In this document: in pieces, positions 1 to 52,976 of the stretch
How positions within the stretch are numbered: the stretch's first letter is position 1
Layout of the letters: every line of letters starts with the position of its first letter
NCBI GenBank assembly: GCA_014691105.1
Contig: GCA_014691105.1_4891.1
Strand: one strand, 5' to 3'
Length of the DNA stretch: 52,976 bases
Source of the DNA: a phage
Translations under genes and position numbers: made by a program
Notes under the pieces: model-generated
What the model was told of the DNA's origin: nothing
The model's input: only the letters and a program-made list of their open reading frames with translations
Databases searched by the model: none

Positions 1-144
1 AAAAAAAATAAAAAACCGGACTGATAAATAATTCGTAGGCATGTCTAAAGCCAGGCGTGGCAAGCTTCGGTGATATTTACTATGTTATTGTATGTTAGTG
101 TGCGTTATAATATATTTATTATTCAACAGATGAGTTGTGCAACT

Positions 145-651
145 ATGGATCCAATTGTAAAAGTATTTGAAGGTAAAAATATCACATTTTCATCAATTAA
201 GAGGGGTACCAAAATGGCATCCCTCATTGTTGTTAAAGGAAGCGATTTAGCTAAAGCGCTGGGCTACAGCTACGCGGAAAAACTTTATAAAAGGTTAGAC
301 AGCGATTATAAAATTACTGATGACAAAGGAGCAGTATGGGCAACTGAACCTGGTATTTATCAGGCTATATTCGGTTCGCAGCTTGAATCAGCTAAAGCAT
401 TTCAGCGCTGGGCATACGAAGAAGTATTTCCCACCATTCGTGGGAATGGTTATTACGTTACACCAGAGCTTCAACCAGCGCTGGATCTACTGTCTGATGA
501 AATAGACTTACTACGTGCATATGCTACAGCTGACTGCCACGGAAGAGCAAGGCTTAAGTCAAGAATTATGACGGTATGGAAAAAACAAGTAGAAAATGGT
601 AACTCTTTGGACCGCGTAGTCCAGATTTTAAAAGGAAACAGTGCATGGTAA
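145..651 (+). CDS. Bro-N/KilA-N domain protein (antirepressor-like DNA-binding protein)
   Basis: N-terminal VKVFEGKNITF...VVKGSDLAKALGY resembles the Bro-N motif; the ORF track starts at GTG 70 but in-frame ATGs at 130/145 precede the domain; stop overlaps the next start (ATGGTAA). Confidence 0.5.
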   Translation: MDPIVKVFEGKNITFSSIKRGTKMASLIVVKGSDLAKALGYSYAEKLYKRLDSDYKITDDKGAVWATEPGIYQAIFGSQLESAKAFQRWAYEEVFPTIRGNGYYVTPELQPALDLLSDEIDLLRAYATADCHGRARLKSRIMTVWKKQVENGNSLDRVVQILKGNSAW

Positions 652-1076
652 ATATTCGTGTTATTGGCCAGAACTTTGAGAGAAAGATGGCTAAAAAATT
701 CAACGAATCTTTTGGACTTGACTGCCAGCGTAACCTGCAGCAATCAATAAATGGCGGGGATGACTTGCTTGGTGTACCGTTTTTCAGCGTTGAACTGAAG
801 AAGCACAAGACCAAGTCTATCGGAACATGGTGGAGACAGTGTGCGGCATCAGCAAAGGCTCAGAACAAGATGCCGGTACTGATATACGAACTACCAAGAA
901 AACAGCCTACCGTGGTGATGAATAAGGCTGATGTGATTGACTGTTTTCCAAGTGGCACGACTTTTAACGAGGCATCGAACCGCCTCTTTGTGGGTCTAGT
1001 AGAATTAACATGGGAACAATTTTGCCGGGTCTACAACTATTACGTTGCGCCCGGCACTCAATATCACGTCAATTAA
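645..1076 (+). CDS. putative PD-(D/E)XK nuclease, Hjc-like resolvase fold
   Basis: GQNFERK...GGDDLLGV...FFSVELKK matches a G.FER / D / E.K nuclease motif arrangement; translationally coupled to the upstream Bro gene. Confidence 0.4.
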   Translation: MVNIRVIGQNFERKMAKKFNESFGLDCQRNLQQSINGGDDLLGVPFFSVELKKHKTKSIGTWWRQCAASAKAQNKMPVLIYELPRKQPTVVMNKADVIDCFPSGTTFNEASNRLFVGLVELTWEQFCRVYNYYVAPGTQYHVN

Positions 1077-1258
1077 TCTTGTTTCAGCTCGTCGCAAATA
1101 ACACGCTGATTTTTGGCGGGGATAATACCAAGATTTAGCAGGGTGTATGGACTATCAGCGACGCATTGTTCAACGGTAGTCCATTCAGGTTTGGATTCAA
1201 CAATTTCGTAATTACAGTCGTGAGCTGCAATACATGTTGCCAGGATTAAGCCAATCAC
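1073..1258 (-). CDS. hypothetical small early protein
   Basis: ORF track; GTG start overlaps the stop of an upstream unlisted small ORF (GTGA). Confidence 0.4.
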   Translation of the reverse strand: MIGLILATCIAAHDCNYEIVESKPEWTTVEQCVADSPYTLLNLGIIPAKNQRVICDELKQD

Positions 1259-1434
1259 AAGTAATCTCCATCAACCAGAAACTCAAACAATTGGTTGTAG
1301 ACGTTGCAACCTTTAGCGAAAGAGCTTTCAGCAGGTTTACCATCGCGGACAATCATCATATACTCACCGCCATGGATGTCCACCCAGTATTGCATGCCAC
1401 CTTTGACCGGATTACGTTGCAGAAATTTAAACAT
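1255..1434 (-). CDS. hypothetical small protein (59 aa, below ORF-track cutoff)
   Basis: Hand translation of the minus strand gives MFKFLQRNPVKGGMQYWVDIHGGEYMMIVRDGKPAESSFAKGCNVYNQLFEFLVDGDYL; ATG overlaps the upstream stop (TAATG) and its TGA overlaps the downstream GTG. Confidence 0.4.
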   Translation of the reverse strand: MFKFLQRNPVKGGMQYWVDIHGGEYMMIVRDGKPAESSFAKGCNVYNQLFEFLVDGDYL

Positions 1435-1679
1435 TATTTGCTCCTGATTCCAAGTTTATTCAATAACCAAATTGTCATGTCAACCCAGGTTAACGGTACA
1501 GTTTTCGGGGGTTGATAATCCCAGCAGCTTGCAGTTCTTTGTATTTCTGCTTGGCGCCGCTCCGCTTCGCGTAATACCGCATCGTCAGAAGTGCCGGCAG
1601 AAAAAAGATCGGTAACACCAGATAAATCGCGTTGATTAACACGTCGAGCAATGTCATATAAATCATCCTTAGAAAACAT
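1434..1679 (-). CDS. hypothetical protein
   Basis: ORF track, same strand as neighbours, coupled to downstream gene. Confidence 0.45.
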   Translation of the reverse strand: MFSKDDLYDIARRVNQRDLSGVTDLFSAGTSDDAVLREAERRQAEIQRTASCWDYQPPKTVPLTWVDMTIWLLNKLGIRSK

Positions 1680-1855
1680 AAGCCAATACCATAAGAATTA
1701 TCAGAAAGATCCCAACCAGCTTCCTCATAGCCCGACCTTCAGCATATGCAGGATTCACAACAGAATACTCAACAACATGTTTACAGCGGACCATAAGGCC
1801 TCCACTTGTGGGTTAATTCAATCATGAGGACTTTTGGCAAATCCTCATTGTTGAA

Positions 1856-2059
1856 TCACTCCATCATTACCTGAACTATTATTATACACTCTTTATTGAA
1901 GCGGGTAAACACCTTTCCTCCATTGGTGCGTTTAGCCCCAGATTTTAGAGCTGACTGGCACCAGACCTGCCACTCCTCAACTGTCAAGAATTTTTGCTCA
2001 GCTTTGGGTGGTAGTCCATTGGCAAGGTCTACCGTAGTAAATTTGACTAATGGCATCAC
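1856..2059 (-). CDS. hypothetical protein
   Basis: ORF track; start overlaps the stop of the 2056..2478 gene. Confidence 0.4.
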   Translation of the reverse strand: MMPLVKFTTVDLANGLPPKAEQKFLTVEEWQVWCQSALKSGAKRTNGGKVFTRFNKECIIIVQVMME

Positions 2060-2478
2060 TTGACCTCAAATTTTGACTCGTCATATTCCGGATCAGTCAC
2101 GTCCCGGGTCGCACAATTTTTGATTGCCTCCCAGTAACGTTGGGCGTCATCGCCATCGACATAAACTGTCCAGTGGCCGTAACCACCTTCAAATCTGTCC
2201 CAGGCTTGTTCCCAGACTTTGCCATCTTCCAGCTTGTACCAAGTTGGACGACTGTCAAACTCGCGGATTGGATGGTACCCCATCAAAGGATTCATCAGGT
2301 CAATAATGTCTTCCCGACTAATCTCCTGGTTCTCCCACAGCACCGTCATGAATTGCTCAAACTTGAAGGCGTTTGGCAGAACTTTGATGACTTCACCATC
2401 ACGATATACGGTATAGGTGCCATCTTCGCATTTTGCACTGTACATGTTTCTCTCTCCTATTGATATAATTTCAATCAT
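2056..2478 (-). CDS. hypothetical protein (140 aa)
   Basis: ORF track; no recognisable motif. Confidence 0.5.
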   Translation of the reverse strand: MIEIISIGERNMYSAKCEDGTYTVYRDGEVIKVLPNAFKFEQFMTVLWENQEISREDIIDLMNPLMGYHPIREFDSRPTWYKLEDGKVWEQAWDRFEGGYGHWTVYVDGDDAQRYWEAIKNCATRDVTDPEYDESKFEVK

Positions 2479-2513
2479 GAACTATCACAACTTTGGATAG
2501 TTCATTGTTGAAA

Positions 2514-2702
2514 CTATACTAACTTTGTTGCGATCTGAATTGTCAGCCGGAAATCTTCCATCAAGTTATCAAACTCTTTGGAACCACCAACAGCATCAGA
2601 TATTTGATCTTTCACGATTTGGGCATTTGATTCCAGTAATTCAATCAGGTGCGCCAATTCGTCTTCAGTCAATTTCAGGTCTTTCATAATGCATCCACCC
2701 AA
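2514..2702 (-). CDS. small early protein, MKDLKLT paralogue family member 1
   Basis: Likely true start at internal Met (about 2687) giving MKDLKLTEDELAHLIELLES...; N-terminus shared with two other small ORFs. Confidence 0.5.
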   Translation of the reverse strand: MGGCIMKDLKLTEDELAHLIELLESNAQIVKDQISDAVGGSKEFDNLMEDFRLTIQIATKLV

Positions 2703-2941
2703 GCCATAACTTTTGCCAGTCTTACAACGTCTTCATGGTCCCGCTCGCCATCAGAAAATTCGCTGGCGATGATACCCATAATTGACGCCAGATTCATGTT
2801 GATGATGTAGGCGTGTTGGCGCACTTCATCAATTCCTGAATCTATCACCAGTTCCGCAAATTCTTGTGAACCTTCATCCCATTCAGCCCAATACTGCTCA
2901 GCATAAAAGTCCAGTTCTTTTTTCATCTCAATATCAGTCAT
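2684..2941 (-). CDS. hypothetical acidic protein (85 aa)
   Basis: ORF track. Confidence 0.5.
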   Translation of the reverse strand: MTDIEMKKELDFYAEQYWAEWDEGSQEFAELVIDSGIDEVRQHAYIINMNLASIMGIIASEFSDGERDHEDVVRLAKVMAWVDAL

Positions 2942-2946
2942 TTTGA

Positions 2947-3147
2947 TTACTCCTCAGAACCTGAAAATTTGTCGTCAATGGCTTCAACAATATAATCAAG
3001 AGTTGAAGTGTGAGAACTATCAGAAAAAGTGCCCATCTTCTCTAACTCAATCATCATATCCCGCAAGGCCATCGCCTGGTCTTTGGTCAGTTTGATTTTA
3101 AGCATGTTTCTCTCCTGTTGATTGTGAATAATTTCAATTGATGGCAC
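2947..3147 (-). CDS. small early protein, paralogue family member 2
   Basis: Internal Met (about 3105) gives MLKIKLTKDQAMALRDMMIELEKMG..., similar N-terminal pattern to the MKDLKLT proteins. Confidence 0.45.
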   Translation of the reverse strand: MPSIEIIHNQQERNMLKIKLTKDQAMALRDMMIELEKMGTFSDSSHTSTLDYIVEAIDDKFSGSEE

Positions 3148-3169
3148 TACTTGAGTGCCATCTCAAAAA

Positions 3170-3796
3170 TTACTCTTCAGTTTCTTGTGCTTCAGTTTCA
3201 GGTTTTTTGCCAGTTACTGATTTGCCATCAGTCACTTTACCAGATTTTACATCATTACGGTAATAGGACATATAGGATTGGACAACACGTTTTGCCCTAA
3301 TATCATCCGCTTCCATCCCACAGGCTTTCATGGCATCGGCCAGCGCCAATTTGGAATCTTCTTTGTCCATCAAATTGTAGTCCTTGAATACTGCATAGCA
3401 GGTATCTTTGGTTGACGGACCGGATGAAGTTTTGCGGGTGCCACCAGCAGATGCTCGTGTTGTCGCAACTTTGACCTCTTCAACTTCCAGTTGGTTAAGC
3501 TCATCAAATAGGGCTTTCACCAGCACTTCTTTTGAGTCTTTGACACTTACAGAACTTTCATCATTAAGGGACTTAATCATCTTAATGATCTGGTTATTGG
3601 CAAAGTACTGCAGGCTATCCATCTGCACTACAATAGTCCCAAGACTTTCAGTAGTCAGACCAGATTTTACAGACTCGACAGAAAAAGCGGAAGTCAGGTA
3701 AACATAGTTGATAGTAGTCATTGATGTATCCTCGTCAATAGAATTTTGGTAAGCGCCAATCCCTGGCAAGTAAGTCCAAACATGACAACTTGACAA
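3170..3796 (-). CDS. hypothetical protein (up to 208 aa)
   Basis: ORF track; probable start at an internal Met (MTTINYVY...). Confidence 0.5.
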   Translation of the reverse strand: MSSCHVWTYLPGIGAYQNSIDEDTSMTTINYVYLTSAFSVESVKSGLTTESLGTIVVQMDSLQYFANNQIIKMIKSLNDESSVSVKDSKEVLVKALFDELNQLEVEEVKVATTRASAGGTRKTSSGPSTKDTCYAVFKDYNLMDKEDSKLALADAMKACGMEADDIRAKRVVQSYMSYYRNDVKSGKVTDGKSVTGKKPETEAQETEE

Positions 3797-3814
3797 AAGT
3801 TGTCATGATTGAAA

Positions 3815-3994
3815 TCACTTCAATTTGTTAAGTATTTTGGTCAATAGCTCAACTCTTTCTTCCTGGTCAGTAGGGTCAAAGTTTTCAATTGACTCCTTCC
3901 AGTCCTCCAGCAGTTCCTTTTCATTAAATATTGAAATGTCAAGAAATTCAACCAATAACTCAACTTCTTTTTTAGTCAATTTCAAATCTTTCAT
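3815..3994 (-). CDS. small early protein, paralogue family member 3 (59 aa, unlisted)
   Basis: Hand translation: MKDLKLTKKEVELLVEFLDISIFNEKELLEDWKESIENFDPTDQEERVELLTKILNKLK, preceded by a GAGGG-type RBS; the overlapping plus ORF 3825..4025 is low-complexity and probably spurious. Confidence 0.5.
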   Translation of the reverse strand: MKDLKLTKKEVELLVEFLDISIFNEKELLEDWKESIENFDPTDQEERVELLTKILNKLK

Positions 3995-4008
3995 CTTGTA
4001 TGACCCTC

Positions 4009-4212
4009 TTACCCTTGATATTTGACTACTTGCGACTGGATGAAATCAACACAATCTTCCACGTCCATTGATTCAAAATCTGGAACTGGTCCATTATTAA
4101 TGTTGACACACCATAGCCCTTCATTACAATCGTACCAAAGCGTATAGTTGTCTTTCATAATAGTTACTCCTGCTATTAGTTTCCAGGCGTGGCTACTGCT
4201 TCCAATAGCCAC
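4009..4212 (-). CDS. hypothetical small Cys-containing protein
   Basis: ORF track; likely start at internal Met (MKDNYTLWYDCNEG...) preceded by AGGAG. Confidence 0.4.
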   Translation of the reverse strand: MAIGSSSHAWKLIAGVTIMKDNYTLWYDCNEGLWCVNINNGPVPDFESMDVEDCVDFIQSQVVKYQG

Positions 4213-4518
4213 TAGTTGAAACTATTACCAGCGTTACTATCAACAAGAAACATGTTACCAAATTGTTAAAGAGCGGTCTGGTACTATTCGACCAGGTAAA
4301 GTTATTATTTGCGCATCTTGACGACACGCGCCAGACAAGACGCTTGACACATTCATCATTCGTCTTGATGTAATAATTATAGGCCAGTCAATCAATGTTG
4401 TACATAAAAGAATTGCAAGTTTATGCAAGTTTTTAGAAATGATAATCACTTGCGATTGAGAGTGGTTCTCATATGCAATTGATATAGTTTCACATGTAAT
4501 TACTCACTTCAAAATGGT

Positions 4519-4575
4519 CGGCAGGGGTTATAATCACATAGGGGTGCCACTTAAAGGAGCCGGCGAAATTATTTA
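4519..4575. repeat. copy 1 of a ~55-bp intergenic repeat (GGGGTTATAAT..AGGGGTGCCAC..AGGAGCCGGCGAAATT)
   Basis: Aligns at roughly 70% identity with 4693..4750 when read by eye; contains a perfect TATAAT. Confidence 0.6.
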
Positions 4576-4692
4576 TAAAAATATAATTTCAATCTGAATT
4601 ATAGACGCTTTGTGCTATAACGGCTGAAGTAGTTCATACGGTAATTGTATCAATCGCAATAGTTACCAGAGTAATCATTTCAATTGAAATAG

Positions 4693-4750
4693 GTGCGGCG
4701 GGGGGTAATTTCGCAGGGGTGCTACCTGCCAGGAGCCAGCGGAATTTTTT
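4693..4750. repeat. copy 2 of the intergenic repeat (GGGGGTAATTT..AGGGGTGCTAC..AGGAGCCAGCGGAATT)
   Basis: See copy 1; both lie in the divergent control region between the leftward and rightward early genes. Confidence 0.6.
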
Positions 4751-4967
4751 ATTTTTTCTCTATTTTCTCCTTATCAGGACCAATCATCATCAGAGTAACA
4801 CGGCAGGAGCTAACCTTTTGCTTATCACAATAATAAGTGAAGCCCCTCTAAAATTTTTTTATATTTTTCGGAAATTGTGTAGACACTCACTAAAAAGTGG
4901 TGTACTTTCTCTCCTCCACGCGCTATCATTAATGTGAATCATCAAACGGCCTCACGGTCTCCTACTT

Positions 4968-5456
4968 GTGGGTAACATTATGAAAATTGTTCAATTAGAG
5001 CCATATCCGCCTCAATTGGCTATCGTTTGCAGCGAAAAAGAGCACGAAGAGCTCCAAAAACTGATGGATTTGCCTGATTTTGGCAACTGGAATGACCGGG
5101 AAACACGTAATGCATCTACCTTTACATTCTCTCGCGTTAACTATCCGTACCTGTTAATCGTCGTCGAACTGTACCACCCGGACGACCTGAAGTACAACAC
5201 CATTTCCCACGAGGGCATTCACGTAATGTCGTCGCTGATGAACTATGTAGGGCTTAAATACGACCCAGAAAACGATGAATGGTACGCATATCAGCATGAT
5301 TTCATCGTAAATGCCATTTGTAAGGCCCATGACGAGTATATAGAGCGCCAAAAAACGCCAAAAACTAAGCCAAAAATAGAAACAGGTAACCATCCTGCAA
5401 TACTGCCACAAGACGTAATGAACTCGCTTTTGACTGACACTACTGGGGACTTTTAG
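4968..5456 (+). CDS. hypothetical protein with HExxH motif (possible zinc metallopeptidase-like)
   Basis: HEGIH motif in ISHEGIHVMSSL; first gene of the rightward block; start could be GTG 4968 or ATG 4980. Confidence 0.45.
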   Translation: MGNIMKIVQLEPYPPQLAIVCSEKEHEELQKLMDLPDFGNWNDRETRNASTFTFSRVNYPYLLIVVELYHPDDLKYNTISHEGIHVMSSLMNYVGLKYDPENDEWYAYQHDFIVNAICKAHDEYIERQKTPKTKPKIETGNHPAILPQDVMNSLLTDTTGDF

Positions 5457-6131
5457 GTGATTAATATAATCTTTGCAATGGGCCAAAATGGGGAATTCGG
5501 GTTGTCTCCGGAGTTTATGAAGCATCAGGTTAACTCGTGCAAGACCATGGAAGAGGTCCGTGCGCTTCCTAAATCGGGTCTGCCCTGGAAATGTCCGTCA
5601 GACATGCTCTTTTTCAGGACTATGACTAATTCAGTTGCGACAGAACCAGGCTATAATGCATATCAGCAACTACGTGGACAGTTCCCACAAGACCAGTTGC
5701 GAAACATGATAGCAGATGTAACGGTAAAAATGGTAGGACATAGTGTATTGTTAGCCGGTCGTAACACGTATATGACTATGAGTCTGCCTATGTCAGCCCA
5801 CAGAATACTGCTGCCGGTATCTCGCCAGATTATGGCTTCAGAAGGCTACAATAATTTGGGTGAGATGGCAGCAGACCTTGAATCCAGAGGTACTGACGTC
5901 TGGATTGTAGGCGGTGCCGAATTGATACTTTCGGCCCTTGAAGAACACGCAAAAGACTTACTCCGTATCGACAACATGTTTATCAGTACGATCAAGCAAT
6001 CAGGTCCAAGTGATATTTTAATGGATTGTAGCAAATTAATGATGTACATTGATAGCGACTTTACATATAATGATGAATATGTTGATAACAAACAAGTTCT
6101 GATACAACGGTACAGGAGTTTACATAAATGA
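5457..6131 (+). CDS. dihydrofolate reductase-like protein
   Basis: DHFR-like blocks IIFAMGQNGEFG, GLPWKCPSDMLFFRTMT, VLLAGRNTYMTMSLPMSAHRILLPVSR and VWIVGGAELI, with an insertion after the first strand. Confidence 0.55.
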   Translation: MINIIFAMGQNGEFGLSPEFMKHQVNSCKTMEEVRALPKSGLPWKCPSDMLFFRTMTNSVATEPGYNAYQQLRGQFPQDQLRNMIADVTVKMVGHSVLLAGRNTYMTMSLPMSAHRILLPVSRQIMASEGYNNLGEMAADLESRGTDVWIVGGAELILSALEEHAKDLLRIDNMFISTIKQSGPSDILMDCSKLMMYIDSDFTYNDEYVDNKQVLIQRYRSLHK

Positions 6132-6634
6132 ACATCATAATCGAGGGTCCGGATAATGCTGGTAAAACTACAGTTATTGAGTTCCTTAAATCTCATACTG
6201 GCCGCAGTGTTACTCATAATACTGTTGACAAAGATCCCGAATCGGTCATGGCTAAACAGACCAAAGAAAACGCGTTGGAAGGCGATTGTATTTATGACCG
6301 TAGCGCTGTTATATCTGAGTATATCTATTGTCTGGTTCTTCAACGTACGCCTGTCATCAATATTAATGTATCACATGTAGCAGATATGTGCGACAACGCC
6401 ATCGTTATCTTTTGTATGCCGCCTGTTGAAAAGGTACTGGCAACTACAAAAGACGAGATGCCTGGTGTTGTGGAAAATCTTGAGGCGTTATACAATCAGT
6501 ATGACAACCTCATTGACGAACTGGTTATGATGAGTAAGCAGTTCTTCATTTACGACTGGACTGTTGAAGAAGATGGTCCTGAAGCAGTTCTAGAATATAT
6601 CAACGAACGTATTAATAAGGAGTGGAACAAATGA
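6128..6634 (+). CDS. P-loop nucleoside/deoxynucleoside monophosphate kinase (thymidylate-kinase-like)
   Basis: P-loop GPDNAGKTT followed by a DRS motif (YDRSAVISEY); ATGA overlap with the DHFR stop. Confidence 0.5.
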   Translation: MNIIIEGPDNAGKTTVIEFLKSHTGRSVTHNTVDKDPESVMAKQTKENALEGDCIYDRSAVISEYIYCLVLQRTPVININVSHVADMCDNAIVIFCMPPVEKVLATTKDEMPGVVENLEALYNQYDNLIDELVMMSKQFFIYDWTVEEDGPEAVLEYINERINKEWNK

Positions 6635-7332
6635 GCCCAGTATACAATACCTCAGTCACGCTGTCCGCAACCGTAGGGGGCGTCAACAAGACTGTTACTG
6701 TGGGTTCAACTAACCCTAACCTATCAGGCGAAGACCTGTTGCGCATGGCTAAACGTGCTCTTGAAGATAACGAAGTGACTGGTACTGAAGGTGTCAGCAT
6801 TGAGATTAACATCGAGGGTTATGAAGAAAGCATCAGCATTGCTACTTCTGACGATGAAGCTTGTGAACAGCTAAAGTTCAACGATGAGCTGGAATATCGT
6901 ACCGGTGAGATGTTCAGCAGTGCGCTAAACTGGTACTTGTACAAGGCTTCAAACTACGCTGGCGCTCCTATGTCAGACCGTATGTTAGCTGACATGTCTG
7001 CACGTGAAATTGCTAAAGGCTGGGCGCATGTACAGATGCTGCAGGAGCGTATCTGCAAGCTGAAAAGCTGCAATAAAGACGCGTCTGAGCTTATTACTGC
7101 CTATAAGCGACAGATTAACGACCTGCAGCAACTGATGGGCAAACGCGCTGAAGAATATGAGGCTGAGATTCGCAGTCTTAACGGCACAGCTGTTGCTAAC
7201 AACCGTGCTTTCAGCGAAGAGCGTAAAGCGCTTATCGCCCAGCGTGACGCTGAAAAACGTCGTGCAGACGACCTGGCAGACCGTCTCAACTTTATCCGTA
7301 AGCATATGGATGCTATGGAAGGGGTAATCTGA
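6622..7332 (+). CDS. hypothetical protein (coiled-coil C-terminus)
   Basis: ORF track; start may be the Met at 6631. Confidence 0.5.
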   Translation: MEQMSPVYNTSVTLSATVGGVNKTVTVGSTNPNLSGEDLLRMAKRALEDNEVTGTEGVSIEINIEGYEESISIATSDDEACEQLKFNDELEYRTGEMFSSALNWYLYKASNYAGAPMSDRMLADMSAREIAKGWAHVQMLQERICKLKSCNKDASELITAYKRQINDLQQLMGKRAEEYEAEIRSLNGTAVANNRAFSEERKALIAQRDAEKRRADDLADRLNFIRKHMDAMEGVI

Positions 7333-7622
7333 TGGACCTGTTCGATATGGTCGAACATCCTGAAGTAAACGGCTTGGCGGAAGCTAAGCCTTTTAACTGG
7401 GATGAATTCGTAGCAGGCAAACCTGCTGTAACCCACAACGGGCAGATTGCATATTACGGAGGCCATAGCGAACATCCGATGTGCACTCACCTGTACAACG
7501 CTATAACAACCATAACCGACGAAAACGTTATTAAATACGGAAAAGAAGTAATGTCTTTTCTTGTAGATGAACGCGGTTACTTCGAAGGTAAATGGTTCCC
7601 GTTTCTGGTAGAAATGGCATAA
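7332..7622 (+). CDS. hypothetical protein
   Basis: ORF track; ATGA overlap with the upstream gene. Confidence 0.5.
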   Translation: MDLFDMVEHPEVNGLAEAKPFNWDEFVAGKPAVTHNGQIAYYGGHSEHPMCTHLYNAITTITDENVIKYGKEVMSFLVDERGYFEGKWFPFLVEMA

Positions 7623-7738
7623 AAACCGGATAAATATAAAGGCGTCTAAGCTAGTTCTTCATCTATATAAGCTACTTATTCGCCTTTCTGCTGTAGACTT
7701 TCTCATCATCTCTCTAGACACTTCATTTTTATATTCTG

Positions 7739-7767
7739 TTTACTTACTTCGCGTAACTCGTTATAAT
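7739..7767 (+). promoter_or_regulatory. sigma70-like promoter TTTACT-N17-TATAAT
   Basis: TTTACT at 7739-7744 and TATAAT at 7762-7767, upstream of the terminase genes. Confidence 0.55.
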
Positions 7768-7799
7768 CCCGACTATCCGGATTAACGAGGACGATACCA

Positions 7800-8090
7800 A
7801 TGGCAAAACCGAAAAAAACCCGTGAGGCAACAGAAGAGCTGTTGGCCACTATGCGACGTATCCAACTGGACCCGTTGGAAGTTATGCAACGAGCTATCAT
7901 CCTTGCTGAACGTGAAGACGACTATAAAGCAATGATGGATGGTGCGCTTGGTGTTATGCCGTACATGTATCCTAAGCTGAAAGAGTCCGTTGTTAAAGCT
8001 GACATCGACCAGAACTTGTCTGGCAATGGCGTTAGCCTGAATATTACGATCGGTGACCAGAAAGTGGTAGACGTTACTGAGGAAGAGTAA
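7800..8090 (+). CDS. putative terminase small subunit
   Basis: 96-aa basic/acidic protein immediately upstream of the large terminase; assignment by position only. Confidence 0.45.
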   Translation: MAKPKKTREATEELLATMRRIQLDPLEVMQRAIILAEREDDYKAMMDGALGVMPYMYPKLKESVVKADIDQNLSGNGVSLNITIGDQKVVDVTEEE

Positions 8091-8093
8091 TAA

Positions 8094-9542
8094 ATGAACC
8101 TTGACTTTCACCTGCATGACAGACAAGGTGCCGCTCTGCAGTCTCAGGCAACTGAGATTCTGTACGGTGGCGCCGCTGGTGGTGGTAAGTCTCACCTTAT
8201 GCGTGTAATGTCAATTATCATGTGCTGCATGATACCTGACTTGCAGATTTACCTTTTCCGCCGAAACTATAACGACCTTACGGCTAACCACATGGTTGGT
8301 CCCACAAGTTATCCTGCCTTGCTGGACGGTATGTGCAAAGCTGGCAAGTGCAAGATTAACTACTCGAGCAACACGATTAAATTCTGGAACGGTGCGAACA
8401 TCAAACTCTGTCACCTCCAGTACGAAAAAGATATTTATACCTACCAGGGTGCGGAGATTCACGTTCTGCTGATGGATGAGCTTACTCACTTCACAGAAAC
8501 GATGTACCGCTTCTTGCGTAACCGTGTCCGACTCGGTGCTCTTAAAGTCCCTGAGAACTTTTTCCGGCCACTGCCACTCATCTTTTGTGGGTCAAACCCC
8601 GGTGGTGTTGGTCACAACTGGGTCAAGCGTACTTTCGTAACTGCTGCTCCTCCGATGAAAATCGTTAAGCAAGATAAACGCGAAGGTGGTATGGCGCGTC
8701 AGTACATTCCGGCTAAGATGACTGATAACCCTACGCTGATGGAAAACGATCCTGACTACGGTGACCGTCTTGAAGGTCTTGGTGACCCGGCTCTTGTTGC
8801 TGCTATGAAAGAGGGTGACTGGGATATTGTTGCTGGTGGTGCGCTTGACGACGTATGGTCAACCAAGTGTATTCTGCCTCGTATGCGTATTCCAAAAGGC
8901 TGGACTATCGAACGTTCTCTTGACTGGGGTTCTACTCACCCGTTCTCTGTTGGTATCTGGGCTATTGCAAATGGCGCTTCGCTTACAGACGACGAAGGCA
9001 ATGAGTACTTTATTCCGCGTGGTTCAATTATACGTATAGCTGAATGGTATGGGTGCTCTGAAAAAGAAGCTAACAGGGGTATTAAGCTATCTGCTGCCGA
9101 AGTCGCTCAAGGTGTTCTTCGCCTACAGGAAAATCTGCAGGCTGGTGGCTGGATTCAAAGCAACGTTAATCCTGGTCCGGCGGATAGTCAGATTTATGCG
9201 TGCAAGGAAAAAGACGTTGAGACTATCGCGAAGAAAATGGAAGACGAAGGCGTAACCTGGGTCAAGGCCGACAAGTCACAAGGTTCGAGAATAAATGGCT
9301 TAGAGCTATTCCGTCAGCTTCTGAAAAATGTTAAGATGGACGAAACGGAAAAGCCGGGCATTTATTTCATGGAAAACTGTCCAGCAGCCATAAACACGTT
9401 GCCGGTTCTGCCGCGTGACAAGAACAACACGGAAGATGTCGACACGAACTCTGAAGACCACGTATACGATGATTGTCGTTACATGGTGTTGCGTGGCATC
9501 AACCGTTATACTACCAAGCTCAAAATAAATATGGGACGGTAA
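8094..9542 (+). CDS. terL: terminase large subunit
   Basis: Walker A GGAAGGGKSH, Walker B-like VLLMDELTH, C-terminal nuclease-like region; followed directly by the portal gene. Confidence 0.85.
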   Translation: MNLDFHLHDRQGAALQSQATEILYGGAAGGGKSHLMRVMSIIMCCMIPDLQIYLFRRNYNDLTANHMVGPTSYPALLDGMCKAGKCKINYSSNTIKFWNGANIKLCHLQYEKDIYTYQGAEIHVLLMDELTHFTETMYRFLRNRVRLGALKVPENFFRPLPLIFCGSNPGGVGHNWVKRTFVTAAPPMKIVKQDKREGGMARQYIPAKMTDNPTLMENDPDYGDRLEGLGDPALVAAMKEGDWDIVAGGALDDVWSTKCILPRMRIPKGWTIERSLDWGSTHPFSVGIWAIANGASLTDDEGNEYFIPRGSIIRIAEWYGCSEKEANRGIKLSAAEVAQGVLRLQENLQAGGWIQSNVNPGPADSQIYACKEKDVETIAKKMEDEGVTWVKADKSQGSRINGLELFRQLLKNVKMDETEKPGIYFMENCPAAINTLPVLPRDKNNTEDVDTNSEDHVYDDCRYMVLRGINRYTTKLKINMGR

Positions 9543-9543
9543 A

Positions 9544-11106
9544 ATGTCGATAACCCCAAGCAGCACGCCGAACGTCGGATACCAGCGTCCTGAGCTGACT
9601 AAGAACGCTGGTAAGTACCGAATGATTAAGGACTGCATCGAGGGTCAGGAAGCTGTTAAAGCACGCGGTGATTTTTATCTGCCTCGCCCTGACCCTACGA
9701 ATTGCACAGAAGAAAACCTGATGCGGTATAATTCGTACCTGCGCCGCGCTGTGTTCTACAACGTACTGCAGCGAACTCTTTCGGGTATGACTGGCCTGGT
9801 ATTCCAGCAGCAGCCTGAGATGCTGATGCCTGACGATATGGAAGTGCTGAAAGTAAATATCGACGGTGCAGGCATTGGTGCTATTCAGCAAATGCGTAAG
9901 TGCTTCAAGTCTGTTCTGGCTTTTGGTCGAGCAGGTCTGTTGACTGACTTCCCTAAAGCACGTATCGGTGAGTTTGGCGAGTCCATTGGTTTTACCCGTA
10001 AAGAGCTGATGGATGGAGAAGTACAGCCGACTGTAACGCTGTATATGCCATGGCAGATTATAAACTGGCGGGAAGAGTATCGCAACGGTAAAGTGATGCT
10101 TACTCAAGTTGTCATTTGCGAACAGATACCGGGTGTTACTGATGGCTTTCAGCAAGACTACACACCCGTGTGGCGTCACCTTTACCTGGATGAAGAAGGC
10201 AATTGCAACCAGTCTTTGTGGGTCAATAAGGGCGACAAGAACGCGCAGAACGTATCCGGCGGTGCGGTGTATGTCACGCAGGAAAATGTTGTCTTACGCG
10301 ACTCCAATGGCTTACCGTTGAAGTTTATTCCGTTCCAGTTTATTGGTTCTGAAACAAACAGCGCTGAGATTGACCCTCCGCCGATGTACGACTTAGCTGT
10401 GCTTAATATTGCACACTACCGTAACTCTGCTGACTACGAAGAATCATGCTTCGTAACAGGTCAACCCACAGTATGGGCGTCTGGTCTTACTGAAGCATGG
10501 GTTGAAGATGTTCTGAAGGGTGAACTGCGACTCGGTTCGTTTGGTGGTATTCCGCTGCCGGCTAACGCCGCTGTAGGTATTATCCAGACCAACCCTAACA
10601 CCCAGCCGTTTGAAGCGATGAAGCAAAAAGAAGCGCAGATGATTGCAATCGGTGCTCGACTGATTCGTGAGAATGGTAAGGTAGAACGACGCGAAGTTGA
10701 GATTAAGAATGAAGCGGCGTCTGAAGCTTCGCTTATCGTAACTGTTGCGCAGAACGTTGAAGCTGCTTATCGTAAAGCAATCGAATGGTGTGGCCTGTTC
10801 TACGGACACCCTAAAGAAGAAATTACGATTAACCTCAGCTACAACTTCATTTATAGCCAGTTGACTTATCAAGAACGTCAGCAGCTGGTTAACGAATGGA
10901 TTGCCGGTGCTATCACGTTTAGTGAGATGCGTAGCAATCTTAAACAGGCTGGCATTGCTAAGCTCACCGACGAAGAAGCCAAGAAGCTAATTGATGAAGA
11001 GCTGGCTGAACGCGATGCGCGTGAGGTAGCAAAAGAAGCAGAAAAGAACGCTCAAGCAGCTAAGAACAGCGATGGGCAGGAAAATAATCCAGAAAAAACT
11101 GAATAA
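9544..11106 (+). CDS. portal protein
   Basis: 520-aa protein directly after terL with an acidic C-terminus; call by size and position. Confidence 0.65.
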   Translation: MSITPSSTPNVGYQRPELTKNAGKYRMIKDCIEGQEAVKARGDFYLPRPDPTNCTEENLMRYNSYLRRAVFYNVLQRTLSGMTGLVFQQQPEMLMPDDMEVLKVNIDGAGIGAIQQMRKCFKSVLAFGRAGLLTDFPKARIGEFGESIGFTRKELMDGEVQPTVTLYMPWQIINWREEYRNGKVMLTQVVICEQIPGVTDGFQQDYTPVWRHLYLDEEGNCNQSLWVNKGDKNAQNVSGGAVYVTQENVVLRDSNGLPLKFIPFQFIGSETNSAEIDPPPMYDLAVLNIAHYRNSADYEESCFVTGQPTVWASGLTEAWVEDVLKGELRLGSFGGIPLPANAAVGIIQTNPNTQPFEAMKQKEAQMIAIGARLIRENGKVERREVEIKNEAASEASLIVTVAQNVEAAYRKAIEWCGLFYGHPKEEITINLSYNFIYSQLTYQERQQLVNEWIAGAITFSEMRSNLKQAGIAKLTDEEAKKLIDEELAERDAREVAKEAEKNAQAAKNSDGQENNPEKTE

Positions 11107-11111
11107 AGCTA

Positions 11112-11140
11112 TTTACTTTCGGTTTACCTGGCTATATAAT
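11112..11140 (+). promoter_or_regulatory. sigma70-like promoter TTTACT-N17-TATAAT
   Basis: TTTACT 11112-11117, TATAAT 11135-11140; a long hairpin (11152..11217) follows at the predicted transcript 5' end. Confidence 0.55.
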
Positions 11141-11283
11141 CCTTCATGTCAACCGCGCAACAGCCGGCCACGAGAGTCTGCAGGGCTCAGTGGATTTCGG
11201 ATGGCTGGCTGCGCGGTTTGACCCAAACCTGTTCGGAGCCCACTTGAGTGGATTGAGCCCCTCTCATATAGGATTGTAAAATT

Positions 11284-11997
11284 ATGGCACTTAAAACAGT
11301 TGTAACTGACCTTAACGAAGTTGATGAAGGCTTCCGTGGCCTGTATATCAAAGACGACGCGTCCGGTGCGTTTCGTTTGGATGTTGAACCAGACGAAAAA
11401 ACGCTGAAAGAATTAGAAGACCTGCGCAAAGAAAAACAGCGTATGGAGCAGCACACCAAAAAACTTCTCGAAGAGAAGAAAAAAGAAGCTGAACGTGCTC
11501 GCCTCGCTGAAGAAGAACGCGCACGTCGTGAGCGTGATGTTGAATCTCTTGAGCGTTCAATCAAAGAGAAGCATCAGGCTGAACTTGAACAGTATACCAG
11601 TCGTCAGGCACAGCTGCAAGCACAGCTGGAAGCGCAGATGGTTGATAACATCGCGTTGAACCTGGCTAACCAACTCTCTGACACCCCGGCATTAATTATG
11701 CCACACATCAAGGCCCGACTGCGCGCTCAGGAAATTGATGGTAAGTGGCGTACTATCGTCGTGGATGTTATGGGTAACCCGACTGCTACAACGCCAGATG
11801 AGCTAGTGGAGCATATGCGCGCTGATAAGCAGTTTGCACCTCTTGTGCGTGGAACCAAGGCTGGCGGTGGCGGTGCCAACGGCGGCGGAGCTAATCCTGG
11901 TGGGAACGGCGGTGGCGAACAGCACACTTTCGGGGGCGGGGATGACCGCATAGCACGTGCTCGTGCTAAAATCCAAAACACACAATGGGGCAAATAA
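11284..11997 (+). CDS. putative scaffolding protein
   Basis: Charged coiled-coil sequence (EEKKKEAERARLAEEERARRERD) and Gly-rich C-terminus, between portal and major capsid genes. Confidence 0.5.
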   Translation: MALKTVVTDLNEVDEGFRGLYIKDDASGAFRLDVEPDEKTLKELEDLRKEKQRMEQHTKKLLEEKKKEAERARLAEEERARRERDVESLERSIKEKHQAELEQYTSRQAQLQAQLEAQMVDNIALNLANQLSDTPALIMPHIKARLRAQEIDGKWRTIVVDVMGNPTATTPDELVEHMRADKQFAPLVRGTKAGGGGANGGGANPGGNGGGEQHTFGGGDDRIARARAKIQNTQWGK

Positions 11998-12000
11998 GTT

Positions 12001-12978
12001 ATGTCACTGTATATTTTTAACGAACAAGTACGTTCTACCGCCACCGAACTGGTCGACCAGGACGTACAGAAGTTCAACGAAGCTTCTGCAGGTACCCTTA
12101 TCCTGGGTAACCAGTACGTAATTGGTGATTACGTTGAGCAGGCAATGTGGCAGCTGGTTGACGGCATCGCTACTCGCCGTAATGCTTACGCAGGCACCAA
12201 CAAAGTTGATGCACAGACTCTGGGCCAGATTCTGGACCGCTCTGTTAAAATCGACGGCCGTGTTGGTCCTCTGAACATTACCGGTACTATGATGCGTCGC
12301 ATCGGTGCAGGTGATACTGAACCAGCAGCTGTTGTTGCTGCACAGGCATCTGCTGCAATGTTCCAGGATTACCTGAACACCACTGCTGCATGTCTGGTAG
12401 CTGCTATCGGCGCAAACGCTGATGTTGTTCTGGACGTAACTTCAGGCTCCGGTGCTGCTGCAAACATCACCATGCAGAACCTGAACAAAGTCAACGCGAA
12501 GATGGGTGACCGTTCTCAGCAGATTCGTGCGTACATCATGCACTCTACTGCGTTCCACTCCCTCATCGACCAGGCTATCAACAACACAGAACACCTGTTC
12601 CAGATTGGTGACCTGAACGTGTACAAAGACTTCCTGGGTCGTCGTTATGTCGTTTCCGACATCCCGGCTCTGGTTGATGGCGCCGGTGCTTCCGCTAAGT
12701 ACCGCACTCTGGGTCTGACCCCGTCTGCTGCAATCGTTCAGGTCGGCGGCCTGTACGACATGGTTACCTCCGAGCAAACCGGTGGTGAAAACATCCTGCG
12801 TCAGATGCAGGGTGAATACGACTTCAACGTGTCGCTGAAAGGCTACAGCTGGGTCGGTCACAAAGCTGGTCAGTCTCCGACTGATGAAGACCTGGCTGCT
12901 CAGGCGTCCTGGTCTAAAGTTGCGACTTCCAACAAAGACACCGCCGGTGTTATGTTGCTGGCTAAGTCTGCAATCTAA
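12001..12978 (+). CDS. major capsid protein
   Basis: 325-aa ORF after the scaffold, followed by a strong intrinsic terminator; call by position and size. Confidence 0.6.
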   Translation: MSLYIFNEQVRSTATELVDQDVQKFNEASAGTLILGNQYVIGDYVEQAMWQLVDGIATRRNAYAGTNKVDAQTLGQILDRSVKIDGRVGPLNITGTMMRRIGAGDTEPAAVVAAQASAAMFQDYLNTTAACLVAAIGANADVVLDVTSGSGAAANITMQNLNKVNAKMGDRSQQIRAYIMHSTAFHSLIDQAINNTEHLFQIGDLNVYKDFLGRRYVVSDIPALVDGAGASAKYRTLGLTPSAAIVQVGGLYDMVTSEQTGGENILRQMQGEYDFNVSLKGYSWVGHKAGQSPTDEDLAAQASWSKVATSNKDTAGVMLLAKSAI

Positions 12979-13000
12979 CCCACAAACGGGACTAACAAAA

Positions 13001-13030
13001 GGCGAGCTGACGAGCTCGCCTTTTTTATTT
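13001..13030 (+). terminator. rho-independent terminator
   Basis: 8-bp stem GGCGAGCT/AGCTCGCC with GACG loop followed by TTTTTTATTT. Confidence 0.75.
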
Positions 13031-13056
13031 ACACGTATAAAGTTCTGGTATATAAT
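13028..13056 (+). promoter_or_regulatory. sigma70-like promoter TTTACA-N17-TATAAT
   Basis: TTTACA 13028-13033, TATAAT 13051-13056, then GGAGG RBS before the 13083 start. Confidence 0.55.
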
Positions 13057-13082
13057 CGGACTAAACTTGCTGGAGGCTTTCT

Positions 13083-13583
13083 ATGGCATACACACTTGTT
13101 GTGGAAGACGGTTCAATTGTTCCGGGTGCTAACTCGTATGTTAGCACTGCAGAAGTTGATGAGTTTATCACTAACGAAGGTATTCTTATTCAACCAGGAA
13201 CTGACCCGTACTACCAAGCTGCCAAAGCAGCTATTCGACTGGATAACCAATTTAACTGGTTAGGTCGTAAGGTCAGCAAAGCGCAGAACATGGCTTGGCC
13301 ACGTACTGGCCTCGGTGCATGCAATGTTGACATCGCGGAGTCTGTAATTCCGCGAGAAGTTAAGCTGGCACAGCTTTATATGATGGCCAGTGTATTGAGC
13401 TATGACGGCGAAGAAGGTGTGCGTAGCGACCAGGCTTTGCGCCGTAAGAAAGTTGGTAACCTGGAGATTGAATACTTCGACTCCAAATCAGGCGTTACCG
13501 GTGCAACTGACCTTTGGACGTCAGACGTCAGGGCCATGCTCAAGCACCTTGTGGGTGCATCACTGAGAGCGCGGAGAGTATAA
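13083..13583 (+). CDS. putative head completion / head-tail adaptor protein
   Basis: Position after the capsid gene; no diagnostic motif. Confidence 0.3.
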   Translation: MAYTLVVEDGSIVPGANSYVSTAEVDEFITNEGILIQPGTDPYYQAAKAAIRLDNQFNWLGRKVSKAQNMAWPRTGLGACNVDIAESVIPREVKLAQLYMMASVLSYDGEEGVRSDQALRRKKVGNLEIEYFDSKSGVTGATDLWTSDVRAMLKHLVGASLRARRV

Positions 13584-14071
13584 TGATTCGTATACGCCTT
13601 GAACGTCGCGACAAACAAAAGTTCGAGTTCACCTACCGTGCCTTTAAGTCGTTTGAAGGTCAAGGCGTATCAGTAGGTGTTCATCCAGAGCACAACAGAC
13701 GTATAAATCCCAGGGACCGTATAACAAACGCCGAGCTAGCAATGGTGCATGAGTACGGTCTTAACGGTCTGCCAGAACGAAGCTTTCTTCGTAGTGCTGT
13801 TGGTGGCAGGGGTAAAGGCCGACAGGCAATAAACAAAGCTTTCCGCGATAATGTACCTGCTGTTCTCAGAGGAAGCATGACTGCGCATGAGCTTAACGAC
13901 AAAATAGGTCGTATGCTTGTTGACGCTGTTCACGATAGAATGGACAGTGACGTGCCACCTCCTAACACCGAGCTGACAGAAGAACGCAAACGCGGGCCAG
14001 GTACACTTAGAGAATCTATGCAGTTGTATGATTCGATAGGGTACAAAGTTGGCAGAAACTGGAGGCTATAA
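13583..14071 (+). CDS. putative virion morphogenesis protein
   Basis: Track ORF 13514..14071; ATG at 13583 overlaps the upstream stop (TAATG) with a GGAGAG RBS. Confidence 0.35.
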   Translation: MIRIRLERRDKQKFEFTYRAFKSFEGQGVSVGVHPEHNRRINPRDRITNAELAMVHEYGLNGLPERSFLRSAVGGRGKGRQAINKAFRDNVPAVLRGSMTAHELNDKIGRMLVDAVHDRMDSDVPPPNTELTEERKRGPGTLRESMQLYDSIGYKVGRNWRL

Positions 14072-14448
14072 TGCTCAAGATAACTTCACTAATGAAGGAT
14101 AAAACCTTTGTAGCATTAACAGATGTTCTTCTCCGAAATGATTCACGCTTACCAAACGGCGACTTCGAAGACGAATATACAGCTGCAAAGTATCTGTGTA
14201 ACATTCAACCTGGTGCAGCTACTAACCAGCCTAACCTGTTGACTAAAGACGATGGCGAGCATGAGTTCCCACGTATTGCGATATACTGTGGACAAGAACT
14301 AAAGCTCGGAGACTTCGTTATATACGAAGACCAGCCATACCGTGTATTCCGTATCGACCCATGGAGTCGTCATGGCCACTACTACGTTACAGCAATTCTC
14401 CATAAAGGACCTCAGGGAGCTCGTTCAGAAGCTTTTAACATTACCTGA
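14071..14448 (+). CDS. hypothetical structural protein
   Basis: ORF track; its 3' end overlaps the next ORF by about 77 nt. Confidence 0.35.
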   Translation: MLKITSLMKDKTFVALTDVLLRNDSRLPNGDFEDEYTAAKYLCNIQPGAATNQPNLLTKDDGEHEFPRIAIYCGQELKLGDFVIYEDQPYRVFRIDPWSRHGHYYVTAILHKGPQGARSEAFNIT

Positions 14449-14899
14449 CGGTGCATGCATTATTGGTGAAGAGTCTGGTACAGTTGATGGTACGCCGTAT
14501 GTTTATCTGCGTCCTGGTGATGCTTATGACTTCGGACCTCCTAGAACCAGACAAGGCTCTGACGGCTTTGAGTACGTCAGCAAGCCAATGATGACAGCTG
14601 TACGTATTACAGCTGTCGGTAAGAATGCTGCTGAGCTAATGCGTAAGCTACACATAGCGCTGGGTAGTTCACCAGCTAAGCAGTTTAACCGTTTACGGCA
14701 TTATGCAATAACCAAAATATCGAAGATTGATAATGTCGGTGGTGCTATTGGTGCAGGCTATGCTCAGAAGTCAATGCTGACTGTTGATATTAGCTATGTG
14801 CATAAAGTTAAAATTGAGCAACCGTACATCTACAAGGTTGACATCACTTGTATGGATGACAACGGTAACAAAGCGACTGGTACAGTAGAGGAACCGTAA
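14372..14899 (+). CDS. hypothetical structural protein
   Basis: Track ORF 14342..14899; first ATG at 14372 (MATTTLQQF...). Confidence 0.35.
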   Translation: MATTTLQQFSIKDLRELVQKLLTLPDGACIIGEESGTVDGTPYVYLRPGDAYDFGPPRTRQGSDGFEYVSKPMMTAVRITAVGKNAAELMRKLHIALGSSPAKQFNRLRHYAITKISKIDNVGGAIGAGYAQKSMLTVDISYVHKVKIEQPYIYKVDITCMDDNGNKATGTVEEP

Positions 14900-15522
14900 T
14901 GGCAACTGAAGTAGACCCGGAACTGCAAGCGCAGCTGGATAAGCTAACCACTGCTGTCCAGCTCATTCATGACTTCGGTATGTCAGGCGACCCAAACATC
15001 CCTAACCCGGAAGGTGGTGTCATACGCACACTCGAAGGCATTAACGCTGCAATCAACGAAGCTATACCAAACTTTGAAAACGCTAACGAAGCTGCTATCC
15101 AGGCGCGTGCTGCTCGTGACGCGGCTATTGCAGCCAAAGAAGCTGCAGAAACGGCAGCTGAACAGGCCACAGTAGCTTCGACGTCAGCAATCTATGAGTA
15201 CGGTAACGTTGCAAGTGCAGCTACAGTGACTATACCAGCTGCGTCTAAAACAATTGTCAGCCTTACTCTTAACCAGCCAAACACCGTAATTAATATCGGT
15301 GGTGTGTCTGACCCGTCTACTGTTGCGCGTCAGATTACTATTGCTATTAAGCAAGGCACTGGTTCTAACAAGGTGACTTCTTGGGATCCAAGAATAAAAT
15401 GGGCCAACAACAGGAAGCCCGTTCTGTCATTCCTTGTGGGTTACACAGATGTTGTTACGTTGCTGACCTTTGACTCAGGCGCAACTTGGATGGGTTTCTT
15501 TAACGGTGGATGGATTAAATAA
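14899..15522 (+). CDS. hypothetical structural protein (Ala-rich coiled-coil N-terminus)
   Basis: ORF track; ATGA coupling on both sides. Confidence 0.4.
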   Translation: MATEVDPELQAQLDKLTTAVQLIHDFGMSGDPNIPNPEGGVIRTLEGINAAINEAIPNFENANEAAIQARAARDAAIAAKEAAETAAEQATVASTSAIYEYGNVASAATVTIPAASKTIVSLTLNQPNTVINIGGVSDPSTVARQITIAIKQGTGSNKVTSWDPRIKWANNRKPVLSFLVGYTDVVTLLTFDSGATWMGFFNGGWIK

Positions 15523-18479
15523 TGCACACGATGTTGCTTAAAGACGGATCAGACCATCGAGCTAATGTCGAAAGCCTTATCGAAGGTCACCACCATTTTC
15601 TTGAGCGCAATACTGGCAGAACTGACGACGCTACGCGTCAGCACTATATCTTCAATCCAGAAGGAGTAGTGTCGAACAACCGCCATTTTATTGCACACAC
15701 CATGATGGAGTATCAACCTAACGGTGATGCTCCGTCTGAAAGTCAGTCGCTGCTAATACTCGGCGAAATTCACGCGTACCTTGCTACTAAGGAACAGCGG
15801 TACCTTGACAAAGCAATTGAGTACTTCAATGCTTACGTCAAGTACTATTACGAGGGGGACCCAATCCCTGATACTCCTCGTCGCTGGATCGCTAACTGGC
15901 TTTGTAATGGCAAAGAGCCTGTGCTAGCCAGCTTCCCAATCAACCCTGATTCACCAACACAAGGCGGCTATAAAAATGTGCCAGTTAAATTTGTTAACGG
16001 CAAAGCACAAATCCCTCATGGTTCTCCTTTCTGGGGCGAGTACCTGGATGTTGCTACTTGGGCCCACAGGGGACACATGGCTTGGCCTGCTATTAATGGT
16101 GGTGTCCGTGTTATTAAAAATAAAGTTGACTGGGACGATATTTACAACAATTATCGCATCACTACCATGCCAGCTGACCCGTGGAATCAGTTAGCCTGGA
16201 TTGACTGGCCGAGGTATCTGGGTGAACCAAGCTACACTGTGGACTGGTCAGCGGCTGAACCTCCTGTACATCTCATCGAGTATATTGTTGCATGGACCAA
16301 TAACAAGATTGGTGTTCTACCTGGCAAAAACGATGAGCTATGGGGAGGCGAGATTCTTGAGACTGGACTGCCTGACTCTCGCAGAGGTGAGATTCAGCTC
16401 CGTGACCACACTGTTAACGGTGTGTATCTGCTTAACTATGCCGTTAAGCTTCCTGTTGAACACGGTGGTTATTTGCTTAAGCGAAATGAAGTATGGCACA
16501 ACAGACCGGTAAACGTTCCATTGTACGGCGAGCTTCAACGCGGTAATGCTGCTGATGCTGAGTTGTGGTTCTGTGACTGCTGCTATATGCTGTGGCGAAT
16601 TACTAACGAGCAAAAGTATTACAACGCTTGGCAAGCTGTCCTGTTTACACTGGAGGAGTATATTGACATCGATAAACAAGACCAGTTCTTCCGACAAGAC
16701 ACTCACGCGTCGTCTCCGTTTACTGATGGCATCTCTTATGATTGGTCTTATCCTGAACTGGCACAAGCTATATATTCACGTGATGAAAATGGTTATATAG
16801 TTCTACGTCAGAACGAAAAAGCTCAATCATCTCTGGAGCAGCAGGCTGTATGGTTTAAGTGTAAGCCAACAGCTAAGATACGTACAGAAGTTGGGGGCAA
16901 AGATGATGCTGGTCAGAATATCAGTGTCAAGGTGGAAATGTACATGAACCGTGAAAAGGTTGACGTCGAGCAAAACATCTATCGTTTTGTCACACAGCTA
17001 CCTGCTCTTGGTGCTTCACCTGCTAACTACGACATTCCATTAAGCGATTTTGTCGCAGGTACTAAGCCAGATGGTTCTGAGTATATCTTAGCTGATATTC
17101 GTTCATCCACTGACTATGGCAATGCCACTACTGCAGTGTCTTACCGTACTGACATACTTGACAACAGACGTGGCAACACTGTCCGTATGACAATACCGGA
17201 TAGTTCGTCAGGTGCCATTATAGGCTTTTGGCTACTGGAATCTTCCCAGGCACCTTTAAACTCGCTGACGTATACTTCTACAGGTCCGTTGTGCATCAAA
17301 GTAACTGACGCGCAAGGCTGGAGTTGGGTACGTGATTTACCTGCCGCACCAGGATGGGTAACTCAGCAGATTCGCACCTGGGAGTTCAGGCTGGCGTCAT
17401 ACCAGGAAAACACAGGTACACCACCAGCTAGCCCACAATTCGGCGAGATTAAGCAGTTCTCGTTTGTACTGCCTGACGGCGTTAATACGTCGACAAGTAT
17501 TAGCTGGTACTGTGTGAATGATGTTCCGCCTCGCTATAACTGGCCAATTGGTTATACGATTAAGTATCGTCTTACTTTCTCGGCTGATAACCCGTACACA
17601 GCTAGGCTTGGCGACTGTACTGTGCTGGACTATGAGAATGATAACCTTGCTTACACGCCAGGTGTTATTCCGTTCTCCAACATTTATAACCCTGATTCTA
17701 AGCAGTTCGATGGTTGGCACGGTATACCTTACCCTGGCTATCAGTATCCGTTTGTCTTTACGCATGACGATACTGCAGCAGGTACAATCAGGCTGAACAA
17801 CATGGTTAACTTTTTGTACGATTCTCAGCAATGGTACTATAAGAAGTTTGGTCAGCTAGGTCCTGGTGCATCTGCTTTTATCTGGAACCGTTGGGATAAC
17901 TTTAAATACGGTGTACCTGATACGTTTACCATGTATCACTGGGGTAATGGTAGTGCATGGTCAGGTTACCAGCCTCGTGCTTATTTCTCCGCAGCACGTG
18001 GATGGTATGAGCTAGTAAACCGTGGTAAGCCAGTTCCGAGTAAGCTTATTGCTTATGTGGATAACTGGTCAAAATGGTTGCTTGACTTCATGGAAAGGTC
18101 AGGAGGTGTGTCGCCTTCTAACTTCCCACAAGAAGGTGTTGCTCTGCCAGTCCCTTCAGACTTCACAGGTCACATGTGCGGACTATGGCTTGCTGGTGCA
18201 GCTATGTCAGCCCTTTGTGGGTCAACAGTATCAGGACTGGATAAGCTGATGGACATGCTTGTCAATGAGCTGGAAGACCATTACGACATAACTGGTATTC
18301 CGGGGCATGTAATGGATGGTGGTTGGTCACCAGCGTTACGCCTTGAAACTGGTTCAGGACCTGAAAGCAACGCCATGTACTATGGTTTTTACTCTGGCGA
18401 AATATTACGAGGGTTGGGCTTATACCTGCTGTACAAAAACAAAGGGGCTAAAGCAGATATTTATGATTTAGGCCCGTAA
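15522..18479 (+). CDS. large virion-associated protein (985 aa), possible carbohydrate-active tailspike-like protein
   Basis: Long Trp/Tyr-rich ORF inside the structural operon; function guessed from composition only. Confidence 0.4.
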   Translation: MHTMLLKDGSDHRANVESLIEGHHHFLERNTGRTDDATRQHYIFNPEGVVSNNRHFIAHTMMEYQPNGDAPSESQSLLILGEIHAYLATKEQRYLDKAIEYFNAYVKYYYEGDPIPDTPRRWIANWLCNGKEPVLASFPINPDSPTQGGYKNVPVKFVNGKAQIPHGSPFWGEYLDVATWAHRGHMAWPAINGGVRVIKNKVDWDDIYNNYRITTMPADPWNQLAWIDWPRYLGEPSYTVDWSAAEPPVHLIEYIVAWTNNKIGVLPGKNDELWGGEILETGLPDSRRGEIQLRDHTVNGVYLLNYAVKLPVEHGGYLLKRNEVWHNRPVNVPLYGELQRGNAADAELWFCDCCYMLWRITNEQKYYNAWQAVLFTLEEYIDIDKQDQFFRQDTHASSPFTDGISYDWSYPELAQAIYSRDENGYIVLRQNEKAQSSLEQQAVWFKCKPTAKIRTEVGGKDDAGQNISVKVEMYMNREKVDVEQNIYRFVTQLPALGASPANYDIPLSDFVAGTKPDGSEYILADIRSSTDYGNATTAVSYRTDILDNRRGNTVRMTIPDSSSGAIIGFWLLESSQAPLNSLTYTSTGPLCIKVTDAQGWSWVRDLPAAPGWVTQQIRTWEFRLASYQENTGTPPASPQFGEIKQFSFVLPDGVNTSTSISWYCVNDVPPRYNWPIGYTIKYRLTFSADNPYTARLGDCTVLDYENDNLAYTPGVIPFSNIYNPDSKQFDGWHGIPYPGYQYPFVFTHDDTAAGTIRLNNMVNFLYDSQQWYYKKFGQLGPGASAFIWNRWDNFKYGVPDTFTMYHWGNGSAWSGYQPRAYFSAARGWYELVNRGKPVPSKLIAYVDNWSKWLLDFMERSGGVSPSNFPQEGVALPVPSDFTGHMCGLWLAGAAMSALCGSTVSGLDKLMDMLVNELEDHYDITGIPGHVMDGGWSPALRLETGSGPESNAMYYGFYSGEILRGLGLYLLYKNKGAKADIYDLGP

Positions 18480-18485
18480 CCACTA

Positions 18486-18514
18486 TTTACTTAACCGAGG
18501 CGCCAGCCTATAAT
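18486..18514 (+). promoter_or_regulatory. sigma70-like promoter TTTACT-N17-TATAAT with flanking palindrome
   Basis: TTTACT 18486-18491, TATAAT 18509-18514; the -10 lies between inverted repeats GCGCCAGC and GCTGGCGC. Confidence 0.5.
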
Positions 18515-28502: not shown

Positions 28503-29674
28503 TGGGCTCTGTAACTAGCACAGGCTATGTTCCCGTCAAGCTCGACGACTGGATCAGCAGATTCGAAACGCTCTTCCGTCGTGTGTACGGCGCGGATATT
28601 GATTTGTCAGCTAAGTCTGCTGACGGACAAATGGTTGGTATTCTGGCGCAGATGTTTGCAGACCAGGACGAGCAAGTTGCAATTCTGTTTTCTATGCTTG
28701 ACCCTAACCAGGCATCTGGTGTATACGTAGACCAGTTCCTTGCCTACGTAGCGCTTCAGCGTAAAGGCGAGATGTCAACGCTGTTGACCAGGGTTAAGAT
28801 TGAAGGTGACCGTAACACTATTATACGTACTCCTTACTACGTAACTGACAGCTCGAATAACGTGTACCAGCTTAACTCCACTGTTGCGCTGGATGATAAC
28901 GGTGTAGTCGAAACAAGCTTCAGTTCTGTTAAGACTGGCCGCTTTGTCGTACTTGCAAACGATGAGCTTAAACCACAGACCATCGTTTCTGGTGTGCGTA
29001 AAGTTACCAACATGCAAGTGTCGTCTGGCGGTGCGTCCACTGAGCTCGACTCTGAGGCAATAGACCGTGCGTATAACTCTTACGGCAAACCTGGCACGAA
29101 CAGCTTAGACGGTATTGTTGCTGAGATTCGTCAGATGACTGATGTTATCGCGTGTAACGGTTACGAGAACGAAGAAGATACTCGGGACCCGTTAACTGGC
29201 TTACCTCCTCACAGTATGCAGATTGTTGTGGATGGTGGTTCGCCTGCTGCTATTGCTGACTGTATCTTCCGTCGTAAGACTAATGGCTGTAAGCAGATTG
29301 GCACTGTGTCTTATCAGATTACGGATAAGTCAGGTACACAGCGCACAATGAAATGGAGTCAGCCTACTTATGTTGAGGCTTATGCTTCACTTGTTGTAGC
29401 CCGTAAGGAACTGTTTACCGACGTTTCCGAGGAACTTATTAAGAATGCTATTCTGTCCAAGGTATACAATATCGGTGAAGAGGTATCAACCTATGAACTT
29501 GGCCAGCTGATTCAAGAAGCGAATGGCGTAAGCCCCAACTTCTACATCAAAACTTTCTTTGTGGGTAAATCAGCTAATCCGTCGACAGATACGATTCTGC
29601 GTATCACTGCTCTTGAGCGTGCAATATTCACTGCAGACCGTATCACTATTGCAGTGGTGAATGCTGATGGCTGA
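28502..29674 (+). CDS. putative baseplate wedge protein (gpJ-like)
   Basis: 390 aa, position and coupling in the W-J-I triplet. Confidence 0.5.
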   Translation: MGSVTSTGYVPVKLDDWISRFETLFRRVYGADIDLSAKSADGQMVGILAQMFADQDEQVAILFSMLDPNQASGVYVDQFLAYVALQRKGEMSTLLTRVKIEGDRNTIIRTPYYVTDSSNNVYQLNSTVALDDNGVVETSFSSVKTGRFVVLANDELKPQTIVSGVRKVTNMQVSSGGASTELDSEAIDRAYNSYGKPGTNSLDGIVAEIRQMTDVIACNGYENEEDTRDPLTGLPPHSMQIVVDGGSPAAIADCIFRRKTNGCKQIGTVSYQITDKSGTQRTMKWSQPTYVEAYASLVVARKELFTDVSEELIKNAILSKVYNIGEEVSTYELGQLIQEANGVSPNFYIKTFFVGKSANPSTDTILRITALERAIFTADRITIAVVNADG

Positions 29675-30320
29675 ATATCATAAACTACTTATTCAACAGT
29701 ACGCTGATAAGCCAAAAGCTGTTGCAACTATTAATGGCTTCGATGATGCAATTCAGGGTATCTGGGACGGCGCCCAACAAGTTGTTGATAGCCTTAATAT
29801 CGATAAAGCTTTCGGTAAAGGTCTTGATAATGTTGCAGCCCGCGTCGGCGCATCTCGTGTTCTTAAAAAAGGCGTAGACCGTAAGTTCTTCGGCTTTACC
29901 AACAAAGTACCAGACGTGCTTGGTTTCGGCGGTTCGTCTGGTAATAAAGGTGGCCCGTTCTATCGCTACGGTGCATCAGTATGGGACCCGGTAATTCTTG
30001 ACGACATTGACCTGCGTACTTACATCAAGATGAAAATCTGGAAGAACATGCAAGACGGTACTATGCCGTATCTAATTGACTTCCTGATTGAATTCTTCGG
30101 AATGAATAACTTCGTTATAACTGACAACGAAGATATGACAATGACTCTGGAGATATACAGTACTCTGACACCACTTAAGCAAGTGCTGATTCAGAACTAC
30201 GATATACTTCCGCGCCCCACAGGGGTAAAGATTGAACTTAACACGAGCGTTGACGTTACGGATAGTCTGTATCGTTATGCTACTGTAAACTTACCAGCAC
30301 AGGTGAATGTATATGGCTGA
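29661..30320 (+). CDS. putative baseplate/tail-fibre attachment protein (gpI / Mu gp48-like)
   Basis: 219 aa after the J-like gene, overlapping starts. Confidence 0.45.
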   Translation: MLMAEYHKLLIQQYADKPKAVATINGFDDAIQGIWDGAQQVVDSLNIDKAFGKGLDNVAARVGASRVLKKGVDRKFFGFTNKVPDVLGFGGSSGNKGGPFYRYGASVWDPVILDDIDLRTYIKMKIWKNMQDGTMPYLIDFLIEFFGMNNFVITDNEDMTMTLEIYSTLTPLKQVLIQNYDILPRPTGVKIELNTSVDVTDSLYRYATVNLPAQVNVYG

Positions 30321-31647
30321 TGTACAAACAAGACCCGATAACGACATCTTCGCCAGCTCCGCGGGTACTGGTGAACTGCTGCCGTTCGGTGACCTTGCTC
30401 GTGGCTGGGGTGCAACCCTTGGCTACTCTGAAGGTATTCCTCCGATGGAGTGGTTTAACTTTATCGGTAACCGTACTGACAAAGGTATCCACTATATCCT
30501 TCAGCAGGGTGTTGATGTATGGGTAGAAACTGAGACCTACCCGGTTGGTGCACTGGTTAAAGTTAACGCCGACAATATGTTGTACCGTTGTCTGGTGCAG
30601 AACATTAATATGCCACCGTCTGCTAACCCTACACAGTGGCGCCCTGTACTCGACCTGACTGCGGCAACTGCGGCAGCACGACAGGTTGGTAAAGCTTCTG
30701 GTAACGTAATCCAGGTCGGTGCATTTGGCTTAGGTGGCAACGCTGAGGTAGTTACTAATGCTAACAGCATTGTAAACGACGGTATCTACCAGCTTCCAGC
30801 GTCAGGTACGGGCGGACCTACTAACGGCGTTGAGACTGAGATTCTGCATATCAACTGGGATGAGAAAAACGCTTCACAGTGGGGACGCACCAAGGGTAAG
30901 CGCGTAATAACCATGCGTGAGAAGGTTAACAATACCTGGGGCGGATGGTCATACTCTTACGGGCCTGATAATAAACCTACGGCATCTGAGCTGGGCATTA
31001 ACCAGGACTTCATCCCTATGGATGGTTCTGACTCAATCCGCGGCAACTTAGGTACTGTAGGCTGGTTACATATTGCACGTACTACTTCCGACTTGCTACG
31101 TGCTGCTAACTCCGCCGGTGTAGGTACTGTTGAGTATTCTGGTAACATCGCAGGCGGTACTGCTGTTCAGGAGTTGCTGACTTCAGTTTCTGTAGCGGCT
31201 AACAGTAATGTTGTCACTGCTGCTCGCTGGGGATCTGTGCCTATGTCGCACATCCAGCACATCCTTGTGGCTGGCGGTGCTACACAGATTAACATGGCAG
31301 TATGTCGCCCTGGTGGTATTGCCGACCGCCGTACAGTAGCTTTGCAGGTGGATGGCCTTAACAGCCGAGTAACTACCACAAATAGCTTTATTTTATGTGA
31401 GAATGGTGTTAGAGTATATTCACCTAACAACCCGCAGCCTATCGATACTTCAGCCGGTAACGTTCGGGGTATTCGACTCGGCGCTCGTATTGCTGCTGGT
31501 GTATCCGAGTCAACGTTCTACCCTGGGCATGTAATGACTGGCTGGCGCTTCGGCAATAAGAAAGAGCTGCGCGGTGGTACATACTGGTCAGCGCCGTTAC
31601 AGTATTATATCAACGGCACTTGGATTAACGTAAGCAACGTATCGTAA
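30307..31647 (+). CDS. tail fibre protein
   Basis: 446-aa ORF followed by two tail-fibre-assembly chaperone genes; likely start at ATG 30313. Confidence 0.55.
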   Translation: MYMADVQTRPDNDIFASSAGTGELLPFGDLARGWGATLGYSEGIPPMEWFNFIGNRTDKGIHYILQQGVDVWVETETYPVGALVKVNADNMLYRCLVQNINMPPSANPTQWRPVLDLTAATAAARQVGKASGNVIQVGAFGLGGNAEVVTNANSIVNDGIYQLPASGTGGPTNGVETEILHINWDEKNASQWGRTKGKRVITMREKVNNTWGGWSYSYGPDNKPTASELGINQDFIPMDGSDSIRGNLGTVGWLHIARTTSDLLRAANSAGVGTVEYSGNIAGGTAVQELLTSVSVAANSNVVTAARWGSVPMSHIQHILVAGGATQINMAVCRPGGIADRRTVALQVDGLNSRVTTTNSFILCENGVRVYSPNNPQPIDTSAGNVRGIRLGARIAAGVSESTFYPGHVMTGWRFGNKKELRGGTYWSAPLQYYINGTWINVSNVS

Positions 31648-31656
31648 AGGTTTATT

Positions 31657-32199
31657 ATGACTAAGCATAAGGTGTTCCGTAACTTTACCATGTACCATCC
31701 TGAGGTAACAGAAGAGAACGAGAACATTGTAAATGCTGGTGCAATCTTCCTCAAGGATGAGGAAGGTCGCGACTGGTACAATCTAGCAAAAGAGTTCGCT
31801 GTCAAATACGAAGGCGCAACGTTCTTGCAGGTAGATAAGAACGGAGTTGTAATTGCCGCACATACCGACCCGACTATGTTCCATCCTGTGGGCTGTGATA
31901 TGGTTGTAACGTACGACCCGCCTTTCAACATCTTCGAGACTGTTGGTGAATGGCTGTTCGATGGTAAAGAGTTTACGCTTAACGCACCAATGATGAAGGA
32001 GATTGCTCGTGAGCGTAAAGAACAAGCTCTGTCCATCGCTTCGACCAAGGTCAGTGTTTTACGCGACACAGTTGATAGTGGCAATGCTACCGATGAAGAA
32101 AAAGAGCTATTTGCTAAATGGCGTGATTACAGGATTGCTGTCAATCGTCTTGACATTAACCTTGGTTCCGCTATGGTTGTTCCACCTATGCCGGAGTAA
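31657..32199 (+). CDS. tail fibre assembly protein (Tfa/gpG-like), paralogue 1
   Basis: C-terminal WRDYRIAVNRLDINLGSAMVVPPMP resembles the Tfa tail W..YR..L.RVD.S.AP.I.WP..P; paralogous to the next gene. Confidence 0.6.
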   Translation: MTKHKVFRNFTMYHPEVTEENENIVNAGAIFLKDEEGRDWYNLAKEFAVKYEGATFLQVDKNGVVIAAHTDPTMFHPVGCDMVVTYDPPFNIFETVGEWLFDGKEFTLNAPMMKEIARERKEQALSIASTKVSVLRDTVDSGNATDEEKELFAKWRDYRIAVNRLDINLGSAMVVPPMPE

Positions 32200-32202
32200 A
32201 CC

Positions 32203-32706
32203 ATGCAACTGTCATTTTTCAACTTTACAGAATACAACCCACAAAGGACGGCGGAGACACTTCCGCTGATTAAGCAAGGCGTTGTATTCATCAAGGATAA
32301 CAACGGTAATGACTGGCGCAAGCTGGCTAAAGAGCTGGCTAAGAATAAAGAGCTGGTTCATTACATTGTTGTGGACAAGTACAATGCTGTTGCCGCGTAT
32401 GCTAACGATCCTACGCTACTGTTTCCTGTTAATTGCGATTTGCATATTGTTGAGTCTGCCCCTGTTGCTAAGTTTGCGGATTGCTATTACGAATGGTCGT
32501 ACGTTAATGGCAAGTTTGTTAAGCACTCTGAACTGCAGAAGGTGATTGCAGAAGAACGCCTGCAGGAAGAACAGGCTTGGGTTGAAGGACAACTCGACAC
32601 TGAAGAAGATGAGGAACGTATTATCGCTCTCCATAAATTCCGTGCCGATTTGTTGCTGCTTGTTATGTCAGATGCGCCGCATATCGACTGGCCTGTACGA
32701 CCGTAA
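32203..32706 (+). CDS. tail fibre assembly protein (Tfa/gpG-like), paralogue 2
   Basis: N-terminus NFTEYNP...FIKDNNGNDWRKLAKELA parallels paralogue 1; C-terminal HKFRADLLLLVMSDAPHIDWPVRP. Confidence 0.6.
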   Translation: MQLSFFNFTEYNPQRTAETLPLIKQGVVFIKDNNGNDWRKLAKELAKNKELVHYIVVDKYNAVAAYANDPTLLFPVNCDLHIVESAPVAKFADCYYEWSYVNGKFVKHSELQKVIAEERLQEEQAWVEGQLDTEEDEERIIALHKFRADLLLLVMSDAPHIDWPVRP

Positions 32707-32712
32707 CTAATT

Positions 32713-32754
32713 GCTACCAGCAAGCTTGTGCAGTTGCTGGTAGTGTTTCTTTTA
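32713..32754 (+). terminator. rho-independent terminator
   Basis: Stem GCTACCAGCAA / TTGCTGGTAG followed by TGTTTCTTTT. Confidence 0.6.
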
Positions 32755-32774
32755 CGCTTGAGTCGTGCTATAAT
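32746..32774 (+). promoter_or_regulatory. promoter-like element with TATAAT -10 upstream of the lysis cassette
   Basis: TATAAT at 32769-32774; weak -35 TTTCTT at 17-bp spacing. Confidence 0.4.
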
Positions 32775-32807
32775 CCACTCTGGGTATACAATAAACCGGA
32801 GATATGG

Positions 32808-33069
32808 GATGTTTGACTACAACGACAAGTCTTCCCTTATTGGACAGTTTGTGGCTTGGGTAACAATAACAGTAAGTACTTTATCACTAAGTGATTGGGG
32901 TACTCTTATCGGTATACTCAGTTCCTTGGTGATGCTGATTGTTGTTACGTATAACCAAACACGGCGAACCAAAATTATGTCGGATTATTACAATCGTAAG
33001 AAGCCGATAGAGGATGAAGTCGCATCGAAAGAAGAGGTGTTGCGTGAGTCTGAAATCAGCAGCGACTAA
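32808..33069 (+). CDS. holin (two predicted transmembrane segments)
   Basis: Track ORF 32728..33069 but the promoter lies inside it; ATG 32808 gives MFDYNDKSSLIGQFVAWVTITVSTLSLSDWGTLIGILSSLVMLIVVTY with two hydrophobic segments. Confidence 0.55.
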
Positions 33070-33589
33070 AGGAGGTTGCAGCGTGCTGGCTATTATCGGG
33101 CTTGTATTGTCGATGACTAGTACACATGTCCGTACTAATAAAGAAGGTCTTGAAATAATCGGTAATGCAGAAGGTTGTATGCGCAACCCGTATGTATGTC
33201 CTACTGGTTACTTAACAGTTGGCATTGGTAGCCGCATCTACAGCGATGAGCCCGCTGTACGGCGCGAAGGCCTGACAGACCAGGAGATTGCTGACCGCTG
33301 GGTCAAGAATATTCAAGAGGCCGAAAAGTGTGTTAACGACTGGTTTCACGGTAAAGACATGAACACCAACCAGTTCAGCGCCATGACCTCTATGGTATTT
33401 AACCATGGTTGCACTAGACTCCGTAAGAACAAGGATGGTTCACCTACCAAAATATATACTGCTGCTCGTAAACAAAACTGGACTGAAATGTGTAATCGCA
33501 TAACGGACTGGGATATGGGTGGTAAGTACAGGGGCTTGACAATACGTAAGCAAAAGGAAAAAGCGCTATGTCTAAAACCGGTGCAATAA
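33014..33589 (+). CDS. SAR endolysin (T4-lysozyme-like fold, P1 Lyz-like)
   Basis: N-terminal Gly/Ala-rich weakly hydrophobic segment AATKGGCSVLAIIGLVLSMTS, then catalytic region NAEGCMRNPYVCPTGYLTVGIGS; alternative GTG start at 33083 with a strong AGGAGG RBS. Confidence 0.7.
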   Translation: MKSHRKKRCCVSLKSAATKGGCSVLAIIGLVLSMTSTHVRTNKEGLEIIGNAEGCMRNPYVCPTGYLTVGIGSRIYSDEPAVRREGLTDQEIADRWVKNIQEAEKCVNDWFHGKDMNTNQFSAMTSMVFNHGCTRLRKNKDGSPTKIYTAARKQNWTEMCNRITDWDMGGKYRGLTIRKQKEKALCLKPVQ

Positions 33590-33897
33590 TTGCAGTTATT
33601 CTCGGCCTCGCCATTGTGTTCCTGTCTTTGTGGGTACGTGAGCTGAAAGGCGATATTACCGACCGCGACGGTATAATCAAACAGCTTAACAAGACTAATG
33701 GCGAGTTGTCTGCTGCTAATCAAACGCTGATTAATTCTGTAAAGGATGAACGTGAGGCCTCAGCCAAACGCGCCAGTAAGATAGCTGAACTTGAACAACA
33801 ACTGCGTGATAAGAAGGGTAAATATGACGAAGCGACAAAATATGATTCGTGCGCTAATACCGTTGCTCCTTCTGCCGTTCTTGAACTCATGCGCTGA
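33568..33897 (+). CDS. i-spanin (Rz-like)
   Basis: N-terminal transmembrane helix AIIAVILGLAIVFLSLWV followed by a coiled-coil region. Confidence 0.6.
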   Translation: MSKTGAIIAVILGLAIVFLSLWVRELKGDITDRDGIIKQLNKTNGELSAANQTLINSVKDEREASAKRASKIAELEQQLRDKKGKYDEATKYDSCANTVAPSAVLELMR

Positions 33898-34099
33898 TAA
33901 GCCTGAAGTTGTTTATGTTGATAGGGTAGTCAAGGTTTATCCGCCTGGTGCGTACCTGGTTAAATGCCATAAGCCTGAATTAACAGGTAATACATGGAAG
34001 GCAATAGGTCAGTTAGCTATTGAACGTGGAACAGCTCTTGATGATTGTGCAGACAAGATGGACAGCATAATTAACTGGAGTAACAAAGGGGCCGAGTGA
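33824..34099 (+). CDS. o-spanin (Rz1-like lipoprotein), overlapping the i-spanin in another frame
   Basis: MTKRQNMIRALIPLLLLPFLNSCADK: signal peptide with a lipobox-like LNSC; track ORF 33791..34099. Confidence 0.55.
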   Translation: MTKRQNMIRALIPLLLLPFLNSCADKPEVVYVDRVVKVYPPGAYLVKCHKPELTGNTWKAIGQLAIERGTALDDCADKMDSIINWSNKGAE

Positions 34100-34112
34100 T
34101 GGCCCCTTTATC
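34086..34112. terminator. bidirectional intrinsic terminator at the convergence point
   Basis: AAAGGGGCC GAGTGAT GGCCCCTTTA: GC stem flanked by A-run and T-run, between convergent genes. Confidence 0.7.
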
Positions 34113-34114
34113 TA

Positions 34115-34339
34115 TTAGCGTTTTCCTTTCAGCTCGTTATACTGCGCACATGCAGCACACAGCACTGTACCGGGTAAAAGCTGACGTCGTTTTTCTTCAA
34201 TGTCTTCCCCACACTGGTAGCACGTCAGCGGGCTTACTCCGGTGTATCTTACTCGGTTCGATAGTGCTGCGTCCCGGGCAACTTGTTCAGCTTCAGAAGC
34301 CATATCAGTAATGTCCGATGTGCGCATAGTCTCAATCAT
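34115..34339 (-). CDS. TraR/DksA-family C4 zinc-finger protein
   Basis: CYQC...x17...CAAC zinc-ribbon motif near the C-terminus; 74 aa. Confidence 0.65.
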   Translation of the reverse strand: MIETMRTSDITDMASEAEQVARDAALSNRVRYTGVSPLTCYQCGEDIEEKRRQLLPGTVLCAACAQYNELKGKR

Positions 34340-34614
34340 TATTTTCCCTCTTCTTCACAATACAGGGTTTCTAATTCATCGCATAGCTGTTGCGTCCAGT
34401 AATCATCCTCGCCACGTATCTGGAAGCACAGCACAGGAATATCCTGTCGTAAAATATCGCTCTTGTAAATCTTTTTGGCAACAGCTTCTGGTTCTTCCTG
34501 GAATATCTTCATAAACCAGTCCAGGCCTGACGTGCAGCCTGAGGCGTCTAGTATCTCCTTTGCCCTTAACTTAAGCGTTTCATCTGCCTCATACTCTAAA
34601 CCTATCTTAGACAT
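34339..34614 (-). CDS. hypothetical protein
   Basis: ORF track; coupled to neighbours. Confidence 0.45.
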   Translation of the reverse strand: MSKIGLEYEADETLKLRAKEILDASGCTSGLDWFMKIFQEEPEAVAKKIYKSDILRQDIPVLCFQIRGEDDYWTQQLCDELETLYCEEEGK

Positions 34615-34629
34615 ATTATAGACCTTTAA

Positions 34630-36597
34630 TTAGTGCGCCTCTGCCCAGTTACTTTCTATCTTAGCATCAGTAAGAACAGGTACACGAAGCGGTAGCACAG
34701 TTTCCATGACCCGTACGAAATCGTAGAATCCATCTTCTGCTTGCTTACCAGTTGGTAGAGAGAAGTTAAGCTCATCGTGTACCGTCAGGCGAGGTACGCC
34801 AATCACGTCGAAGTAACCGTCTTCATACCCTTTCAGCATTGCAGACTTCATCTGGTCTGCTGACGACCCTTGCAGCACTCGGTTGATTGCCTTGTGGGTG
34901 TCTGCCAGTTTAATGTTTGGGCCATACTCCTGACGTGCTTCTTCAAATGGCAAAGGCATCTTCCCGAATCCACCACGTTTTGGGACCCATTTGTTGAACC
35001 ACGTTTTCCGGCCCATAAAGGTTTCTACATACCCCTGGCTATAACATAAATCTTCATAATGCTTCATGGTAGCGCCAATGAATGGTGCACCCTGATGGTA
35101 CGCCTTCAGAACAGGTTCTGCTTCTTCAGGCGTCATTGCTAACTTACGGGCAAGAGCATTAAGCATCATGCCGTATAACAAACCAAAGTTGATGGTCTTA
35201 GCCGGTTTACGCTCTATAACGTGACCTGAGGCTTCCTTGATAATATCGACCATAACATTGTGGTAATCTGCTTCCGGGTTAGCCGCGAAAATTGCTCGTA
35301 ACTCATCAGCGCCCGGGCCGACTGCAAAATGCGCCATGAATCGATATTCAATTTGGGCGTAGTCTGCTGATCCCCATCGGTGTCCGACATCCGGTACGAA
35401 ACAAGCACGAAGGAGTGGTCCCAGTATTTTGTGTCTAGACGGTATATTCTGCAGATTAGGGTCAGATGAGCTAAACCGACCACTAACGGTTCCACCGTCA
35501 TCACCGCGCATTTGATGGAATTGACCGTGAAGGAAGCCATTTGTATTCATCCCCAATATATAGCCACGAATAAACGTGGACTGGATTTTCTCATAAGACT
35601 TAATCTCAGACACCAGTTCCGCAAACGGATGGTGCAAGCCTGCTAAGAAGTCCGCTGTAAACGACGGATTACCCGCCGCTGTTTTGAAGTACTCCAGACC
35701 TAAATGGTCAAATGCAAGTGCTAAATCAGGACCGGAGTTAACGTTAATGTTAAAGCCAATCTGGTCTTTAATCTGCTGGTGCATTTTCCTTATTTCAGCG
35801 CTAAGCGTATCATCCGCCTCTTTGGCCTTGTCAAGGTCAACACGCACACCTGCAAAACGCATCTTAAGCATTAATGGAATGAGCTTGCACTCCATATAGA
35901 ATACGTCTGTTAAACACCAGCGACTTAACAATGGCCACTGGGCTTTGATAATGTGTATTGGTAAGTCGGCGTCAGATTCAGCATAGTAACCCACAAGACG
36001 AGGAGGTGTTTTGTAGATGTACTTTCTGGCTTCACCTGTTGGCTTACAGCCATAAGCGTCTGAAATCCATTGGTACATCTCGGCTGAGTCTTTACCTTCG
36101 CCTACATACTTTCGTCCAAGTCCTTCAAGTGCAACACGCGCGCCTGGGTCGAGTAATGCTTCCGCGAATTGTACATCCATGCACAATCCTTTAACTTCCA
36201 CGCCTTCTGCTGCAAGCCAGCCCAAGTCATATGTGATGTTAGCACCGACTTTAACTTGGTTAGGTCGCGAGAGTTCGAGCCGAAGCCAACCAAGTACTTC
36301 CTCAGCTGGAAGGTTATCCTCTTCGCCGAGCTCGTGTCTGATTGGGTAGTAAGCTTTGAAGCCGTTGTCCGTAGCGATACTAACTCCAACGATATGACCC
36401 TCCCTCCTGGCCCAACCACTACCATTTGTATCCATCCCTGGGTCGTATGTTTCACAGTCAAGACCGATAATCTTTGCAGAAGACAAGTCCGGGTAATGCG
36501 CGCGCGGCCGCCATCCAGTATCCCTGACGTATGGTATAGGACGGTTGATAGGTTTAACATTCTTTGCACCTTCAAAGCTATCGAATAAAAAGCTCAT
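34630..36597 (-). CDS. family A DNA polymerase with 3'-5' exonuclease domain
   Basis: Exo motif GLDCETYD; polymerase motif A DYAQIEYRF, motif B RKPAKTINFGLLYGM, motif C VHDELNF. Confidence 0.9.
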   Translation of the reverse strand: MSFLFDSFEGAKNVKPINRPIPYVRDTGWRPRAHYPDLSSAKIIGLDCETYDPGMDTNGSGWARREGHIVGVSIATDNGFKAYYPIRHELGEEDNLPAEEVLGWLRLELSRPNQVKVGANITYDLGWLAAEGVEVKGLCMDVQFAEALLDPGARVALEGLGRKYVGEGKDSAEMYQWISDAYGCKPTGEARKYIYKTPPRLVGYYAESDADLPIHIIKAQWPLLSRWCLTDVFYMECKLIPLMLKMRFAGVRVDLDKAKEADDTLSAEIRKMHQQIKDQIGFNINVNSGPDLALAFDHLGLEYFKTAAGNPSFTADFLAGLHHPFAELVSEIKSYEKIQSTFIRGYILGMNTNGFLHGQFHQMRGDDGGTVSGRFSSSDPNLQNIPSRHKILGPLLRACFVPDVGHRWGSADYAQIEYRFMAHFAVGPGADELRAIFAANPEADYHNVMVDIIKEASGHVIERKPAKTINFGLLYGMMLNALARKLAMTPEEAEPVLKAYHQGAPFIGATMKHYEDLCYSQGYVETFMGRKTWFNKWVPKRGGFGKMPLPFEEARQEYGPNIKLADTHKAINRVLQGSSADQMKSAMLKGYEDGYFDVIGVPRLTVHDELNFSLPTGKQAEDGFYDFVRVMETVLPLRVPVLTDAKIESNWAEAH

Positions 36598-37592
36598 CAG
36601 CCCCCTCTCACATACGCAATTACAACTGTACGAGTTGAGTTTTCCATTTTGAGCGCCTGACTACCAAGCCCTATTCTTTCCATGCCTTTAGCCAGTTTAC
36701 TCATCTGACTAATAACACAGTTGAACGGTTTACTAAACTTAGTCGACTGGAACTTAATGTCGACGGACATCTTAGGAATAATCTTGTCTGGTAAGTCTGC
36801 TTTTGCTGTTGACTCGCCAGTTATCTCCAGAATGGCTTGACCTTCGTCATACCCAGTAAGCTGGTCCATTACTTCCAGGAACTCAGGAGTGATGGCCTGC
36901 ATATCCATTTCCATATTGAAGAACTTCGATACGTCTGGCCATTTGGCTGCTAGTACCGGAGCATCCATCTGTACACCATCCGCAAAGCCGAAGAACATCT
37001 GGCCGCGGGCGTAACCTACACTTGTGGGTTCCATCTTCAGCTTAACCAGAGCCTCAAGCATTGGTTTGGCTATGGCACATTCAAATTCAAAATCTACATT
37101 CAACTTCTCGCGTATCATATACTTACCGTTAGTTGCGTAAGCATAACCATCGCGCAGAAGTAAAGATGTTGCCCATATCTGCGGTGCTTCGTTAGGTACC
37201 CATTTGGCTAAGGCAGTTAATACCGGGAGTAATTCGCCATGCGCTGAATACCAGTTGTTAACTGTAGCAAGTGGTGGTATTGGTTCATTAAGCGCTTGCA
37301 TTCTTGTTTTAAGTACACCTGCTGTGACTGTGAGGTTTCCAGCGGCTGTAATGTTAAAAGTAATCTGTTCAGTTCTTGCCGCATTAACGGCCTTACGAAA
37401 TGATTCAGCATCCACTTGCAGGTCTGGGAATCCTTTACATGGCGCTCGTAGTAATACGTTCTTGTAGTACGAATGGATTGTTCCGTCTGCAATCCATATT
37501 TTGCCCATAAGACCACTATCAGTATACTTGATGGGACGAGCTTGTTGAACGGCAGTCTGTATTTGTTTGGTGTCATAGTTAAACTTGCTCAT
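36597..37592 (-). CDS. hypothetical protein, translationally coupled upstream of the DNA polymerase
   Basis: 331-aa ORF whose stop overlaps the polymerase start; no motif recognised. Confidence 0.45.
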   Translation of the reverse strand: MSKFNYDTKQIQTAVQQARPIKYTDSGLMGKIWIADGTIHSYYKNVLLRAPCKGFPDLQVDAESFRKAVNAARTEQITFNITAAGNLTVTAGVLKTRMQALNEPIPPLATVNNWYSAHGELLPVLTALAKWVPNEAPQIWATSLLLRDGYAYATNGKYMIREKLNVDFEFECAIAKPMLEALVKLKMEPTSVGYARGQMFFGFADGVQMDAPVLAAKWPDVSKFFNMEMDMQAITPEFLEVMDQLTGYDEGQAILEITGESTAKADLPDKIIPKMSVDIKFQSTKFSKPFNCVISQMSKLAKGMERIGLGSQALKMENSTRTVVIAYVRGG

Positions 37593-37622
37593 AGTATAAC
37601 GGGGCCTAAGCCCCGCTCCATC

Positions 37623-38507
37623 TTATACGGCCATTTGGAGTTTGATGTTTGGCATTGGTTTGTACTTCTCAACCATTGGCGTAACATCGGCAGGAGTGAA
37701 GTCAAACACTGACACGTCGTAAATTGCGTTAATGTCAGGACGACCTTCAAAGTTAGTGTCCAGTGTAGTATCAGAATTGCTTACGATACGTTGCAGGAAA
37801 ATCTTTGCCGCATCGATATGATTCTGATAGATATGATAATCACCCAGCGTAACAGTCATGTCGCCAACACCAGTACCCAGCTCAGCAGCAATGGTAATCT
37901 GCAGCATTTGATGCAACAGAATATCGTGAGGCAGACCAAGAATAACATCCGCGCTACGCATATGGAACATCAGCTCTAATTCATTACGGTTGTTAATGAA
38001 CAGCTGAAAACCATGGTAACAAGGCGGAAGGGCCATGGCATCCATCTCTTGTGGGTTCCACGCCGTAATGTACGCCCGGCGGTCGGTAGGCTTAACCTTC
38101 AGCGTTTCAATAACGTCTTTAAGCTGGTTAGTAAGAACACCATTCTTATAGAATGGCTTAATCCATTGCACGCCGTACACAGGACCTAAGTCACGGTTGT
38201 CTGGCGTACCCCAACGTTTGTTTGCGTCCTGCAGGTTACCTTCCCACCAGTTGCAGCCAAAGCCTTTGAGCGTGTCGACGTTTGAAATGCCGTTGATAAA
38301 GCAGTAAAGCTCAGCAGCAACAGCTTTGATGTTAACAGGTTTAAACACCGGCACCATCAGTTTGTTGTCGTTGAAAGCCAGTTTAAACGCCGTACCAAAA
38401 CAACGGCGGGTACCAACACCTGTACGGTCTACAACATCCTCGCCTTTACGTAAGATAAAAGAAATGATGTCGCTGTAAAGAGAATCGACAGTGCTGTATG
38501 TTTTCAT
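37623..38507 (-). CDS. thymidylate synthase superfamily enzyme, probable dCMP C5-hydroxymethylase or methylase
   Basis: TS-like blocks DRTGVGT, LGPVYGVQW, TAWNP, catalytic Cys in ALPPCYHGFQLF, RSADVILGLPHD and GDYHIYQNH; Asp replaces the TS Asn in LGLPHD (TS has LGLPFN). Confidence 0.7.
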   Translation of the reverse strand: MKTYSTVDSLYSDIISFILRKGEDVVDRTGVGTRRCFGTAFKLAFNDNKLMVPVFKPVNIKAVAAELYCFINGISNVDTLKGFGCNWWEGNLQDANKRWGTPDNRDLGPVYGVQWIKPFYKNGVLTNQLKDVIETLKVKPTDRRAYITAWNPQEMDAMALPPCYHGFQLFINNRNELELMFHMRSADVILGLPHDILLHQMLQITIAAELGTGVGDMTVTLGDYHIYQNHIDAAKIFLQRIVSNSDTTLDTNFEGRPDINAIYDVSVFDFTPADVTPMVEKYKPMPNIKLQMAV

Positions 38508-39100
38508 TAAAACAGTTCCTTTTGAGCCGGGTTAACGTGTGCGTCGATAATGGCCTGGATGTCAGGTGCTTTCCATCCTTCAGGCTTAACAATATCCTGA
38601 CTAGACTTATGCTTGCTGTTGCTTGCATCAGGCTTAGCGCGTTCTTTCGCCATGTTAGCAGCCTGTACCGCATCCCATGCTGCGTCAAGTGGCCAGTTGT
38701 TGTTTGCGCACCAGGTAATCAGGTGGATAATTAACTGGGCCAGACGGTCGCAATGAGTGTCTTCAGTATCCTTAACGTATACAATAAGGCCATCAGCATC
38801 GAAACGGTCCATAAATCCGCAGGGCGTAGTTAACAGAATCGGATACTCAAATTCGTTGGTGAACCATGCAGTCTGGTCGTACAGGTATAACGTACCTGCA
38901 GCGATGTAAATTAAATCTACAATACCGTCTAAGAAGCCAGCTTTGTCGCCGTCTTTCTTAGCTTGCTTAATTTCTTCCATCTCCTCAATAAGACGGTCGT
39001 AACGAAGCTTGAACTCAGGTTTACCGCCTTGACTAACAGGCTTGAGGTCAAACTTCTCATGAAAAGCGGTAACGCCTGCAGCAATTTTACTGAATCGCAT
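38507..39100 (-). CDS. MazG-like nucleoside triphosphate pyrophosphohydrolase
   Basis: All-alpha NTP-PPase signature RLIEEMEEIKQA...DGIVDLIYIAAG; coupled to the TS-like gene. Confidence 0.55.
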   Translation of the reverse strand: MRFSKIAAGVTAFHEKFDLKPVSQGGKPEFKLRYDRLIEEMEEIKQAKKDGDKAGFLDGIVDLIYIAAGTLYLYDQTAWFTNEFEYPILLTTPCGFMDRFDADGLIVYVKDTEDTHCDRLAQLIIHLITWCANNNWPLDAAWDAVQAANMAKERAKPDASNSKHKSSQDIVKPEGWKAPDIQAIIDAHVNPAQKELF

Positions 39101-39485
39101 TTCGTAACTCCTTACAAACAGTTTCGATAAACTTACGTTTAATTTCTGTAGACCAGATAATATGACGAGCCTGTTCTAAAGTGTCCCAACGTTCTTTACC
39201 CACAGGAAAGGGAACAATGAAAAGGCCGGTACGGGATATGCGCTTGATAAACGGGAATTTACAGCGCATGGTTGTTTCAAACTTGATAAAGTTTGTTTGC
39301 ACATCACGTGTAAACTTGACCTTATCAAATTCATGCTCAAGAGTTTGAGCAATGTTGCATACTTCCTGGAAAGAAGATGCAGGCAAGTAATCTTCGCGGC
39401 CGACGGTGTTCACGTAGTCGATTTGGCCTTCTAGCCGAAGTATCCAAATCCTGTAATAAGCTTCAGCAACACGTTGTAGATTCAT
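39087..39485 (-). CDS. hypothetical protein
   Basis: ORF track; preceded on the minus strand by a promoter and RBS. Confidence 0.5.
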   Translation of the reverse strand: MNLQRVAEAYYRIWILRLEGQIDYVNTVGREDYLPASSFQEVCNIAQTLEHEFDKVKFTRDVQTNFIKFETTMRCKFPFIKRISRTGLFIVPFPVGKERWDTLEQARHIIWSTEIKRKFIETVCKELRNAIQ

Positions 39486-39511
39486 TGTATCTCTCCTCTA
39501 AAAGATAACTT

Positions 39512-39540
39512 ATTATACCACATCACTCTCTAGTGGTAAA
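39512..39540 (-). promoter_or_regulatory. sigma70-like promoter TTTACC-N17-TATAAT (minus strand)
   Basis: Minus-strand TTTACC (plus 39535-39540) and TATAAT (plus 39512-39517), 17-bp spacer, then GAGGAGAG RBS and ATG at 39485. Confidence 0.55.
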
Positions 39541-39560
39541 GCACTTTTTACGCTTCTGGT

Positions 39561-39594
39561 AAAAATAAAAAGGACCAGCGTTAACTGGCCCTTT
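39561..39594 (-). terminator. rho-independent terminator (minus strand)
   Basis: Minus-strand hairpin GGGCCAG TTAACG CTGGTCC followed by TTTTTATTTTT. Confidence 0.65.
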
Positions 39595-39855
39595 TGGCAG
39601 GGTGGCGTAAGGAGATACAAGGCATCGTAACTATGCAACCAGGCAGCGCATATGAGATTGGCCAAAAGATTTACCATTTTAATCCCCGCGACGAGACGAA
39701 AAAGGAGGTGTCATCGAGTAGCCAATCACATATGCGTTACTTGCTGTGTGCTCTCACCGCGGAAAGTATAGAGCGTTGCACTTATCACACCGATGGAGTG
39801 GCAAAAGCACACAGCAAGTACAACCTTAGTTGTGGTGTCTTAGCACCTGAGTTAT

Positions 39856-39864
39856 TGTGGATAA
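39856..39864 (-). promoter_or_regulatory. consensus DnaA box (TTATCCACA) in a long non-coding region
   Basis: Plus strand reads TGTGGATAA at 39856-39864; a single perfect 9-mer. Confidence 0.3.
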
Positions 39865-40163
39865 CCTGCACCCGACGGGTGTCAAAAAGATACGCCAAAA
39901 CACCACAACTAAAATTGTGACCGCCGTCTACACCAGGCGCCTGGGGTCAAGGTAGCGAGCCAATACCCTTTTCAGCGTCGGAGGAATCGAACCTCACACA
40001 TCACGGCTTTTACCAAATCTCGGTCAGCGAGCAGAATTGAACTGCATTCACTGGACACCCTCACTGTTTCAACACACCAGGCTTAATTGATTGTTGATAA
40101 GAAGAGAGATGTAAGGATGTCCATTGAATGCACCTCCGTAGAGGTGCGTTCAGATCAGCGCTA

Positions 40164-40691
40164 TTATTCAGCAGCTTCTTCGTTGTCGCCTTCGATCGCG
40201 CCAGCCAGTTTAGCAGCTTCAGCTTTAGCAGCTTCTGCTTTCTGGCGAGCTTTTTCAGCTTTCTCTTCAGCTTTGCGAATCTGCTCAGCAGCTTTCGCTT
40301 CGGCTTTTTCAGCTTTGATGCGAGCACGCTCTTCAGCTTTACGCTGTTTTTCAGCGGCTTTAGCAGCATCGCGTTCTGCTTTAGCGGTATCAACACGCTT
40401 AGCCAGAACTTTACCAGTGGCTTTACGCCAGTAGGTCAGCTGGGAAGAAACAGTACCACGGGACATTTCGGTAGTGGCAACAACTTCGTCCATAACGTCA
40501 GAGCTGGACTTGCCTTCTTCATGGGCTTTATCAGCCAGGTCCCATACGTAACGTGCGCCAGTACCAGCTGCTGGATACAGTACGCCGTTAACTTCTTCTT
40601 TACCAGTTACAAAAGTCAGTTTCTCGCTCATAATTTTTTCCTCGTCTACAGGGCTTAATGTTTGTTCGTTACGTGAGTTAATATACGTCAT
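40164..40691 (-). CDS. KfrA-like DNA-binding protein with Ala/Lys/Glu-rich coiled-coil tail
   Basis: N-terminal SRGTVSSQLTYWRKATG resembles the KfrA N-terminal DNA-binding motif; C-terminus AKAERDAAKAAEKQRKAEERARIKAEKAEAKAAE; likely start at the internal Met near 40631. Confidence 0.4.
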   Translation of the reverse strand: MTYINSRNEQTLSPVDEEKIMSEKLTFVTGKEEVNGVLYPAAGTGARYVWDLADKAHEEGKSSSDVMDEVVATTEMSRGTVSSQLTYWRKATGKVLAKRVDTAKAERDAAKAAEKQRKAEERARIKAEKAEAKAAEQIRKAEEKAEKARQKAEAAKAEAAKLAGAIEGDNEEAAE

Positions 40692-40708
40692 TTAAAAGAG
40701 TGTGTAAA
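40680..40708 (-). promoter_or_regulatory. sigma70-like promoter TTTACA-N17-TATATT (minus strand)
   Basis: Minus-strand TTTACA (plus 40703-40708) and TATATT (plus 40680-40685). Confidence 0.45.
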
Positions 40709-40737
40709 CACCTTTTTTAAACTTTTTTCATTAGTGT

Positions 40738-40959
40738 CTAGAAAGGCACATCATAGTCAAAAAGTTTACATCCGGAAGACAGGACTGCCGGCGGTGGTGT
40801 TTTGCCTCCGGATAACAGGCAACCTCCTGCCTGAAAACTACGGCAGTTTGCACAGCTCATATCCTGCAAGTATATAATAAGCTGTCGGCGAACATGCCGT
40901 GGTAAAGCTTTAGCCTGGGTTGCTACCCGTTCAAATAGTTCTCTGTCATCGAGCGCCAT
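40738..40959 (-). CDS. hypothetical Cys-containing small protein
   Basis: ORF track. Confidence 0.4.
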   Translation of the reverse strand: MALDDRELFERVATQAKALPRHVRRQLIIYLQDMSCANCRSFQAGGCLLSGGKTPPPAVLSSGCKLFDYDVPF

Positions 40960-42616
40960 AGCCGTTTCCCCAGTCGTAGTTCATGATTTGTGGGTAGGGT
41001 CGTTTAATCCATACCTTGATGCGCTTAGGAATAGCCAGCTCACCCTTACGGCGAATAAACTCATCGCATGTTTCAGGCGGTTCTGTTCCTGCAGCATTAC
41101 GCCACCAGGCGTCTGCCATTTGCTTAGCATTACCATGGGCCTCTATATTTACCCATGTTGTATACACTTCCAGGTTTGAGTAGTACACAACCTTTATACT
41201 GTCAGGTCGTCCCTGCTTCTGGAATAAAGAATAGTTTACCAGCGTAACATCTTTATCCACAACACGAAGCTGACCGTTAGTCATTACCTCTTCTTCTGAT
41301 GAAGTGAAGGCAATAGCAGGTCCGTTAACTGTAAACTCAAACTCATGCCCGCACATCGGATATACACCATTCTCGTCCGGCGTACTTCCTTTAGCCGGAT
41401 GCTTACACGTACGGGCTGCATAACCACTTACCTGGTGGCAGATAGGGCACTCTTTACCGCCAGGTGTTTTCTCTGACCGTTTCTTTTTCTTCTTACCAAG
41501 ACGTGGCGGAACAGCCGGGTCATCAATAGGACCAAGGTCAATGGTGTTAGATGTAAAGTCCATGACAAGACAGTCATGCTTACCAGGCGCTGTACGTAAT
41601 CCTCGACCGAGTATCTGCACCCACAAAGCAACTGACGTGGACGGGCGCAAGATGCCGAGCATATCAATCTCAGGATAGTCAAATCCTGTCGTCAATACGT
41701 TTACGTTTACACAGACCCGTGCTCGTCCGCTTGTAAACTCTTCAAGTGCGGCTTCACGTTCTTTCTTTGTAAGACCGCCATGCACAACTACAGTCTGCCA
41801 ACCTCGCAGATTAAACTCGTCTGCTATGTTGTGGGCGTGCTCAACACTTGTGGCAAATACAAGAACGTGGTTCCTGTCTTTACCGTAGTGCATCATCTCA
41901 CGAATAGCCGCGACTGTTATACTATGTTGGTTGGCTACCTTCTCAAGCTCTGACGGGATGTAGTCACCCATCCTTTCACCAACATTACTGGTGTCAATCT
42001 TGGTTAACACTTTCTTGTTGACCAGGCGTGACAGGAAGCCTTCATTTACCAGTCTGGTAAAGGCGTCAGGTGTTGTAAGGTCGTAGCAGATGTCGGTAAA
42101 TATACCACAGTCCAGCAAGTGACCCCCTGCCAAGCGATATGGAGTTGCTGTGAGTCCTGTTACCTTTACCTTAGGATTAAGCTCTTTGAAGTGAGCAATA
42201 ACCTTACGGTATGTTGTTTCAGACTTCTCAGGAACAAGATGGGCTTCGTCAATGAATATAAGATTGAACTTACCTGCTTCTTCCAGGTTCTTAATGATTG
42301 ACTGTACTGATGCTACAACGATACGACCTGAAAAGTCTTTGTGTCCTGCACCTGAAGAGTAGATTGATACTGGTGCTTGTGGCCAGTGACGAACAATTGC
42401 TTTGGCGTCTTGCTCAACCAGCTCCTTGACGTGAGTCAGTATAAGAATACGCTGACGGGGATAGCTGGTAAGAATATCCTTCATCAGCATACCAAGCACA
42501 GGTGATTTGCCTGAACCTGTTGGCATGACAATAAGTGGATTACCACTATAAGAATTGAAGTACGACCACCAAGCTGTGACCGCTTCTTGTTGATACCAGC
42601 GAGCTTCAAAAGCCAT
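40946..42616 (-). CDS. SF2 DEAD/DEAH-box DNA helicase with C-terminal zinc-ribbon
   Basis: Motif I MPTGSGKS, motif II FIDEAHLV, motif III GLTATP, motif VI QILGRGLR; C-terminal CPICHQ...CKHP...CGHE cysteine cluster. Confidence 0.8.
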   Translation of the reverse strand: MAFEARWYQQEAVTAWWSYFNSYSGNPLIVMPTGSGKSPVLGMLMKDILTSYPRQRILILTHVKELVEQDAKAIVRHWPQAPVSIYSSGAGHKDFSGRIVVASVQSIIKNLEEAGKFNLIFIDEAHLVPEKSETTYRKVIAHFKELNPKVKVTGLTATPYRLAGGHLLDCGIFTDICYDLTTPDAFTRLVNEGFLSRLVNKKVLTKIDTSNVGERMGDYIPSELEKVANQHSITVAAIREMMHYGKDRNHVLVFATSVEHAHNIADEFNLRGWQTVVVHGGLTKKEREAALEEFTSGRARVCVNVNVLTTGFDYPEIDMLGILRPSTSVALWVQILGRGLRTAPGKHDCLVMDFTSNTIDLGPIDDPAVPPRLGKKKKKRSEKTPGGKECPICHQVSGYAARTCKHPAKGSTPDENGVYPMCGHEFEFTVNGPAIAFTSSEEEVMTNGQLRVVDKDVTLVNYSLFQKQGRPDSIKVVYYSNLEVYTTWVNIEAHGNAKQMADAWWRNAAGTEPPETCDEFIRRKGELAIPKRIKVWIKRPYPQIMNYDWGNGYGAR

Positions 42617-42674
42617 TTATCATCTCCTCATTAACTTTATATATTATACCACTTCCTTGTGATAAAGTATACTT

Positions 42675-43553
42675 TTATTTTAAGGAAAGTTTAACGGGCT
42701 TCTCATCCTGTGGGAAGACATCAGCGGGGCGATAATCATCACAAGCTGCTAATTGTTCTTCGATTGTTTCGAGCTCTTTCTGGTGCTTGTTGCAATACCA
42801 CACTTTGCCCTGAAGCGGTTTACTGTAATGGCAGGTTCTGCAGTTCCTGTCAGGCATTGCTCCTTTGTGGCACAAGTGGTGGTACTCACACATTCCTGGC
42901 TTGCACTCCCACCAGATAGGCGATTCAGAAATCTTCGGCATATCCAAACCAGATTCCGCATATACAACAGCCTCCGCTTTACTCAGTTGTATGTCGCTTT
43001 CCAGTAAGTCAATCTCGACCACTTCAAAATACATCTCGTCGGTGTTCTTGTTGATTGCAATATACACAGCTTGGTTAAGCTTAAGCTTCCGCATGTATAC
43101 CTGCATCTGGGCGTAGTGTACCGGCTTACTTGCTTTAACAGACTTGAGCTTGACTAACTCTTTAAACGACTTATCGCCATGCGTCTTGAATTCAGCAAGT
43201 GCCCATACGCCTTTGTATTTGATCACACAGTCACAAGACCCAGAGAAGATGCCATTGAATTCATGTATGCGCCATTGCTTACCAGTCTTAGGATTGACGT
43301 CCAGCACTTCGTCACATACTGAACGAAGCCACTTTATAATTCTGCTTTCTTCAAGGTTACCACGTTCAAACAGACGAAGTTGCTTAGCCGTAAACTTCTC
43401 CTTGAACGACCAGTGCAGTACATGCCAAAGATAGCGATAGCAGTTGTGCCCTATCTGCGATGCTCCAAGATGCCCGCGTCGTTCTTCTCTTTCGTGGGCT
43501 TCGACTATCTTGATGTCAATACGTTTCTGCAGGTCGTCAAACGGACTGGACAT
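42675..43553 (-). CDS. PD-(D/E)XK nuclease of the Cas4/RecB-like exonuclease family
   Basis: D...EFK core (CDCVIKYKGVWALAEFKT), QhxxY motif (YAQMQVY) and a C-terminal cysteine cluster; track ORF extends to 43670 but the Met at 43553 is the likely start. Confidence 0.6.
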   Translation of the reverse strand: MSSPFDDLQKRIDIKIVEAHEREERRGHLGASQIGHNCYRYLWHVLHWSFKEKFTAKQLRLFERGNLEESRIIKWLRSVCDEVLDVNPKTGKQWRIHEFNGIFSGSCDCVIKYKGVWALAEFKTHGDKSFKELVKLKSVKASKPVHYAQMQVYMRKLKLNQAVYIAINKNTDEMYFEVVEIDLLESDIQLSKAEAVVYAESGLDMPKISESPIWWECKPGMCEYHHLCHKGAMPDRNCRTCHYSKPLQGKVWYCNKHQKELETIEEQLAACDDYRPADVFPQDEKPVKLSLK

Positions 43554-44022
43554 TGTTAAACTCCTCAACACTGAATTCATCGTACACAATGTTATGTGCC
43601 CACAAATGAGCGACGGCATTTGCCATGCTATCCTTCCATTTGGATTGTGAAGCTGTATGCGCCAATGCAACTACACGTACCAGGCTAAGGTTGGCTATCA
43701 GCATGTCAGCACAATGTTCGCACGGCGGGTAGGTTATGTAGATGGTAACCGGGCCTAAAGAAGGAGTGTCTAACTCCCTCCTTATATTAGCTAAGGTGTT
43801 TATCTCGCTATGAATAGTTAGAGCGTTCTTGAGGCTATTAGGCACTATTCTTATAGAGTCTAACTGCGTAGGCAGACCGTTATATCCAGTGGAAATAATA
43901 CGCTTGTTCTGGTCAACAAGAACGCTACCGACTTGACGTTTCGGGTCCTTCGACCAGCTTGCAACTTCACAAGCTATGCGCATAAACCGCCTGTCCCACT
44001 TGTCCATCTTCTTCTTTTGCAT
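43537..44022 (-). CDS. dCMP deaminase
   Basis: Cytidine/dCMP deaminase zinc motifs HSE (LTIHSEINTL) and PCEHC (YPPCEHCADML). Confidence 0.8.
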   Translation of the reverse strand: MQKKKMDKWDRRFMRIACEVASWSKDPKRQVGSVLVDQNKRIISTGYNGLPTQLDSIRIVPNSLKNALTIHSEINTLANIRRELDTPSLGPVTIYITYPPCEHCADMLIANLSLVRVVALAHTASQSKWKDSMANAVAHLWAHNIVYDEFSVEEFNNVQSV

Positions 44023-44083
44023 GGTAGTCTCCGTATACGAAAATAGGGGCCGAAGCCCCTATTGAATATCTACTCGGCAGGGA

Positions 44084-44629
44084 TTATTCTTCCCAAGGAG
44101 CTGCTGCACCGTCATCAGCACCAGGTGCCGTTGCAGTAGCACTCGCCTTCGTTGAAGTACCCGCACCTGCACCTACTTTCTTCGTCGTCGATGCAGTTGC
44201 TTGAGAATGACCGCCTACTGCAGTAGTTGCTTCAGTTGACGCTTTGTATTCGCGAATATCGTTTTGTGGGTCGTACTCACCGGTCTTGTCGATACGAACA
44301 CCAACTTTACCAGCTACAATACGGTTTTCCAGTAAGTCGGTAGAAGTCAGTTCAACAATACCCAGCGCACGACACAGCGCAGACAGTTTGCGATGACCGA
44401 TTTCAACAGCTTGTGCATTAGGGTTGGAGTAGGTAATCATGTCAAATACAACACGGTTAGCGAACTCACCTTCCTGCACTTTCAGACGCAGGGACAGGTA
44501 AGAACCAGTGCCTGCTTTAGTCGGCTTCAGCTCAACCTCTTCAATCATGAAGTTGTACCAGCCTTTCGGGATCGGGTCAAAAGACTGTTGCGGTTCGACG
44601 GTAGAGCTGTTGAAGTTTAATTCAGCCAT
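44084..44629 (-). CDS. Sak4-associated protein, possible ssDNA-binding protein
   Basis: Adjacent to the Sak4-like ATPase; low-complexity Ala/Thr/Gly acidic tail; family assignment tentative. Confidence 0.35.
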   Translation of the reverse strand: MAELNFNSSTVEPQQSFDPIPKGWYNFMIEEVELKPTKAGTGSYLSLRLKVQEGEFANRVVFDMITYSNPNAQAVEIGHRKLSALCRALGIVELTSTDLLENRIVAGKVGVRIDKTGEYDPQNDIREYKASTEATTAVGGHSQATASTTKKVGAGAGTSTKASATATAPGADDGAAAPWEE

Positions 44630-44736
44630 TGTTTGGTATCCTGTTTAAGTTTAGTTTAATTTCGTTTAACGCTTTACCGGCAGCGTTCGGCCGTGATGCT
44701 TATTATACGCCACTTTTTATCATGGCGTAAACACTT

Positions 44737-45621
44737 TTATTCGCTGGTTCCTTTCTCAGCTTGAGCGGCTTTCTTCGCCATCCAGGCTTGGTGCTTCTCT
44801 TTCGATTCGTCCGAACCGATTTTAGTGAGCTGCACGTTCGGGTCGTCGTTCTGCATCTGTTCTGCAGCTCGACCTGTCAGGAGCAGGTAGCTGTCTGACT
44901 CCGGATGATAGTACCACAGCTGGTAAGGATGATAGCCTTGCAGCTTGTCATAAATCCAGCCCAGGTCTGCAGGTTCACGTGCATCCAGCTCACGACCTGG
45001 TGCGTTACGGCACTTAGCTTCCCATTGGTAGTCAGGCTGGGTCTGAATGTAGCGCTCGCTGTTACCGTTGGCGTCAGGCGCAGTCATACGTAAAGCAAGT
45101 ACCGCATCCATCAGGTACGGCAACTGCTTAGGTAGCTGTTGGCCAGGCATAAGAGGTGAGTACAGCATTGCACCAGTAACCTCGTCCTTGTTCTTCTCAA
45201 GCTTGCACAGGTATGCAACGCTGAAAGGCAAGTCACGGAACTGACGCATGATATACATCATCTTGTCGTTGGTGTTACCATACGCCTGTCGTTTGTCATT
45301 AACCTGTGACTTCTCGTAGTCCAGACAAACTTCAGCCACATCTGACAGCGAATCGAAAATCAGATGCTCATACTTCTGCGCATCCTTACTTTCGGTAAGC
45401 CATTTGTACAGCGCCAGAATGTCGTTGAACGTATTGATTGGTGTAGAGTCGATGTCAGCGTCTGCAATCGACATCAAACCGCCTTCAGCGTTAATGACAA
45501 GAACCTTATCGTGAGGCAAGGTCTTAGCCAGGCTGGTTTTACCAACACCTGATGCGCCGTAAATAGCGACCTTAGGTCGCTTATTTTCTACGGCTTGTTT
45601 AGTAGATACAATCTGAACCAT
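44737..45621 (-). CDS. Sak4-like RecA-fold ATPase (AAA_24-type recombination protein)
   Basis: N-terminal KVAIYGASGVGKTSLAKTL...VLVINAEGG matches the Sak4/AAA_24 Walker A context. Confidence 0.65.
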   Translation of the reverse strand: MVQIVSTKQAVENKRPKVAIYGASGVGKTSLAKTLPHDKVLVINAEGGLMSIADADIDSTPINTFNDILALYKWLTESKDAQKYEHLIFDSLSDVAEVCLDYEKSQVNDKRQAYGNTNDKMMYIMRQFRDLPFSVAYLCKLEKNKDEVTGAMLYSPLMPGQQLPKQLPYLMDAVLALRMTAPDANGNSERYIQTQPDYQWEAKCRNAPGRELDAREPADLGWIYDKLQGYHPYQLWYYHPESDSYLLLTGRAAEQMQNDDPNVQLTKIGSDESKEKHQAWMAKKAAQAEKGTSE

Positions 45622-45890
45622 TAATGATAGTCCTCGTAAAGTGATTCTTCATCGCAGTACATACGATAAAGAGCTTCTTCGGCTTCTTCCAGTGTGTCAA
45701 ACTCCTCGCCACAGACGGAGTATTTTGTGGGTTCATCGAATGACTCGACGATGTGCCAGTCATGATGAATACCGTATGTCCACAAGTCGCAGTCATCTTT
45801 TGCAACAAGCTTACGTGTGGAACGAAATTGTGCTAGAGTGTTGATGCTCATATTCTCTCTCCTCATGTGTATAGAGGTATTATACCCCAC
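45621..45890 (-). CDS. hypothetical protein
   Basis: ORF track. Confidence 0.4.
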   Translation of the reverse strand: MGYNTSIHMRRENMSINTLAQFRSTRKLVAKDDCDLWTYGIHHDWHIVESFDEPTKYSVCGEEFDTLEEAEEALYRMYCDEESLYEDYH

Positions 45891-45911
45891 TTACATGGGG
45901 TAAGTACACTA

Positions 45912-46394
45912 CTATTTTACACTAACAGCTTGACACGATAGCCGCGACAAACCGAGGTTGGCTATAACGCCATCGAGCAATACTCCTGCATGTTCTTCAT
46001 TGTATGCTTCTACCCACAAAGGGATGGTGACGCCTTTCAGATGGTCGCTGTACACGTTGAACCTATATACCTGTTTGTGTGCTTTGTCAACACGTACAAC
46101 AGTAAGGTTACCATCTTCGTAAGGAGGAAGCTCAACGCCTTTCTTGCTCCAGAAGTTACGGAACTCAGCACTATTAACAATGCCGTGCACAACACGCTCA
46201 GTAAGTTCTGTTTTGAGGTCTGCACGTGCCTTTGTACTGATAAAGAAACGGCAAGAGAAGAAAGCATTGACGTTTATCACATCAACCGCGTACACAACGT
46301 TATGCTCTTCAGCGGTTGGTGCTTTATAAACAATGTATTTAGTTTTGAACAGGTCCATAGTACTCTCCAGGGAGGAAGACTGGCGGGCTTGCAC
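45912..46394 (-). CDS. hypothetical protein
   Basis: ORF track. Confidence 0.45.
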   Translation of the reverse strand: MQARQSSSLESTMDLFKTKYIVYKAPTAEEHNVVYAVDVINVNAFFSCRFFISTKARADLKTELTERVVHGIVNSAEFRNFWSKKGVELPPYEDGNLTVVRVDKAHKQVYRFNVYSDHLKGVTIPLWVEAYNEEHAGVLLDGVIANLGLSRLSCQAVSVK

Positions 46395-46406
46395 CCGCCT
46401 AAGTTA

Positions 46407-47312
46407 TTACAGCAGTTCTGCTTTCAGTGCAGCGATACCATCGAGCAGTGCTTTGATGTCCGGGTTAGATGCCGCCAGGTCAGCAACAACTGACTGACGA
46501 CGACGTTCCAGCTCTTTCTCAACTTCCAGATCGAGGCGTGCTGACGCTTCACGCAGTAAGTCTTCAACCTGCTGACGACGCTGATACTTGTTAAAGTCAG
46601 GCACATCAACCAGCCATTTGAGAGTTGCAGTGTTGTAGCCAGAAGTATTGGCTGCACTTACAGACACAACATCAACGAGTTTGGTACCATTCAGCTCCGG
46701 ATAGTTAACATTGCGAACGTCAACAACCGCTTTATCACCTACACTTACTTTGCCGATGTACTTGTAAGTGTACACACGACCATTCGGTTCAAACTTAACA
46801 CCAACAAACTTCAGTTTGTCGTCTGCAATAACTTCTTCCTCAACTTTGAAGTTGATTGCAGTGTTCTTGACAGGTGCAGCCGCTTTGAGCTTAGCAACCA
46901 TGTACTGTTCTGAATGAGACGGACGGCACAGACGGAAGACGTCTTCATTGTACGTCAGCCAGTTACCAGTCTCATCCATGCATGCAATCTGATTAGTGCC
47001 ATCCAGCGAACGAACACCCGGACGATTCTTCTCAACACGATACAGCTTACCTTCTTTCAGGTTAGCATAAGAACGGCGGGCGATACCCCAGTTGTGTTTT
47101 TCAGATTCATACTTAGCGAAACGGTCAACACTGAAGTTCTGCTTCAGACCCCGGTCGTCAATTACCCATAAGTTATCGTAAGCACCGCCGAAAGAACCCA
47201 GGTTGGCATACACTTTGCCCTGCGTCAACAGGGAAGTGTTTCCCTCGTCAACACAGATAACAAAACCCAGAGCTTCGTGTGCTTTACCGCTGCGGTCAAA
47301 TACTGTAGTCAT
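46407..47312 (-). CDS. hypothetical protein (301 aa)
   Basis: ORF track; no recognisable motif. Confidence 0.5.
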   Translation of the reverse strand: MTTVFDRSGKAHEALGFVICVDEGNTSLLTQGKVYANLGSFGGAYDNLWVIDDRGLKQNFSVDRFAKYESEKHNWGIARRSYANLKEGKLYRVEKNRPGVRSLDGTNQIACMDETGNWLTYNEDVFRLCRPSHSEQYMVAKLKAAAPVKNTAINFKVEEEVIADDKLKFVGVKFEPNGRVYTYKYIGKVSVGDKAVVDVRNVNYPELNGTKLVDVVSVSAANTSGYNTATLKWLVDVPDFNKYQRRQQVEDLLREASARLDLEVEKELERRRQSVVADLAASNPDIKALLDGIAALKAELL

Positions 47313-47426
47313 TTCTTGTTTCCTTGTATACCAGTTTGATTGTATGCCAGAGACATTCCCTGCGCATGTGCTTTATTGCTTAACCGTTAAAGACATTATA
47401 TCATTAGTGAGTGGTGACGTACACAT

Positions 47427-47717
47427 TTATTTTAAGGCAGAAGTGCAAATAGCATCACACAAACAATAATGAGCACGGTCGTAGTCTTCAAACAAGAACA
47501 CTTCGCCATTGGCGACAACTTCATTACTGTTGACCTGCAGGCTAATACCTGAATGCAGAAGCACATCCATAGCCTGGTCCTTGTTCTTGTACGGGTCCCA
47601 AATAAGCTGGAAGCCTGACCCACAAAGGAGACACCCCTTGAGCTCCGGAAGAGTTGACTCCTTCACAGTCACATTACAAATCTTAGCCAGTTTAGCACGA
47701 GAATCTAGAGTACTCAT
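47427..47717 (-). CDS. hypothetical protein
   Basis: ORF track. Confidence 0.4.
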   Translation of the reverse strand: MSTLDSRAKLAKICNVTVKESTLPELKGCLLCGSGFQLIWDPYKNKDQAMDVLLHSGISLQVNSNEVVANGEVFLFEDYDRAHYCLCDAICTSALK

Positions 47718-48016
47718 TTACGTTTACCTTTACGTTTGTGTAGCGGAGTATATGTTTTCTTTGGTACGCCAAACATAGCCGCATATGTACCGACTTCTTT
47801 CTTTGTTGGCTTAGCAACAACCTCGTCAAGCACAACGAAGTTACTGTTAAAAGCCCGGTCCATATTGCCAAAGGCTTCGGTTACTCTTTTCTCAACAGGA
47901 GTAAAGTCAATAACCAGCTCTTTGCCTATCAGGCTTTCTTTGAACTTGTCAAATAGCCATTTGTCACGCGGACCAGGATTGCCCATAAACATAACATGCA
48001 TCTGCTTATTGCCCAT
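47714..48016 (-). CDS. hypothetical basic protein
   Basis: ORF track; ATGA coupling with the 47427 gene. Confidence 0.4.
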   Translation of the reverse strand: MGNKQMHVMFMGNPGPRDKWLFDKFKESLIGKELVIDFTPVEKRVTEAFGNMDRAFNSNFVVLDEVVAKPTKKEVGTYAAMFGVPKKTYTPLHKRKGKRK

Positions 48017-48106
48017 GGATGATATACCCCGTTATTTGTGTTGCCAGGTACAAACCGTATACCACACACCCAACTAGTATGGCATCAAGAATCAGATGAG
48101 CTATCT

Positions 48107-48409
48107 TCACGATTGACCCCCAGCCTTGATTGTAACGTTACGGCTGTTAACCACTTCCAGGCTGGTGCCATCCTTTTTGTGGGTTACACGAATAAATGCA
48201 ACACCCTCAGCCTGTGCCTGCTCAATAGCTTTATTCAGCACAACATTATCCTGTACCATATGGCGTACGCGAGGAAGGATATTGCAAAGAGGTTCCATCT
48301 CATCCATTCCTGCAGTACGCATAATTGACTTGAGAATGCCGAGGTGGTGACGGTAACGGTCTTCAACATTATACTTCTTGCCGTTATGCTTTAACATGAA
48401 AGTCTCCAA
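48107..48409 (-). CDS. hypothetical protein
   Basis: ORF track. Confidence 0.4.
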   Translation of the reverse strand: METFMLKHNGKKYNVEDRYRHHLGILKSIMRTAGMDEMEPLCNILPRVRHMVQDNVVLNKAIEQAQAEGVAFIRVTHKKDGTSLEVVNSRNVTIKAGGQS

Positions 48410-48441
48410 AAGTCAGGGGGCTTGTGCTAAGCCCCGTTTAA

Positions 48442-48927
48442 TTACTCGGCTTCTTCCGTAGCTGCCGGGGTGAATGTTACAGTCGGAATACCAGGTGAAG
48501 TCTTAACAACAGGGTCGACGATAGCCAGTTGTTCTGGTGTCAGGTTACGGTATGCAGTAACTGACATTTCATATTTGGTTTTAAACAGCTTGGCAACAAC
48601 AGTCTTCGGTAACTTCTTCATTACGTCAGGCACAAGCTTCTGGTCGAGTGTGCGGTTAACCTTCTGCTCAACCTTGAGCTTACCAGGTACGCCATGCATG
48701 CTGAACTCAACCGTTTGCGTACCTTCTTTACCACGATTGATAATCATGTCACGTTCAAGACGTGCTTTAATGGTCCGGCGCAACGTCTCCTGGTCAGCTT
48801 TAGCTTGTGCCATCCAGCGGTTCAGATTCGCCAGCTTGTCGTACAGCTGTTCCGTGTCCATCGATTCCAGTTCTTGTGGGGTCAGTGCCATCAGTTGTTT
48901 CCTCAGGTTGCATGTGCATAGTTGCAC
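48442..48927 (-). CDS. hypothetical protein
   Basis: ORF track; overlaps the 48800..49162 ORF, so the true start is probably an internal Met (MALTPQEL...). Confidence 0.4.
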   Translation of the reverse strand: MQLCTCNLRKQLMALTPQELESMDTEQLYDKLANLNRWMAQAKADQETLRRTIKARLERDMIINRGKEGTQTVEFSMHGVPGKLKVEQKVNRTLDQKLVPDVMKKLPKTVVAKLFKTKYEMSVTAYRNLTPEQLAIVDPVVKTSPGIPTVTFTPAATEEAE

Positions 48928-49162
48928 CGATCAGTAAGCAATAGTTATTGAACATTGTACGTAGCGCTTGGCCCGCAGCAATATCCGTTACGTCTATTAT
49001 ACCACTTTTAGTGGTGACGCGTAAAGCTTTTTCTTTCTTTGTTTTTTCCACGAATGCAATGCTGATGATTTCTTCCGCATGAATTACGTGGATAGTACCT
49101 GCAAACTCACCAGTCTTAGCTGGTGCCTGGTACACTAACGACATAGACGGTTGGTTACTCAC
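48800..49162 (-). CDS. hypothetical protein
   Basis: ORF track; its C-terminal 40 residues overlap the next ORF. Confidence 0.35.
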   Translation of the reverse strand: MSNQPSMSLVYQAPAKTGEFAGTIHVIHAEEIISIAFVEKTKKEKALRVTTKSGIIDVTDIAAGQALRTMFNNYCLLIGATMHMQPEETTDGTDPTRTGIDGHGTAVRQAGESEPLDGTS

Positions 49163-49172
49163 TTAATTGCTC

Positions 49173-49610
49173 CTATTTATATAAGTCCATCCAGTTACGA
49201 TACTCGTCATAAAACCGGTCAAACTCGTTTTTGGTGAGTGCAATAGCAACACCATTCACCAGGTGCATTGTCCGTGTTTTGATGTTGACATACATGACAT
49301 TGCTGTACGGGAATAAGCTACCGTCATTGTCAGTGAAATAAGTAGGCGTAATATGAAGCGCATCACGCAATGCAACCAGCGATTCAACAGCTTCAGCGTG
49401 CCATTCACGTCTGAAGGTCATGCAAGGCGGTGCACCGTCTTCGTCCTGGGTACCACGCAAAGTAAGGTATACAACTTCGGCAGTATCATTGTGTACAATT
49501 ACGCTAATGTCGACGATGTCGCTGGTACGGAAGGTAACAAAGTGCTCTTCAATTACTTGTTCGTCGGTATTAGGGCTGACGCCCTGAAAGGTCTTGAGTG
49601 TGTGAAACAT
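49173..49610 (-). CDS. hypothetical protein, first gene of the leftward replication block
   Basis: Track ORF extends to 49694 but AAGGAG plus ATG at about 49610 (MFHTLKTF...) is the likely start. Confidence 0.45.
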   Translation of the reverse strand: MFHTLKTFQGVSPNTDEQVIEEHFVTFRTSDIVDISVIVHNDTAEVVYLTLRGTQDEDGAPPCMTFRREWHAEAVESLVALRDALHITPTYFTDNDGSLFPYSNVMYVNIKTRTMHLVNGVAIALTKNEFDRFYDEYRNWMDLYK

Positions 49611-49703
49611 TGGTTGTATCTCCTTAGCAGAATGTACGTTTATTATGTATATAAAGGAGGGGAAAGTAAATAGATATAAATGTATAAAATACATAAAAGT
49701 CTA

Positions 49704-49733
49704 TTTACTCTGGTTTAATAACGTGTATATAAT
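49704..49733 (+). promoter_or_regulatory. sigma70-like promoter TTTACT-N18-TATAAT
   Basis: TTTACT 49704-49709, TATAAT 49728-49733, in a 150-bp AT-rich divergent region. Confidence 0.5.
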
Positions 49734-49763
49734 GAGAGCCCCACAAACAAGAGGAGAGACTCA

Positions 49764-50096
49764 ATGATAAAGCCAAAACTGTTGCGGCATATTCGCAACG
49801 GTATTAAGCTACTCGCTGAAGGCAATGAGTATGCCTGCAAGCAACGCGGTATTACAAAAGTCGGCCTGTTCAATAAAGAGTTACCAACTCGCTACTTTAC
49901 CAAATCACCACTAACACTCGTACCTGCAGCGGAGTATTATAAAGACCCCGAAGCAGCCAGGGCTAAAATCAAGGAAGGTCTTGACCGACTTGTAGAGGAA
50001 GGCTATTTGACAGTACGTCAACACACTGAATCATCTTATTACTACAAGCCAACTTCTAAGGTAACCAGCAATGACAATGACGAGTCAGCCGAGTGA
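49764..50096 (+). CDS. hypothetical protein
   Basis: ORF track; overlaps the primase start. Confidence 0.45.
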   Translation: MIKPKLLRHIRNGIKLLAEGNEYACKQRGITKVGLFNKELPTRYFTKSPLTLVPAAEYYKDPEAARAKIKEGLDRLVEEGYLTVRQHTESSYYYKPTSKVTSNDNDESAE

Positions 50097-52605
50097 TATT
50101 CTCGGTCTGAAATACTTTAAGCCAGAAGGGATTCCCCAAGTCTTCAAAGATATGAAGCGCTGGGCTATCTTTGAGCTGACGTACGAAGACGAGACCCTCG
50201 AAGTTCAATCCAAACCTAAGAAACCTGCAAGAGCGCCATCAGGCCGTTCCTTCAGCACAACAGTGCCTGAAGAGTGGATGACTTTCGACGACGCCCTGAC
50301 ACGTTGTATCCGCAATCGTGAAATGAAGATTAAAGCTGTACAGGGTAACATCACCTTTGTGCCGGCTTTGATTGTTCCTCGCCAGTGGTACTTTGTTGAC
50401 CTGGACAACCATGATGATAATCCAGACATTGAAGCTACCCACAAAGCGATAATTGAGGGGACTCGTGGCGCTTATGCTGAGACGTCAATCTCCGGCAAAG
50501 GGCAACACATTGCAATCCCTTTACCCTGGACTGCAGCAACATCCAAAGAGAAAGACGAACAGCTGGACATCAAAATCCAGAAGGCTGAGATGTTCCTGGT
50601 AATGACAGGCAATGTATTGAGCGAGTTCAATGCTAATCCTGTTTCAGCCCGTGAATGGCATGCAGCAATTGAGAAGTTCTTTCTTGAATCAAGCGCACCT
50701 GACATTGATGTTGAGTTTGAGCAAGACGAAGACCGTGGCGAAGAGTATGACAAAGAGCTATACGAACAGTTAGCCGACAATACTCGCTGGGCGCTTGAAC
50801 ATTATCTTAGCGACTATGCACCAGACGGTGTTGGTGTGAGTAATGACGGTTCCGAACGTTTAAGCCGCATACTCAAAGACTTGCTTCGTGTAACCCGTAA
50901 CTATGAAGTTACACAACGCATCTTCATGGCCAGCAAAGCTGCAGCATATGAAGGCCGCAGACCAAGTCGACATAACCTGTCTGTTGATAAGTATCATCAG
51001 TGGTTCAGTCGTGTCGGTAAGACTGTGCTGAAAGAGATGCAACGTGACGGCTTATTCGTTAAGACCAAGTTTGCTCTTGACATCAACAAAGAGTTAGCCA
51101 AGAATTCAGGTGTCTCCCTGGCTGAGAACGTTGAGTTCAAGGTCAACGACGACATTCTGCCTTCTGATGTATTCGTCAGGACGGCCCCGTCCGGGTTTAA
51201 ACGGCTTATTGCTGAGATACAGGATAACATATCTCCTGCTAACAGGGTTAACGACTATGCCATCGGCACAGCTCTTAACATCCTGAGCAACTGCGCCGGT
51301 CGCAAGTATGTTTGTCCAGTAGGCGGTCATGCTAACTTCCTGGTAACCAACATCATTCTTGTGGGTGGTTCATCAATCGGTAAATCCCTGTATACCGAAA
51401 TGTTCCCACAAATCCAGGCAAGTTTACCTGACACATCACCTATCAGTCTTAACCGTATCCCAAGGGAACAGACTTTTGCAACCAGGACGTTTGCTGAACT
51501 GATGTCCAACCCGTCATACCATTCAGTTCAGTTGTTCTATCCTGAATTTGGTCTGGCTTTAGGTTCAGGCTTACGCATGAATCCTAACAACCCGGACAAC
51601 TTTCAGAAAGCTCTGATGGACGCTTCAACCAAGCGTAAGGTTGGCGGTATACTGACAGGTATCAAACGTGCTAATGCTGACAATGATGTCAAGACAGTAA
51701 GTGAACCGTGTTACTCTATCCTGGGTGACTCAACTCAAGAGCTTATCCTTGACAACACCCGGAAGCAAGACTTCTCAAGTGGCTTTTTGCCCCGCTTCCT
51801 GTTCATCCCGAACTACGAACGAGCGGAGTTTGCCAAACCTGAGAAGGTAGGACGTCGCCAGCAGATTCGCCGTACGTCCTTTTCAAAAGAACTGATTGAG
51901 AAGCTGGAAGCAATCGCTTATGTGAATGCTATCCCGCCTAACGGTAAACTAAGGCACGACCCGATTCCTATTTACGATGAGTCGGACGATGATGACTTCC
52001 TGTACGAGTACCAGTGCAATATTAATGATATGCGCCAGTATTACAGGGACAACGAAGTAGCGTCTGCCTTTGTGGGCCGAATGGGTGAGTATGTATTCAA
52101 TATAGCAGCACTGATTGGCTTACTCGACAACTGGGATGCTCCTGTAATGACCAGGGACAACATCGAATGGGCTTACAAATATGTTCTTCGTTGTATAACT
52201 GCCTGGGTCAATAACACAAGCAGGATAGTCGCACCACCAACTACCAACGCCGAAGTAGTGGACGGCTTCCTCAAAGTCTACAGGGACATTTTGGCCCTTT
52301 ACACCAAAAGAGGATGGTCTGGCATAGTCAAGCATTATCCTGAAGGTGTTGTAAGAAGCTTACGGGAAGACCATCTGAAAATGAACGGGCTTAGCATATA
52401 TGCTATCCGGCAATCATTAAGTTGGTTCAAATCCAATTACGGCTTTAACATAACCGCTAATAACAAGGTTATTGACGGTATGTTGCAGGATATGATTGAC
52501 CAGGACTATTTAGCAGTCCAAATATACAAACCCACAAGAGGGAAATCGGCAAATATCTACTGTTTAACCGAACGGGGATACGACGAAGCCAAGAAACTTA
52601 AGTAA
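50071..52605 (+). CDS. bifunctional primase-polymerase (AEP) fused to an SF3 helicase
   Basis: AEP motif I WYFVDLDNHDD and motif II SISGKGQHIAIPL in the N-terminal third; Walker A LVGGSSIGKS in the C-terminal half. Confidence 0.75.
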   Translation: MTMTSQPSDILGLKYFKPEGIPQVFKDMKRWAIFELTYEDETLEVQSKPKKPARAPSGRSFSTTVPEEWMTFDDALTRCIRNREMKIKAVQGNITFVPALIVPRQWYFVDLDNHDDNPDIEATHKAIIEGTRGAYAETSISGKGQHIAIPLPWTAATSKEKDEQLDIKIQKAEMFLVMTGNVLSEFNANPVSAREWHAAIEKFFLESSAPDIDVEFEQDEDRGEEYDKELYEQLADNTRWALEHYLSDYAPDGVGVSNDGSERLSRILKDLLRVTRNYEVTQRIFMASKAAAYEGRRPSRHNLSVDKYHQWFSRVGKTVLKEMQRDGLFVKTKFALDINKELAKNSGVSLAENVEFKVNDDILPSDVFVRTAPSGFKRLIAEIQDNISPANRVNDYAIGTALNILSNCAGRKYVCPVGGHANFLVTNIILVGGSSIGKSLYTEMFPQIQASLPDTSPISLNRIPREQTFATRTFAELMSNPSYHSVQLFYPEFGLALGSGLRMNPNNPDNFQKALMDASTKRKVGGILTGIKRANADNDVKTVSEPCYSILGDSTQELILDNTRKQDFSSGFLPRFLFIPNYERAEFAKPEKVGRRQQIRRTSFSKELIEKLEAIAYVNAIPPNGKLRHDPIPIYDESDDDDFLYEYQCNINDMRQYYRDNEVASAFVGRMGEYVFNIAALIGLLDNWDAPVMTRDNIEWAYKYVLRCITAWVNNTSRIVAPPTTNAEVVDGFLKVYRDILALYTKRGWSGIVKHYPEGVVRSLREDHLKMNGLSIYAIRQSLSWFKSNYGFNITANNKVIDGMLQDMIDQDYLAVQIYKPTRGKSANIYCLTERGYDEAKKLK

Positions 52606-52610
52606 AATCA

Positions 52611-52650
52611 AGGGCTTATGTAGTAAAATACGTAAGCCCTTATTTTATAT
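52611..52650 (+). terminator. rho-independent terminator
   Basis: Stem AGGGCTTATGTA / TACGTAAGCCCT followed by TATTTTAT. Confidence 0.65.
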
Positions 52651-52976
52651 ACTCTTTTTGCTCCGGTAGACTAGTTATGGAATAAATAAACCGTGTTTTT
52701 CGAATTAAGTGCACTTAAGCTACTGTTTTATATACTCTTTTCTTTTTACATGAATTAGTAAATATATGGAGCCCTTTATAAAGAAAAAGGGGGGTAATAA
52801 GGGGATCCAAGTACCGGATAAAAGGGGGTATATATTTATTTATTATTATTATTATTATTATATATTATTAATTATATTAGAAGTAATAAAAACAGCTACT
52901 TAGAGGTGTCTATATGTATGATCCGGTTTATCTCTTTATTAATATCAGAACCGGATGAAAAAAATTTACGCTGGCG
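52643..52976. repeat. AT-rich non-coding terminal region with direct repeats, a palindrome and an (ATT)n microsatellite
   Basis: TTTTATATACTCTTT at 52643-52657 and 52726-52740; palindrome TTAAGTGCACTTAA at 52705-52718; (ATT)6-7 near 52838-52860; two GGGGGTA motifs. Confidence 0.6.

What the first reader, a model, noticed from the sequence alone, without database searches (positions are those of the whole stretch)
39595..40163. 570-bp non-coding island with a DnaA box, perfect palindromes and tRNA T-arm-like hairpins beside a KfrA-like gene
This gap inside the replication block holds a consensus DnaA box (TGTGGATAA, 39856-39864), palindromes CACCCGACGGGTG (39869-39881) and CCAGGCGCCTGG (39933-39944), and two hairpins whose minus-strand loops read TTCGATT and TTCAATT (39981-39996, 40032-40046). 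I could not fold a complete canonical tRNA around them by hand. The only ORF here (39594..39920, plus strand) looks spurious. The region may be a replication origin or partition site, or hold degenerate tRNA genes or a structured ncRNA.
Basis: partly seen in the sequence, partly recalled or inferred. Interest (0 to 1): 0.65.

Follow-up and report, generated by a model that had tools for sequence, protein, structure and literature searches.

The report
Phage tRNA-like RNA, not an origin
The "empty" gap is a transcribed chain of folded RNA modules whose centre is an apparently undescribed RNA, seen almost only in virus sequences, that is built from two tRNA-elbow-like hairpins and recurs in many unrelated phages, often wedged between their tRNA genes; nothing points to a replication origin.

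Summary
The window is a Rosemountvirus (BP63-like) genome, and all genes here are on the minus strand. The gap lies inside a transcription unit that runs from a promoter at 40708-40680 to an intrinsic terminator at 39595-39561.

The two "T-arm" hairpins and the CCAGGCGCCTGG palindrome belong to one 136-nt element, 40050-39915 on the minus strand. It has two T-loop hairpins, a 22-nt near-invariant core and two long-range helices. The same architecture occurs in about 45 distinct viral and metagenomic sequences from unrelated phages. Thirteen of its 17 modelled base pairs show compensatory changes. In 19 of 41 members it starts exactly at the 3' end of a tRNA gene. A syntenic Erwinia phage carries tRNA-Pro and tRNA-Gln at this position. 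Rfam, ARAGORN and a text search of the literature do not recognise the element.

The DnaA box is the stem and loop of a small hairpin inside a second module, a three-way-junction RNA closed by a 22-bp stem. There is no cluster of DnaA boxes, no AT-rich unwinding element, no iterons and no GC-skew switch. A viable relative, phage rivia, has lost 145 nt spanning both modules.

Function is unknown. The most likely role is an accessory tRNA-mimic RNA released by host RNA-processing nucleases.

The parts
40680..40708 (-). Sigma-70-like promoter (TTTACA-17-TATATT) of the transcription unit that contains the island
   Evidence: Consensus scan. BP63 carries a promoter annotation at the same place.
40164..40631 (-). 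Upstream ORF of 155 aa (175 aa if read from the ATG at 40691), with an Ala/Lys/Glu-rich C-terminus. Function unknown; not demonstrably KfrA.
   Evidence: Pfam shows no KfrA_N. The match is PHROG 28664, unknown function.
40125..40152 (-). Hairpin just after the stop codon: 12-bp stem with a UACG loop (cUUCGg in relatives) and no U-tract. Inferred to protect the 3' end of the upstream mRNA.
   Evidence: Inverted repeat I5. It is conserved, with compensatory changes, out to Erwinia phage SOI901 and contig L183.
40043..40132 (-). Module M1: a long hairpin with a ~20-bp stem (arms 40111-40132 and 40043-40064). It directly precedes the tRNA-like RNA here, and the tRNA genes in SOI901.
   Evidence: I3. 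RNAalifold on 7 lineages gives 20 pairs, 7 with compensatory changes and many G.U pairs that are valid only on the minus strand.
39915..40050 (-). The double T-loop, tRNA-derived RNA element, matching the covariance model over its full length
   Evidence: Model R1 scores 63.9 bits, E = 1e-10, positions 1-104 of 104. The best score in 888 kb of control DNA carrying the same 14-mer by chance is 17.8 bits.
40031..40045 (-). hp1, the first T-arm-like hairpin: GCAG-UUCAAUU-CUGC. It is preceded by the linker GAAU, whose last two bases (AU) are invariant.
   Evidence: The stem covaries across the family (GCAG, GGUGG, GCCG, ACUG, GUUG ...). The closing G-C pair is invariant, as is U at the second and C at the third loop position; U at the first and A at the fifth are near-invariant.
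40009..40030 (-). Near-invariant core UCG-CUGACC-GAGAUU-U-GGUAAA. It contains the 5' strand of helix P1 (CUGACC, 40027-40022) and a D-loop-like GG strand.
   Evidence: Exact pattern scans. P1 covaries with its distal partner: UGGCC/GGCCA, UAACC/GGUUA, UUACC/GGUAA, UUGCC/GGCAA.
40003..40007 (-). Helix P2, 5' strand (GCCGU). It pairs with ACGGC at 39923-39927.
   Evidence: All four modelled P2 pairs have compensatory changes.
39981..39995 (-). hp3, the second T-arm-like hairpin: GAGG-UUCGAUU-CCUC
   Evidence: The stem differs but still pairs in S144 (CCUGGG/CCCAGG) and fHy-Eco03 (GCCUG/CAGGC).
39938..39980 (-). Lineage-specific inserted domain that replaces the usual short hairpin hp4 (GAAA/GUAA-type loops in the compact members). 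Its closing stem is CGCUG/CAGGCG, around the motif GCUCGCUACCUUGACC.
   Evidence: The same motif occurs in fHy-Eco03 and in the distant contig L183. The structure of this domain is inferred, not tested.
39918..39937 (-). Conserved joining strand CCUGGUGUAG, then the 3' strands of P2 (ACGGC) and P1 (GGUCA).
   Evidence: The palindrome is not kept in Loughboroughvirus, which has CCCTGGCGCCGG.
39820..39918 (-). Module M7: a three-way-junction hairpin. A ~22-bp closing stem (arms 39894-39918 and 39820-39844) encloses hairpin A (CACCCG-U-CGGGUG, 39869-39881) and hairpin B (GUUAU-CCACA-AUAAC, 39851-39865).
   Evidence: RNAalifold gives 33 pairs, 7 of them compensatory. The minus strand folds at -47.7 kcal/mol (z -6.0) against -33.7 (z -3.5) for the plus strand. 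Phage yarpen keeps the pairing through G.U wobbles, which work only on the minus strand.
39856..39864 (-). Perfect DnaA-box 9-mer TTATCCACA. It is four stem bases plus the CCACA loop of M7 hairpin B.
   Evidence: It sits in a 19-nt block that is invariant in the three genus-level groups that have M7. It is absent from L183 and SOI901, which lack M7.
39738..39820 (-). Module M8: a second long hairpin (15-bp perfect arms, extendable to ~20 bp) around a small inner hairpin
   Evidence: I4
39640..39743 (-). Module M9: a further long hairpin (23-nt arms, the fourth long inverted repeat of the gap), specific to Rosemountvirus. It contains the start of the doubtful 54-aa ORF.
   Evidence: I2. The stretch is absent from Loughboroughvirus.
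39561..39595 (-). Intrinsic terminator: 12-bp stem followed by a U-run, ending the unit
   Evidence: It is conserved, with compensatory stem changes, in all lineages including SOI901 and L183.
39512..39540 (-). Extended -10 promoter (TTTACC-17-TGgTATAAT) of the next gene (39485-39087)
   Evidence: The ~31-nt block is almost invariant out to the Erwinia phage.

Best explanation
The island is the untranslated 3' part of a minus-strand transcription unit: promoter at 40708-40680, a 155-aa ORF, then a terminator at 39595-39561. It encodes a chain of structured RNA modules.

The centrepiece is a 136-nt member (40050-39915) of an apparently undescribed RNA family derived from tRNA and seen almost only in virus sequences. 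Its layout is: GAAU linker, T-arm hairpin hp1, UCG, helix P1, a D-loop-like strand (GAGAUU-n-GGUAAA), helix P2, T-arm hairpin hp3, a short hairpin or an inserted domain, a GGUGYA joining strand, then the 3' strands of P2 and P1. Each T-loop probably docks on a GG-containing strand, as in the elbow of a tRNA. The RNA would then present two tRNA-elbow mimics, with no anticodon arm and no acceptor end.

The element is flanked by hairpins with stems of 20 bp or more (M1, M7, M8, M9). The DnaA box and the CACCCG palindrome are the two small hairpins inside M7.

Shown: the architecture, the family membership, the covariation, the strand, and the tRNA context.

Inferred: host tRNA and rRNA processing nucleases excise a stable RNA (RNase P, Z or E at the tRNA-like junctions, RNase III in the long stems). 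This RNA then acts as an accessory tRNA mimic that binds a protein which recognises tRNA. It could be a decoy or sponge, for example against tRNA-targeting defences, or a recruiter of tRNA enzymes. It is not a replication origin.
For: Transcription context:
- All genes here are on the minus strand. A promoter and a terminator bracket the gap.
- G.U pairs in M1 and M7 are valid only on the minus strand.

Family membership:
- The 19-mer CTGCTCGCTGACCGAGATT and relaxed patterns find the same architecture in about 45 distinct sequences from unrelated viral and metagenomic contigs with GC of 26-59%.
- Model R1 scores the window at 63.9 bits, against 17.8 bits at best in 888 kb of control DNA.

Structure:
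- On the model alignment of 49 distinct sequences, 95% of cells pair and 13 of 17 pairs show compensatory change. The covariation score is 0.496 against 0.02-0.08 for slid controls, and 0 of 500 shuffles reach it.
- My own parsed alignment gives 21 of 33 pairs with compensatory change.
- Both T-loops keep the closing G53-C61 pair and U55, and at nearly every member U54, R57 and A58; C56 is invariant in hp1 and usual in hp3.
- Loop position 59 of hp1 covaries with the first base after GAGAUU (C-G 12, U-U 9, R-A 5, with 3 exceptions in 27). These are neighbours in a real tRNA elbow.

tRNA context:
- 19 of 41 members start at the last base of an upstream tRNA, and 5 are followed by a tRNA within 0-7 nt.
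- The syntenic gap of Erwinia phage SOI901 holds tRNA-Pro and tRNA-Gln.

Selection:
- The element stays about 91% identical over its first 45 nt between lineages whose flanking protein is only 42% identical.

Virus specificity:
- Among representative genomes of 185,579 species, the only real hit is a mis-binned Rosemountvirus contig.

Accessory role:
- Phage rivia, a viable isolate, lacks 145 nt covering two-thirds of the element and half of M7.
Against: - No expression data exist. Processing, stability, RNA modification and any binding partner are inferences.
- The window and its close relatives have no tRNA genes, so a role tied to tRNA maturation cannot apply here.
- The alignments used for pair counts were fitted to the structure, either by my parser or by the model, which inflates the percentage of paired cells. 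The shuffle and slide controls address this only in part.
- Pattern scans fixed most of the core, so its apparent invariance is partly by construction. TCG and GAG did stay fixed when left free, and the P1 bases varied when left free.
- The perfectly conserved DnaA 9-mer could still be a true DnaA site in duplex DNA.
- A very conserved 22-nt core that abuts tRNA 3' ends is also what a self-cleaving ribozyme would look like.
Confidence: 0.6

Rival explanations
1. The modules act only in cis, as punctuation and stability signals. The tRNA-like element and the long stems are cleavage signals (RNase P, Z or E, and RNase III) that separate and stabilise the flanking mRNAs, or neighbouring tRNAs in other phages. 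The excised RNAs have no function of their own.
For: - The element abuts tRNA 3' ends exactly.
- A stable hairpin without a U-tract follows the stop codon.
- Four stems of 20 bp or more occur in a row, like RNase III sites in T7 early RNA and in rRNA operons (established knowledge).
- The rivia deletion shows the region is dispensable.
Against: - A cleavage signal does not need a 22-nt near-invariant core, two elbow-like modules, and P1 and P2 kept across phages of 26-59% GC.
- In the window group there are no tRNAs to mature, yet the element is far better conserved than the flanking proteins.
Confidence: 0.2
2. The element is a new class of self-cleaving ribozyme that cuts at its own 5' end, releasing the 3' end of the upstream tRNA. 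This would be analogous to the HDV-like theta ribozymes of gut phages.
For: - It starts at the last base of a tRNA without an encoded CCA in 19 of 41 members, separated from hp1 by a linker ending in an invariant AU.
- Its core is invariant in the way a catalytic core is.
- Theta ribozymes show the same genomic signature (PMC10879173).
Against: - It matches no Rfam ribozyme family even at permissive E-values.
- The helices cannot be threaded onto the hammerhead or HDV folds. This was checked by eye only.
- It is retained in phages with no tRNA upstream (window, L016, L017, L169 ...).
- Canonical T-loops point to tRNA mimicry rather than catalysis.
Confidence: 0.08
3. Module M7, or the island as a whole, acts at the DNA level. 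It would be a DnaA-binding site, or a hairpin that loads a primosome or starts replication, inside the replication-gene block.
For: - The perfect DnaA box is invariant in all three genus-level groups that carry M7.
- The genome has 3 perfect boxes against 0.38 expected.
- The island lies between helicase and polymerase genes.
- Long inverted repeats could extrude from the duplex, and G.T pairs are also tolerated in single-stranded DNA hairpins.
Against: - There is one perfect box and one one-mismatch box in the gap.
- No AT-rich unwinding element lies near it; GC is 0.44-0.58.
- There are no iterons, and the GC-skew extremes are at about 5 kb and 34 kb.
- The 9-mer is half stem and half loop of a hairpin, within a 19-nt conserved block that is longer than DnaA needs.
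- M7 sits at a different position in fHy-Eco03. It is absent from syntenic L183 and SOI901 and half deleted in viable rivia.
- The second nearby box, at 41253, is not conserved.
Confidence: 0.1
4. The hairpins are neutral relics of decayed tRNA genes, and the small ORFs or nothing at all is functional here.
For: - Real tRNA genes sit at the syntenic site in SOI901.
- No cloverleaf is detectable.
- In L184, hp1 is still the T-arm of a degenerate body resembling tRNA-Arg.
Against: - The same non-tRNA architecture, with compensatory changes, occurs in unrelated phages.
- It is conserved far above the flanking coding sequence.
- The ORFs are not conserved.
Confidence: 0.02

Closest known systems
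Bacteriophage T4 species 1 and species 2 stable RNAs (rnaC, rnaD)
   Same: Both are small stable RNAs of 119-139 nt, encoded inside and co-transcribed with a phage tRNA cluster, directly after a tRNA. rnaC ends in a T-arm. rnaD begins with AAUG after tRNA-Arg and contains UCGCUACCGGUAAG, which resembles the core. Their function has long been unknown (my own knowledge).
   Different: Model R1 finds no match in the T4 region beyond tRNA T-arms; the best score is 11 bits. The T4 RNAs have no double T-loop, no P1/P2 architecture and no shared invariant core. Homology is not shown.
YrlA / bacterial Y RNAs (tRNA-mimic module bound by Ro60/Rsr)
   Same: Both are non-coding RNAs that copy the T-arm and D-arm (the elbow) of tRNA and lack decoding function. 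YrlA is known to be modified by tRNA enzymes and cut by RNase P, and it also occurs in phages (PMC4201824).
   Different: YrlA has one elbow, an acceptor-like stem and a Ro60-binding stem, and it is encoded next to rsr. The present RNA has two T-loop modules in a different strand order (T-arm first) and gives no Rfam hit at E up to 10. Linkage to Ro60 was not examined.
HDV-like theta ribozymes next to phage tRNA genes
   Same: Both are small structured RNAs whose 5' end coincides with the 3' end of CCA-less tRNAs in phage tRNA arrays (PMC10879173).
   Different: Theta ribozymes have the nested double-pseudoknot HDV fold. This element has T-loop hairpins and simply nested P1/P2 helices, with no Rfam HDV-type hit. 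Self-cleavage has not been tested.
Canonical tRNA genes (as in the syntenic gap of Erwinia phage SOI901)
   Same: The genomic slot and the upstream leader hairpin (M1) are the same. Two hairpins carry the full T-arm signature, with a D-loop-like GG strand.
   Different: There is no cloverleaf, anticodon arm, acceptor end or CCA. ARAGORN and the Rfam tRNA model do not detect it.
RNase III processing hairpins of phage T7 early RNA and of rRNA operons
   Same: M1, M7, M8 and M9 are stems of about 20-25 bp that flank stable-RNA or mRNA segments in one transcript.
   Different: Cleavage is untested. M7 has a strongly sequence-conserved three-way-junction interior, which a plain RNase III site would not need.

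Membership tests
Canonical tRNA gene | Cloverleaf detectable by a tRNA finder or covariance model | tested here: not met
   ARAGORN finds 0 genes in the window. Rfam tRNA does not hit at the gathering score or at E up to 10.
Canonical tRNA gene | T-arm signature: G53-C61 closing pair and loop U54 U55 C56 R57 A58 | tested here: met
   Both hp1 (40045-40031) and hp3 (39995-39981) have it. Across the family the closing G-C pair and U55 are invariant in both hairpins; U54, R57 and A58 hold in nearly all members; C56 is invariant in hp1 and usual in hp3.
Canonical tRNA gene | Anticodon arm, 7-bp acceptor stem and a 3' NCCA or discriminator end | tested here: not met
   Read directly from the sequence and the family consensus. 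No such helices exist, and P1 and P2 have a different strand topology.
Double T-loop phage RNA family defined here (model R1) | Full-length covariance-model match well above background | tested here: met
   The window scores 63.9 bits, E = 1e-10, positions 1-104 of 104. The control maximum is 17.8 bits in 888 kb.
Double T-loop phage RNA family defined here (model R1) | hp1, P1, P2 and hp3 all formable, together with the invariant core | tested here: met
   GCAG/CUGC, CUGACC/GGUCA, GCCGU/ACGGC and GAGG/CCUC all pair, and the core UCGCUGACCGAGAUUUGGUAAA is present.
Double T-loop phage RNA family defined here (model R1) | Direct abutment to a tRNA gene (seen in about half of members) | tested here: not met
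   The window has no tRNA. 19 of 41 members do abut one, and the syntenic SOI901 locus holds tRNAs. This feature is frequent but not defining.
DnaA-dependent replication origin | Cluster of several DnaA boxes | tested here: not met
   The gap has one perfect box and one one-mismatch box. The nearest other perfect box is 1.4 kb away, inside the helicase gene, and is not conserved.
DnaA-dependent replication origin | Adjacent AT-rich DNA-unwinding element | tested here: not met
   GC is 0.44-0.58 in 50-nt windows around the box. The only AT-rich stretch is the terminator tail and promoter, about 300 nt away.
DnaA-dependent replication origin | Strand-composition switch, and requirement for replication | tested here: inconclusive
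   Cumulative GC skew turns at about 5 kb and 34 kb, not here, but skew follows gene orientation in this phage. Viable rivia lacks half of M7 while keeping the 9-mer. No replication mapping is possible with these tools.
Iteron or partition site with a KfrA-type protein | Arrays of direct repeats (iterons or parS-like sites) | tested here: not met
   Only two weak 12-13-nt two-copy repeats were found.
Iteron or partition site with a KfrA-type protein | KfrA_N DNA-binding domain in the neighbouring protein | tested here: not met
   Pfam gives only a sub-threshold ATP-synt_B coiled-coil hit. The PHROG match has unknown function.
YrlA / Y RNA | Match to the Rfam family models | tested here: not met
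   No hit at E up to 10 on the window stretch, or at E up to 5 on compact members.
YrlA / Y RNA | Encoded next to a Ro60/Rsr (TROVE) gene | not tested
   The neighbouring genes examined here are not TROVE proteins, but no genome-wide search was made.
Known self-cleaving ribozyme classes (hammerhead, HDV-like/theta, twister, pistol, hatchet) | Match to the class consensus fold | tested here: not met
   No Rfam hit at permissive thresholds. Manual threading fails because CUGA lies inside covarying helix P1.
Known self-cleaving ribozyme classes (hammerhead, HDV-like/theta, twister, pistol, hatchet) | Self-scission activity | not testable with these tools
   Requires an in vitro transcription and cleavage assay.
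RNase III processing hairpin | About 20 bp or more of nearly continuous dsRNA | tested here: met
   M1 has 20 pairs, M7 22 pairs, M8 about 16-20 pairs and M9 23-nt arms.
RNase III processing hairpin | Cleavage by RNase III in vivo or in vitro | not testable with these tools
   Requires end-mapping in wild-type and rnc hosts.

The most novel reading that the evidence does not exclude
The 136-nt element represents a new, widespread class of RNA, seen almost only in virus sequences, that presents two tRNA elbows without any decoding parts. It would have an active role. It might be a trans-acting decoy or inhibitor of a host factor that recognises tRNA by its elbow, for example tRNA-targeting antiphage nucleases, RNase P or Z, or modification enzymes. 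Or it might be a new self-cleaving ribozyme class that makes tRNA 3' ends. This would explain why lytic phages of very different hosts keep its 22-nt core unchanged and often plant it inside their tRNA arrays.
Probability: 0.3. Interest if true: 0.85.

Novelty: new variant of a known kind. Interest (0 to 1): 0.7.

Why it matters
- Rosemountvirus and Loughboroughvirus phages are therapy and biocontrol candidates, and they are described as having no tRNA genes (PMC7432712). This gap is either left blank or filled with doubtful mini-ORFs. It in fact holds their most conserved non-coding element.
- That element ties these phages to a family spread over unrelated phage lineages, where it sits like an extra "gene" inside tRNA arrays. 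Phage tRNA arrays are now linked to escape from tRNA-cleaving defences and to genetic-code switching. An unrecognised, conserved RNA passenger in those arrays is therefore a concrete and testable lead.
- It is also a second example, after the unexplained stable RNAs of T4, of small RNAs co-encoded with phage tRNAs.
- For annotation, the practical points are that the DnaA box here should not be read as an origin, and that the small ORFs in this gap should be dropped.

Tried and rejected
- **tRNA and known RNA families.** ARAGORN on the window and on six related loci finds tRNAs only in Erwinia phage SOI901. Rfam at the gathering score and at permissive E-values returns only noise, such as miRNA-like hits caused by the long M7 hairpin.
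- **Folds threaded by eye.** I tried circularly permuted tRNA, two-piece tmRNA, class II tRNA D-arm, hammerhead (CUGA...GAAA) and HDV-like folds. I rejected them all, because P1 covariation puts CUGACC in a helix with a downstream partner and no complementary acceptor strand exists.
- **Homology to T4 rnaC/rnaD and a remnant in SOI901.** Model R1 with filters off finds only tRNA T-arms.
- **A promoter inside M7** (TTGACA plus TATCCA). The spacing is 16 nt in the window and 19 nt in S144, and the -10 hexamer is poor. The promoter scan lists none.
- **Iterons or tandem repeats.** None found.
- **Coding potential.** Plus-strand and minus-strand ORFs differ in frame and extent between lineages.
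- **Second DnaA box at 41253 as a partner site.** It is not conserved outside Rosemountvirus.
- **M7 as a mobile element.** The AATGTAG/AATGCAG repeats flanking it in fHy-Eco03 are suggestive, but this is a single case and was not pursued.
- **Plain MAFFT alignments.** They misplaced the P2 register by one base. I replaced them with a structure-aware parse padded with N and with the model-based alignment.
- **Unrelated 14-mer hits.** The 14-mer scan of viral contigs gave mostly chance hits. I reused these as the negative control.
- **hp4 evidence is weak.** hp4 pairs were chosen as the best hairpin in each sequence separately.
Full report
**What the window is.** The gap sequence is 99.4-99.7% identical to Escherichia phages CF2 and BEC1-17 and 99% identical to Salmonella phage BP63. 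The window is therefore a Rosemountvirus genome. All genes around the finding are on the minus strand. Public records leave the gap unannotated or place small hypothetical ORFs in it. The S144 paper states that these genera have no tRNA genes (PMC7432712).

**Observation check.**
- the perfect DnaA 9-mer at 39856-39864;
- CACCCGACGGGTG at 39869-39881;
- CCAGGCGCCTGG at 39933-39944;
- two hairpins whose minus-strand loops read TTCGATT (39981-39995) and TTCAATT (40031-40045, one base off the stated coordinates).

ARAGORN finds no tRNA. Rfam finds nothing at the gathering score, and only noise at E up to 10. The region is far more structured than chance: the 611-nt minus-strand stretch folds with z = -8.3.

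**Transcription context.**
- A sigma-70-like promoter lies at 40708-40680. BP63 has a promoter annotated at the same place.
- The 155-aa ORF at 40631-40164 follows.
- On the minus strand, the gap ends in a strong intrinsic terminator at 39595-39561.
- This is followed at once by an extended -10 promoter at 39540-39512 for the next gene.
- The terminator (with compensatory stem changes) and the promoter block are conserved out to Erwinia phage SOI901 and to a distant IMG/VR relative, L183.

The island is therefore the untranslated tail of a minus-strand transcription unit.

**The synteny clue.** The flanking 132-aa protein is only about 42% identical between the window and fHy-Eco03, SE1_KM or SOI901. 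Pieces of the gap nevertheless stay 78-91% identical. In SOI901 the same gap holds tRNA-Pro(TGG) and tRNA-Gln(TTG) on the same strand, behind the same leader hairpin.

**A family, not a relic.**
- The 19-mer CTGCTCGCTGACCGAGATT, which runs from the 3' arm of hp1 into the core, occurs exactly in unrelated IMG/VR contigs.
- Relaxed patterns and one metagenome scan raised this to about 45 distinct sequences, from contigs with GC of 26-59%.
- All share one architecture: a linker ending in AU, hp1 (4-5 bp with a T-loop), UCG, P1 (CUNNCC), GAGAUU-n(0-3)-GGUAAA, P2, hp3 (T-loop), hp4 (a short hairpin with GAAA- or GUAA-type loops in the compact members) or an inserted domain, GGUGYA, then the 3' strands of P2 and P1, often followed by a U-run.
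- When the P1 bases were left free in the scan, the distal partner changed with them: UGGCC/GGCCA, UAACC/GGUUA, UUACC/GGUAA, UUGCC/GGCAA.
- When UCG and GAG were left free, they did not vary.

**Model and covariation.**
- Covariance model R1, built from 12 compact members, scores the window at 63.9 bits (E = 1e-10) over 40050-39915, full length. It scores 60 loci at 27 bits or more.
- In 888 kb of control DNA that carries the core 14-mer by chance, the best score is 17.8 bits.
- On the model alignment of 49 distinct sequences, 95% of cells pair and 13 of 17 pairs show compensatory change. The covariation score is 0.496, against 0.02-0.08 when the partners are slid. None of 500 shuffles reach it.
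- My own structure-aware alignment gives 21 of 33 pairs with compensatory change.
- Both alignments are fitted to the structure, so the percentage paired is inflated. The compensatory counts and the slide controls are the meaningful part. The hp4 evidence is weak.

**tRNA likeness.**
- Both T-loop hairpins keep the invariant G-C closing pair and U55, and nearly always U54, R57 and A58. C56 is invariant in hp1. In hp3 it is U in S144/SE4 and G in fHy-Eco03.
- The strand GAGAUU-n-GGUAAA reads like a D-loop, with A14, R15, G18, G19 and A21.
- In a mutual-information scan, the top-scoring column pairs are the helices. The clearest non-helical pair links position 59 of the hp1 loop to the first base after GAGAUU (C-G 12, U-U 9, R-A 5, 3 exceptions in 27). 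In tRNA, positions 59 and 16/17 are neighbours in the elbow (the tRNA geometry is established knowledge).
- In S144 and SE4, the hp3 loop changes C56 to U while the joining strand changes GG to GA. This is a single event.

I infer that each T-loop docks on a GG strand, giving two elbow mimics. There is no anticodon arm and no acceptor end.

**Genomic habit of the family.**
- In 19 of 41 distinct members, the model match begins on the last base of an upstream tRNA: Gln 10, Phe 5, Ala 3 (one of these two bases further upstream), Met 1.
- Five members are followed by a tRNA within 0-7 nt.
- Others, like the window, have no tRNA nearby. These often precede recombination or replication genes such as RecT-like, exonuclease-like and SSB-like genes, named here from motif recall and not by a family search.
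- Among 50,697 GenBank phage records, only the Rosemountvirus-related group carries it.
- Among representative genomes of 185,579 species, the only true hit is a MAG contig whose element matches the window's over the aligned stretch and scores the same 63.9 bits.
- No paper in the searchable library contains the core string.
- T4 rnaC and rnaD sit in a similar place, and rnaD has a faintly similar motif, but the model does not detect them.

**The rest of the island.** Four long inverted repeats, with arms of 15-25 nt and 46-58 nt between them, flank the element.
- **M1 (40132-40043)** has a 20-bp stem with 7 compensatory pairs across 7 lineages. It has several G.U pairs that exist only on the minus strand.
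- **M7 (39918-39820)** is a 22-bp stem closing two small hairpins. Hairpin B is GUUAU-CCACA-AUAAC, so the DnaA box is four stem bases plus the loop.
  - The minus strand folds at -47.7 kcal/mol (z -6.0), against -33.7 (z -3.5) for the plus strand.
  - Phage yarpen keeps the pairing through U.G wobbles.
- **M8 and M9** are further long hairpins.
- A stable hairpin without a U-tract follows the stop codon.

By analogy with T7 early RNA and rRNA operons, I infer that the long stems are RNase III sites. This is untested.

**Why not an origin or a partition site.**
- The gap has one perfect DnaA box and one box with a single mismatch.
- There is no AT-rich stretch near the box and there are no iterons.
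- The GC-skew extremes are at about 5 kb and 34 kb and follow gene orientation.
- The neighbouring protein has no KfrA domain.
- M7 sits on the other side of hp1 in fHy-Eco03. It is missing from syntenic L183 and SOI901.
- The viable isolate rivia lacks 145 nt between two GGT microhomologies. This removes P2 to P1' of the tRNA-like RNA, plus the 5' arm and hairpin A of M7.

Both modules are therefore accessory, at least on the isolation host. The 9-mer is perfectly conserved wherever M7 exists, and the genome has 3 perfect boxes against 0.38 expected. A DNA-level DnaA site therefore cannot be excluded, and I give it about 0.1.

**Verdict.**
- The centrepiece appears to be an undescribed tRNA-mimic RNA family found almost only in virus sequences.
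- Its mechanism is open. I rank the possibilities in this order: a trans-acting elbow mimic excised by host processing nucleases; pure cis processing or stability punctuation; a new ribozyme that makes tRNA 3' ends.

Noticed in passing
L197 (Salmonella phage rivia, MT074438) against window about 40011-39866: There is a natural 145-nt deletion between two GGT microhomologies. It removes most of the tRNA-like RNA and half of the DnaA-box hairpin in a viable isolate. Rivia and its relative yarpen form a ready-made natural mutant and wild-type pair.
   Followed up: yes
L188 (T4, NC_000866) 2909-3172, rnaC and rnaD: T4 species 2 RNA starts with AAUG right after tRNA-Arg and contains UCGCUACCGGUAAG. 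This resembles both the family core and the GCUCGCUACC motif of the window's inserted domain. The covariance model sees no homology.
   Followed up: partly
L184:881-1040 and L172: In these GC-rich members, hp1 doubles as the T-arm of an upstream degenerate body resembling tRNA-Arg(TCG) (Rfam tRNA 41.9 bits; not called by ARAGORN). This hints that the family arose from the 3' part of a tRNA.
   Followed up: partly
L018, L019, L163, L175 (just 3' of the element): GC-rich members carry a conserved 3' extension, GGUCUGACAG-YCGGG-AAAGA-CCGRC. They lack a recognisable P2, so they may form a distinct subtype.
   Followed up: no
L005 and L006 (fHy-Eco03, SE1_KM) against window 39820-39918: In these phages the DnaA-box module lies between M1 and hp1 instead of after the element. 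It is flanked there by AATGTAG and AATGCAG. It may be a mobile or shuffled hairpin module.
   Followed up: partly
window 18056-18064 and 41253-41261: There are two more perfect DnaA 9-mers, making 3 in the genome against 0.38 expected. The one inside the helicase gene is not conserved in the sister lineages examined.
   Followed up: partly
GenBank PP583539.1 and MAG contig JAEWER010000021.1 (L191): A record named 'Listeria phage 220426122051' is 99.2% identical to this enterobacterial phage over the 901-base stretch around the gap. A contig labelled 'Bacillota bacterium' MAG carries an element that matches the window's over the aligned stretch and scores the same 63.9 bits. These are probably a host mislabel and a mis-binned phage contig.
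   Followed up: no
window 2464-2518 and 3768-3820: There are two long, near-perfect hairpins (23-24-nt arms, loops of 5-9 nt) with related sequences (…GTTCAT…TTGAAA…) about 1.3 kb apart. They may be repeated operators or terminators.
   Followed up: no
window 39505-39545 (and all relatives, including SOI901 and L183): The promoter block GCTTTACCACTAGAGAGTGATGTGGTATAAT is almost invariant across lineages whose proteins are about 42% identical. This is far more than a sigma-70 promoter needs, so it may also be a regulator binding site.
   Followed up: no
window 40631-40691: The mechanical ORF list starts the upstream gene at 40691 (175 aa), inside its own predicted promoter. The 155-aa start at 40631, used in the BP63 annotation, is more plausible.
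   Followed up: partly

What the first reader, a model, noticed from the sequence alone, without database searches (positions are those of the whole stretch)
40946..45621. Recombination/repair module: SF2 helicase, Cas4-like nuclease, dCMP deaminase, Sak4-associated protein and Sak4-like ATPase
A DEAH helicase with zinc-ribbon, a PD-(D/E)XK nuclease with QhxxY motif and cysteine cluster, and a Sak4-type RecA-fold ATPase are co-oriented and tightly packed. The unusual partner is the Cas4/RecB-like nuclease rather than a lambda-exo or RecE-type enzyme. dCMP deaminase is embedded in the same operon.
Basis: partly seen in the sequence, partly recalled or inferred. Interest (0 to 1): 0.5.

Follow-up and report, generated by a model that had tools for sequence, protein, structure and literature searches.

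The report
Known phage recombination and replication gene cassette
This is the standard, already-annotated set of recombination genes (annealing ATPase, single-strand-binding protein, end-chewing nuclease, RadD-type helicase) of a BP63-like Salmonella/E. coli phage, so the gene calls are right but the combination is ordinary rather than unusual.

Summary
Five co-oriented, tightly packed minus-strand genes lie at 40946-45621, and profile, motif and fold tests support every assignment.

The window is a Rosemountvirus (BP63-like myovirus). RefSeq already annotates the orthologous genes BP63 gp61-65 with the same names.

The claim that a Cas4-type nuclease is an unusual partner for Sak4 fails:
- The order Sak4, DUF669 SSB, variable slot, Cas4-domain exonuclease, SF2 helicase recurs in Nonagvirus, Septimatrevirus (including phage 73, whose Sak4 was tested in vivo in 2010), Kleczkowskavirus and Titanvirus.
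- Among 80 metagenomic viral loci with the nuclease, Sak4 lies upstream in 52/52, DUF669 in 55/56, and the helicase downstream in 43/54 informative loci.
- The exonuclease/Sak4 pairing was proposed as a conserved recombination system in 2012.

Refinements:
- The helicase is a RadD-family protein lacking the second zinc finger.
- The "Sak4-associated protein" is the DUF669 SSB.
- The dCMP deaminase is a lineage-specific insert in the cassette's variable slot.

One side observation may be new. A sixth gene (orf73, 40738-40959) encodes a small Cys4 protein ending in DVPF, like the bacterial SSB C-terminal tip. In related cassettes this tail sits on the nuclease, the helicase or such a small protein, never on two.

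The parts
44737..45621 (-). Sak4-like core-only RecA/Rad51-fold ATPase (294 aa). It is the predicted ssDNA-annealing recombinase.
   Evidence: PF13479 AAA_24 at 99.6 bits against a cut-off of 27, residues 15-205. phrog_124 'Sak4-like ssDNA annealing protein' E 2.6e-51. Walker A GASGVGKT and Walker B LIFD. 27.5% identity, E 6e-22, to the Sak4 of Pseudomonas phage 73, which was tested in vivo (PMC2896510). Weak direct hit (E 0.079, residues 12-209) to the solved Sak4 of phage 52A, PDB 8RC5. About 60-90 C-terminal residues lie outside the family profile.
44084..44629 (-). DUF669 single-strand DNA-binding protein (181 aa). It has a low-complexity linker and a C-terminal tip ...DDGAAAPWEE.
   Evidence: PF05037 DUF669 at 52.2 bits against a cut-off of 21. 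phrog_6015 and phrog_378 'single strand DNA binding protein'. Lies directly downstream of Sak4, as is described for up to 80% of sak4 genes (PMC5928155). A 'P-W' tip is shared by nearly all DUF669 proteins of related cassettes.
43537..44022 (-). dCMP deaminase (161 aa). A nucleotide-metabolism enzyme sitting in the cassette's variable slot.
   Evidence: PF00383 at 75.9 bits. phrog_174 E 3e-37. HxE at residue 71 and PCxxC at residue 100. No homologue in any of the 80 related IMG/VR loci. Other phages have unrelated genes at this position.
42675..43553 (-). Cas4-domain (RecB-like PD-(D/E)XK, iron-sulfur type) exonuclease (292 aa) with an extra C-terminal Cys4 module.
   Evidence: phrog_1990 E 1.5e-101. 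Invariant D108, E121, K123, Q149, Y153 and C38/C217/C222/C228, plus a second invariant set C238/C241/C254/C271. AlphaFold2 model with pLDDT 95.6. Best solved-structure matches are Cas4 SSO0001 and Pcal_0546 (E about 1e-6), then alkaline exonuclease, MGME1, lambda exonuclease and RecE.
40946..42616 (-). RadD-family SF2 helicase/translocase (556 aa): two RecA-like domains, one Cys4 zinc ribbon and a RadD-like C-terminal domain. It lacks RadD's second zinc finger.
   Evidence: PDB RadD 6jde E 1.2e-62 over residues 1-403. NCBIfam RadD model E 1.4e-86 but 291 bits, below the 720-bit cut-off. Profile alignment to E. coli RadD runs end to end with 31% identity and E 5e-72. The Foldseek top eight hits are all RadD (E 4e-37); the next hit is at 1e-16. 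Helicase motifs and C390/C393/C404/C422 are invariant.
40738..40959 (-). orf73: a small Cys4 protein (73 aa) ending in ...FDYDVPF.
   Evidence: phrog_23504, unknown function, E 1.9e-34. The gene overlap is shown. It has significant matches to small proteins encoded right after the helicase in other loci (E 3e-6 to 1e-3). Profile-profile match to the nuclease's C-terminal Cys4 module: 94% probability, E 9e-8, against E 0.03 for a reversed control.
44702..44731 (-). Promoter-like site (TTTACG, 18 nt, TATAAT) in the 107-nt gap between Sak4 and the SSB gene.
   Evidence: Consensus scan gives 10 of 12 matches. BP63's depositors annotated a promoter at the equivalent place. The number of such sites in the region is not above chance (9 found against 10.1 expected), so this is only a lead.

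Best explanation
The region is the recombination half of the phage's DNA replication module. It is a conserved cassette that lets a virulent Rosemountvirus repair, circularise and replicate its DNA by single-strand annealing and recombination-dependent replication, without relying on host RecA/RecBCD.

Proposed sequence of events:
1. The Cas4-domain iron-sulfur PD-(D/E)XK exonuclease resects double-stranded ends to expose single strands.
2. The DUF669 SSB coats the single strands.
3. The Sak4 core-only RecA-fold ATPase anneals complementary strands, helped by the SSB's C-terminal tip.
4. The RadD-family helicase acts on the resulting branched intermediates, by analogy with E. coli RadD. RadD accelerates RecA strand exchange and is stimulated by the SSB C-terminus.
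5. The 3' ends are extended by the family-A DNA polymerase and clamp encoded a few kb downstream, with the divergently transcribed primase supplying primers.

The dCMP deaminase is not part of the machine. Together with the nearby thymidylate synthase and the MazG-like pyrophosphohydrolase it feeds dTTP synthesis. It simply occupies a slot of the cassette that holds different genes in different phages.

Shown here: gene identities, motifs, folds, conserved order and co-orientation.
Shown elsewhere for relatives: in vivo annealing activity of phage 73 and HK620 Sak4, stimulation by the cognate SSB tail, and a requirement of Sak4 for phage replication in S. aureus.
Inferred: nuclease polarity, the helicase's role, and every physical interaction.
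For: Gene identities.

Prior annotation: the window is 97-98% identical to Rosemountvirus genomes, and BP63 gp61-65 carry the same annotation.

Conserved order: Sak4, SSB, variable slot, Cas4 nuclease, helicase lie between a divergent primase and clamp plus DNA polymerase in SE1, DLP2, RHEph06, RcSpartan and phage 73. All four core proteins, and the primase, are detectably homologous to those of phage 73.

Co-occurrence in 80 IMG/VR loci: DUF669 upstream 55/56, Sak4-like upstream 52/52 with an iterated profile, helicase downstream 43/54.

Context in the window: family-A DNA polymerase with 3'-5' exonuclease, and a primase with a weak DUF3987 helicase-like region; thymidylate synthase.

Literature:
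- Phage 73 Sak4 promotes oligonucleotide annealing in vivo (PMC2896510).
- HK620 Sak4 annealing is stimulated by its DUF669-type SSB through the SSB's last six residues (PMC5928155).
- Sak4 is reported as required for phage replication in S. aureus (PMC5499656, title only).
- RadD accelerates RecA strand exchange and binds the SSB C-terminus (PMC8887467, abstract; PMC10238739).
- The exonuclease plus Sak4 pairing was proposed as a conserved recombination system (PMC3483164).
Against: No protein of this phage genus has been tested.

Our Sak4 and SSB show no significant pairwise or profile similarity to the biochemically studied HK620 proteins. The link runs only through family profiles and the phage 73 orthologue, whose measured activity was only 2- to 4-fold above background.

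E. coli RadD has no demonstrated stand-alone helicase activity, and its partner is full-length RecA, not a core-only Sak4. The phage protein lacks zinc finger 2, which is genetically important in RadD (PMC9049331). Only one of RadD's three SSB-pocket arginines has a conserved basic equivalent in the phage family, namely K151.

The helicase is missing downstream of the nuclease in 11 of 54 informative loci. It is therefore a less constant partner than Sak4 and the SSB.

The promoter-like sites inside the cluster are not above chance, so transcription as a single operon is not established.
Confidence: 0.75

Rival explanations
1. The cassette is replication machinery proper, not a recombination system. 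On this view the SF2 protein is the fork or origin-opening helicase, and Sak4 is an AAA-type loader or accessory ATPase. DUF669 would be the replicative SSB, and the Cas4-like nuclease would process primers or flaps in a Dna2-like manner.
For: The cassette always sits inside the replication module, between the primase and the clamp plus DNA polymerase. Depositors originally annotated the phage 73 Sak4 as 'putative helicase'. Iron-sulfur PD-(D/E)XK nucleases include Dna2 and Exo5, which appear among the fold matches.
Against: The primase is an 844-aa protein with a helicase-like DUF3987 region, and its relatives are annotated as primase/helicase. A replicative helicase is therefore probably already present. 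The closest relative of the SF2 protein by a wide margin is the repair protein RadD. Sak4 family members have measured annealing activity. The two views partly merge if replication is recombination-dependent.
Confidence: 0.14
2. The nuclease and helicase form a host-DNA degradation or anti-restriction unit. This unit would supply nucleotides, which would explain the neighbouring dCMP deaminase, thymidylate synthase and pyrophosphohydrolase genes.
For: Nucleotide-metabolism genes lie in and next to the cluster. For phage 9g, a nuclease-helicase role in restriction or host DNA recycling has been suggested (PMC5567051).
Against: The nuclease is accompanied by Sak4 and an SSB in essentially every informative locus, whereas the deaminase is found in none of the 80 loci. 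Most related cassettes have no nucleotide-metabolism gene in the slot. The nuclease fold groups with the recombination exonucleases lambda Exo, RecE and alkaline exonuclease.
Confidence: 0.07
3. The Cas4 homologue interferes with or exploits host CRISPR spacer acquisition, as proposed for Campylobacter phages that carry a Cas4-like gene.
For: The fold and motifs are Cas4-like. Phage Cas4-like proteins have been linked to host-derived spacer acquisition (PMC4283603, title and abstract).
Against: No cas1, cas2 or CRISPR array lies in the window or in any related locus examined. The constant partners are recombination proteins. From general knowledge, the type I-E systems of Salmonella and E. coli do not use Cas4.
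Confidence: 0.02

Closest known systems
Salmonella phage BP63 gp61-gp65 (RefSeq NC_031250) and other Rosemountvirus genomes
   Same: 97-98% nucleotide identity across the whole region. Same genes in the same order, already named DEAD/DEAH box helicase, Cas4-domain exonuclease, deoxycytidylate deaminase, single strand DNA binding protein and Sak4-like ssDNA annealing protein.
   Different: Nothing of substance. The window is another isolate of the same genus.
Pseudomonas phage 73 (PA73) ORF029-ORF032, with the same cassette in Burkholderia phage KL1 (Septimatrevirus and relatives)
   Same: Same order (Sak4, SSB, Cas4-domain exonuclease, SF2 helicase) between the primase and the clamp plus polymerase. 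Sequence homology to phage 73 is 27.5% for Sak4, 32% for the SSB, 30% for the nuclease and 36.5% for the helicase. Its Sak4 was tested in vivo, and the exonuclease/Sak4 pair was proposed as a recombination system.
   Different: No dCMP deaminase in the slot. A different small gene follows the helicase, and it has no PF tail. It is a siphovirus of Pseudomonas.
Phage HK620 recombination module (HkaM, Sak4/HkaL, SSB/HkaK, Abc2)
   Same: A Sak4-family ATPase followed by a DUF669-type SSB whose C-terminal tip stimulates annealing.
   Different: HK620 has no nuclease or helicase of its own and instead modifies host RecBCD through Abc2. There is no detectable pairwise or profile similarity to the window's proteins. 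The HK620 SSB tip is NDYPPF, whereas ours is APWEE.
Lambda Red (Exo/Beta) and RecET
   Same: The logic is the same: a 5'-3' end-resecting PD-(D/E)XK exonuclease is paired with an ssDNA annealing protein. The nuclease fold is related (lambda Exo E 2e-5, RecE E 4e-4).
   Different: The annealing protein here is RecA-fold (Sak4), not Rad52-fold. The nuclease carries an iron-sulfur-type cysteine set and an extra Cys4 module. A dedicated SSB and a RadD-type helicase are also part of the set.
E. coli RadD with RecA and SSB
   Same: Two RecA-like domains, zinc ribbon ZF1 and the C-terminal domain align end to end at 31% identity. RadD is the best structural match. RadD works with a RecA-fold recombinase and binds the SSB C-terminus.
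   Different: The phage protein lacks ZF2. It scores below the NCBIfam equivalog cut-off. The SSB-pocket arginines R21 and R49 are not conserved. Its presumed partner is a core-only RecA homologue.

Membership tests
Sak4 (core-only RecA/Rad51-like phage recombinase; Pfam AAA_24) | Match to the family profile above the curated threshold | tested here: met
   PF13479 at 99.6 bits against a cut-off of 27. phrog_124 E 2.6e-51.
Sak4 (core-only RecA/Rad51-like phage recombinase; Pfam AAA_24) | [quoted passage not shown] | tested here: met
   GASGVGKT (residues 22-29) and HLIFD (residues 86-90).
Sak4 (core-only RecA/Rad51-like phage recombinase; Pfam AAA_24) | Small size with no extra domain (Lopes et al. 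2010 used a limit of under 290 aa) | tested here: inconclusive
   The protein is 294 aa. The family match ends at about residue 205-231, which leaves a C-terminal extension of 60-90 aa that matches no family. The criterion comes from PMC2896510. Orthologues in other genera are 227-248 aa.
Sak4 (core-only RecA/Rad51-like phage recombinase; Pfam AAA_24) | Adjacent cognate SSB gene | tested here: met
   The DUF669 gene lies 107 nt downstream. The association is described in PMC5928155.
Sak4 (core-only RecA/Rad51-like phage recombinase; Pfam AAA_24) | Single-strand annealing activity | not testable with these tools
   Activity has been measured only for relatives: phage 73 and HK620.
Cas4 / RecB-like iron-sulfur PD-(D/E)XK nucleases | Catalytic D, E-x-K and QhxxY motifs | tested here: met
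   D108, E121, K123, Q149 and Y153 are invariant in 50 homologues.
Cas4 / RecB-like iron-sulfur PD-(D/E)XK nucleases | One N-terminal plus three C-terminal cysteines (the iron-sulfur cluster ligands) | tested here: met
   C38, C217, C222 and C228 are invariant. Spacing here is C-x4-C-x5-C, whereas the family consensus is C-x2-C-x5-C. Presence of a cluster itself was not tested.
Cas4 / RecB-like iron-sulfur PD-(D/E)XK nucleases | Match to the Pfam Cas4/PDDEXK_1 models above threshold | tested here: not met
   The only hit is PDDEXK_3 at 17.3 bits, below its cut-off of 22. Some homologues carry precomputed PF12705 hits.
Cas4 / RecB-like iron-sulfur PD-(D/E)XK nucleases | Fold closest to solved Cas4 structures | tested here: met
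   Model pLDDT is 95.6. Top Foldseek hits are 4ic1 and 4r5q, E about 1e-6, with TM-score 0.57-0.60 normalised to the target. Lambda Exo-type nucleases follow closely.
Cas4 / RecB-like iron-sulfur PD-(D/E)XK nucleases | Association with cas1/cas2 and a CRISPR array (for a true CRISPR Cas4) | tested here: not met
   No cas genes lie in the annotated neighbourhoods. It is Cas4-like, not a CRISPR component.
RadD (bacterial SF2 DNA repair helicase) | Two RecA-like domains with the SF2 motifs, and best sequence and fold match to RadD | tested here: met
RadD (bacterial SF2 DNA repair helicase) | Two tandem zinc fingers, ZF1 and ZF2 | tested here: not met
   Only the ZF1 equivalent is present (C390/C393/C404/C422). 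The RadD 434-451 region has no counterpart.
RadD (bacterial SF2 DNA repair helicase) | RadD-type C-terminal domain | tested here: inconclusive
   hhalign extends through the C-terminal domain to RadD residue 573, and Foldseek aligns about 600 columns. Similarity there is low, and inter-domain rmsd is about 21 A.
RadD (bacterial SF2 DNA repair helicase) | NCBIfam equivalog score cut-off | tested here: not met
   291 bits against a cut-off of 720.
RadD (bacterial SF2 DNA repair helicase) | SSB C-terminus pocket framed by R21, R49 and R145 | tested here: inconclusive
   The equivalents are N21 (a variable column), R54 (a variable column) and K151 (K or R in 44 of 48 homologues). The hydrophobic F20 is conserved.
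DUF669 phage SSB | Family profile match and position next to Sak4 | tested here: met
   PF05037 at 52.2 bits against a cut-off of 21. phrog_6015 and phrog_378 SSB. Synteny in 55/56 loci.
DUF669 phage SSB | ssDNA binding, and stimulation of Sak4 through the C-terminal tip | not testable with these tools
   This is shown only for HK620. Here there is a conserved 'P-W' tip after a low-complexity linker.
dCMP deaminase (cytidine/deoxycytidylate deaminase fold) | Family profile match and the zinc-binding HxE and PCxxC motifs | tested here: met
   PF00383 at 75.9 bits. HxE at residue 71 and PCxxC at residue 100.

The most novel reading that the evidence does not exclude
The cassette may be a self-contained six-part machine held together by short C-terminal 'handles'.

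One handle is an SSB-C-terminus-like tail with the pattern acidic residue, I/V/P, P, F. In this phage it sits on the small Cys4 protein orf73. In other phages it is fused to the RadD-like helicase or to the Cas4-like nuclease. It would dock either into the helicase's RadD-type SSB pocket or into the host's SSB-client proteins. In that way the phage nuclease/helicase would be recruited to SSB-binding hubs, or would compete with the host SSB there. The DUF669 SSB would use a different 'P-W' tip for Sak4.

If this is right, a RadD-type motor works with a core-only RecA homologue, and phages mimic the bacterial SSB tail. I found neither idea in the literature searches made here.
Probability: 0.2. 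Interest if true: 0.55.

Novelty: already known. Interest (0 to 1): 0.2.

Why it matters
As submitted, the finding adds nothing new. The genes carry the same names in RefSeq, the cassette is widespread, and the nuclease/Sak4 pairing was discussed more than a decade ago.

Its practical value is limited. It confirms that the window is a typical Rosemountvirus replication-recombination module, and it could be cloned for recombineering tests.

Two refinements may interest people who work on phage recombination:
- The helicase is a RadD homologue. This suggests a testable parallel between RadD/RecA/SSB in E. coli and helicase/Sak4/DUF669 in phages.
- A bacterial-SSB-like C-terminal tail moves between the nuclease, the helicase and a small zinc-finger protein in this cassette family. 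This points to an undescribed protein-protein contact.

Tried and rejected
1. Apparent Cas4-helicase fusion in locus L011. On reading the ORFs it is an artefact. A long open frame in high-GC DNA overlaps the true nuclease gene, which is read in another frame. It therefore gives no evidence that the two proteins are ever fused.

2. Direct link to the biochemically characterised HK620 proteins. BLASTP and hhalign found nothing significant for Sak4 or the SSB. HK620 Sak4 only just passes AAA_24 (30 bits), and the HK620 SSB does not hit DUF669 at E 0.01 or better in this Pfam release.

3. The idea that the PF tail is a sliding-clamp-binding motif. The phage DNA polymerase, clamp and primase have no similar C-terminus, and only DUF669 and orf73 carry P-[FW] tails among real genes in the window. 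The idea is not supported, though it is not excluded.

4. Operon structure from promoter and terminator scans. Counts were at chance level, 9 against 10.1 and 8 against 7.2. These are leads only.

5. Sequence searches of solved structures with the nuclease, the SSB and Sak4 gave no useful hits except a weak match to 8RC5.

6. A word-based homologue search with orf73 found only three near-identical proteins. Its wider family had to be found locally in the fetched loci.

7. Rfam and tRNA scans of the whole window found nothing.

8. NCBIfam gave a partial hit of the deaminase to an 'anti-phage dCTP deaminase' model. It covers only 44 residues of the shared deaminase fold and scores 42 bits against a cut-off of 400, so it was rejected as a family assignment.

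Full report
**What is there**

The region 40946-45621 holds five minus-strand genes, each with an ATG start and a Shine-Dalgarno-like sequence:
- a 556-aa helicase (40946-42616);
- a 292-aa nuclease (42675-43553, counted from the ATG that the RefSeq orthologue uses, not the upstream TTG);
- a 161-aa dCMP deaminase (43537-44022);
- a 181-aa DUF669 protein (44084-44629);
- a 294-aa AAA_24 ATPase (44737-45621).

Spacing between them is 58, -17, 61 and 107 nt. No terminator-like hairpin lies on the coding strand.

Pfam supports four of the five above its curated thresholds: ResIII, Helicase_C, dCMP_cyt_deam_1, DUF669 and AAA_24. PHROGs supports all five, including 'Cas4-domain exonuclease' at E 1.5e-101 and 'Sak4-like ssDNA annealing protein' at E 2.6e-51.

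**Where the window comes from**

The region is 97.9% identical to Escherichia phage CF2 and 97.8% identical to Salmonella phage BP63. More than 40 further phage records match at 95% identity or above.

In RefSeq NC_031250 (Rosemountvirus BP63), the orthologues gp61-gp65 are already named:
- DEAD/DEAH box helicase;
- Cas4-domain exonuclease;
- deoxycytidylate deaminase;
- single strand DNA binding protein;
- Sak4-like ssDNA annealing protein.

The cluster sits inside the early/middle leftward transcription unit. To one side lies a divergently transcribed 844-aa primase. To the other lie a MazG-like pyrophosphohydrolase, thymidylate synthase, a clamp-like 'DNA polymerase beta subunit' and a family-A DNA polymerase.

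**Testing the nuclease assignment**

The only hit is PDDEXK_3 at 17.3 bits, below its threshold. I therefore tested the assignment in other ways.
- An alignment of 50 homologues shows invariant D108, E121-x-K123 and Q149-x3-Y153. It also shows the 1+3 cysteine set typical of iron-sulfur RecB-family nucleases: C38, C217, C222 and C228.
- An AlphaFold2 model built from that alignment is confident, with pLDDT 95.6.
- Its best matches among solved structures are the Cas4 proteins SSO0001 and Pcal_0546 (E about 1e-6). Alkaline exonuclease, MGME1, lambda exonuclease, Cas4-Cas1-Cas2 complexes and RecE follow.

The protein is therefore Cas4-like in fold and motifs. [quoted passage not shown]

A second invariant set of four cysteines (C238, C241, C254, C271) forms an extra C-terminal module that canonical Cas4 lacks.

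**Refining the helicase**

The helicase is not a generic DEAH protein.
- Its N-terminal 400 residues match E. coli RadD at E 1.2e-62.
- The NCBIfam RadD model gives E 1.4e-86, but 291 bits is below the 720-bit equivalog cut-off.
- A profile of 48 homologues aligns with E. coli RadD from end to end at 31% identity and E 5e-72.
- The eight best Foldseek hits for the model (pLDDT 84.5) are all RadD at E about 1e-36. The next hit is at 1e-16.

The phage protein keeps the first zinc ribbon (C390/C393/C404/C422, invariant). It lacks the second zinc finger described for RadD (PMC9049331).

RadD is a RecA accessory protein that accelerates strand exchange (PMC8887467, abstract). Its ATPase is stimulated by the SSB C-terminus through a pocket framed by R21, R49 and R145 (PMC10238739). 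In the phage family only the R145 equivalent (K151) and the hydrophobic F20 are conserved.

**The other three genes**

*DUF669 protein.* The 'Sak4-associated protein' is a DUF669 SSB. Hutinet et al. showed that the HK620 protein of this type is a genuine SSB, and that its last six residues stimulate Sak4 annealing. They also reported that up to 80% of sak4 genes lie next to an ssb gene (PMC5928155).

*Sak4.* The Sak4 assignment is strong at the profile level. The protein is 27.5% identical (E 6e-22) to the Sak4 of Pseudomonas phage 73, which gave weak but significant annealing activity in vivo. It shows no detectable similarity to HK620 Sak4 by BLASTP or hhalign. It also carries an unexplained C-terminal extension of 60-90 residues.

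*Deaminase.* The deaminase has the HxE and PCxxC zinc motifs and is an ordinary dCMP deaminase.

**Is the combination unusual? No**

The same order recurs in several distant genera: Sak4, SSB, a variable slot, Cas4-domain exonuclease, SF2 helicase. These are Nonagvirus SE1, Septimatrevirus DLP2 and phage 73, Kleczkowskavirus RHEph06 and Titanvirus RcSpartan. In most of them the cassette lies between a divergent primase and the clamp plus polymerase genes.

The nuclease has homologues in 414 phage records. I fetched 80 IMG/VR loci that encode a nuclease homologue of 37-46% identity and searched their ORFs:
- A DUF669 gene lies upstream on the same strand in 55 of 56 loci with enough sequence.
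- A Sak4-like gene lies upstream in 52 of 52, using a profile iterated from the first hits. It is always 1-3 kb upstream, in an ORF of 225-363 codons.
- The RadD-like helicase lies downstream in 43 of 54.

None of the 80 loci has a dCMP deaminase. Other phages have unrelated small genes in that slot. The deaminase is therefore a lineage-specific insert, shared with the related Loughboroughvirus ZCSE2 (PMC7232530).

The literature had already made the point:
- Lopes et al. 2010 found exonucleases next to Sak4.
- Lynch et al. 2012 proposed the exonuclease and Sak4-like recombinase of phage 73, KL1 and BcepGomr as a conserved recombination system.

**Most likely mechanism**

1. The nuclease resects DNA ends.
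2. The DUF669 SSB coats the exposed strands.
3. Sak4 anneals complementary strands with help from the SSB tip.
4. The RadD-like motor processes the branched products.
5. The nearby polymerase, clamp and primase extend the 3' ends.

This amounts to recombination-dependent replication and repair.

Gene identities and synteny are shown here. Annealing activity and SSB stimulation are shown only for relatives. Nuclease polarity, the helicase's role and all contacts are inferred. The main rival, that this is replication machinery proper, overlaps with this view. It is weakened by the helicase-like region in the primase and by the RadD identity of the SF2 protein.

**A side observation that may be new**

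A 73-aa gene, orf73 (40738-40959), overlaps the helicase stop codon by 14 nt. It encodes a Cys4 protein with the pattern C-x2-C-x7-C-x16-C, ending in ...FDYDVPF. This resembles the bacterial SSB C-terminal tip DDDIPF (quoted).

*Relatives of orf73.* Similar small proteins follow the helicase in other loci (E 3e-6 to 1e-3). Their profile matches the nuclease's own C-terminal Cys4 module at 94% probability and E 9e-8, against E 0.03 for a reversed control.

*How specific the tail is.*
- Only 37 of the 12,732 ORFs of 35 codons or more in the 80 loci end in an acidic residue followed within two positions by [IVLPCM]-P-F.
- Eleven of these are the nuclease's own C-terminus.
- Six are the helicase's own C-terminus.
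- Fourteen are a small ORF directly after the helicase.

*Mutual exclusivity.* In 44 loci with full information, the tail is on exactly one of these three proteins in 25 and never on two. A looser pattern would add about seven more loci.

*Independent sample.* Twenty of 48 helicase homologues from the large protein database end in DD[DI]IPF-like tails. E. coli RadD does not.

*The SSB tip differs.* The DUF669 SSBs of these cassettes end instead in a 'P-W' tip.

I found no description of this pattern in the searched literature. It suggests that nuclease, helicase and small protein act at one place through a shared docking peptide. The partner is unknown.

**Verdict**

The claimed oddity, a Cas4-type nuclease with Sak4, is the rule for this cassette. 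The finding deserves a low score. The RadD identity and the wandering SSB-like tail are modest leads for follow-up.

Noticed in passing
window 40738-40959 (minus strand); related loci L005, L018, L032, L040, L045, L056, L059, L065, L076, L085: orf73 is a small Cys4 protein that overlaps the helicase stop codon and ends in FDYDVPF, which resembles the bacterial SSB C-terminal tip DDDIPF. In related cassettes such a tail sits on the Cas4-like nuclease, on the RadD-like helicase or on a small post-helicase protein. In 44 fully informative loci it was on exactly one of these in 25 and never on two.
   Followed up: partly
window 42675-42845 (nuclease residues about 232-275) and window 40738-40959: The nuclease carries a second invariant Cys4 module (C238, C241, C254, C271) that canonical Cas4 lacks. 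A profile-profile comparison suggests it is homologous to the stand-alone orf73-type proteins (94% probability, E 9e-8).
   Followed up: partly
window 44084-44120 (C-terminus of the DUF669 protein); DUF669 genes in L003-L006, L090 and the IMG/VR loci: Almost all DUF669 SSBs of this cassette type end in a short 'P-W' tip after an Ala/Gly/Ser/Pro-rich linker. Examples are APWEE here, PPWRRA, LPWKRQA, KKPWEK and AAPWGQR. This differs from the PF tip of bacterial and HK620 SSBs.
   Followed up: partly
window 44737-44930 (about the last 60-90 residues of the Sak4-like protein): The Sak4 homologue is 294 aa, against 227-248 aa in other genera. The extra C-terminal stretch (…YHPYQLWYYHPESDSY…KEKHQAWMAKKAAQAEKGTSE) matches no family.
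   Followed up: no
L002 (Salmonella phage UPF_BP2, NC_048649), locus 3475-7014: In this Rosemountvirus record the nuclease and Sak4 genes are each split into two CDSs. No deaminase is annotated, and the matching stretch is about 590 nt longer and aligns in three pieces. This could reflect sequencing errors or real insertions.
   Followed up: no
window 40164-40691 (minus strand): A 175-aa protein of unknown function (phrog_28664) has a long Lys/Ala/Glu-rich, probably helical, C-terminal half (…AKAAEKQRKAEERARIKAEKAEAKAAEQIRKAEEKAEKARQKAEAAKAEAAK…). It lies just downstream of the cassette.
   Followed up: no
window 50071-52605 (plus strand): The 844-aa 'primase' has only a weak, sub-threshold DUF3987 (helicase-like) match in Pfam. 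It is 23% identical to the phage 73 primase, and it probably combines primase and replicative helicase functions.
   Followed up: no
L003 (Nonagvirus SE1), L005 (Kleczkowskavirus RHEph06): In phages that modify their DNA with 7-deazaguanines, the same cassette lies next to QueE-like and other queuosine-pathway genes. In RHEph06 a DUF165 gene occupies the slot that holds the dCMP deaminase here.
   Followed up: no

What the first reader, a model, noticed from the sequence alone, without database searches (positions are those of the whole stretch)
52611..52976. AT-rich right-end region with direct repeats, a 14-bp palindrome and an (ATT)n microsatellite
After the primase terminator the sequence is non-coding and very AT-rich. 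It contains two copies of TTTTATATACTCTTT, the palindrome TTAAGTGCACTTAA, an (ATT)6-7 tract, two GGGGGTA motifs and several CCGGA-containing repeats that also occur at the window start. This fits a genome terminus, packaging site or origin, and the microsatellite could vary in length.
Basis: seen in the sequence. Interest (0 to 1): 0.55.

Follow-up and report, generated by a model that had tools for sequence, protein, structure and literature searches.

The report
Left boundary of phage terminal repeat
The AT-rich stretch at the right end of this phage genome runs up to the site where, in three related phages, the packaged DNA begins and a terminal repeat of about 4 kb starts, so it is a real genome end of a kind already known in this phage group.

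Summary
The window is a Rosemountvirus-type phage genome whose end joins its start without a gap. Three relatives have mapped or recorded ends: fHy-Eco03 (PhageTerm plus restriction), AEV23 (PhageTerm) and vB_SalM_Sz (record carries both repeat copies). In all three, virion DNA starts at the position matching window 52972|52973, four bases before the window's end, and carries a direct terminal repeat of 3.7 to 4.3 kb. The matching right boundary is at window 4737|4738. This predicts a 4,741-bp repeat, collapsed in this assembly, and virion DNA of about 57.7 kb. Both boundaries share one motif in inverted orientation, an A-tract followed by TTNCGCT^GGC. A loose form of that motif occurs nowhere else in the window. 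So the "genome terminus / packaging site" reading is supported by homology. The 14-bp palindrome is neither significant nor conserved, and the TTTTATATACTCTTT pair is lineage-specific. The GGGGGTA motifs are deleted in a viable relative. The (ATT)n tract does vary, from 3 to 7 copies. An origin of replication was not tested. This is a new member of a known kind.

The parts
50071..52605 (+). Primase/helicase gene (844 aa) whose transcript ends just before the finding
   Evidence: ORF list. Annotated as primase in relatives. Weak Pfam DUF3987 match.
52610..52651 (+). Intrinsic terminator of the primase operon: 13-bp stem, 6-nt loop, then ATTTTATATA
   Evidence: Terminator scan on the collinear birk locus, L001 2711-2742, which equals window 52610-52641. 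DNA fold z = -5.7. Conserved in 19 phages with a compensatory change, GGGCTTA/TAAGCCC to GGACTTA/TAAGTCC.
52630..52658 (+). First copy of the 29-nt direct repeat (holds TTTTATATACTCTTT); overlaps the terminator's descending arm and T-tract
   Evidence: family D1. Present only in the window, birk, yarpen, emhyr, ciri and SE13 lineage.
52705..52718 (.). 14-bp palindrome TTAAGTGCACTTAA
   Evidence: Not significant, 118 of 2000 simulations. Does not fold significantly, z = +0.7. Not conserved beyond the closest relatives.
52713..52741 (+). Second copy of the 29-nt direct repeat. Its core (TAAG..CTKnTTTTAT) is a block conserved in all 19 phages.
52783..52830 (+). G-rich pair GAAAAAGGGGGGTA and GATAAAAGGGGGTA flanking AGTACCGGATAAAA
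   Evidence: families D2 and D3. Exact GGGGGTAAT occurs in the window only at 52790 and 4701. The whole block is missing in phage emhyr through a 76-bp deletion, so it is dispensable.
52840..52879 (.). A/T-only microsatellite zone; exact (ATT)6 at 52842-52859
   Evidence: TRF, period 3, 13 copies. Copy number in 20 phages: 6 in ten of them, 7 in ciri, 5 in triss, emhyr and KE26, 5+5 in brunost, 4 in ZCSE2 and fHy-Eco03, 3 in SE4; the two most distant (SOI901, KM) carry other A/T repeats.
52882..52903 (+). Conserved block AGTAATAAAAACAGCTACTTAG; AAAACA and ACTTA are invariant in 19 phages. Function unknown.
   Evidence: The pattern is unique in the window.
52921..52956 (.). Inverted repeat ATCCGGTT-N20-AACCGGAT, 16 to 52 bp left of the cut site
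   Evidence: pair I6. The arms are conserved but drift independently in distant phages. The fold is not significant, z = -1.3.
52957..52976 (+). Left cut-site motif GAAAAAAATTTACGCT^GGCG. The predicted left end of virion DNA lies between 52972 and 52973.
   Evidence: Aligns base for base with the first base of the terminal repeat in fHy-Eco03 and vB_SalM_Sz and in AEV23. The core GCY^GGCG holds in 18 of 19 aligned phages; KM reads CCC^GGCG. The pattern is unique in the window.
52973..52976 (+). First 4 bases (GGCG) of the predicted direct terminal repeat
1..4737 (+). Remainder of the predicted 4,741-bp direct terminal repeat. It holds A8TA6 (1-15), CCGGACTG (16-23), the Bro-N/Ant gene (145-651), a PD-(D/E)XK resolvase annotated RusA-like (645-1076), and small minus-strand genes of unknown function (ORFs 1073-4449).
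   Evidence: Repeat extents in relatives. Gene content. Lowest GC in the genome, 0.39-0.43.
4731..4760 (-). Right cut-site motif, read on the bottom strand: GAGAAAAAATAAAAAATTCCGCT^GGCTCCT. The predicted right end of virion DNA lies between 4737 and 4738.
   Evidence: Aligns with the last base of the repeat in Sz and fHy-Eco03 and AEV23. Conserved in 12 phages. The pattern hit is at 4735-4750 on the minus strand.
4516..4600 (+). Degenerate second copy of the right-boundary module, GGGGTTATAAT..GGGGTGCC..GGAGCC|GGCGAAATTATTT, 176 bp inside the repeat
   Evidence: Conserved in all 12 phages. It is not the boundary used in Sz, fHy-Eco03 or AEV23.
8094..9542 (+). Large terminase subunit, the enzyme presumed to cut at the two sites
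   Evidence: Weak Pfam Terminase_6N match. Homologue annotated as terminase in S144 (PMC7432712).

Best explanation
The window is a Rosemountvirus-type phage genome in which a direct terminal repeat (DTR) has been collapsed, and the record was opened almost exactly at the left physical end. The finding region is the non-coding spacer between the primase terminator and the left DTR boundary.

Its last 20 nt, GAAAAAAATTTACGCT^GGCG, are the left cleavage site, with the cut between 52972 and 52973. The same motif sits in inverted orientation at 4731-4760, with the cut between 4737 and 4738. That gives a 4,741-bp repeat and virion DNA of about 57.7 kb.

Inferred mechanism: in the replicated concatemer there is one repeat copy between neighbouring genomes. 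The terminase recognises the oligo-A tract plus the GCY^GGC core at both boundaries. It cuts or nicks the top strand on the left and the bottom strand on the right, and the repeat is then copied so that every packaged genome carries it at both ends. The conserved blocks and CCGGAT repeats beside the cut are candidate recognition elements.

What is shown: the positions of ends in three relatives, the homology of both boundaries, and the uniqueness of the motif. What is inferred: that this phage cuts at the same positions, which enzyme does it, the two-nick scheme, and any role for the upstream AT-rich part.
For: 1. The window's end and start join collinearly. The junction aligns without gaps over 1,276 bp at 97.8% identity to an internal part of phage birk.
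2. fHy-Eco03 has 3,699-bp DTRs found by PhageTerm and confirmed by restriction digests (PMC8145870). Its repeat starts 360 bp after the primase stop.
3. The vB_SalM_Sz record carries an exact 4,263-bp DTR starting 356 bp after the primase stop.
4. Both repeats start at ...GCY^GGCG and end at ...CC^RGC, and these positions align to window 52972|52973 and 4737|4738.
5. AEV23 has a 3,915-bp DTR by PhageTerm (PMC12918118). The distance between the two motif-defined sites is exactly 3,915 bp in S144 and in AEV23. In the AEV23 record, phage DNA stops at the left cut and bacterial IS5 DNA follows.
6. Restriction mapping of S144 put a physical end in the gap that holds the right site, and excluded cohesive ends (PMC7432712).
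7. The pattern AAAAA-N3-9-GCYGGS hits the 53-kb window only at 52958-52975 (+) and 4735-4750 (-). None of 100 shuffles gave as many hits.
8. Six records from different laboratories (this window, Sz, fHy-Eco03, AEV23, PEA2-3, SB2) open within 12 bp of the left cut, and LPSEYT opens about 7 bp from the right cut.
9. Predicted virion lengths agree: 57.0, 57.0, 57.5 and 57.7 kb.
Against: There are no reads or virion DNA for this phage, so its own ends are inferred from relatives that are 70-95% identical in this region.

The window opens 4 bp from the mapped position, not at it. BP63-type records open 75 bp to the left. Records may have been re-oriented to match each other, so they are not fully independent.

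The method behind the Sz repeat is not known to me.

The left and right cores do not co-vary cleanly across phages; GCC and GCT vary independently.

The motif pattern was written after seeing the window's own sites.

The two-nick scheme and the choice of terminase as the nuclease rest on analogy only.
Confidence: 0.8

Rival explanations
1. Origin of replication. The AT-rich core, flanked by short repeats (GGGGGTA, ACCGGAT) and lying directly after the primase/helicase gene, would be where the phage initiator binds and melts DNA. This could hold instead of, or alongside, the terminus role.
For: 29% GC. ACCGGA and TCCGGT are enriched about 30-fold. Conserved blocks flank an A/T-only zone in all 19 phages. 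The position directly downstream of the replication gene resembles iteron-flanked AT-rich origins next to pri/rep genes, as in SaPI and P4-type replicons (my own knowledge).
Against: The repeats have no regular spacing or uniform orientation. Both GGGGGTA motifs and one ACCGGAT are deleted in the viable phage emhyr. Cumulative GC skew turns near 5 kb and 34 kb, following gene orientation, and not here. There is no functional data for any relative.
Confidence: 0.2
2. An ordinary gap between genes holding a terminator, a spacer and a promoter. On this reading the window's ends are an arbitrary cut in a circular or circularly permuted (headful) genome.
For: A clear terminator. A promoter follows: TTTACA-17-TACAAT with a TG, 47 to 75 bp right of the site in yarpen. 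The junction is seamless. Most GenBank relatives are deposited without repeats and opened elsewhere.
Against: Fixed ends with DTRs were reported at this exact position in fHy-Eco03 and AEV23, and Sz is deposited with both repeat copies. The S144 digests do not fit a circular map. An inverted copy of the motif lies exactly where the repeat ends. Several records open within 12 bp of the site.
Confidence: 0.07
3. A regulatory switch. Changes in (ATT)n length would alter spacing or bending between protein-binding blocks and so tune early transcription or packaging efficiency.
For: The tract varies between 3 and 7 copies, with a duplication in brunost. It lies between conserved blocks.
Against: Ten of 20 phages, including members of two genera, share the identical 60-bp AT block. 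S144 differs from its close relative ZCSE2 in this region, which suggests block exchange and not tuning. No sigma-70-like promoter above chance overlaps the tract.
Confidence: 0.1

Closest known systems
Direct terminal repeats of fHy-Eco03 (3,699 bp), AEV23 (3,915 bp) and vB_SalM_Sz (4,263 bp), which are Rosemountvirus, Loughboroughvirus and allied phages
   Same: Both boundaries are homologous to the base. Gene order is the same: primase, spacer, repeat with the resolvase and small minus-strand genes, then the Ku-like gene. Total virion length is similar, at 57.0-57.7 kb.
   Different: This window's repeat would be longer, at 4,741 bp, because it carries an extra Bro-N/Ant gene. The repeat is not represented in the window. 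The termini of this phage have not been measured.
Long terminal repeats of Twort-like staphylococcal myoviruses (Kayvirus, e.g. phage K, vB_SauM-515A1)
   Same: The repeats are several kb long. A short sequence marks the repeat boundaries in inverted orientation: 12-bp TAAGTACCTGGG / CCCAGGTACTTA (PMC7596081). The repeat carries small early host-takeover genes (PMC11598898).
   Different: No sequence or protein relatedness was tested. The motif here is an A-tract plus GCY^GGC, about 18 nt and imperfect. The repeat is half the length and the genome a third the size. Early expression of the repeat genes here is only inferred from sigma-70-like promoters.
T7 concatemer junction
   Same: Fixed ends, one repeat copy per junction in the concatemer, and site-specific processing. 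An inverted repeat sits just left of the junction (52921-52956 here). T7 processing is said to involve a hairpin near that position; this is from my own knowledge and is a lead only.
   Different: The T7 repeat is 160 bp and gene-free. The inverted repeat here has only an 8-bp stem and is not thermodynamically significant. No T7-type RNA polymerase is reported for these phages: none was identified in S144 (PMC7432712).
Phage 9g (Nonagvirus), the nearest large terminase relative according to PMC7432712
   Same: A read pile-up indicated a fixed physical end with a terminal repeat (PMC4276943).
   Different: The repeat length and boundary sequence are not defined. The RefSeq record is opened elsewhere, so no comparison of sites was possible.

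Membership tests
Phage genome with fixed ends and long direct terminal repeats | Virion DNA starts and stops at unique positions (read-start peaks or discrete end fragments) | not testable with these tools
   No reads or DNA of this phage were available. Met in relatives: fHy-Eco03 by PhageTerm plus digests, AEV23 by PhageTerm, and S144 by digests.
Phage genome with fixed ends and long direct terminal repeats | The same sequence is present at both ends of the virion DNA | not testable with these tools
   The window holds one copy only. The Sz record has two exact 4,263-bp copies and fHy-Eco03 has two 3,699-bp copies.
Phage genome with fixed ends and long direct terminal repeats | The boundary sequences of relatives with mapped ends are conserved at the syntenic positions | tested here: met
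   Left...ACGCT^GGCG at 52972|52973. Right...GGAGCC^AGCGG at 4737|4738. The left boundary is aligned in 19 phages and the right in 12. The motif is unique in the window.
Phage genome with fixed ends and long direct terminal repeats | The large terminase belongs to a clade that packages from fixed ends | not tested
   Only a weak Terminase_6N match was obtained here. PMC7432712 reports that the S144 terminase clusters with phage 9g.
Headful (pac) packaging with circular permutation | No fixed ends; permuted, terminally redundant molecules | tested here: inconclusive
   The seamless end-to-start join fits both models. Relatives show fixed ends, which argues against headful packaging.
Cohesive-end (cos) packaging | Single-stranded complementary ends that anneal | not testable with these tools
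   In S144, fast and slow cooling of digests gave the same pattern, so cohesive ends were excluded (PMC7432712).
Iteron-type replication origin | Three or more initiator-binding repeats with regular spacing beside an AT-rich unwinding element | tested here: inconclusive
   An AT-rich zone and enriched short repeats are present. Their spacing and orientation are irregular, and some are dispensable in emhyr. Initiator binding is not testable.
Rho-independent terminator (52610-52651) | A GC-containing hairpin followed by a T-tract, downstream of a gene on the same strand | tested here: met
   13-bp stem, 6-nt loop, ATTTTATATA tail. z = -5.7. A compensatory stem change occurs across phages.

The most novel reading that the evidence does not exclude
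The A-tract-TTNCGCY^GGC motif, present once at each repeat boundary in opposite orientation and nowhere else in the genome, is the complete recognition and nicking site of this terminase. The top strand is nicked at the left boundary and the bottom strand at the right, and strand-displacement synthesis across the 4.7 kb between them creates the terminal repeat. If so, this small Salmonella/E. coli phage group, which is easy to work with, would offer a defined two-site substrate for studying how long terminal repeats are made. That step is still poorly understood for phages such as T5, SPO1 and phage K. The neighbouring conserved blocks around the AT-rich microsatellite could be the small-terminase landing pad.
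Probability: 0.35. Interest if true: 0.5.

Novelty: new member of a known kind. Interest (0 to 1): 0.33.

Why it matters
For this genome, the deposited 52,976-bp sequence probably understates the virion DNA by about 4.7 kb. About fifteen genes (two plus-strand genes and the small minus-strand ORFs) would then be present twice per particle. Most Rosemountvirus and Loughboroughvirus records, about 50 in GenBank, lack the repeat and are opened at arbitrary points. These phages are being developed for Salmonella and E. coli biocontrol, so correct ends matter for annotation, for engineering and for regulatory dossiers.

More generally, the shared inverted cut-site motif gives a testable handle on how long terminal repeats are generated. 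The finding does not reveal a new kind of system.

Tried and rejected
- Rfam at a permissive E-value gave only chance-level hits, and no tRNA or tmRNA was found.
- GC skew follows gene orientation and does not mark the region.
- The sigma-70 scan found no promoter above chance within 52611-52976.
- Folding the palindrome and the CCGGAT inverted repeat as single strands gave z-scores of +0.7 and -1.3. I therefore dropped hairpin or cruciform readings for them.
- I first thought the left and right cores co-vary between phages (CGCT^GGC against TGCC^GG). With ten phages the pattern is not clean, so I do not claim covariation.
- A search for further 12-mers shared between the two boundary regions found only the A-tracts. 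A tentative shared TATCAGRACC element matched only 9 of 14 positions and was dropped.
- The 9g RefSeq record is opened inside the DNA polymerase region, so its reported physical end could not be compared.
- The 45-aa and 31-aa ORFs in the region were rejected as genes, because G-run and microsatellite indels break their frames in close relatives.

Full report
**What the window is.** The 577 bases ending the window match about 48 phage records. Most are Salmonella and Escherichia phages of the genera Rosemountvirus and Loughboroughvirus, with up to 99.5% identity. In most of those records the matching stretch is internal. When the window's end is joined to its start (52401-52976 plus 1-700), the junction aligns without a gap over 1,276 bp at 97.8% identity to an internal part of phage birk. 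So the window is a complete phage genome written as a closed sequence. It was opened inside the 516-bp gap between the primase/helicase gene (50071-52605, +) and a Bro-N/Ant gene (145-651, +). A PD-(D/E)XK resolvase annotated RusA-like follows (645-1076, +), then a block of small minus-strand genes.

**Check of the observation.**
- GC content is 29% against 46% for the window.
- The "primase terminator" is real. It has a 13-bp stem, a 6-nt loop and a T-rich tail, with z = -5.7 against shuffles. A compensatory stem change occurs across phages.
- In 2000 first-order Markov simulations of the 366 nt, the 15-16-nt direct repeat (2 of 2000) and the trinucleotide run (0 of 2000) are non-random. The 14-bp palindrome is not (118 of 2000).
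- ACCGGA and TCCGGT are enriched about 30-fold in this gap between genes.
- The small ORFs in the region do not survive indels in close relatives. Rfam and tRNA searches found nothing.

**Where the physical ends are in relatives.** Four lines of evidence bear on this.
- *fHy-Eco03 (57,011 bp).* It has 3,699-bp direct terminal repeats identified with PhageTerm and confirmed by restriction digestion (PMC8145870). The record annotates them. The right copy starts 360 bp after the primase stop.
- *vB_SalM_Sz (57,020 bp).* The record carries two exact copies of 4,263 bp. The right copy starts 356 bp after the primase stop.
- *AEV23.* It is reported to have a 3,915-bp repeat by PhageTerm (PMC12918118).
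- *S144.* Restriction analysis did not fit a circular map, excluded cohesive ends, and placed an end in the gap between the small minus-strand genes and the next plus-strand cluster (PMC7432712).

**Mapping those ends onto the window.**
- The repeats of Sz and fHy-Eco03 begin at ...TTTACGCT^GGCGAAAAAAAT and ...TTATTGCC^GGCGCAAAAAG. The window reads ...TTTACGCT^GGCG|AAAAAAAAT, where | is the window's end. The left end therefore maps between 52972 and 52973, four bases before the window's last base.
- The repeats end at ...CCAGGAGCC^AGCGGAATTTTTTT (Sz) and ...TTTAAGCCCC^GGCAAATTTTTT (fHy-Eco03). The window has ...CCAGGAGCC^AGCGGAATTTTTT at 4737|4738.
- As a check, the distance between the two motif-defined sites is exactly 3,915 bp in S144 and in AEV23 itself, equal to the published AEV23 repeat length.
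- In the AEV23 record, phage DNA stops at the first base of the repeat. A bacterial IS5 element follows, which suggests a chimeric join at a true DNA end.
- The predicted repeat in the window is 52973-52976 plus 1-4737, which is 4,741 bp. It is longer than in Sz mainly because of the extra Bro-N gene.
- Predicted virion lengths are consistent: 57,717 bp here, 57,020 for Sz, 57,011 for fHy-Eco03 and 57,543 for S144.

**A shared, inverted cut-site motif.** Reading the strand that would carry the new 5' end at each boundary gives these two sequences:
- Left, top strand: GGATGAAAAAAATTTACGCT^GGCG
- Right, bottom strand: GAGAAAAAATAAAAAATTCCGCT^GGCT

The same architecture, an oligo-A tract followed by TT, two or three bases and GCY^GG, holds in nine of the ten phages examined at both boundaries. 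S144 reads CGTC^GGCG at its right boundary. The left core GCY^GGCG holds in 18 of 19 aligned phages, the exception being KM (CCC^GGCG). A loose pattern, AAAAA-N3-9-GCYGGS, hits the whole 53-kb window on either strand only at 52958-52975 (+) and 4735-4750 (-). None of 100 shuffles gave as many hits. I wrote the pattern after seeing the window's sites, so the test is not fully blind, but the pattern holds in the other phages too. I do not claim covariation between the left and right cores, because GCC and GCT vary independently.

**Independent hints from how records are opened.** Six records open within 12 bp of the left cut: this window (+4), Sz (0), fHy-Eco03 (0), AEV23 (+8, plus the IS5 join at 0), PEA2-3 (about +12) and SB2 (record end at about -1). 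LPSEYT opens about 7 bp from the right cut. BP63 and three records that open at the same point do so 75 bp to the left, within the conserved block at 52882-52903. Some of these choices may come from PhageTerm re-orientation or copying, so I count them as weak support.

**What the rest of the finding region looks like across 19-20 phages.**
- *Conserved:* the terminator; a block at 52713-52730; the A/T-only character of 52830-52880; the block AGTAATAAAAACAGCTACTTAG at 52882-52903, with AAAACA and ACTTA invariant; the ATCCGGTT/AACCGGAT arms; the A-tract and cut core; and, inside the repeat, AAAAAAGYCGGATTG.
- *Not conserved:* the TTTTATATACTCTTT pair and the palindrome, which occur only in the closest lineage.
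- *G-rich motifs:* these are widespread, and exact GGGGGTAAT occurs in the window only at 52790 and 4701, each upstream of a boundary. However, phage emhyr lacks 76 bp covering both left-hand copies. They are therefore not essential, if that assembly is right.
- *(ATT) run:* 6 copies in ten phages, 7 in ciri, 5 in triss, emhyr and KE26, 5+5 in brunost, 4 in ZCSE2 and fHy-Eco03, and 3 in SE4. The two most distant phages (SOI901, KM) carry other A/T repeats.
- *Caution on the identical 60-bp AT block:* S144 and AEV23 share it with Rosemountviruses, but ZCSE2, of the same species as S144, does not. Its identity may therefore reflect recombination and not constraint.

**How it most likely works.** The positions of ends in relatives, the homology and the motif's uniqueness are shown. 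The rest is inferred.
- Replication gives concatemers with one repeat copy between genomes.
- The terminase (large subunit at 8094-9542) recognises the A-tract and core motif at both boundaries.
- The inverted orientation fits a nick in the top strand at the left and in the bottom strand at the right. Synthesis through the repeat would then leave each packaged genome with a copy at both ends.
- The conserved blocks and CCGGAT repeats within about 100 bp left of the cut are candidate landing sites for the small terminase subunit.
- Sigma-70-like promoters sit just inside both repeat ends. One is TTTACA-17-TACAAT with a TG, 47 to 75 bp right of the left cut in yarpen. The other is a leftward TGTACA-17-TATAAT at 4404-4376 in the window.
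- This fits the repeat holding early genes, as in phage K (PMC11598898). That is analogy, not data.

**Rivals.**
- An origin of replication is not excluded and could coexist with the terminus. The AT-rich core, the flanking repeats and the position next to the replication gene fit one. The repeats are irregular and partly dispensable, and skew is uninformative.
- An arbitrary opening in a permuted genome is unlikely, given the relatives' fixed ends.
- A microsatellite-based switch has no support beyond the length variation.

**Comparison with what is known.** The closest match is the terminal repeat already described in fHy-Eco03 and AEV23, which has the same boundaries. By architecture, the nearest analogue is the long terminal repeat of Twort-like staphylococcal phages. 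There, 12-bp inverted repeats mark the boundaries (PMC7596081) and the repeat genes are early. T7 shares the general logic but has a 160-bp, gene-free repeat. I found no paper in the library that describes the cut-site motif for this phage group.

**Verdict.** It is a new member of a known kind. The useful outcome is a corrected genome map for this phage and many relatives, plus a testable cut-site motif.

Noticed in passing
window 4516-4600: This is a degenerate second copy of the right-boundary module, GGGGTTATAAT..GGGGTGCC..GGAGCC|GGCGAAATTATTTATAAAAATATAATTT. It lies 176 bp inside the repeat and is conserved in all 12 phages aligned. Its GCC|GGCGAAA core has the orientation of the left site. 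It is not the boundary used in Sz, fHy-Eco03 or AEV23, and its role is unknown; it could be an alternative or ancestral site, or a promoter module.
   Followed up: partly
window 4408-4515: This non-coding block of about 110 bp is nearly identical in 12 phages that differ by 25-30% elsewhere in the region. It includes a tandem TGCAAGTTTA repeat at 4414-4432. It lies just upstream of a leftward sigma-70-like promoter (4404-4376). It may be an operator or early control region.
   Followed up: partly
window 145-651: The first gene inside the predicted repeat varies among close relatives. It is a Bro-N/Ant gene here and in birk, emhyr and triss. It is absent in BP63, yarpen, Sz and JEP7. A homing endonuclease sits there in LPSEYT, and fHy-Eco03 has a 65-aa ORF. 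This looks like a hot spot for gene gain and loss right next to the DNA end.
   Followed up: partly
L017 4895-6638 (OR810919.1, about 53894-55637): The AEV23 record ends with about 1.7 kb of bacterial DNA (an IS5-family transposase and a methyltransferase). The first kilobase (the IS5 part) is 97% identical to plasmid-borne IS5 copies. It is joined exactly at the left end of the phage's terminal repeat. This is probably a chimeric assembly and not phage sequence, and it would explain the 'rearrangement' noted in the paper.
   Followed up: yes
L019 (phage emhyr, MT074444), corresponding to window about 52769-52844: A 76-bp deletion removes both GGGGGTA motifs, one ACCGGAT and part of the microsatellite. 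If real, it is a natural test showing these elements are dispensable.
   Followed up: partly
L008 against L014 (S144 against ZCSE2), left spacer between genes: S144 and AEV23 carry the Rosemountvirus version of the AT-rich block, identical over 60 bp. ZCSE2, classified in the same species as S144, carries a different version. This points to recombination within the spacer.
   Followed up: no
window 1-5000: The predicted terminal repeat has the lowest GC of the genome, 0.39-0.43 against 0.46. The cumulative GC skew minimum lies at about 5 kb, near the right repeat boundary, where transcription diverges.
   Followed up: no
records PP583539.1, KY608966.1 and PQ800157.1: Three database labels look odd. 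A 'Listeria phage' is 94-98% identical to these Salmonella phages. CF2 is filed under Tequatrovirus and marked UNVERIFIED. A 3,661-bp record, 'Klebsiella phage Kpn_R1', matches this spacer at 70% identity.
   Followed up: no
PMC8145870 (fHy-Eco03): The authors report that many restriction enzymes fail to cut the DNA and suspect an unknown base modification. The nearest terminase and polymerase relative, phage 9g, is classified in the subfamily Queuovirinae. Whether this window's phage modifies its DNA was not examined.
   Followed up: no
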